Source: Bacillus sp. NTK071
Lineage (GTDB): Bacteria; Bacillota; Bacilli; Bacillales; Guptibacillaceae
Direction of reading: 5' to 3'
Assembly: GCF_017303315.1 (NCBI RefSeq)
Contig: NZ_JAFKOI010000002.1
Coordinates: 131,396 to 155,395 of the forward strand
Length of the DNA stretch: 24,000 nt
Shown: positions 1 through 24,000 of the stretch, in pieces
How the letters are laid out: every line of letters starts with the position of its first letter
Numbering within the stretch: position 1 is the stretch's first letter
Program-made: the position numbers and the translations under genes
The notes under the pieces: model-generated
Database searches by the model: none
What the model was told of the DNA's origin: nothing
The model's input: only the letters and a program-made list of their open reading frames with translations

Positions 1-231
1 ACCAGCAGGAATTTCAACTATGGCTTTACCTAAAGCTTTCCGATACTGCCTTACAGCTAATACCTTATTATCCGATGTAATCGCAATAACAGCCACTGCT
101 CCAGGATGATCAATTAATTCACGCTTGCTTTGTTTTCCATTTGGTAATTCGACGTCTTCTACTCTTACATTAATAATTCGACCTTCATAAATTGTTTCTG
201 AATGTAGGGTCTTTTCATATAGATGGTCCAT
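1..231 (-). CDS. nudF: ADP-ribose pyrophosphatase (Nudix hydrolase), N-terminal 77 codons; the gene runs off the left edge
   Basis: Not in the ORF track because it is truncated by the window edge. The reverse-strand ATG is at 229-231, with GGAGA (complement of 242-246) 10 nt upstream. The translation is MDHLYEKTLHSETIYEGRIINVRVEDVELPNGKQSKRELIDHPGAVAVIAITSDNKVLAVRQYRKALGKAIVEIPAG. By eye it matches the N-terminus of B. subtilis NudF as I recall it (VEDVELPNGK.SKRE, HPGAVAV, IVEIPAGK). The Nudix box itself lies outside the window. Confidence 0.8.
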   Translation of the reverse strand, partial: MDHLYEKTLHSETIYEGRIINVRVEDVELPNGKQSKRELIDHPGAVAVIAITSDNKVLAVRQYRKALGKAIVEIPAG

Positions 232-349
232 TGATAACTCATCTCCTCGTTCTAAAAATTCGGTACGATACATAAAGTCTATCACAAGAGACAGATAATA
301 GGGAAAGTAAGGCATTCCATTATGTATCGATCTATTAGGAGGTTTTGAT

Positions 350-508
350 ATGAAAGTTTACATTCAACCAAATGGTGTAACGATGGTAGGGAAACCAAAG
401 CAAATTCAATTAATGCTTAAACATTATATGAATTATTACGATACCATTGAAGAATGGGTTAAAGCACCATCCATTCGAACAAAATCACATTTACGCTTAA
501 TACAATAA
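350..508 (+). CDS. Small hypothetical protein, 52 aa
   Basis: Below the ORF-track size cutoff. ATG is at 350, preceded by TAGGAGG (336-342). Translation is MKVYIQPNGVTMVGKPKQIQLMLKHYMNYYDTIEEWVKAPSIRTKSHLRLIQ with TAA at 506-508, followed by the hairpin terminator at 547-579. No family recognised. Confidence 0.45.
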   Translation: MKVYIQPNGVTMVGKPKQIQLMLKHYMNYYDTIEEWVKAPSIRTKSHLRLIQ

Positions 509-546
509 ACCCTTAACGTATTTCACTAAGAATAGTTCTAGTAACT

Positions 547-579
547 AAGAAAAGCTGCCTACGAAAGGCAGCTTTTCTT
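547..579. terminator. Bidirectional rho-independent terminator between convergent genes
   Basis: A perfect 13-bp stem (aagaaaagctgcc / ggcagcttttctt) with a 7-nt loop. Each strand reads a TTTTCTT run after the GC core. It sits between the stop of the 52-aa ORF (508) and the stop of the pncA-like gene (582). Confidence 0.7.
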
Positions 580-581
580 AA

Positions 582-1121
582 TTATCGGACTTCAGTTTTG
601 AAGATTGTTTGCATTTGCTCAAGAAAAACATCATGATGAGCTGTAAAAGTTGCCATACAAGACCTATGAGCAACCGTTTTGAATCCTCTTGCATAAGCAC
701 CATATGCAGTTAAGAAATCACAAATGTCCGTACAAACTCCAGAAAGGTGTACCGTTTCAACATTTCTTACTTTTAATAATTCCTCTAAGTTCGTTTGAAA
801 AAATGCATCATATTCTGGTTTTGGAACATATGAGACGAGTTCATGAGTTTTATTTTCTTCATACCAGTGATACAAATCTCCATATAATTCCTGCCCCCAC
901 GTCCCTTTAACATTGTGTACTGGCCATAGTTCGAAGTGAGAATCTTCTTTTTCGTGTGAATCCATACAAACCACAACTTCTTTTCCTTCACTAAGAAAGG
1001 AATTAGCAAGTGAAACAATATTCGAAACCACTGACTGCCCTTTTCCCCCTACTGTCAGTCCACCATTATCATGAATAAAATCATTACTCATATCGATAAT
1101 TAATAGCGCTTCATTCCCCAT
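582..1121 (-). CDS. pncA: Nicotinamidase / isochorismatase-family cysteine hydrolase
   Basis: From track ORF 582-1142. The likely true start is the internal ATG at 1119-1121 (MGNEALLIIDMSNDF...), because AGGAGG (complement of 1129-1134) lies 7 nt upstream of it. The family Asp-Lys-Cys triad context is visible: IIDMSNDF, VPKPEYDAFF, LSGVCTDICD. Confidence 0.8.
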   Translation of the reverse strand: MGNEALLIIDMSNDFIHDNGGLTVGGKGQSVVSNIVSLANSFLSEGKEVVVCMDSHEKEDSHFELWPVHNVKGTWGQELYGDLYHWYEENKTHELVSYVPKPEYDAFFQTNLEELLKVRNVETVHLSGVCTDICDFLTAYGAYARGFKTVAHRSCMATFTAHHDVFLEQMQTIFKTEVR

Positions 1122-1267
1122 CACACCGCCTCCTAATGCCATTACTATAGCAAGAGATCACACAGATGACAAGACAACTAAAATGATATAGATATTCAAA
1201 TTATTGGCATCAATACTCCTATCACGGTACACTTAATACAGGTATATTATGGGAGGTATTGATATCA

Positions 1268-2179
1268 ATGAGGAAAAATCAACTTGGGAAATCAGAACTT
1301 TATGTGAGCGAAATCGGATTAGGAACAATGTCACTCGGAACAGATCGTGATAAAGGAATTGCGTTAATCCATGAAGCACTCGATAACGGAGTTAATTTCA
1401 TTGACACAGCCGATCTGTATGATTTCGGTTTAAATGAAGAAATTGTAGGTCACGCCCTCGAAGGAAGAAGAGATTCCGTCATCTTAGCTACTAAAGGTGG
1501 TAACCACTGGGAGGAAGGTAAAGACGGCTGGTTCTGGGATCCATCCAAAAAACATATTAAAGAAGCCTTGAAAGATAGCCTACGTCGTTTAAAAACAGAC
1601 TATATTGACCTGTATCAATTACACGGTGGCACAATTGAAGATCCTATGGATGAAACGATTGAAGCTTTTGATGAATTAAAACAAGACGGGCTTATACGAG
1701 AGTATGGGATTTCAAGCATTCGGCCAAATGTTATACGCGAATTTGTTAAACGTTCATCCATCGCTTCTGTTATGATGCAATATAGTGTTCTGGATCGAAG
1801 ACCAGAGGATGAAATACTTGATCTGTTAAATGAAAACGAAATTAGCGTCATTGCACGTGGACCACTTTCAAAAGGGATGTTAACTGATCGTTACGAAGAA
1901 AAAATTAAAGAAGATGGATTCCTAGATTATTCAAAATATGACGTCTTGAACATTGCTAAACAACTAGCCGAGTTAAAAGGTGATCATCGCAATATGACAC
2001 AAACAGCCCTTCGATACGCGCTTGCTCACCCCGCAGTAGCGACCGCTATACCTGGGGCAAGTAAGAGTGAACAGCTTCTTGCTAATTTAACAACCCAGAA
2101 TGCACCGGAGCTATCACTTGATGAAGTAAGAAAAATACGCGAAATTTCAAATGCGAATAAATATGATAAGCACCGTTAA
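1268..2179 (+). CDS. Aldo/keto reductase family oxidoreductase (YqkF/IolS-like)
   Basis: From track ORF 1259-2179. ATG at 1268 is preferred because GGGAGG (1251-1256) is only 2 nt from the TTG at 1259. AKR hallmarks are LGTMSLG, NFIDTADLYD, ILATKGG and IDLYQLHG. An AKR next to nudF matches my memory of the B. subtilis nudF-yqkF arrangement. Confidence 0.9.
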   Translation: MRKNQLGKSELYVSEIGLGTMSLGTDRDKGIALIHEALDNGVNFIDTADLYDFGLNEEIVGHALEGRRDSVILATKGGNHWEEGKDGWFWDPSKKHIKEALKDSLRRLKTDYIDLYQLHGGTIEDPMDETIEAFDELKQDGLIREYGISSIRPNVIREFVKRSSIASVMMQYSVLDRRPEDEILDLLNENEISVIARGPLSKGMLTDRYEEKIKEDGFLDYSKYDVLNIAKQLAELKGDHRNMTQTALRYALAHPAVATAIPGASKSEQLLANLTTQNAPELSLDEVRKIREISNANKYDKHR

Positions 2180-2189
2180 CTTATAAAAA

Positions 2190-2213
2190 AGAGCGCAGTC
2201 ATGACTGCGCTCT
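2190..2213. terminator. Hairpin terminator, strongest when read on the minus strand
   Basis: The stem is agagcgcagtc / gactgcgctct (11 bp on paper, but only 2 nt separate the arms, so fewer pairs can form). On the minus strand it is followed by TTTTTTATAA, which suits termination of the thiolase-scoAB operon. On the plus strand the T-tract is weak, but the hairpin lies 11 nt after the AKR stop. Confidence 0.65.
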
Positions 2214-2386
2214 AACTCTTATTAAAAGGCTTTTTTCGTAGACATTGTTGCTATAGCTGGTAAATTTCCGCTCCAATCAGCTACATCAGCTACGTGTGGT
2301 TTTTTACTCAATGATTAATTGAAAAGCAACAATCTTTTAGTAAAGAGCCAATTAAAAACAAACCACCAAAATTTTAATGCTAACTT

Positions 2387-3058
2387 TTAGAAAGCATTCA
2401 GTTGGACATCGCCAATAATGATGTCAGGTTCTGTGGATTCTTTAATATCATCAATACTAAACCCAGTTGCAACTTCTATAAGCACAAGACCTTTTGCTGT
2501 CACATCAAAAACGGCTCGATCTGTAATAATGCGATCGACAACACTTTTACCAGTTAATGGAAGTGTACAGGCTGATAATATTTTCGGTTCACCATTCTTA
2601 TTAACATGGTCCATGATAACCACAATTCGTTTTGCGCCGTGAACGAGATCCATAGCTCCGCCCATTCCTTTAATCATCTTACCCGGTATCATCCAGTTTG
2701 CAAGGTCTCCATCTTCGGATACTTCCATTCCTCCAAGGATCGCTACATCAATATGGCCACCTCGGATCATTGCAAAAGATTCAGCGCTATCAAAATATGA
2801 AGCACCTTGCATAGAAGTAACTGTTTCTTTTCCAGCGTTAATTAAATCAGGATCTACTTCACCTTCAGAAGGATATGGTCCAATTCCTAAAAGACCGTTT
2901 TCAGATTGCAAGACTACCTTTTTTCCATCTGGTATATAGTTTGCAACCATCGTTGGCATGCCGATTCCTAAATTCACATAAAAACCATCATGAATTTCTT
3001 TTTCAGCACGTCTTGCGATTTTTTCACGAACTGCTGCTTTATCTACTTTAACCATCAT
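2387..3058 (-). CDS. scoB: 3-oxoacid (succinyl-CoA:acetoacetate) CoA-transferase subunit B
   Basis: 223 aa. Typical beta-subunit sequence is present ([36 protein letters not shown]). The start could be the second ATG (3055), given AGGAGG directly upstream. It lies 7 nt downstream of scoA. Confidence 0.92.
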
Positions 3059-3065
3059 AATCCTC

Positions 3066-3752
3066 CTATCGCGTTGTTAGCCGCTCAATTTTCTTCTGCT
3101 GCTCTCCTACGATTACTTTTTGAACATAAATACTTGGAGTATGAATATGATCTGGATCAAGTTCTCCTACCTCTACAAGTTCCTCAACTTCAGCAATCGT
3201 AACAGTACCAGCAGCAGCAATCATCGGATTGAAATTCCTTGCCGTCTTGTTATAAACCAGATTTCCCATCACATCACCTTTTAGAGCACGTATTAGAGAG
3301 AAGTCTGCCTGGATCGCATGTTCTAATAAATAGTCTTTACCATCGAAGCTTCTCACTTCTTTCCCGTCTGCAATAGGCGTTCCAACACCAGCAGGAGTGT
3401 AGAATGCAGGGATACCTGCGCCACCGGCTCGAATACGTTCTGCTAAAGTTCCTTGTGGAATTAATTCTACCTCAAGTTCTCCAGAAAGAACCTGACGTTC
3501 AAACTCTTTGTTTTCTCCGACATAAGAGCCGACCATCTTCTTAATTTGCTTGTTTCTAAGTAACAAGCCAAGTCCCCATTCATCTACTCCACAGTTGTTT
3601 GAAATAACAGTTAAATCCTTAATTCCTTTGTCTCTAATCGCGATAATTAGATTCTCAGGTATGCCAACAAGTCCAAATCCACCTACTAAAATCGTAGCGC
3701 CATCATGAATATCTCGAACTGCTTCATCAAATGAGTTCAGTATTGGTTTCAT
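3066..3752 (-). CDS. scoA: 3-oxoacid CoA-transferase subunit A
   Basis: 228 aa. It is near-colinear by eye with B. subtilis ScoA as I recall it (IHDG.T...[70 protein letters not shown]). A GGGGAGG RBS is present. Confidence 0.93.
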
Positions 3753-3777
3753 TAATAAAAGCCTCCCCTTAAATCAT

Positions 3778-4962
3778 TTATGGTCTTTCGACGATCGTTG
3801 CCACTCCTTGACCGCCACCAATACATAGTGTGGCGAGACCATAACGGTTATTTCGTCGTTTCATCTCATGCAATAATGTCACTAAAATTCGAGTACCACT
3901 CGCACCAATTGGGTGACCTAGTGCGATTGCACCGCCACTTACATTGAGAATGTCTTTGTTTACATCTAGGTCTCGCCCTACTGCAAGTGACTGAGCAGCA
4001 AATGCTTCATTTGCTTCAACTAGGTTCATATCAGTCATGGAAAGACCAGCACGCTCAAGTGCTTTCTTAGTTGCAGGTACCGGACCAAGTCCCATCACGC
4101 TTGGATCTACGCCAGCACTAGCATTTGCTCGAATAATGGCAAGTGGATCTATTCCTAATTCATCTGCTTTTTCACGACTCATGAGAACTACCGCTGCAGC
4201 TCCGTCATTAATACCTGAAGCATTTCCAGCGGTTACTCCGCCATCTTTCTTAAAAGCTGGGCGAAGTTTCGCAAGTTTCTCTGCTGTCGTACCGGGTTTA
4301 ACATATTCGTCTGTATCAAAAATGATCGGGTCCCCTTTTCTTTGAGGGATGGAAACAGGCATGATCTCATCTCTAAAACGACCTTCATCAATTGCTGTCT
4401 GTGCTTTTTGCTGACTCCAAGCAGCAAACTCATCCATCTCTTCTCGTGAAAGGTTATAATGGTCACATAGGTTCTCCGCCGTTACTCCCATGTGATAATC
4501 ATTAAATGCACACAACAATCCATCGTGTACCATACTATCAATCATCTTCTGATCTCCCATGCGAAGCCCATCTCGAGCTCCTTGAAGAAGATATGGTGCC
4601 TGACTCATGTTCTCCATACCACCAGCTACAACAATATCTTGATCACCAAGCATAATTGATTGAGCAGCCAAATGAACGGTTTTAAGTCCTGAGCCACATA
4701 CTTTATTAATAGTCATCGCAGGTGTTGAAACTGGTATTCCAGCTTTTATGGCTGCTTGTCGAGCGGGATTCTGCCCAAGTCCTGCCTGAAGGACATTTCC
4801 CATAATTACTTCCTCTACCTGATCTATCGTCAGCCCGGCCCTATTCACAGCTTCTTTAATAACCATAGCTCCTAGCTCGGGTGCAGATATTGATTTAAGT
4901 GAACCATTGAAAGAACCTACCGCTGTTCTGACAGCGCTTACAATCGCGACTTCTCGACTCAT
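3778..4962 (-). CDS. Acetyl-CoA C-acetyltransferase (thiolase II)
   Basis: 394 aa. Thiolase signatures are the active-site Cys context NKVCGSGLK, the C-terminal [17 protein letters not shown], and CIGGGQG. The RBS is AAGGAGGAAATCGAAATG. It is the first gene of a thiolase-scoA-scoB operon. Confidence 0.93.
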
Positions 4963-5066
4963 TTCGATTTCCTCCTTATGTAACTATGACGCTCTTCTAC
5001 AATATTCTTACTTAATTCAGAAAAATCCTTCTAAAAATAAGAATTTCCATTATTCAAACGATTAAC

Positions 5067-5095
5067 TTGCATCCTTATTAATGGTTTGTTTTAAT
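5067..5095 (+). promoter_or_regulatory. Candidate sigma-A promoter for the HMG-CoA lyase gene
   Basis: TTGCAT (5067-5072), a 17-nt spacer, then TTTAAT (5090-5095). This is pattern matching in an AT-rich region only. Confidence 0.3.
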
Positions 5096-5100
5096 TAATA

Positions 5101-5115
5101 AGATAGCGCTTACAA
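5101..5115 (-). promoter_or_regulatory. Catabolite-responsive element (cre, CcpA operator)
   Basis: The minus strand reads TTGTAAGCGCTATCT, which matches all 15 positions of the B. subtilis cre consensus WTGNAANCGNWNNCW. It lies between the candidate -10 and the RBS/start of the HMG-CoA lyase gene, in the divergent region shared with the thiolase operon. Confidence 0.6.
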
Positions 5116-5122
5116 ATGAAAG

Positions 5123-6043
5123 GTGATGATAGTCTTGCTTCCTGAACACGTAACGATTATTGAAGTTGGTCCAAGGGACGGTCTCCAAAATGAGGGTAAT
5201 CAGGTACCAACTGAAGCTAAAATAAATTTCATTCAGTTATTAAAAGGTGCTGGCTTTAATGAAATGGAGCTCACTTCTTTCGTTTCACCTAAATGGGTAC
5301 CTCAGATGAAGGATGCGATGGAAATAACAAGTTCATGCCTTGATGAGACTAGGAATTTCGTTCTTGCTCCAAATCGTAAGGGGGTTGAAAGAGTACGCTC
5401 AACAGAGGTATCTGCTATTGCTGTTTTCGCTGGTGTGAGTAACTCATTTAATCAAAAAAATAGCAACAAAAATACTGAAGAACTTCTTAGCGAACTTCTT
5501 CCACTTGTCAAAGAATTAAAGAGCGATAATTACTTCATAAGAGCTTGTATTTCAACTGCCTTTTATTGTCCATATGAGGGAAAAATGCAAATCGAAGAGA
5601 CGGTTGAAGTTTGTAAGAAATTTGTAGAAGCAGGCGTAGATGAACTTAGCGTAGCGGATACAATTGGGATGGCAACTCCAGAAGAGGCGAACTTTCTTTT
5701 TAGTCGTCTTAGAGATGAATTTAAATCCACCTTATTAACAGCTCATTTCCATGATACAAGGGGAATGGCCCTTGCTAACATTTATGCTTGCCTTCAAGCA
5801 GGTATTTCTCGATTTGATACATCAGCTGGTGGATTAGGTGGTTGCCCTTTTGCAAAAGGTGCTACTGGTAACGTTGCAACAGAAAGTGTTGTGTATATGC
5901 TTGAATGTATGGGCATTTCAACTGGAATTAACCTTGATGAAGTGATGAAAGCAGTTGATTTCATAGAACCTCATCTTTCAAGAAGCATTACAACTCCCTT
6001 CCGATTGCTATATTTGAAAGAGAAAGAAGTCCCATCCAATTAA
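5123..6043 (+). CDS. Hydroxymethylglutaryl-CoA lyase
   Basis: 306 aa. It carries the diagnostic N-terminal EVGPRDGLQNE, then TSFVSPKWVPQM, HFHDTRG and GGLGGCPFA. The start is ambiguous: GTG 5123, ATG 5126, or TTG 5135 with AAGGTG upstream. Confidence 0.9.
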   Translation: MMIVLLPEHVTIIEVGPRDGLQNEGNQVPTEAKINFIQLLKGAGFNEMELTSFVSPKWVPQMKDAMEITSSCLDETRNFVLAPNRKGVERVRSTEVSAIAVFAGVSNSFNQKNSNKNTEELLSELLPLVKELKSDNYFIRACISTAFYCPYEGKMQIEETVEVCKKFVEAGVDELSVADTIGMATPEEANFLFSRLRDEFKSTLLTAHFHDTRGMALANIYACLQAGISRFDTSAGGLGGCPFAKGATGNVATESVVYMLECMGISTGINLDEVMKAVDFIEPHLSRSITTPFRLLYLKEKEVPSN

Positions 6044-6071
6044 CCGTAATAATATTATGGTAAACTTATCG

Positions 6072-6101
6072 AAAAAAGCACACAATGTTGTGTGCTTTTT
6101 T
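6072..6101. terminator. Bidirectional rho-independent terminator
   Basis: A 13-bp perfect stem (aaaaaagcacaca / tgtgtgctttttt) with a 4-nt loop and A/T runs on both sides. It serves the HMG-CoA lyase gene (+) and the padR operon (-). Confidence 0.78.
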
Positions 6102-6262
6102 CATCCCTTTACGATCGTTAAAATCGTACTGTAAATAAGTGCTAGAACCACACCACCAACTAATGTAATACGGTCCATCTTTTGACCTTTAAATAAATTC
6201 AAAATACCTTTGACTATCATAAATACAACGAAGAATATAAGAAAATACATTGCAAACGTCAC
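6101..6262 (-). CDS. Small hydrophobic protein, 53 aa, two predicted TM helices
   Basis: Not in the ORF track. GTG start (complement of 6260-6262) lies 10 nt after AGGAGG (complement of 6273-6278). Translation is VTFAMYFLIFFVVFMIVKGILNLFKGQKMDRITLVGGVVLALIYSTILTIVKG, with TGA at 6101-6103. It is the last gene after padR and the 104-aa ORF. Confidence 0.5.
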   Translation of the reverse strand: MTFAMYFLIFFVVFMIVKGILNLFKGQKMDRITLVGGVVLALIYSTILTIVKG

Positions 6263-6282
6263 GTATTATTGTCCTCCTATAT

Positions 6283-6597
6283 TTATCCTTTACTAATATA
6301 TCTCATTCTTGGATTTAGAATTTCATTATCACTTTTAAGCATAAAGCACTGATGTTTAGGAAGATAGTCTATTTTCAATTCATCATCAAAAAAGACAGCA
6401 TATTGTTCTTGAATTCGCACTGGTCTGAAATTCGATTCTAATTCCATATTAAAATTACCTTGTTCATTTTCACGTATCAGCTGAGTCACGCCATTTACGA
6501 CACAACCACAATCTTCAATGTCATAGTGTAATTTCAGAAAACCTTTTGGTTCATGTTCCAATTTCTCAATTGCTTTATCTGTAAATGTTACTTTCAT
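6283..6597 (-). CDS. Small cytoplasmic protein, probably the HesB-like 'iron-sulfur cluster biosynthesis family' type (YqkB/YneR-like)
   Basis: 104 aa: MKVTFTDKAIEKLE...LKLHYDIEDCGCVVNGV. The N-terminal pattern matches what I recall for Bacillus proteins annotated in Pfam Fe-S_biosyn. The family call rests on memory only. Its ATG is 1 nt from the padR stop, with GGAGAGGAG inside the padR 3' end, which suggests translational coupling. Confidence 0.6.
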   Translation of the reverse strand: MKVTFTDKAIEKLEHEPKGFLKLHYDIEDCGCVVNGVTQLIRENEQGNFNMELESNFRPVRIQEQYAVFFDDELKIDYLPKHQCFMLKSDNEILNPRMRYISKG

Positions 6598-6598
6598 A

Positions 6599-7159
6599 TT
6601 AATTCTCCTCTCCTTGCTCTTCTATAATAACGTCTATAAACTCAATAGCCCAGTCACACCACTCAATCCATGTTCTCATTTGTCTTCTACCGTATTCAAG
6701 TGTTAAGTATTCGCCCAATCGATCTTTTTGGATATGCTTATCAACACCATGATCTTCTTTCCACCTATCCATATGATGAAGTACCATTTGATGGTGTTCT
6801 TTACTTTTTTGGAGAAATTGAATCGCTTCGTCTTTTGGTATTAAGTGAAATAATGAGACGCGCATCAGTTGTTCATTTTTCATTTTTGGGGGATCAACGG
6901 TATGATGTGCCAACCATTCAATGAGTTGATTATAACCTAGCTCTTCAATCGAATAAATCTTCTTATCTGGCAAATCTTCCTGTGGAACAATTTTATAGCT
7001 TACCAATTGTTCTTTTTCCATTTTACCTAGCTCTCGATAAATTTGAGTATGATGTGCTGACCAGAAATGGATCATTGTTTCTTTAAACTGTTGAGTTAAC
7101 TCATATCCAGTTGATGGTTTTTTAGTAAGTAATCCTAGAAGAGCATATCGTAAAGCCAT
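6599..7159 (-). CDS. PadR-family transcriptional regulator with the long C-terminal domain
   Basis: 186 aa. The N-terminal winged-helix pattern is LRYALLGLL...STGYEL.....W.....QIYRELGKMEKE.L, followed by a ~90-aa helical C-terminal domain. RBS is AAGGAAA. Confidence 0.9.
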   Translation of the reverse strand: MALRYALLGLLTKKPSTGYELTQQFKETMIHFWSAHHTQIYRELGKMEKEQLVSYKIVPQEDLPDKKIYSIEELGYNQLIEWLAHHTVDPPKMKNEQLMRVSLFHLIPKDEAIQFLQKSKEHHQMVLHHMDRWKEDHGVDKHIQKDRLGEYLTLEYGRRQMRTWIEWCDWAIEFIDVIIEEQGEEN

Positions 7160-7195
7160 ATCATCATTTCCTTTTCAGCAATTTGCTTCATTTCT

Positions 7196-7201
7196 ATTAT
7201 A
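7196..7201 (-). promoter_or_regulatory. Candidate -10 box (TATAAT) for padR
   Basis: A perfect TATAAT on the minus strand about 37 nt upstream of the padR ATG. The -35 is poor (TGCAAA at 17 nt). Confidence 0.3.
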
Positions 7202-7261
7202 AACGTCTTTACAAGATCTTTGCACATTTGGAGTTGCAATACGACTTTTCTATGAGTAAGC

Positions 7262-7287
7262 TTGATATGTGAATAAGCACATATCAA
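7262..7287. promoter_or_regulatory. Perfect 10-bp inverted repeat containing an ATGT-N8-ACAT PadR-type operator
   Basis: TTGATATGTG-aataag-CACATATCAA. The core ATGT (7267-7270), 8 nt, then ACAT (7279-7282) matches the dyad reported for PadR-family operators. It ends 18 nt before the RND pump ATG and directly abuts its RBS. Confidence 0.6.
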
Positions 7288-7305
7288 CCAAGGAGGAAAT
7301 GTTCA

Positions 7306-10300
7306 ATGAACTTTTTGACACGGTTTAGTTTAAAGAACCCTGTTGCCGTTTTTATTCTATCCTTTCTACTCATTTTAGGAGGAGTTTATTCATTCACTAA
7401 TTTAAAAGTAGAACTCCTTCCTAATATTGAATTCCCTCAACTTTCGGTTGAAGTTGTCTACCCTGGAGCTTCCCCTCAGGATGTGAACGAGCAAGTAACA
7501 GCTAAATTAGAAGATAAATTTAGCGCTGTTGAAGGTGTTAAAAAAGTTCAAAGTACTTCTTACGAAAGCATTTCAATTATCAACATGGAGTTTCCTTTTG
7601 ACACTAATATGGATGACGTTGAACAACAGGTCAATTCATTTATTAAGGAAACTGATCTTCCTGAGAACGTAACACCAGAGGTGAATCGTTTCTCTTTCGG
7701 TTCTTTTCCAATCTATAACATTTCTCTTTTTCCTAAAGAGAAAGGAGAAGATATTCAGAATCTAGTTGAAGAAGATATTATGCCTGAGCTAAATAAGATT
7801 CAAGGTATTAACAGCGTATCAGTTGGCGGTTTGCAAGAAGAAGTTGTTGAAATCACAATTGACCGTGAAAAGGCACTCGCTAATGGGTTAACTCTTGAGT
7901 CGATTAAACAACAAATCAATGACAAATTCTTGTCTTTCCCAGCAGGAAACATTACCGATGATAGTGTTCAAATCCCTGTGAGAGTTGAAGAAGACCTTGA
8001 ATCGCTAGCCTCACTTAAAAATCTTCCGATTAAGGCGCAAAGTTACAGCAATTCAGCTCAAGGTGATAGTGCACCTTTCTCTACTTCAGAAGGGGCTTCA
8101 ATTGAACAAAGCCCTCAGATTGCTTTGAAAGATATTGCCGAAATTAATGCCATTACTGATCGTCCAGAAATAACAAGGTACAACCTTAAAGATTCTCTTT
8201 CTATGGCAGTAACAAAGAAACAGGATGCCAACACGGTTGAAGTAGCTGATCAAACTATTAAAGTTCTAGAAACATATAGTGATCAACTTGATTATGCAAT
8301 CGGCTTTGATTCTGCAGCTGGGATAGAAAAGTCTGTTGAAACGCTTGTCAAAGAAGGACTCCTCGGAGCTCTTTTTGCATCGATTGCGGTACTACTTTTT
8401 CTGCGTAATTTCCGAGCAACTTTCATTGCCATTATCTCTATTCCATTATCACTACTTGTGTCTGTCATCTTTATGAATCAACTCGGTATCACACTAAATA
8501 TCATGACACTTGGGGGCATGGCAGTAGCAGTAGGACGTGTAGTAGATGATAGTATAGTTGTTATTGAAAACATATTTAGACGAGTACGAAAATCTCCTGA
8601 AGGCATGAGCGACGAAATTATTCTGGACTCAACAAAAGAAATACTTAAAGCCATTACCTCTTCTACTATTACGACTGTAGTAGTGTTTCTCCCACTTGGA
8701 TTTGTTGGTGGGATTACAGGGGAATTCTTTTTGCCATTTGCCTTAACCATTATTTTCGCTTTATTAGCATCACTGATTGTGGCGATAACGATTGTACCTA
8801 TATTAGCTAAGTATTCATTTAGAAGAGTGCCTAAGGAAGCTAAAGAAGGTGCACTTCAGCGATGGTATGCCACACTAATCCATAAATCTTTAAATCACAA
8901 AGCCATTGTTATTATCCTTTCCTTCCTTCTTCTTGGAGGATCGTTTGCCATTGTTCCTCAGCTAGGCTTTACATTTCTACCAAACGAAGAACAGAAAACG
9001 CTCGTTGCAAGCATTGAGTTGCCGTCTTCTACAACACTAGAAAAAACAAATCAAGTATCCCTAGAACTCGAAAAGATGTTCAGTGATAAAAATGATATTA
9101 AAGAAGTGACTGCTGGCGTTGGAAGTCGTGACTTTACTACAGGTCTTAAACGAGAAAATCAAGCAAGCTACTTTATTAATTTACAAGATGAAGCTAACGT
9201 CTCAGCTGTGATTGAGGACCTTCAAAAAGAAATGGAAGACATCTCTAAAGAGCTTGCACCTGAGGCCACTCTAGGGATACAGGAGCAGCAAACAGGTGGG
9301 CCACCTTCGAACAATAACGTTAATATTGATCTATACTCTAGCAATTTAGATGAGCTTCAGGAAGCTTCTAATACTGTAGAGGATTTTCTAAACACCCAGG
9401 ACGAACTTAAATATGTATCAAATAATTTATCAGAAAAGCAAACACAGTGGATCGTAGACATTGATCCTCAGAAAGCAGCAGAATACGGTGTATCCGGTTA
9501 CCAAATTCTCGGAGCAGTATCTGATCAAACAAAACCAGTTTCCGTAGGAAAGCTAAATCTAGATCAGGAAGAACGTTCAATCGAATTAACTTATGATGAG
9601 AAACTTCAATCTATCGACGAACTGAAACAAACCCAAATTTTCACCTCTCAAGGACCGATAGATTTATCCGAGTTAGCAGATGTTAAAGAAGTAGATAATG
9701 TCACTTCCATACAAAAACTTGATGGAAAAGTTTTTGCACGTGTATCCGGTCAAATCGAAAGTGATGATATACGCACGGTATCAACAGAAGTAATAAATGG
9801 CGTTAACAATGACTTAGAGCTTCCTTCATCTGTTGAAGTCGTTGGAGGTGGTGGTAGTGATGATACGATACAAACCTTCCAACAACTTGGCCTTGCGATG
9901 GTCGTTGCCATTGGTCTCGTATACCTAACCATGTTAATTACTTTTGGGAAAGCAAGGATTCCATTTATCATTCTTTCATCACTTATCTTTGTACCTTTCG
10001 GTGCATTAATTGGTTTGTTTGCAATTAATGAGCCCCTCTCTGTAAGTGCAATGATTGGGATGCTTATGTTAATTGGGATTGTAACAACCAATGCTATCGT
10101 TCTAGTTGATCGTATTGGTCAAAATCGAGATGAAAAAAGCATGAGCATCCGTGACGCGCTCGTAGAAGCCGGTAAAACACGTCTCCGTCCTATATTGATG
10201 ACAGCTTTTGCTACCATTGCAGCGCTAATTCCGCTCGCTCTTACAACTTCATCAGGTACATTAATTTCAAAAGGCCTTGCGATTGTCGTCATTGGGGGAT

Positions 10301-10395
10301 TAATTACATCCACATTGCTTACATTGATAATCGTACCGGTTATCTATGAATTATTTTTCTTTAAAACAGCTAGAAAAGAACAAAAAAATTCATAA
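7306..10395 (+). CDS. RND-superfamily efflux permease (AcrB/SwrC-like), no adaptor or outer-membrane partner
   Basis: 1029 aa with 12-TM RND architecture: an N-terminal TM, a large loop, a TM cluster near aa 340-500, a second large loop, and a C-terminal TM cluster. Motifs include GGMAVAVGRVVDDSIVVIENI. RBS is AAGGAGGAAATGTTCAATG. It resembles B. subtilis SwrC (YerP) in type. Confidence 0.92.
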   Translation: MNFLTRFSLKNPVAVFILSFLLILGGVYSFTNLKVELLPNIEFPQLSVEVVYPGASPQDVNEQVTAKLEDKFSAVEGVKKVQSTSYESISIINMEFPFDTNMDDVEQQVNSFIKETDLPENVTPEVNRFSFGSFPIYNISLFPKEKGEDIQNLVEEDIMPELNKIQGINSVSVGGLQEEVVEITIDREKALANGLTLESIKQQINDKFLSFPAGNITDDSVQIPVRVEEDLESLASLKNLPIKAQSYSNSAQGDSAPFSTSEGASIEQSPQIALKDIAEINAITDRPEITRYNLKDSLSMAVTKKQDANTVEVADQTIKVLETYSDQLDYAIGFDSAAGIEKSVETLVKEGLLGALFASIAVLLFLRNFRATFIAIISIPLSLLVSVIFMNQLGITLNIMTLGGMAVAVGRVVDDSIVVIENIFRRVRKSPEGMSDEIILDSTKEILKAITSSTITTVVVFLPLGFVGGITGEFFLPFALTIIFALLASLIVAITIVPILAKYSFRRVPKEAKEGALQRWYATLIHKSLNHKAIVIILSFLLLGGSFAIVPQLGFTFLPNEEQKTLVASIELPSSTTLEKTNQVSLELEKMFSDKNDIKEVTAGVGSRDFTTGLKRENQASYFINLQDEANVSAVIEDLQKEMEDISKELAPEATLGIQEQQTGGPPSNNNVNIDLYSSNLDELQEASNTVEDFLNTQDELKYVSNNLSEKQTQWIVDIDPQKAAEYGVSGYQILGAVSDQTKPVSVGKLNLDQEERSIELTYDEKLQSIDELKQTQIFTSQGPIDLSELADVKEVDNVTSIQKLDGKVFARVSGQIESDDIRTVSTEVINGVNNDLELPSSVEVVGGGGSDDTIQTFQQLGLAMVVAIGLVYLTMLITFGKARIPFIILSSLIFVPFGALIGLFAINEPLSVSAMIGMLMLIGIVTTNAIVLVDRIGQNRDEKSMSIRDALVEAGKTRLRPILMTAFATIAALIPLALTTSSGTLISKGLAIVVIGGLITSTLLTLIIVPVIYELFFFKTARKEQKNS

Positions 10396-10400
10396 AATGT

Positions 10401-10447
10401 AGAAAGAAGCGGTTTCCATAAACATTCGGAAACCGCTTCTTTCTTTT
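10401..10447. terminator. Strong bidirectional terminator
   Basis: A 17-bp perfect stem (agaaagaagcggtttcc / ggaaaccgcttctttct) with a 10-nt loop and T-rich flanks. It lies between the RND pump stop (10395) and the last gene of the eight-gene operon (10463). Confidence 0.82.
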
Positions 10448-10462
10448 CTATACTTAATAAAG

Positions 10463-11554
10463 CTACAATTCGGTTGTTTTATACTTCTCCATAAAACGCC
10501 TATCAATTTTATTCTTCAATTTCCACGATAGACGATGATGGAGTGTGACTTTCCCATATAAAAGCAAGCCTTTCTTTTCACCTGTTGAAAGTATTGATAA
10601 ATAAGCTCTCTTAGGTTGAAACCGAACACCATCTTTTTCTTGTAAGAAAGCTTTAATATTCTCCCAGAGTACTTCTGATTGCTTAACTGCTACAACACCT
10701 GCTTTTGGAAGATCAGGATAATCACGTATCGTTGCACAATCTCCCGCTGCAAATATTGCAGGATACTCTTTCACCTGTAATGTATCTTCAACAAGTAAGT
10801 AACCAGCTTCATCAATTGGCAATTTAGAAGCTCTGAACAACTCAGGTGCTTTTGGTCCAGTTAACCATAGTAATTGATCATAAGATATTTCATTGCCAAT
10901 AGAAGTTATGACACTATTTGTAGTTACATTCGCTACTTTTTCTTTCAAATATAATTGCATCTCTTGGCTTCTTGCAATTTGTTCTATTTTCGATTGTGCT
11001 TTTAAAGAAGATGACTGTAGGAGAGTAGAGTGCGAAACTAATGTAACAGCTTTCTTACCTTCCTTTTTCCTCCTAGCAGTTAGTGAAAGGGCAATTTCAA
11101 TACCTGCTGCTCCCCCTCCTACAACTACGGGGTTTTTAGCTTCCCACATCTTTTTGGCCACTTCTTCAATGCGATAATTTGGCTTAATACGTAGCGCATG
11201 ACTCCTAGCGCCTGGTACATCAATCCCTGCTGTATATGAACCTATATCCACAGAAAGAAGATCATAAGAAAGTACATCCCCTTTTTCGGTTAGTACTACC
11301 TTACCTTTTGCATCAATCGATAATGCAGCACCATTTATAAAGGTTATTCTTGCGAGATCGGCGAGTGAAGGCAGATGAACACGCATGTCTTCTTCACTGT
11401 ATACACCTTCCATATAACCTGAGAACATCCCGGAATAATATTGATAGTCTGAAGGAGAAACAATCGTTACTTCGATATCAAGTTGTTCTTCCTGGAATTT
11501 CTTCATAATATGAAGATGGGCATGTCCTGCTCCAATTAACAATAGCTTCTTCAT
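10463..11554 (-). CDS. FAD/NAD(P)-dependent oxidoreductase, NDH-2/SQR fold (two-dinucleotide-binding-domain flavoprotein)
   Basis: 363 aa. It has two Rossmann motifs (LLLIGAGHAHL at the N-terminus, VVVGGGAAGIE mid-protein) plus the FAAGDC FAD motif. No redox Cys pair is visible. RBS is AAGAGGAA. It starts 18 nt after the preceding gene. Confidence 0.85.
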   Translation of the reverse strand: MKKLLLIGAGHAHLHIMKKFQEEQLDIEVTIVSPSDYQYYSGMFSGYMEGVYSEEDMRVHLPSLADLARITFINGAALSIDAKGKVVLTEKGDVLSYDLLSVDIGSYTAGIDVPGARSHALRIKPNYRIEEVAKKMWEAKNPVVVGGGAAGIEIALSLTARRKKEGKKAVTLVSHSTLLQSSSLKAQSKIEQIARSQEMQLYLKEKVANVTTNSVITSIGNEISYDQLLWLTGPKAPELFRASKLPIDEAGYLLVEDTLQVKEYPAIFAAGDCATIRDYPDLPKAGVVAVKQSEVLWENIKAFLQEKDGVRFQPKRAYLSILSTGEKKGLLLYGKVTLHHRLSWKLKNKIDRRFMEKYKTTEL

Positions 11555-11572
11555 TCAAATTCCTCTTTTCAA

Positions 11573-13000
11573 TTACCTAACCCATTTAATATATTTCTCA
11601 GATACCTTAGGTAACCACCCATCAAATAGTTTTTCTCTCCAATACATATCTGCTGCTTGATTTAGAATGGCACCCTTGGTTGGATAGGGATGAATTACGG
11701 TCGATATATCACCAATCTTATGTCCATGTTCTTTTGCAAATACAATTTCTTGCATCCAGCTACCAGAGTCTTCCCCAACAGCATGAGCGCCAAGAATATG
11801 ACCTTTCTTATCAGTAATGACTTTAACAAGACCATCCTTTTTACGCTCAGCAATGAAACGATCTACGTCATCCGTTCCAACTTTAAATACGCGTATATCT
11901 TCTCCATGCTTTTCCTTAGCTTCTTGTTCTGTTAAACCAAGATGAAAAACTTCAGGTTCCGTATAAGTAACCCAAGGAACGTTATCATAATTAACTTTTC
12001 TTTTCAAACCAAAGACTGCGTTTTGGACGATCAATTTCCCTTCCATTCCAGCTCCGTGAGTGAATGGGAAAGCACCGTTTACATCTCCTATAGCATAGAT
12101 ATGAGATCGACTTGTCTGAAGAGATTCATTAACAGTAATATATCCTTCGCTTTCATCGACACCTGCCGCATCTAGATTAAGCTTATCTGTATTTGGTTTT
12201 CTTCCTGTCGACATCATAATAGCATCTGATTCAATCGTTTTTTCTTCTCCGTTCACTTTATAGGTCACTACTTTAAGGCCATTTTGCTCAGAGATCCTTA
12301 TTACATCAGCTTCGAAAACGAAGGTAAGCTCTTTCTCAAGTGCTCTTGTTACAATTGGAATGATCTCATGATCTTCTTTTTTGAAAATCGATTCAGACGT
12401 TTCTAGTATAGTCACATCTGATCCAAACCTTGATAGTGATTGAGCAAGTTCAAGACCAACTGGTCCTCCTCCTATGAAAACAACACTTTTTGGAAGATGA
12501 TCGAGATTAAAGATCGTTTCATTCGTAATGAAGGATACGTTTTCTACTCCATCTATTGGAGGAACATTAGGGCTAGAGCCAGTTGAAAGCACTATGCGCT
12601 TCCCTGTAATAGGATTTTCATCATTAACCGTAACCGTATGTTCATCTTTAAATGCGCCTTTACCCCTATAAATATCGACACCTAGCTTTTCAAACCGTTC
12701 ATCACTATCAATTTCTTGAATTTCATCAATAGCTTCCTTTACACGCTCGATCGCCCGCTCAAACAGAACATCTCCACTAACAGTTAGGCCGAACTCAGCG
12801 GCGCCTTTATAGACAGCATGTACTTCCTTAGCAGAAGTAATAAAGGCCTTAGAAGGCACACATCCGAAATGCAAACAATCCCCTCCGAGTCCAGGCTGGT
12901 CATCAATTAATGCTACCTTTGCACCCATACTTGCTGCACCAGATGCTGCAGTTAATCCGCCCGAACCTCCACCAATAACGATCAAGTCATATTCTTGCAT
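11573..13000 (-). CDS. Class I pyridine nucleotide-disulfide oxidoreductase (Lpd/MerA/GR-like, substrate unknown)
   Basis: 475 aa. Motifs are GGGSGG FAD binding, the redox-active disulfide GGDCLHFGCVPSK, a second GxGxxG (FIGGGPVGLE), AIGDV, and a C-terminal dimerisation-domain His in HPYPT. RBS is GAGGAGA. Confidence 0.88.
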   Translation of the reverse strand: MQEYDLIVIGGGSGGLTAASGAASMGAKVALIDDQPGLGGDCLHFGCVPSKAFITSAKEVHAVYKGAAEFGLTVSGDVLFERAIERVKEAIDEIQEIDSDERFEKLGVDIYRGKGAFKDEHTVTVNDENPITGKRIVLSTGSSPNVPPIDGVENVSFITNETIFNLDHLPKSVVFIGGGPVGLELAQSLSRFGSDVTILETSESIFKKEDHEIIPIVTRALEKELTFVFEADVIRISEQNGLKVVTYKVNGEEKTIESDAIMMSTGRKPNTDKLNLDAAGVDESEGYITVNESLQTSRSHIYAIGDVNGAFPFTHGAGMEGKLIVQNAVFGLKRKVNYDNVPWVTYTEPEVFHLGLTEQEAKEKHGEDIRVFKVGTDDVDRFIAERKKDGLVKVITDKKGHILGAHAVGEDSGSWMQEIVFAKEHGHKIGDISTVIHPYPTKGAILNQAADMYWREKLFDGWLPKVSEKYIKWVR

Positions 13001-13015
13001 ACTTTGTCATCTCCT

Positions 13016-13597
13016 CTATTCTAATATCCGTTTTGCTTCAGCTAGCCGCTGGAAAGCTGTAAAAAGTTCAATTACTAAAAAAATTAGCGTTAGTATTGTT
13101 AGAACATCATGAAAGATAATCATTGCCGTAAACAATATAAATCCTTCTGTACGCTCCGCCACTCCTGCTTGGTAATAGAAGGATTTAATTCCTTTCTTGT
13201 CAGACACCGCTCCAACAGTCAAAAATATGGTCATTGCAAAAATGATAGAAGTGCTTAATAGCAGTAGTGCCCACATCGAGCTTGGAAAACGAAAAGCTAG
13301 ACCCAGGATAACGCTAACTTCCACTACTCGATCAAAGCTTACATCTAGTATAGTCCCAAAGGAAGAAGGCTTGGTCTTTCTGGCCATTGTCCCGTCAACA
13401 GCATCAAGAAAACCTGAAAGCCACAGCACAACAATCGCCAGCACAAATTGATCTATATAAATGAACAAACCAGAAGAAACGCCTATAATGAATGAAATAA
13501 TTGTGACCTGGTTTGCACTAAGTCCAACCCGTAACAACACGTCCGCTGTACGATCCATTATGGGCTGAACATATTTTCTAGCATGTGTATCGAGCAA
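13016..13597 (-). CDS. CDP-alcohol phosphatidyltransferase family protein, short form (YnjF-like)
   Basis: 193 aa with a TTG start (13597) and AAGGATGGTG upstream. The complete family motif D-x2-D-G-x2-A-R-x7-G-x3-D-x3-D is visible in FLDAVDGTMARKTKPSSFGTILDVSFDRVVE. About 5-6 TM helices. MLDTHARKY... and KSFYYQAGVAERTEG resemble my recollection of E. coli YnjF. Confidence 0.88.
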   Translation of the reverse strand: MLDTHARKYVQPIMDRTADVLLRVGLSANQVTIISFIIGVSSGLFIYIDQFVLAIVVLWLSGFLDAVDGTMARKTKPSSFGTILDVSFDRVVEVSVILGLAFRFPSSMWALLLLSTSIIFAMTIFLTVGAVSDKKGIKSFYYQAGVAERTEGFILFTAMIIFHDVLTILTLIFLVIELFTAFQRLAEAKRILE

Positions 13598-13614
13598 GAA
13601 AGCACCATCCTTTC

Positions 13615-14271
13615 CTATTTAAATTCTTCTTCAATCATTGATCCAAAAACTTTCTTACGGATATATAAACTGGCTAGCAATAACAACAATAAGACAGCTG
13701 CTGCAATCATAATGGTTACTAAATTATTTGATAGAAAAGTAGCACCTAAGAAATTTAAAGCAAGAGCCCCCGGAAGCATGCCAAGTAACGTTGCCATATA
13801 GTATTTCCGACGATTTACGGAAGAAACCCCACACACGTAGCTCACAAGGTCAAAGTGGAGAAATGGGACTAATCTCAAAAGAAGTACATAAACGAACCCA
13901 TTCTCTGAAAGTCGTTGTTCGAGTGATTCACCGCGCCTACGCCATGATTTTGGAAGAATTTGGAGTCCTAATTTTCTAGCTAATGAAAAGAATAAGAGTG
14001 CGCCCGTTGATCCTCCAATTACGACCAGTAACGTACCTAAATAAGGACCAAAAACCAATCCACCTGCAATAGAGAGAATTGAAGTAGGGAAAAGTACGAA
14101 GGGTCTAACTATACAGATCAGAAGGAAAACAAGAGGCGCATAGAACCCAAACGATGAAATCCATCCACGAATGGCGGAAGGACGAAAGTCAAAAACATAC
14201 TGATTTAAAAAATAAATAATAAAAAGAACGGCTGTTAAGGATAATCCTTTTAAAAAAGTTCTGATTGTCAT
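13615..14271 (-). CDS. TVP38/TMEM64 family membrane protein (DedA superfamily, SNARE-associated domain)
   Basis: 218 aa, polytopic. It has the characteristic re-entrant-loop region FPTSILSIAGGLVFGPYLGTLLVVIGGSTGALLFFSLARKLG and a later LRLVP.LHFDLVSYVCG. Its ATG overlaps the ABC ATPase stop (ATGA at 14268-14271). Confidence 0.88.
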   Translation of the reverse strand: MTIRTFLKGLSLTAVLFIIYFLNQYVFDFRPSAIRGWISSFGFYAPLVFLLICIVRPFVLFPTSILSIAGGLVFGPYLGTLLVVIGGSTGALLFFSLARKLGLQILPKSWRRRGESLEQRLSENGFVYVLLLRLVPFLHFDLVSYVCGVSSVNRRKYYMATLLGMLPGALALNFLGATFLSNNLVTIMIAAAVLLLLLLASLYIRKKVFGSMIEEEFK

Positions 14272-15263
14272 TGAATTTGTCTCCGATGCTCTTCGTTATA
14301 GACATACTTTCTTATAGTCCCTCTATCAGCTATTAAATAGACGCTTTCTCCTTGATGGAATTTAGTTCTAGAAGGCACAAGAACCGTACCTTTGTCCCAG
14401 GAAACTCGATAGCATGGTATATTATTCTTAATCGTAACAGCAGTAACTTTACCAGGAATTGAAATAACGTTAGGTTCTATCAGGTCATTCTCATTAACCG
14501 CACTCAATTCGTTAAGAGGTATAAAACCTTCCTCCAAAGCTAAGCCCTCCCCAATAATCATTGCACTTTCGATGCTTGAGGGCTTTGTAACGACTTCATA
14601 CGGAAGACCAATTTGGATGAACGAACCTTTGTCCATCACAGCAAGTCGATCAGCCATCTCGATCGCTTCATCTCGATCATGGGTGATGAATAACGATGAA
14701 ATATTCTCCTGTCTTAACAACTCCCTCACTTCTCCTCTAAGGGATTCCCGCAAGGTTGCATCTAGGGAACTAAATGGTTCATCAAGAAGAAGCAGATCAG
14801 GTTTAAGTACCAGTGCTCTGGCTAGAGATACCCGTTGTTTTTGACCACCAGAAAGTTCATGCGGATAAACATTCTTCCACCTAGTTAACTTCACTTTTTC
14901 AAGCATTTCTTCGGCCTGACTGATACGATCTTTTTTTGATGTTTTTTTTCTTTTCAATCCATATGTCACATTTTCAATTACTGTTAGATGTGGAAATAGC
15001 AAGGCATCCTGAAACATGAGAACAATCGATCGGTCTTCTGGTTTTACTTTAGCAAGTGATTTTCCATTTAGTATGACATCACCACCATCGATTGCCTCTA
15101 AACCAGCCAGGCATCTAAGAAGTGTAGTTTTGCCGCAACCCGAGGGTCCGACAACAGTAAAATGCTCTCCTTTTCCCAAAGAAAATGTGACATCTTTAAG
15201 GATAGAAGTTTGCGAATAATTTTTCTTAAGTGTGTTACATTGCAATAGCTGGTTCAAAACCAT
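14268..15263 (-). CDS. ABC transporter ATP-binding protein (importer type, C-terminal OB/TOBE-like extension)
   Basis: 331 aa. Motifs are Walker A GPSGCGKT, Q-loop, signature LSGGQKQR, Walker B LLLLDEPFS and H-loop ITHD. A C-terminal domain of about 95 aa is typical of PotA/CysA/YnjD-type importers. Confidence 0.93.
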   Translation of the reverse strand: MVLNQLLQCNTLKKNYSQTSILKDVTFSLGKGEHFTVVGPSGCGKTTLLRCLAGLEAIDGGDVILNGKSLAKVKPEDRSIVLMFQDALLFPHLTVIENVTYGLKRKKTSKKDRISQAEEMLEKVKLTRWKNVYPHELSGGQKQRVSLARALVLKPDLLLLDEPFSSLDATLRESLRGEVRELLRQENISSLFITHDRDEAIEMADRLAVMDKGSFIQIGLPYEVVTKPSSIESAMIIGEGLALEEGFIPLNELSAVNENDLIEPNVISIPGKVTAVTIKNNIPCYRVSWDKGTVLVPSRTKFHQGESVYLIADRGTIRKYVYNEEHRRQIQ

Positions 15264-15270
15264 CTTCCTT

Positions 15271-16086
15271 TCAAACGCGATTAACTGCCCGAATTACCAG
15301 CCTTAATAACATTTCTGCTGATCCTATAAATAGAAGTGGCAATAAAGCAAAAATAATTGAAAAACCAGCGATTACCGCTTCATTCGAGCCTGAAAAGTAA
15401 GGATAATATAATAATGGTAAGGTTGTAACTGCTCCTCCTCCAATGATAGCTGTAAGTGCATACTGACCAAGTGATATCACAAATGTAAGTAGCATTAAAC
15501 TTCTTATGCTTGGCAAAAGAAGAGGCAGTGATATAGTTAGAAAACGTATAAATGGTCCCGCACCGAGGACAATGGCTTGTTCTAGGAGACCATTCCCCAA
15601 GCGTTCATAGCCTGCTCTCATTATTCGAATGGCATAAGGTAATGTGGGAATTAAGTGCACCAATACAACACCCGACAATTGATCAGCCAACCCATATTGA
15701 ATTAAAGTAAATTGAAGTCCCATCGCAAGTAGGATACCTGGTATTAGGATAGGAGATAGCAAAAAAGCTTCAATTAGTGATTTCCCTTTAAACGAATATG
15801 TAGATAATGCTCTAGCAGCAGGAATGGCTAATAATAAATTCAATCCCACTACCATCAGCGCTAATTTTATTGTCGTAAAAATGGCTTCAATTAGTGAAGG
15901 GTCGCGAAAAATAATCTTCCACCCCTCTAAACCAAAACCATTTGGGAGTAAATCCGGCCAACGCCACCCAACTGAAAAGCTTTTCACTATAATCGTTAGG
16001 AATGGCAAAATAAATAAAATAATAAATAATAACACAATCATAATGGTTGTCATCTTTTTCTTCCCTATATTTAACGAGTGAAACAT
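15271..16086 (-). CDS. ABC transporter permease (BPD_transp_1 type)
   Basis: 271 aa with about 6 TM helices and an EAA-like loop (LEQAIVLGAGPFIRFLTISLPLL). Its start overlaps the upstream permease stop by 1 nt (TGATG). Confidence 0.9.
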   Translation of the reverse strand: MFHSLNIGKKKMTTIMIVLLFIILFILPFLTIIVKSFSVGWRWPDLLPNGFGLEGWKIIFRDPSLIEAIFTTIKLALMVVGLNLLLAIPAARALSTYSFKGKSLIEAFLLSPILIPGILLAMGLQFTLIQYGLADQLSGVVLVHLIPTLPYAIRIMRAGYERLGNGLLEQAIVLGAGPFIRFLTISLPLLLPSIRSLMLLTFVISLGQYALTAIIGGGAVTTLPLLYYPYFSGSNEAVIAGFSIIFALLPLLFIGSAEMLLRLVIRAVNRV

Positions 16087-16970
16087 CAGCGTACTCTCCC
16101 CTTTAACATTCTCAATCGATGTTTCTGTATAGCTCCAATTGACGAAATCGCTAAAAGAAGAGCCACTATACCAGGAACAATCATGGCGGAAAAAGCTAGT
16201 GGACGTTTACTCCAATCTCCATCATAAAACCATTCATATGCCCGAACTGGCAACATTTCCGGTCTTGTAACGCCCAGTAAATAGGGGACTTCAAAAGCCG
16301 ACGCAACGAAGGCAAATAAAATAACAGCTGTTTCAATAATAATTGGTAGTAGCCATGGCCATTCAACGGTTTTAAAAGCATCCCATTTAGAACCGCCTAG
16401 CGTTCTGACTACTTCCGAAAAGCGATGATCTATTTCGTAATAAACTGGCAAGAGCATTAAAATAACAAATGGTACTTCTTTCCATACATAAGTTAGAATA
16501 ATTCCTATCCCAAATTGTTCTTGTACAACTATAGGAAATTCGATTCTATCCTCTATTATTCCAAAGTAAAAAAGTAGTGAAGAAAGTAATCCACTTTGAG
16601 AGAAAAACAAAAAAACTAAATAACCTGCTACAAAATGTGGAATTAGGATTGGAATCCAGACTAGTATCTTTGCAGATGAGTCCTTAAAAAACTGATACAG
16701 CAGTCTTGTCATTACTAAGCCAATCGCTAAAGCAAGAAACGTAGCGATCGTTGTAACACGTATTGTTAACAAGATAGAGTCGAAGAAAAGTTGATTATGA
16801 AACAAGTTTACGTATGAATCAGCTGTCCAACTGCCATCAATTGCCTGGAAACTCTGGGCAACAGCAGACCACATCCCATAACCTACAAGTAAGAGAATGG
16901 CCATCACCGCAGGTAGCAGATAAATCCCTGCCCTCCATTTATTTTTCAATAACCTGATTTGCCCATTCAT
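16086..16970 (-). CDS. ABC transporter permease (BPD_transp_1 type)
   Basis: 294 aa with 6 TM helices and an EAA-like loop (SEVVRTLGGSKWDAFKTVEWPWLLP). The ATG at 16970 overlaps the 3' end of the binding-protein gene by 32 nt. Confidence 0.9.
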   Translation of the reverse strand: MNGQIRLLKNKWRAGIYLLPAVMAILLLVGYGMWSAVAQSFQAIDGSWTADSYVNLFHNQLFFDSILLTIRVTTIATFLALAIGLVMTRLLYQFFKDSSAKILVWIPILIPHFVAGYLVFLFFSQSGLLSSLLFYFGIIEDRIEFPIVVQEQFGIGIILTYVWKEVPFVILMLLPVYYEIDHRFSEVVRTLGGSKWDAFKTVEWPWLLPIIIETAVILFAFVASAFEVPYLLGVTRPEMLPVRAYEWFYDGDWSKRPLAFSAMIVPGIVALLLAISSIGAIQKHRLRMLKGRVR

Positions 16971-18177
16971 TGTTTATCCACTCCGTATATCCTGTATCTA
17001 AATCTGGAAGCTTGTACTGATTTAAGATTTCTGTTGAAAGCACACTGTCACCTCGATCAAGACTTTTTATCTTGTTTTGGTTTTCTTCACTTAATTTATC
17101 GAAATTTAACACCGTTCCTTCTCCCCACATTTCCGGATCCATTTTCGCAATCTGCGCTTCAGGTGATTCAAGAAAATTGATAACCGTCATCGCACCTTCT
17201 GGATTAGGACTGTTAAATGGAATACTAAGATAGTGCGTATTTGAGATGGAACCGGGTTTTTCAAGAATAAAAGATTTTGTGCTATCAGGGAATGTTCCAT
17301 TAGCGATTAAACTTTCCGCTCTTGCACTATTGAATCCCATTGTCATCCAAACCTCACCCTGACTATATAAAGTATCGAGTTTTGTTAATGACTCGGGATA
17401 AGTTTCCCCGCTCTTCCAGAGGGAAGATTTGATGTCTGTGAGATAATTCCAAACGTAGTCTTCAGCGTTTTTCAGGACTTCTTCATTTACCTCTTTAGCA
17501 AGGATATCAGTATTTTCTGAAGCGCCTTCTACTAGAAGATGCTTGACAAAAGTATTCCCTGTGAAATCCGAAACGTTTGGATAAGTAAATTTGCCTGGAT
17601 GATCGTTAATCCATTGCTTTAATTCTTCAAGATTGTTTGGAGGTGAATCTACTTTGCTTGAATCATAATTAAAAACAAATTGAACATTTCCCCATGGTGC
17701 TTCTAACCCATCAATTTTCGTCCCCTGGTCAAATTTTGCATTCGGATCACTTGAACCGATGTACTCATTGAAATTCGGAAGTTTATTCGTAAAGGAACCG
17801 AATAACATATCACTATTTTTTGCATTTTTGAAGTTTGCTCCATTGATCCAAATAACATCAATCGTTCCTTTATTCTTACCAGCCTTCTTCTCTGTTAATA
17901 ACTTTTGCATAAATTCTTCGGTATTCATGGGGCGACGATTTAATGTAATGTTATATTCTTCTTCTAATCTAGGTGTTGCCCACTCATCGATATATTGGTT
18001 AATCCCCTCATCGCCTCCCCACATAAAAAGATTGACTTCTGTTCCTTCAGCAGATGATTCAATTTCATCCCATTTTTTTGAGAGAATATCTTCATTCTCT
18101 ACCTTGCTCCCGTTATCGTTTCCACAACCAACAATAAGAAGAAGTATCCCCATTAGTAGTAATGATTTCCACTTCAT
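16939..18177 (-). CDS. ABC transporter substrate-binding lipoprotein, YnjB-like (COG4134-type)
   Basis: From track ORF 16939-18216. The preferred start is ATG 18177 (MKWKSLLLMGILLLIVGCGND), with GGGGGA 6 nt upstream. It has a lipoprotein signal peptide with lipobox IVGC. The mature part has VNLFMWGGDEGINQYIDEW, IDVIWINGANF and GLEAPWGNVQFVF, which match the pattern I recall for E. coli YnjB. Confidence 0.88.
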   Translation of the reverse strand: MKWKSLLLMGILLLIVGCGNDNGSKVENEDILSKKWDEIESSAEGTEVNLFMWGGDEGINQYIDEWATPRLEEEYNITLNRRPMNTEEFMQKLLTEKKAGKNKGTIDVIWINGANFKNAKNSDMLFGSFTNKLPNFNEYIGSSDPNAKFDQGTKIDGLEAPWGNVQFVFNYDSSKVDSPPNNLEELKQWINDHPGKFTYPNVSDFTGNTFVKHLLVEGASENTDILAKEVNEEVLKNAEDYVWNYLTDIKSSLWKSGETYPESLTKLDTLYSQGEVWMTMGFNSARAESLIANGTFPDSTKSFILEKPGSISNTHYLSIPFNSPNPEGAMTVINFLESPEAQIAKMDPEMWGEGTVLNFDKLSEENQNKIKSLDRGDSVLSTEILNQYKLPDLDTGYTEWINNEWANQVIEK

Positions 18178-18344
18178 TTCGTATCCCCCTTTTCCTTTAT
18201 CGTAGCAATCAACCATCTAAGTTACGAACTTTATTGTGCTTTGTTTACTCATTTACTTATGTATACGCATCTCATTCTAAGTATACCTTTTTTACTATGA
18301 CTATGCTGTAATGCAACTTACAAGTAAATCTTCATAAATCATAC

Positions 18345-18378
18345 AAAAAGCAATAGCCACTATGGCTATTGCTTTATC
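18345..18378 (-). terminator. Rho-independent terminator of the surface-protein gene
   Basis: A 10-bp perfect stem (gcaatagcca / tggctattgc) with a 3-nt loop. On the minus strand it is followed by TTTTTGTATG. It insulates the downstream ABC operon. Confidence 0.75.
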
Positions 18379-18422
18379 AAAAAGTGGGCATTATATTATA
18401 CCACTATAGCTGTTTATCACTC

Positions 18423-19805
18423 TTAGTTCTTTTGCACTTTTCTACGTACTACCACGCCTGTAGCTGCCATCGTTGCAAGTACAGCTGCAAGAATCCACTC
18501 AATTGGCATCTGTTGATCTGCTGTACCACCCATACCTGTTTTCGGCATATCAGTTGGCATTGCTTCCATCGCAAATTTGTCTGGGAATTGATTTACAAAA
18601 GCACCAGATAGTCCTTTTGCAGGTTTATACATATGAGCATATGCTTCACGTACGGAATTATATGCAGCATCATAATCTTCTGTTGTGTAGCTATCAAATG
18701 CAGTAATCAATTGATTTACGTGCATTTGCAATCCTTCAGATAATGCCCCCGCTTCCAATCGTCCTTCTGTTGCTGTTTCAAGGAAGCTTGAGAAATCAGC
18801 TCGGTAAGCTTCAAGAGCTTCAAGCGCTTTTTCTTTAGCTGCTTCGTCTTCAGAACCTGTAGCTTGAACATATTCTACGAAGTTACCAATGTGTCCAGAC
18901 CACATTTCTTTAAATTGATTTCCTGCTTCTTCACCATAAACAGAAGCAATTGCTGCTGCTAGATCATCAGTGTTTTCACTTAGTGCAGCTGCAGAAGCAT
19001 CGAAATCTTCAGTTCCATCAATACCATTTTGCATTGTCATCATAGCAAGACCAGCATGTTCAGATAGAAGATGCCCTAGCCCTGCACGAAGGTCAGAAGC
19101 TGGAGTTACTGCTTTAGTGTTATTGAATTTATCAGGGAATTGATCCGTAATAGCGCTTGAGAAACCTTTTGCTACCATGTGCATATGACCAATAGCTTCA
19201 CGTTCTTTCTCATATGCCATTTCATAATCTCCGGCAACATAGCTATCAAATGATCCGATTAATTGATTAATATGTCCTTGTAAACCTTTTGCTAGCGTTT
19301 CCGCTTCAAGGCGCTTGCCAGTTGCGTTCTCAATGAACTTAGAAAAATCTTCTTTGTAGCCTTCTAAGTTATCAAGCGCTTTTTGCTTCGCATCTTCATC
19401 ATTGTTGCCTGTAGCTTTAACATAGTCTACGAAAAAGCCAATGTGATTACTCCAAATTTCGTTAAATTGAGCTCCCGCTTCTTCTCCATAAACAGAAGTA
19501 ATTGCTGCAGAAAGATCTTCTGTATTTTCATTTAGGGCTCCAGCAGAAGCTTCGAAATCCGCAGCTCCTTCAGCACCCTTTCTCATTGTTTCTACTGCAA
19601 GATATGCATGTTCACTCAGTAGATGACCAAGATCTGCACGAAGATCAGCAGCAGGCGTTTCAACTGTTGGCTTGTCCATATGATCACCATGACCATCTGC
19701 AAAAGCACCTGATGTTGGGATTAATAGTGAAAAACTAATTGGCACTATTAGAAGTCCTTTTTTCCAGTCTATAACTTTCTTCTTCATATTCTTTTCGGTT
19801 CTCAT
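18423..19805 (-). CDS. Secreted, sortase-anchored cell-wall protein with two tandem His-rich helical repeats
   Basis: From track ORF 18423-19862. The preferred start is ATG 19805 (MRTEKNMKKKVIDWKKGLLIVPISFSLLIPTSGAFADG), downstream of AAGGGGAG. It has a signal peptide, two repeats of 178 aa, and a C-terminal sorting signal: MPKTG, a hydrophobic stretch (WILAAVLATMAATGVVV), then the basic tail RRKVQKN. Confidence 0.85.
   Translation of the reverse strand: MRTEKNMKKKVIDWKKGLLIVPISFSLLIPTSGAFADGHGDHMDKPTVETPAADLRADLGHLLSEHAYLAVETMRKGAEGAADFEASAGALNENTEDLSAAITSVYGEEAGAQFNEIWSNHIGFFVDYVKATGNNDEDAKQKALDNLEGYKEDFSKFIENATGKRLEAETLAKGLQGHINQLIGSFDSYVAGDYEMAYEKEREAIGHMHMVAKGFSSAITDQFPDKFNNTKAVTPASDLRAGLGHLLSEHAGLAMMTMQNGIDGTEDFDASAAALSENTDDLAAAIASVYGEEAGNQFKEMWSGHIGNFVEYVQATGSEDEAAKEKALEALEAYRADFSSFLETATEGRLEAGALSEGLQMHVNQLITAFDSYTTEDYDAAYNSVREAYAHMYKPAKGLSGAFVNQFPDKFAMEAMPTDMPKTGMGGTADQQMPIEWILAAVLATMAATGVVVRRKVQKN
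18534..18548 (-). other. Sortase recognition pentapeptide variant MPKTG
   Basis: The complement of acctgttttcggcat is ATGCCGAAAACAGGT, which encodes M-P-K-T-G. It is followed by a hydrophobic segment of about 20 aa and RRKVQKN. Confidence 0.7.
18573..19106 (-). repeat. Intragenic repeat 2 of the surface protein (178 codons)
   Basis: TPASDLRAGLGHLLSEHAGLA...FVNQFPDKF. Same length and register as repeat 1, offset by 184 codons. Confidence 0.85.
19125..19658 (-). repeat. Intragenic repeat 1 of the surface protein (178 codons)
   Basis: TPAADLRADLGHLLSEHAYLA...ITDQFPDKF. My manual gapless alignment to repeat 2 gives about 114/178 identical residues. Confidence 0.85.
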
Positions 19806-19856
19806 CTTCAAATCCACTCCCCTTGTTTTGTTTTTACACTTAGCTAACGAAAGGAA

Positions 19857-19875
19857 GATCATTTTGGATCATTTT
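19857..19875. repeat. Direct repeat GATCATTTT-G-GATCATTTT upstream of the surface-protein gene
   Basis: Two exact 9-mers with 10-bp periodicity, 52-70 nt upstream of the ATG at 19805. Each contains a GATC site. A regulatory role is only an inference. Confidence 0.4.
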
Positions 19876-19915
19876 TAATAAAAATTCTTTTTGATTTTTA
19901 TACAACAATTAACGA

Positions 19916-19972
19916 AAAACCTGCAATACCCTTGATGTAGTAGGATCTTGCAGGTTATGTTTTTTCTTTTTT
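19916..19972. terminator. Hairpin with T-runs on both strands, probable terminator of the GNAT gene at 20015-20494
   Basis: A 9-bp stem (aacctgcaa / ttgcaggtt) around a 21-nt loop. The minus strand then reads TTTTTCG and the plus strand reads ATGTTTTTTCTTTTTTT. The large loop makes it weaker than the other terminators. Confidence 0.5.
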
Positions 19973-20014
19973 TGTTTAGGCTATGTTAGCTTACATTGTT
20001 GATTTTTCCTAGGG

Positions 20015-20494
20015 TTAAAAAGAGTTATGTAAATCGAGTTCTTTTTCCATGCTAATAAAGGGGTACGTTCCACCGTTTGTATGCTGGATAAATGTTTTCG
20101 TACGAATAAATCCAGCTTTTTGATAAACTTTAATTGCTCTCTTATTGAATTCAGCAACAGCCATGGTAAGTGAACTTGGTTGATATAAATCAATTGCTTT
20201 TTGAATACCTGCCGTCAAGAAATCCAATCCATTTCCTTGACCTACCATTTGAGGATTCATACCAAGGCCAATTTCAACTTGATTTACTTCATGTTCATTA
20301 AAGCAAAAAAATCCTATGAGCCCACCATTCTGATAGACGCTCCAATAATTTTCATTTCCAGCTGCAACGTCCCGGAATTCTCTCAAATCTTCCATATCTG
20401 CTTGCATATCATAGAATGCATAAATTCCATCATATTCCCACGCAATCACTTGCTCCACTTCTTCTTGATTCATGATATTAAAATGATAGTTCAT
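20015..20494 (-). CDS. GNAT-family N-acetyltransferase
   Basis: From track ORF 20015-20512. The preferred start is ATG 20494 (MNYHFNIMNQEE...), with AGAGGGAG upstream. The acetyl-CoA motif region is MVGQGNGLDFL, plus NKRAIKVYQKAGF. Confidence 0.87.
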   Translation of the reverse strand: MNYHFNIMNQEEVEQVIAWEYDGIYAFYDMQADMEDLREFRDVAAGNENYWSVYQNGGLIGFFCFNEHEVNQVEIGLGMNPQMVGQGNGLDFLTAGIQKAIDLYQPSSLTMAVAEFNKRAIKVYQKAGFIRTKTFIQHTNGGTYPFISMEKELDLHNSF

Positions 20495-20530
20495 TAAACT
20501 CCCTCTTTCCAATTACGATTTAGTAAACTT

Positions 20531-20563
20531 GAAAAGCCCCATGCCGGGATAAGCATGGGGCTC
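20531..20563 (-). terminator. Rho-independent terminator after the GNAT gene at 20697-21128
   Basis: A 10-bp GC-rich stem (agccccatgc / gcatggggct) with an 8-nt loop. The minus strand then reads TTTTCAAGTTT. Confidence 0.7.
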
Positions 20564-20696
20564 ACAATTTATATTTTAAGGGGGACAGGAACCGGGGAAG
20601 TTCCTGTGAAAATAGTGTACCAAGAACCATGTTCATTTAGGCTAATTATGAGTTGTTTTTCACATTGTTTTAATAAATGAAAAGAATAGTAAACAA

Positions 20697-21128
20697 CTAT
20701 TTATATACCATTATCGTTTGTAGTTCTTTGAAGCCAATATCTTTATAAATATACTTAGCGAAATTTGATGAATAAACATTTAAGCGAATTTCATCATATC
20801 CTTGTTCCTTAAAATTCGCTATGCTTGCCTCAACAAGCTTTTTTGAAAATCCTTTACCTCTAAATTTGGGAAACACAAACACATCATAAATAAAACCATG
20901 CTTATTTTCTGTGAAATAATCTGTGTTTTCACCTAACAACACCCAGCCTGCAATTTCATCCCCATCTCGGTAAATAAGATGATATCCACCGCGATCAAGA
21001 ATAGATGAGACAATTTGAAGTGCTTTCTCTTCCTTTACAATGCCAGGATTCGTCGTTCCTTCATTAACTGACTGAATGGAATTGGATAGAATATAATCCC
21101 TTTCCTCTATATTTGCTCGCTCAATCAC
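20697..21128 (-). CDS. GNAT-family N-acetyltransferase
   Basis: 143 aa, with a GTG start 7 nt after GGAGGGG. Motif A is VFPKFRGKGFSKKLV, and the C-terminal region is NFAKYIYKDIGF. Confidence 0.87.
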   Translation of the reverse strand: MIERANIEERDYILSNSIQSVNEGTTNPGIVKEEKALQIVSSILDRGGYHLIYRDGDEIAGWVLLGENTDYFTENKHGFIYDVFVFPKFRGKGFSKKLVEASIANFKEQGYDEIRLNVYSSNFAKYIYKDIGFKELQTIMVYK

Positions 21129-21248
21129 GCATTGTCCCCTCCATCAACTTTATATTTCATTATCCGTTACTTCTTGATGATTGATGGTCTTTCCTTCTTA
21201 TTATGAATAATGGATAAATCCACCAATTTCTTGCAGTATAGTAAAGCA

Positions 21249-21812
21249 TTATTTATTAATTTTTGCATATACACATGTATCAATTAATTCTTTTCCATCA
21301 ATAGACATGCCATCCTTTCGAAGGATAGCTTCGAGATCAAAATTTACTCGCTCTGCTACTTTACGACTTCGGAGATTATTCGTGTTACAACGTATCTCAA
21401 CTCTCTTTGCATTAAGTTGATCAAATGCAAAATCTGAAATGCCTTGTACTGCTTCAGTCATAAATCCATACCCGGAATATCTGGTATCCATCCAGTAACC
21501 AATTTCAAATTTACGAACATTCCAATCGATGCGATGAAGCCCTGAAGAACCTATAAATTCACCAGAAGCTTTATGAAAAAGAAGAAGTCTTAAATCTGTT
21601 CTTTTTAAAAAGTCAGCATGCGATTCTCGTATATTTGCTTCAACATCGTCTAGCGTCTGCTCTGAACGAGCAAATGGCATCCATGGTTTCAACTCTTCAA
21701 TAGAGGCCTGAATAGACTGGTGAACTGCCTTACCGTCACCAGGCATTGGATACCGAATATGTAAGCGATCTGTTTCAAATTCAAATGGGAAATCAATAAG
21801 AATCGGTTTCAT
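21249..21812 (-). CDS. GNAT-family N-acetyltransferase, RimJ/RimL (Acetyltransf_3) type
   Basis: 187 aa. Typical RimJ/L layout: TDRLHIRYP near the N-terminus, EIGYWMDTRYSGYGFMTEA, and NLRSRKVAERVNF. RBS is GGAGGAAG. Confidence 0.9.
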   Translation of the reverse strand: MKPILIDFPFEFETDRLHIRYPMPGDGKAVHQSIQASIEELKPWMPFARSEQTLDDVEANIRESHADFLKRTDLRLLLFHKASGEFIGSSGLHRIDWNVRKFEIGYWMDTRYSGYGFMTEAVQGISDFAFDQLNAKRVEIRCNTNNLRSRKVAERVNFDLEAILRKDGMSIDGKELIDTCVYAKINK

Positions 21813-22036
21813 ATGACACTTCCTCCAACAACTCCAAAAGATGTCAGAATTATACCATTAATGCGATATCTGTCAAGTGTCCCTACTACTACCAATATAC
21901 TGTTCACTCTTAATTTTTATCTAACTATACCGAATGCACAAATTGAACCAATGTCGTTTCATTAACCATTTTGACCTGTTCTAACCGAATAACCTCTTAT
22001 ATACTAGATAATACCACGAAGAAAGGAGCATATATT

Positions 22037-22660
22037 ATGGACGTTTCTTTGCTATTATCATTCCTTGGCGCTGCTGTACTTCTCACTTTGATGCCAGGAC
22101 CAGACAATTTATTTGTCCTTGCACAAAGCATTTCTCAGAATAAAAAAGCAGGTATTGCTACATCACTTGGTCTTTGTTCAGGGCTTCTTGTACATATTAC
22201 TGCTGCTGCAGTAGGTATATCAGCTATTTTGTATCAGTCAACACTAGCATTCTCGATCGTTAAGTATCTTGGCGCCGCTTATTTACTTTTCATGGCCTAT
22301 CAAGCTTTTCGCGAAAAAGCGTCTACGTCAACACTCCAAAATCAGCAGTCGCGTTCATATTCTTCCTTGTATCGTAAAGGAATTGTGATGAATATCCTGA
22401 ATCCTAAGGTGTCTCTGTTTTTTCTTGCCCTACTTCCACAATTCATCGATCAGCATGCAGGATACCCTGCTCTTCAGATGGTATTGCTCGGAGGCATTTT
22501 CATCCTTCAAGCATTGATTATTTTCAGTGGAATTAGTGTATTTGCGGGTGTAATCTCAACCCTTGTAACACAAAACGGAAAGGCTTCAAGAAGAATCAAT
22601 CTCCTAAAAGGAACACTCCTAGCTATCATTGGGATTCAAATAGCTTTTAGTGAAAAATGA
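22037..22660 (+). CDS. LysE/RhtB-family amino-acid exporter
   Basis: From track ORF 21971-22660. The preferred start is ATG 22037, 7 nt after AAAGGAG. The N-terminal LysE signature is LLTLMPGPDNLFVLAQS, later NPKVSLFFLALLPQF. About 6 TM helices. Confidence 0.9.
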   Translation: MDVSLLLSFLGAAVLLTLMPGPDNLFVLAQSISQNKKAGIATSLGLCSGLLVHITAAAVGISAILYQSTLAFSIVKYLGAAYLLFMAYQAFREKASTSTLQNQQSRSYSSLYRKGIVMNILNPKVSLFFLALLPQFIDQHAGYPALQMVLLGGIFILQALIIFSGISVFAGVISTLVTQNGKASRRINLLKGTLLAIIGIQIAFSEK

Positions 22661-22696
22661 AAACAGCGTCCGCATACAATGCGGACGCTGTTTCGT
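22661..22696. terminator. Bidirectional rho-independent terminator
   Basis: A 14-bp perfect stem (aaacagcgtccgca / tgcggacgctgttt) with a 5-nt loop. It lies between the convergent lysE-family and 3-hydroxybutyrate dehydrogenase genes. Confidence 0.82.
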
Positions 22697-22709
22697 TAAT
22701 ATTTACCAA

Positions 22710-23486
22710 CTACTGTGCCGTATATCCTCCATCAATTAGAAGTGCTTGTCCAGTGATGCTTTTAGCTGCATTACTAGCAATAAACATCGAATAGTCAGCA
22801 ATCTCCTTTACCTCAAGAAGTCGTTTTTGTGGTACGAGTGGATAAATGACTTCTTCCAGCACCTTTTCTAATTCAACACCTCGTTCTTTTGCTAAATCTT
22901 CCATTTGCCCTCGAACTAATGGTGTATCCACATAACCAGGGGCCATAGCGTTAACTGTAATTCCGTGCTCTGCACCTTCAAGTGCTGATACTTTGGTTAA
23001 TCCAATAAGACCATGTTTCGCACTATTATATGCTGCTTTACCAGCAAATCCGATTACGCCATTTATTGATGCCATATTAATAATTCTCCCAAATCCTTGT
23101 TTCTTCATGATTGGAAATACATGTTTTGTTGCAATGAATGGTGCTGTCAACATGATATCTTGCATCATGCGAAACTTTTCTGTAGGGAAATTCTCGATCG
23201 CCGAAACATGTTGAAGACCAGCATTATTGATCAATACATCCAGACGTCCATATTTCTCTACAGTTCTATTAATGGCAGACTTAATTTCTTCTTCATTTGT
23301 TACATCTGCTTTGATCCCAATAACATCATAACCTTTGTCTCTAAGGTTACTTGCCGCTTCCTCAGTACCTTCTTCATTAATATCTGACAATACTACTTTC
23401 GCTCCGTTTGAAGCAAATGTCTCGCCTATTTCAAATCCGATTCCTCTTGCTGCACCTGTAATAAATACAGTCTTGTTGTTTACCAT
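22710..23486 (-). CDS. 3-hydroxybutyrate dehydrogenase (short-chain dehydrogenase/reductase)
   Basis: 258 aa SDR with TGAARGIG, NNAG and the catalytic YNSAKHG. Segments LQHVSAIENFPTEKF and PGYVDTPLV are typical of D-beta-hydroxybutyrate dehydrogenases (B. subtilis YxjF type). Confidence 0.85.
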   Translation of the reverse strand: MVNNKTVFITGAARGIGFEIGETFASNGAKVVLSDINEEGTEEAASNLRDKGYDVIGIKADVTNEEEIKSAINRTVEKYGRLDVLINNAGLQHVSAIENFPTEKFRMMQDIMLTAPFIATKHVFPIMKKQGFGRIINMASINGVIGFAGKAAYNSAKHGLIGLTKVSALEGAEHGITVNAMAPGYVDTPLVRGQMEDLAKERGVELEKVLEEVIYPLVPQKRLLEVKEIADYSMFIASNAAKSITGQALLIDGGYTAQ

Positions 23487-23533
23487 CAGAAATCCTCCTA
23501 AGAATGTACATCTTAATTCGGCTAGTTACTAAG

Positions 23534-23562
23534 ATTATTTTCCCTACTTTATCTCTTGTAAA
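23534..23562 (-). promoter_or_regulatory. Candidate sigma-A promoter for the 3-hydroxybutyrate dehydrogenase gene
   Basis: On the minus strand: TTTACA (23562-23557), a 17-nt spacer, then AATAAT (23539-23534). This is about 48 nt upstream of the ATG. Confidence 0.4.
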
Positions 23563-23634
23563 CCTGAAAATCCTTTGTGATTCAGTACTTATAAAAGGCA
23601 CTTTTGGAGTTATTGCCTCTTTATTTTTGGTATT

Positions 23635-23666
23635 TAAAAACCGGAGCTTAATTTCGCTCCGGTTTA
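23635..23666 (-). terminator. Rho-independent terminator of the partial ORF at the right edge
   Basis: A 10-bp stem (aaaccggagc / gctccggttt) with an 8-nt loop. The minus strand then reads a run of five T. It begins 2 nt after the TAG stop. Confidence 0.6.
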
Positions 23667-23667
23667 A

Positions 23668-24000
23668 CTAATCAACCATTTCATCTTTAGAAGCTTCTCT
23701 ATTCTTCAAAGAGCCAAGCTCTTTCCCTAGAATAAGAAGAGATTGATTAATGCGCCATACATAATAAAGATCGTTCACAAAAGTTTTCACTTCAAGATCT
23801 TCATCTGTTAGATCTTCAGATAACCCTTCAATCTGTTCACGTTCTTTATTTAAATGATACATAATAAGACCCGGCTCACCTTTTAAGAGGCTTAACAATG
23901 TTTCAATATTATGCTTAATCACTCGATTAACGTGTTTCAAGGTGTCTTCTGTACCACCAATGATTCGAATGTGGTTATTTCTGTTTGTTGAAGCAAGCAA
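23668..24000 (-). CDS. Hypothetical protein, C-terminal 110 codons; the gene extends beyond the right edge
   Basis: The reading frame is open to the window edge, so the TTG at 24000 is probably not the real start. The sequence is helical and acidic (…LTDEDLEVKTFVNDLYYVWRINQSLLILGKEL…). No family recognised. Confidence 0.55.
   Translation of the reverse strand: MLASTNRNNHIRIIGGTEDTLKHVNRVIKHNIETLLSLLKGEPGLIMYHLNKEREQIEGLSEDLTDEDLEVKTFVNDLYYVWRINQSLLILGKELGSLKNREASKDEMVD

What the first reader, a model, noticed from the sequence alone, without database searches (positions are those of the whole stretch)
10401..18378. Eight-gene operon coupling a YnjBCD-type ABC importer to a TVP38/DedA protein, a YnjF-like CDP-alcohol phosphatidyltransferase and two flavoprotein oxidoreductases
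Seen in sequence:
- Eight minus-strand ORFs (16939-18177, 16086-16970, 15271-16086, 14268-15263, 13615-14271, 13016-13597, 11573-13000, 10463-11554).
- Their junctions are -32, -1, +7, -4, +17, +15 and +18 nt.
- No internal hairpin terminators are visible. Strong terminators bracket the cluster at 18345-18378 and 10401-10447, so it looks like a single transcription unit.

Established knowledge, from memory:
- E. coli K-12 has ydjX(TVP38)-ydjY-ydjZ(TVP38)-ynjA-ynjB-ynjC-ynjD-ynjE, with ynjF (CDP-alcohol phosphatidyltransferase family) adjacent.
- To my knowledge none of these genes has a defined physiological role.

The same three families (YnjBCD transporter, TVP38, YnjF-like transferase) are fused into one operon here, in a Gram-positive genome.

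Inference:
- The E. coli accessory genes are thiol/sulfur-redox proteins (AhpD-like YnjA, rhodanese YnjE). Here that slot is filled by a CxxxxC disulfide reductase and an NDH-2-fold flavoprotein.
- This fits a conserved module that imports a polar, redox-sensitive (S- or Se-containing, or disulfide) compound and reduces it.
- The module would then use that compound, or a CDP-activated form, in a phosphotransfer reaction at the membrane. The DedA-type protein would move the lipid-linked product across the bilayer.
- The result could be a non-canonical phospholipid head group or lipid carrier pathway that has not been described.
Basis: partly seen in the sequence, partly recalled or inferred. 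Interest (0 to 1): 0.8.

Follow-up and report, generated by a model that had tools for sequence, protein, structure and literature searches.

The report
Conserved importer–lipid synthase–DedA–reductase gene module
Eight adjacent genes in a Bacillus-group genome form a widely conserved but uncharacterised membrane module, with relatives in E. coli, that probably builds, moves across the membrane and keeps reduced an unknown phospholipid.

Summary
All eight minus-strand ORFs, their junctions, both flanking hairpins and all the family assignments are confirmed, and so is the recalled E. coli gene order ydjXYZ-ynjABCDE/ynjF.

The genes are functionally linked. Around homologues of the CDP-alcohol transferase in 83 Bacillales loci, the DedA/VTT gene is present in 79, the MerA-like reductase in 75, the YnjB-type binding protein in 74 and the NDH-2-like flavoprotein in 62. 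These occur in about two dozen gene orders. The same families also cluster in Lactobacillales, Clostridia, Fusobacteriota and Gammaproteobacteria. Three fusions tie them together: transferase::binding protein, DedA::reductase and rhodanese::DedA.

- The single-operon layout is rare (3 of 83 loci).
- The importer is a lineage-specific add-on. The widest core is transferase + DedA + MerA-like reductase; in one locus a PTS replaces the importer.

Other versions of the module carry exported MsrA/MsrB, DUF547, AhpD-like or rhodanese proteins.

The transferase is closest to PIP synthases but fails their cut-offs. The binding protein is not PotD, PhnS, AfuA or ThiB, and there is no TPP riboswitch. 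No SelD lies nearby.

No paper in the searched library assigns a function. My best reading is synthesis, flipping and redox maintenance of a non-canonical phospholipid. That reading is inferred, not shown.

The parts
18274..18303 (-). Weak sigma-70-like promoter match (TAGTCA-18-TAGAAT) about 97 nt upstream of the first gene
   Evidence: Consensus scan, 9 of 12 positions. This is a pattern match only, not evidence of function.
16939..18177 (-). YnjB-type substrate-binding lipoprotein of the ABC importer (412 aa)
   Evidence: NF008633/PRK11622 scores 436 bits against a cut-off of 203, while the PotD equivalog scores 17.6 against 582. BLASTP gives 32% identity to E. coli YnjB. The lipobox is LIVGC. 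The AF2 model has pLDDT 89.4, and Foldseek shows only a generic cluster-D fold with 11-18% identity.
16086..16970 (-). ABC importer permease 1 (294 aa)
   Evidence: PF00528 BPD_transp_1. It matches the N-terminal half of E. coli YnjC. It is fused to permease 2 in Carnobacterium and in Proteobacteria.
15271..16086 (-). ABC importer permease 2 (271 aa)
   Evidence: PF00528. It matches the C-terminal half of YnjC.
14268..15263 (-). ABC importer ATPase (331 aa), with a C-terminal extension of about 90 aa beyond the nucleotide-binding domain
   Evidence: PF00005 scores 123 bits. It is 37% identical to YnjD. All named NCBIfam equivalogs score below their cut-offs.
13615..14271 (-). TVP38/DedA (VTT-domain) membrane protein (218 aa)
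   Evidence: PF09335 scores 85 bits. It is 32% and 30% identical to E. coli YdjX and YdjZ. A homologue lies next to the transferase in 79 of 83 Bacillales loci and within 4 kb in 31 of 46 distant loci. It is fused to the reductase in Catenovulum and to rhodanese in Ilyobacter.
13016..13597 (-). YnjF-family CDP-alcohol phosphatidyltransferase (193 aa, TTG start); the most conserved gene of the set
   Evidence: PF01066. D65, D68, G69, A72, G81, D85, D89, E151 and R184 are invariant across 38 diverse homologues. The best solved relative is M. tuberculosis PIP synthase 6h53, E 3e-22 over the full length. It is 65-75% identical across Bacillales genera, against 35-55% for its neighbours.
11573..13000 (-). 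MerA-like class-I flavoprotein disulfide reductase (475 aa) without mercury-binding cysteines
   Evidence: Pyr_redox_2 scores 214 bits and Pyr_redox_dim is present. The best solved relative is MerA 5x1y, 277 bits. In 43 family members the CxxxxC is invariant, the Tyr in 'PYP' is invariant at the position of the GR/Lpd catalytic His, there is no C-terminal Cys pair, and the C-terminal tail is basic and amphipathic.
10463..11554 (-). NDH-2/FSP1-like flavoprotein of the TIGR03169 ('N-terminal to SelD') type (363 aa); an accessory of Bacilli
   Evidence: TIGR03169 scores 294 bits against a cut-off of 310. The best solved relatives are S. aureus NDH-2 5na1 and FSP1. It has a single Cys (GDCA). It is present in 62 of 83 Bacillales loci and in Carnobacterium, and gave no match in the distant loci.
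10401..10444 (-). Terminator hairpin shared with the convergent AcrB-like gene
   Evidence: 18-bp stem, dG -28.8 kcal/mol, z -8.1.
18345..18378 (-). Terminator hairpin of the upstream gene (18423-19862); it isolates the cluster from read-through
   Evidence: 13-bp stem followed by UUUUUGU, dG -17.7, z -3.95.

Best explanation
The eight genes encode one membrane-associated module. I propose that it makes, distributes and keeps reduced a non-canonical phospholipid.

Proposed steps:
1. The lipoprotein-anchored YnjB-type binding protein, two permeases and the ATPase import a polar head-group precursor. Importer architecture is shown; the cargo is unknown.
2. At the cytoplasmic face, the PIP-synthase-like YnjF-family enzyme transfers a phosphatidyl group from CDP-diacylglycerol to a hydroxyl of that compound. 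The compound probably carries an anionic or phosphate group. This is inferred from the intact catalytic motif and from conservation of two arginines that sit in or beside the phosphate-binding pocket of PIP synthase.
3. The TVP38/DedA protein equilibrates the product between the two leaflets. This is inferred by analogy with PetA in the pssA-petA-psd operon and with eukaryotic VTT scramblases.
4. The MerA-like reductase uses NAD(P)H through its CxxxxC disulfide to keep a sulfur-containing group of the head group, of its precursor or of a partner reduced. It is probably held at the membrane by its amphipathic tail and is fused to DedA in other species. In Bacilli the NDH-2-like flavoprotein adds a second, possibly quinone-linked, redox input. 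This step is inferred from gene context only.

The outward-facing product would serve envelope thiol-redox or oxidative-damage functions. In other lineages the same core is linked to exported MsrA/MsrB, DUF547 (CxxxxC) or the YdjY lipoprotein.
For: Functional coupling of the genes:
- Census of 83 Bacillales loci from at least 20 genera: VTT 79, MerA-like 75, binding protein 74, permeases 74 and 73, ATPase 73, NDH-2-like 62, in about two dozen gene orders.
- The same set occurs in Carnobacterium.
- The same core families, without one or both flavoproteins in some cases, cluster in Acetoanaerobium, Cetobacterium, Ilyobacter, Catenovulum and on a Metabacillus plasmid.
- Fusions: transferase::binding protein, with a hydrophobic linker that makes topological sense; VTT::reductase inside a full cluster; rhodanese::VTT.

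Transferase chemistry:
- The motif is invariant.
- The profile matches PIP synthase 6h53 over its full length, then DIPPS and PIPS 5d92.
- The window's R90 and R184 align with PgsA1 R94 and R195. PMC6506517 reports R195 (with R155) as binding the phosphate of inositol phosphate, and R94 as lying close to it and conserved in enzymes that use inositol phosphate.

Head-group supply:
- In one distant locus a PTS IIB + EIIC-GAT pair takes the importer's place. A PTS delivers its cargo phosphorylated.

Lipid flipping:
- PetA, a DedA protein, lies with the PE biosynthetic genes pssA and psd, and DedA::CDP-OH-transferase fusions exist (PMC10193950).
- A fatty-acid hydroxylase and a YiiX-type C92 enzyme sit beside the core in some loci.

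Redox theme:
- Exported MsrA/MsrB in 9 distant loci in at least 5 arrangements, and on the Metabacillus plasmid.
- Glutaredoxin-like (12 loci), OsmC (8) and Crp/Fnr regulator (20) genes in Bacillales.
- In E. coli the operon is FNR-activated (PMC3688515).

Envelope link in E. coli:
- ynjC P213S raises fitness under colistin (PMC9184624).
Against: - No lipid, ligand, transcript or enzyme activity was measured. Every mechanistic step rests on homology and gene context.
- The transferase fails the curated cut-offs of all named synthases.
- The residue equivalent to the phosphate-binding R155 of PgsA1 is Gly. E. coli YnjF also lacks the R90 and R149 equivalents, so the acceptor may differ between lineages.
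- The importer is absent from the most widespread form of the module. Its cargo therefore need not be the head group.
- DedA proteins fused to rhodanese or to a reductase could equally be small-molecule transporters.
- The reductase has Tyr in place of the acid-base His, as in MerA. That fits a metal or soft electrophile as substrate as well as it fits a disulfide.
- The census loci are related genomes; 32 of 83 share one Planococcaceae arrangement.
Confidence: 0.35

Rival explanations
1. Sulfur or selenium compound uptake and reductive processing. The ABC system and/or the DedA protein move a small sulfur or selenium species (thiosulfate, polysulfide, selenite or an organic disulfide). The flavoproteins here, or rhodanese/AhpD-like proteins elsewhere, convert it to a usable reduced form. 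The transferase has a secondary or unrelated role.
For: - A rhodanese::VTT fusion and free rhodaneses sit beside the core in Ilyobacter and in L086.
- E. coli YnjE is a rhodanese, annotated as molybdopterin synthase sulfurtransferase.
- The last gene scores 294 bits against TIGR03169, a family found fused to SelD.
- DedA has been linked to selenite sensitivity. That is my recollection of Ledgham et al. 2005; here I saw it only as a DOI entry in a reference list.
- E. coli selD lies 5.6 kb from ynjF.
Against: - No SelD homologue lies in the window or in 171 related loci, 2.26 Mb in all.
- In E. coli five unrelated genes separate selD from ynjF.
- The transferase is the most conserved member and the one the other genes travel with.
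- The binding protein has the fold of the amine/phosphonate/iron/sugar-phosphate group, not that of the sulfate- or thiosulfate-binding proteins.
Confidence: 0.2
2. Envelope oxidant or metal defence. The MerA-like enzyme directly reduces a reactive species (HOSCN, HOCl products, Cu(II) or another soft electrophile), as RclA, Har or MerA do. The DedA protein and the transferase remodel membrane lipids under that stress, and the importer brings in a protectant.
For: - The closest solved and curated relatives are MerA, the HOSCN reductase and RclA, all below cut-off.
- Tyr replaces the catalytic His, as in MerA.
- Neighbours in relatives include OsmC, glutaredoxin-like, MsrA/MsrB and AhpD-like genes.
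- One version sits on a conjugative Legionella plasmid beside a Tn3-family transposase, like an accessory resistance trait.
Against: - There is no C-terminal Cys pair and no NmerA domain, so the protein is not a mercury reductase.
- The scores are far below the RclA and HOSCN-reductase cut-offs: 217 against 740 and 256 against 650.
- This reading does not explain why a highly conserved CDP-alcohol transferase is the anchor gene, or why it is fused to a binding protein.
Confidence: 0.15
3. An ordinary polyamine or thiamine importer that merely sits beside unrelated membrane and redox genes. This is the reading suggested by automatic annotation.
For: - Some sources name the binding protein 'putative spermidine/putrescine transport system substrate-binding protein'.
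- The weak profile match in the PDB is to PotD, E 3e-4 over 70 residues.
Against: - The PotD equivalog scores 17.6 bits against a cut-off of 582.
- The thiamine-binding protein matches at E 0.09 only.
- No TPP or other riboswitch is present in the window or in seven relatives.
- Linkage to the transferase and DedA is conserved across four phyla, and a transferase::binding-protein fusion exists.
Confidence: 0.05
4. Synthesis of a soluble phosphodiester solute. The transferase works like DIPP synthase and makes a water-soluble compatible solute in these mostly halotolerant bacteria, not a lipid.
For: - DIPPS (4mnd) is the fourth-listed solved relative, E 6e-20.
- Many host genera are marine or halotolerant.
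Against: - No cytidylyltransferase domain or gene is ever linked, although it is required to make the CDP-alcohol donor.
- The constant partner is a DedA protein, a family implicated in lipid transport.
- The DIPPS family model scores only 44 bits against a cut-off of 580.
Confidence: 0.05

Closest known systems
E. coli K-12 ydjXYZ-ynjABCD(E) operon with convergent ynjF (b1750-b1758)
   Same: It has the same four core families: YnjB-type binding protein, YnjC/YnjD importer, two TVP38/DedA proteins and the YnjF transferase. Identity to the window proteins is 29-37%. It also carries thiol/sulfur-redox accessories and is likewise uncharacterised.
   Different: - The E. coli accessories are the YdjY lipoprotein (C-x2-C-x3-C-P motif), AhpD-like YnjA and the rhodanese YnjE, instead of two flavoproteins.
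- The E. coli permease is one fused protein.
- ynjF is a separate convergent gene.
- YnjF lacks the equivalents of R90 and R149.
Bacillus subtilis pssA-petA(ybfM)-psd locus (PE synthesis plus DedA flippase)
   Same: A CDP-alcohol phosphatidyltransferase and a DedA-superfamily protein lie in one locus. PetA is required for moving the synthase's product, PE, to the outer leaflet (PMC10193950). This is the working model for steps 2 and 3.
   Different: - That locus has no importer and no flavoproteins.
- PetA groups with the UptA-type DedA clade. The window protein resembles YdjX/YdjZ, and its clade was not assigned here.
- The transferase here is PIPS-like, not PssA-like: the pssA model scores 21 bits against a cut-off of 107.
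Phosphatidylinositol-phosphate synthase (M. tuberculosis PgsA1) and archaetidylinositol-phosphate synthase
   Same: These are the best solved and curated relatives. They are six-helix enzymes of about 200 aa with the same catalytic motif. The equivalents of R94, R152 and R195 around the acceptor's phosphate site are conserved.
   Different: - Scores are below the family cut-offs: 73 against 170 and 97 against 180.
- The R155 equivalent is Gly.
- The family has its own near-invariant K138, Y142 and E151.
- No inositol-phosphate synthase is linked.
Phosphatidylcholine synthase pathway using imported choline (Pcs with a choline ABC importer)
   Same: The logic matches: an exogenous head group brought in by a binding-protein-dependent ABC importer is condensed directly with CDP-diacylglycerol. 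This comparison is from my own knowledge and was not tested here.
   Different: - The Pcs model scores 16.7 bits against a cut-off of 440.
- In the Pcs pathway the importer and synthase genes are, as far as I recall, not clustered.
- That pathway has no DedA and no redox partners.
COG0398 DedA proteins fused to pyridine nucleotide-disulfide oxidoreductase domains
   Same: The pairing of DedA with a PF07992/PF02852 flavoprotein has already been noted as the commonest COG0398 fusion (PMC10127716). Catenovulum carries exactly such a fusion inside a full cluster.
   Different: That paper links the fusion only to aerobic metabolism. In the passages I read it does not connect it to a CDP-alcohol transferase, to a YnjBCD importer or to exported Msr proteins.
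MerA, RclA and HOSCN-reductase group of class-I flavoprotein reductases
   Same: The fold, the CxxxxC disulfide, the dimerisation domain and Tyr in place of the catalytic His are shared.
   Different: - There is no C-terminal Cys pair and no NmerA domain.
- All curated cut-offs are missed.
- The family has a conserved basic amphipathic C-terminal tail.

Membership tests
YnjB-type ABC substrate-binding proteins (NCBIfam NF008633 / PRK11622) | Whole-protein score at or above the curated cut-off of 203 bits | tested here: met
   436.4 bits, covering residues 10-408. BLASTP gives 32% identity to E. coli YnjB.
PotD spermidine/putrescine-binding protein | Equivalog score of at least 582 bits | tested here: not met
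   17.6 bits. A profile against the PDB gives only E 3e-4 over 70 residues.
PhnS (AEP), AfuA (sugar phosphate) and FbpA/FutA (iron) binding proteins | Close sequence or structural similarity to a characterised member | tested here: not met
   Foldseek gives query-normalised TM-scores of 0.48-0.64 and identity of 10-18%. The query is about 90 residues longer than these proteins.
Thiamine ABC importer (ThiB/TbpA type) | Similarity to TbpA, and TPP-riboswitch control as is usual in Bacilli | tested here: not met
   TbpA 2qry matches at E 0.09 over 30 residues. No Rfam match was found in the window, in its leader or in 7 related loci.
Type I binding-protein-dependent ABC importer | An extracytoplasmic binding protein, two BPD_transp_1 permease domains and an ABC_tran ATPase | tested here: met
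   All are present and adjacent. The binding protein has a lipobox.
DedA / VTT superfamily (PF09335) | VTT domain above the gathering score of 33.9 | tested here: met
   85.2 bits. The closest E. coli paralogues among those in the ydj/ynj locus are YdjX and YdjZ. Assignment to COG0398 was not tested with a COG profile.
DedA lipid flippases or scramblases (PetA, UptA, TMEM41B, VMP1) | Demonstrated lipid transport | not testable with these tools
   The only basis is analogy from PMC10193950.
CDP-alcohol phosphatidyltransferase (PF01066) | Domain above cut-off and the motif D-x2-D-G-x2-A-R-x7-8-G-x3-D-x3-D | tested here: met
   47.2 bits against a cut-off of 22. D65, D68, G69, A72, R73, G81, D85 and D89 are present and invariant or nearly so in 38 homologues.
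Phosphatidylinositol-phosphate / archaetidylinositol-phosphate synthase | Curated equivalog cut-offs (170 and 180 bits) | tested here: not met
   73.2 and 97.0 bits.
Phosphatidylinositol-phosphate / archaetidylinositol-phosphate synthase | Phosphate-site residues R94, R155 and R195 (PgsA1 numbering, PMC6506517) | tested here: inconclusive
   R90 (=R94) and R184 (=R195) are conserved, but R155 aligns with G152. The loop alignment is uncertain.
PgsA, PssA, Pcs and ClsA (canonical bacterial CDP-alcohol enzymes) | Curated equivalog cut-offs | tested here: not met
   ClsA 36 against 240; pssA 21 against 107; Pcs 16.7 against 440. No PgsA model was listed among the matches.
Mercuric reductase MerA | The CxxxxC disulfide, Tyr in place of His, a C-terminal vicinal Cys pair, and the TIGR02053 cut-off of 454 | tested here: not met
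   CxxxxC and Tyr are present. There is no C-terminal Cys pair in any of 43 family members. TIGR02053 scores 367 bits.
Dihydrolipoyl dehydrogenase / glutathione reductase | The His-Glu acid-base dyad in the C-terminal HPT..E motif, and the curated cut-offs | tested here: not met
   The motif reads HPYPTKGA: by my hand alignment to recalled GR and MerA motifs, Tyr sits at the His position and Ala at the Glu position. Lipoamide DH scores 359 against 409; GR scores 295 against 480.
TIGR03169 'N-terminal to SelD' oxidoreductase | Cut-off of 310 bits | tested here: inconclusive
   294.1 bits over the full length, just under the cut-off. No SelD is fused or nearby.
Type II NADH dehydrogenase (NDH-2) / FSP1 | Quinone reductase activity and membrane association | not testable with these tools
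   These are the best solved relatives, but matches are only E 1e-14 and partial.
E. coli ydj/ynj locus type | Co-location of the YnjB, YnjC and YnjD importer, a TVP38/DedA protein and a YnjF-type transferase | tested here: met
   The same co-location recurs in 74 of 83 Bacillales loci and in Clostridia, Fusobacteriota and Gammaproteobacteria.

The most novel reading that the evidence does not exclude
The module is a lipid-based shuttle of reducing power across the membrane.

- The YnjF-type enzyme makes a phospholipid whose head group carries a thiol or another redox-active group.
- The DedA protein flips the reduced form outward and the oxidised form back.
- The membrane-tethered MerA-like reductase, which is fused to DedA in some species, re-reduces the lipid with NAD(P)H at the cytoplasmic face.
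- Outside the membrane the lipid feeds exported clients such as MsrA/MsrB, DUF547 (CxxxxC) or YdjY.

This would be a route independent of DsbD/CcdA. It would also give COG0398 DedA proteins and E. coli YnjF a defined role.
Probability: 0.12. Interest if true: 0.9.

Novelty: new variant of a known kind. Interest (0 to 1): 0.68.

Why it matters
DedA/TVP38 proteins are nearly universal, yet the role of the YdjX/YdjZ-type members remains unassigned in the literature I searched. E. coli ydjX, ydjZ, ynjB, ynjC, ynjD and ynjF are long-standing genes without a role.

This analysis shows that these genes belong to one module, found here in four bacterial phyla. Its anchor is a strongly conserved PIP-synthase-like enzyme, and its constant partners are a DedA protein and a disulfide-reductase-type flavoprotein.

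That turns a vague annotation into experiments a lipid or redox laboratory can run: find the lipid, the imported ligand and the reductase substrate.

If the product is a new phospholipid, bacterial membrane lipid diversity gains a head group. If it proves to be redox-active, a new way of supplying reductant to the cell envelope would be on the table.

The E. coli colistin phenotype of ynjC hints at relevance for envelope-targeting antibiotics.

Tried and rejected
- Alignments A1 (38 sequences) and A3 (16 sequences) were too diverse for the collection scanner. The narrower A2 and A4 worked, but each scan kept only the 80 loci closest to its first sequence. The genome scan therefore returned Bacillales only.
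- Context look-ups for representatives P0166 and P0133 hit contigs of about 1 kb with no context. P0318 (Desulfuribacillus) was not on record.
- Riboswitch or regulatory RNA as a clue to the ligand: nothing in the window, in the 168-nt leader or in seven relatives. The only weak matches are to the terminator hairpin itself.
- FNR/Crp box upstream of the operon: no match in 18178-18420 with up to 2 mismatches.
- Selenium link: a tblastn search with E. coli SelD found nothing in any locus.
- Literature: I searched for ynjB, ynjC, ynjF, ydjX, COG4134, K05777, PRK11622, TIGR03169, DUF547, and DedA together with Msr or the CDP-alcohol transferase. No functional study of the module turned up.
- The YebC, GNAT and PrfB genes that recur beside the distant loci are housekeeping synteny of one lineage and were set aside. 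So were queA, purB, proS and ppiD.
- The structure model of the binding protein was confident, but Foldseek gave only the generic cluster-D fold. The tools return no coordinates, so the pocket could not be analysed.
- True mercury reductase, lipoamide dehydrogenase or glutathione reductase for the first flavoprotein: rejected on active-site residues.

Full report
WHAT IS IN THE WINDOW

All eight minus-strand ORFs exist at the stated coordinates. The junctions computed from those coordinates are -32, -1, +7, -4, +17, +15 and +18 nt.

The first gene most likely starts at 18177. That start follows a strong ribosome-binding site and gives a lipoprotein signal ending in LIVGC.

Two hairpins flank the cluster.
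- Downstream, 10444-10401: dG -28.8 kcal/mol, z -8.1.
- Upstream, 18378-18345: dG -17.7, z -3.95, followed by a U-run. It belongs to the preceding gene.

Inside the cluster the scan found only one weak 5-bp match on the coding strand. A single transcript is therefore plausible, but it is inferred, not shown.

A transferase protein 100% identical to the window's is on record from Bacillus sp. NTK071, in the Guptibacillus/Pseudalkalibacillus hwajinpoensis group. The flanking genes are unrelated: an AcrB-type pump, PadR, a HesB-like protein, three GNAT acetyltransferases and a surface protein.

FAMILY ASSIGNMENTS

Transporter
- The binding protein belongs to the YnjB subfamily: NF008633 scores 436 bits against a cut-off of 203.
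- It misses PotD by a wide margin, 17.6 bits against 582.
- A profile of 19 family members finds only a 70-residue PotD match in the PDB, at E 3e-4.
- A confident AF2 model (pLDDT 89.4) resembles the whole amine/phosphonate/iron/sugar-phosphate group of binding proteins equally. Query-normalised TM-scores are at most 0.64 and identity is 10-18%.
- The protein is therefore a distinct family with no solved structure.
- No riboswitch lies in the window, its leader or seven relatives. This argues against the 'thiamine transporter' label.
- The two permeases and the ATPase are ordinary type I importer parts.

DedA protein
- Gene 5 has a VTT domain (85 bits) and resembles E. coli YdjX and YdjZ.

Transferase
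- Gene 6 has an intact, invariant catalytic motif.
- Its closest curated and solved relatives are archaeal and bacterial inositol-phosphate phosphatidyltransferases. M. tuberculosis PgsA1 matches at E 3e-22 over the full length.
- It stays under their cut-offs.
- The PgsA1 structure paper lists R94, R152, R155, R195 and K135 as lining the acceptor pocket (PMC6506517). Sulfate, taken as the stand-in for the substrate's phosphate, is held by R155 and R195, and R94 lies close by. The window family keeps R90 (=R94), R149 (=R152) and R184 (=R195), but has Gly at the R155 position.
- I read this as an acceptor that is an alcohol carrying an anionic group, but not necessarily inositol phosphate.

First flavoprotein
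- Gene 7 is a class-I flavoprotein disulfide reductase. Its best solved relative is a MerA.
- In 43 family members the CxxxxC is invariant and a Tyr is invariant where GR and Lpd have the catalytic His.
- No member has a C-terminal Cys pair.
- All have a basic amphipathic C-terminal tail, which suggests peripheral membrane binding.
- It is therefore MerA-like in its active site, but it is not a mercury reductase.

Second flavoprotein
- Gene 8 has one Cys only.
- It resembles NDH-2 and FSP1.
- It scores just under the TIGR03169 cut-off, 294 against 310.

IS THE COMBINATION MORE THAN CHANCE?

Four families are shared, at 29-37% identity.

Bacillales census
- A scan of one genome per species found 441 stretches encoding a relative of the transferase.
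- The 80 best come from at least 20 Bacillales genera.
- I combined them with three loci fetched earlier and searched all 83 with the window's eight proteins.
- Counts: VTT 79, MerA-like 75, binding protein 74, permeases 74 and 73, ATPase 73, NDH-2-like 62.

Gene order
- About two dozen orders occur. Some reflect contig ends.
- The commonest order (32 loci, Planococcaceae) has the importer, DedA and reductase genes divergent from the pair transferase + NDH-2-like flavoprotein.
- The fully co-directional order of the window occurs in only three loci.
- Persistent co-location through this much rearrangement is the classic sign of functional coupling.
- The loci are related, however, so the raw counts overstate the number of independent events.

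Conservation
- The transferase is by far the most conserved member: 65-75% identity across genera, against 35-55% for the rest.

Wider sampling
- Carnobacterium (Lactobacillales) has all eight functions, with a fused permease.
- Acetoanaerobium (Clostridia) has importer, transferase, a YdjY-like gene, a YdjZ-like gene and a VTT gene.
- Cetobacterium and Ilyobacter (Fusobacteriota) have VTT, importer and transferase.
- Catenovulum (Gammaproteobacteria) has a VTT::reductase fusion, DUF547, YnjB, YnjC and YnjD homologues, a YnjF-like transferase and a fatty-acid hydroxylase.

Fusions
- Transferase::binding protein. The linker is hydrophobic, which would put the binding domain outside the cell. 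This is a single observation.
- VTT::reductase.
- Rhodanese::VTT.

Core without importer
- A metagenome scan seeded with a distant subgroup (30-40% identity) gave 46 loci of at least 3 kb.
- 31 have a VTT gene and 21 a MerA-like gene within 4 kb.
- None gave a match to the YnjB-type importer proteins.
- The commonest cassette there is reductase-DedA-transferase. A Legionella conjugative plasmid carries it too.
- The importer is therefore an add-on of some lineages.
- In one locus its place is taken by a PTS IIB + EIIC-GAT pair. That transporter type delivers its cargo phosphorylated, which fits a PIPS-like acceptor. This also is a single observation.

A variable accessory slot filled with thiol- or sulfur-redox proteins
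- Exported MsrA and/or MsrB, all with signal peptides, occur in nine distant loci in at least five arrangements, and on a Metabacillus plasmid.
- Exported DUF547 with a CxxxxC motif, and AhpD-like CxxC proteins, also occur.
- Rhodanese and an Hdr-like CCG flavoprotein occur.
- A C_GCAxxG_C_C protein occurs.
- In Bacillales there is a glutaredoxin-like protein in 12 loci, OsmC in 8 and a Crp/Fnr regulator in 20.
- E. coli YdjY is a lipoprotein with a C-x2-C-x3-C-P motif.
- The E. coli operon is FNR-activated (PMC3688515).
- None of these accessories is in the window itself.

MECHANISM

Shown
- An importer architecture.
- A catalytically intact PIPS-like transferase.
- A DedA protein.
- Two flavoproteins, one with a redox-active disulfide.
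- Conserved linkage of all of these.

Inferred
1. The transferase couples CDP-diacylglycerol to a polar alcohol, probably an anionic one. In this lineage the importer supplies it.
2. The DedA protein moves the product between leaflets, as PetA does for PE made by the neighbouring pssA (PMC10193950).
3. The reductase, at the membrane, keeps a sulfur group of the head group, precursor or partner reduced.
4. The NDH-2-like protein adds a second redox input in Bacilli.

I give the whole chain 0.35. Coupling of the genes as such I put near 0.9.

Rivals
- Sulfur or selenium uptake and processing, with DedA acting as a small-molecule transporter: 0.2. The rhodanese fusions and TIGR03169 favour it. 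The absence of SelD in 2.26 Mb and the primacy of the transferase count against it.
- Direct oxidant or metal detoxification by the MerA-like enzyme: 0.15.
- A plain polyamine or thiamine importer with unrelated neighbours: 0.05.
- Synthesis of a soluble DIPP-like solute: 0.05. No cytidylyltransferase is ever linked.

Most novel reading not excluded
- A redox-active phospholipid is flipped by DedA and recycled by the reductase to feed exported Msr, DUF547 or YdjY proteins. I put this at about 0.12.

COMPARISON WITH WHAT IS KNOWN, AND NOVELTY

The parts are known families. Three pairings have been noted before:
- DedA with PF07992/PF02852 domains (PMC10127716).
- DedA with a CDP-OH transferase (PMC10193950).
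- The E. coli ydj/ynj operon (PMC3688515).

I found no paper that connects them, defines the module, or gives YnjF, YnjBCD or the MerA-like partner a function. The library holds open-access papers and preprints only, so absence there is not proof.

One E. coli study found that ynjC P213S raises fitness under colistin, without explaining it (PMC9184624).

I class the finding as a new variant of a known kind: a head-group synthase plus DedA flippase, extended by an importer and redox enzymes. It would be a new kind of system if the shuttle reading proved right.

VERDICT

Interest is 0.68: the module is widespread and anchored in E. coli y-genes, and it makes the function of YdjX/YdjZ-type DedA proteins directly testable.

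Noticed in passing
window 18423-19862 (minus strand): A 479-aa protein with no significant Pfam match (best hit DUF7832, E 0.007). It has a signal peptide and two internal repeats of about 190 aa (…DLRA.LGHLLSEHA…SVYGEEAG.QF…). Its C-terminus has MPKTG, then a hydrophobic stretch and a basic tail, which looks like a sortase-anchoring signal. It is probably a cell-wall-anchored surface protein of unknown function.
   Followed up: partly
window 20180-20193: A perfect 14-bp palindrome TTGATATAAATCAA, which matches the FNR/Crp-type consensus. It lies inside the GNAT ORF 20015-20512. The pattern with up to 2 mismatches is also more frequent in the window than in any shuffle (48 matches against a mean of 31).
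   Followed up: no
window 18240-18285 (minus strand leader): The palindromic hexamer GTATAC occurs twice, 17 nt apart, around the weak promoter match upstream of the first gene. It could be an operator. It was not compared with relatives.
   Followed up: no
window 20015-21812: Three GNAT acetyltransferase genes lie in a row on the minus strand, directly upstream of the surface-protein gene.
   Followed up: no
L001 / L173 (E. coli K-12 1,840,783-1,848,008): selD (b1764) lies only 5.6 kb from ynjF (b1758), separated by nudG, ynjH, gdhA, ynjI and topB. This is probably coincidence. It is curious because the window's last gene belongs to the family found fused to SelD.
   Followed up: partly
L010:7927-9816 and other Planococcaceae loci: In Planococcaceae the MerA-like reductase carries a C-terminal DUF1499 domain (630 aa in all). 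The same loci have an ArsR-type regulator, a low-molecular-weight phosphatase/ArsC-like gene, and a 431-aa flavoprotein whose sequence ends in Cys-Cys.
   Followed up: partly
L175 (Legionella pneumophila plasmid CP021280, 61,867-65,418): The core cassette is YiiX-like C92 enzyme, TVP38, reductase, transferase, DUF547 and an AhpD-like gene. It sits on a conjugative plasmid next to a Tn3-family transposase and two DUF692/DNA-binding-domain gene pairs. The module can therefore be mobile.
   Followed up: no
L174:3276-4823 (Ilyobacter polytropus): A 515-aa protein fuses two rhodanese domains to a VTT/DedA domain. It sits between an 864-aa Fer4_20 + Pyr_redox_2 + CCG flavoprotein and the importer genes. 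I have not seen this fusion type described.
   Followed up: partly
L001 (E. coli ynjE-ynjF): A 2025 paper lists ynjE-ynjF among convergent gene pairs with overlapping transcripts ('excludons'). This would make expression of the transferase and of the rhodanese mutually exclusive in E. coli (PMC12288877).
   Followed up: no
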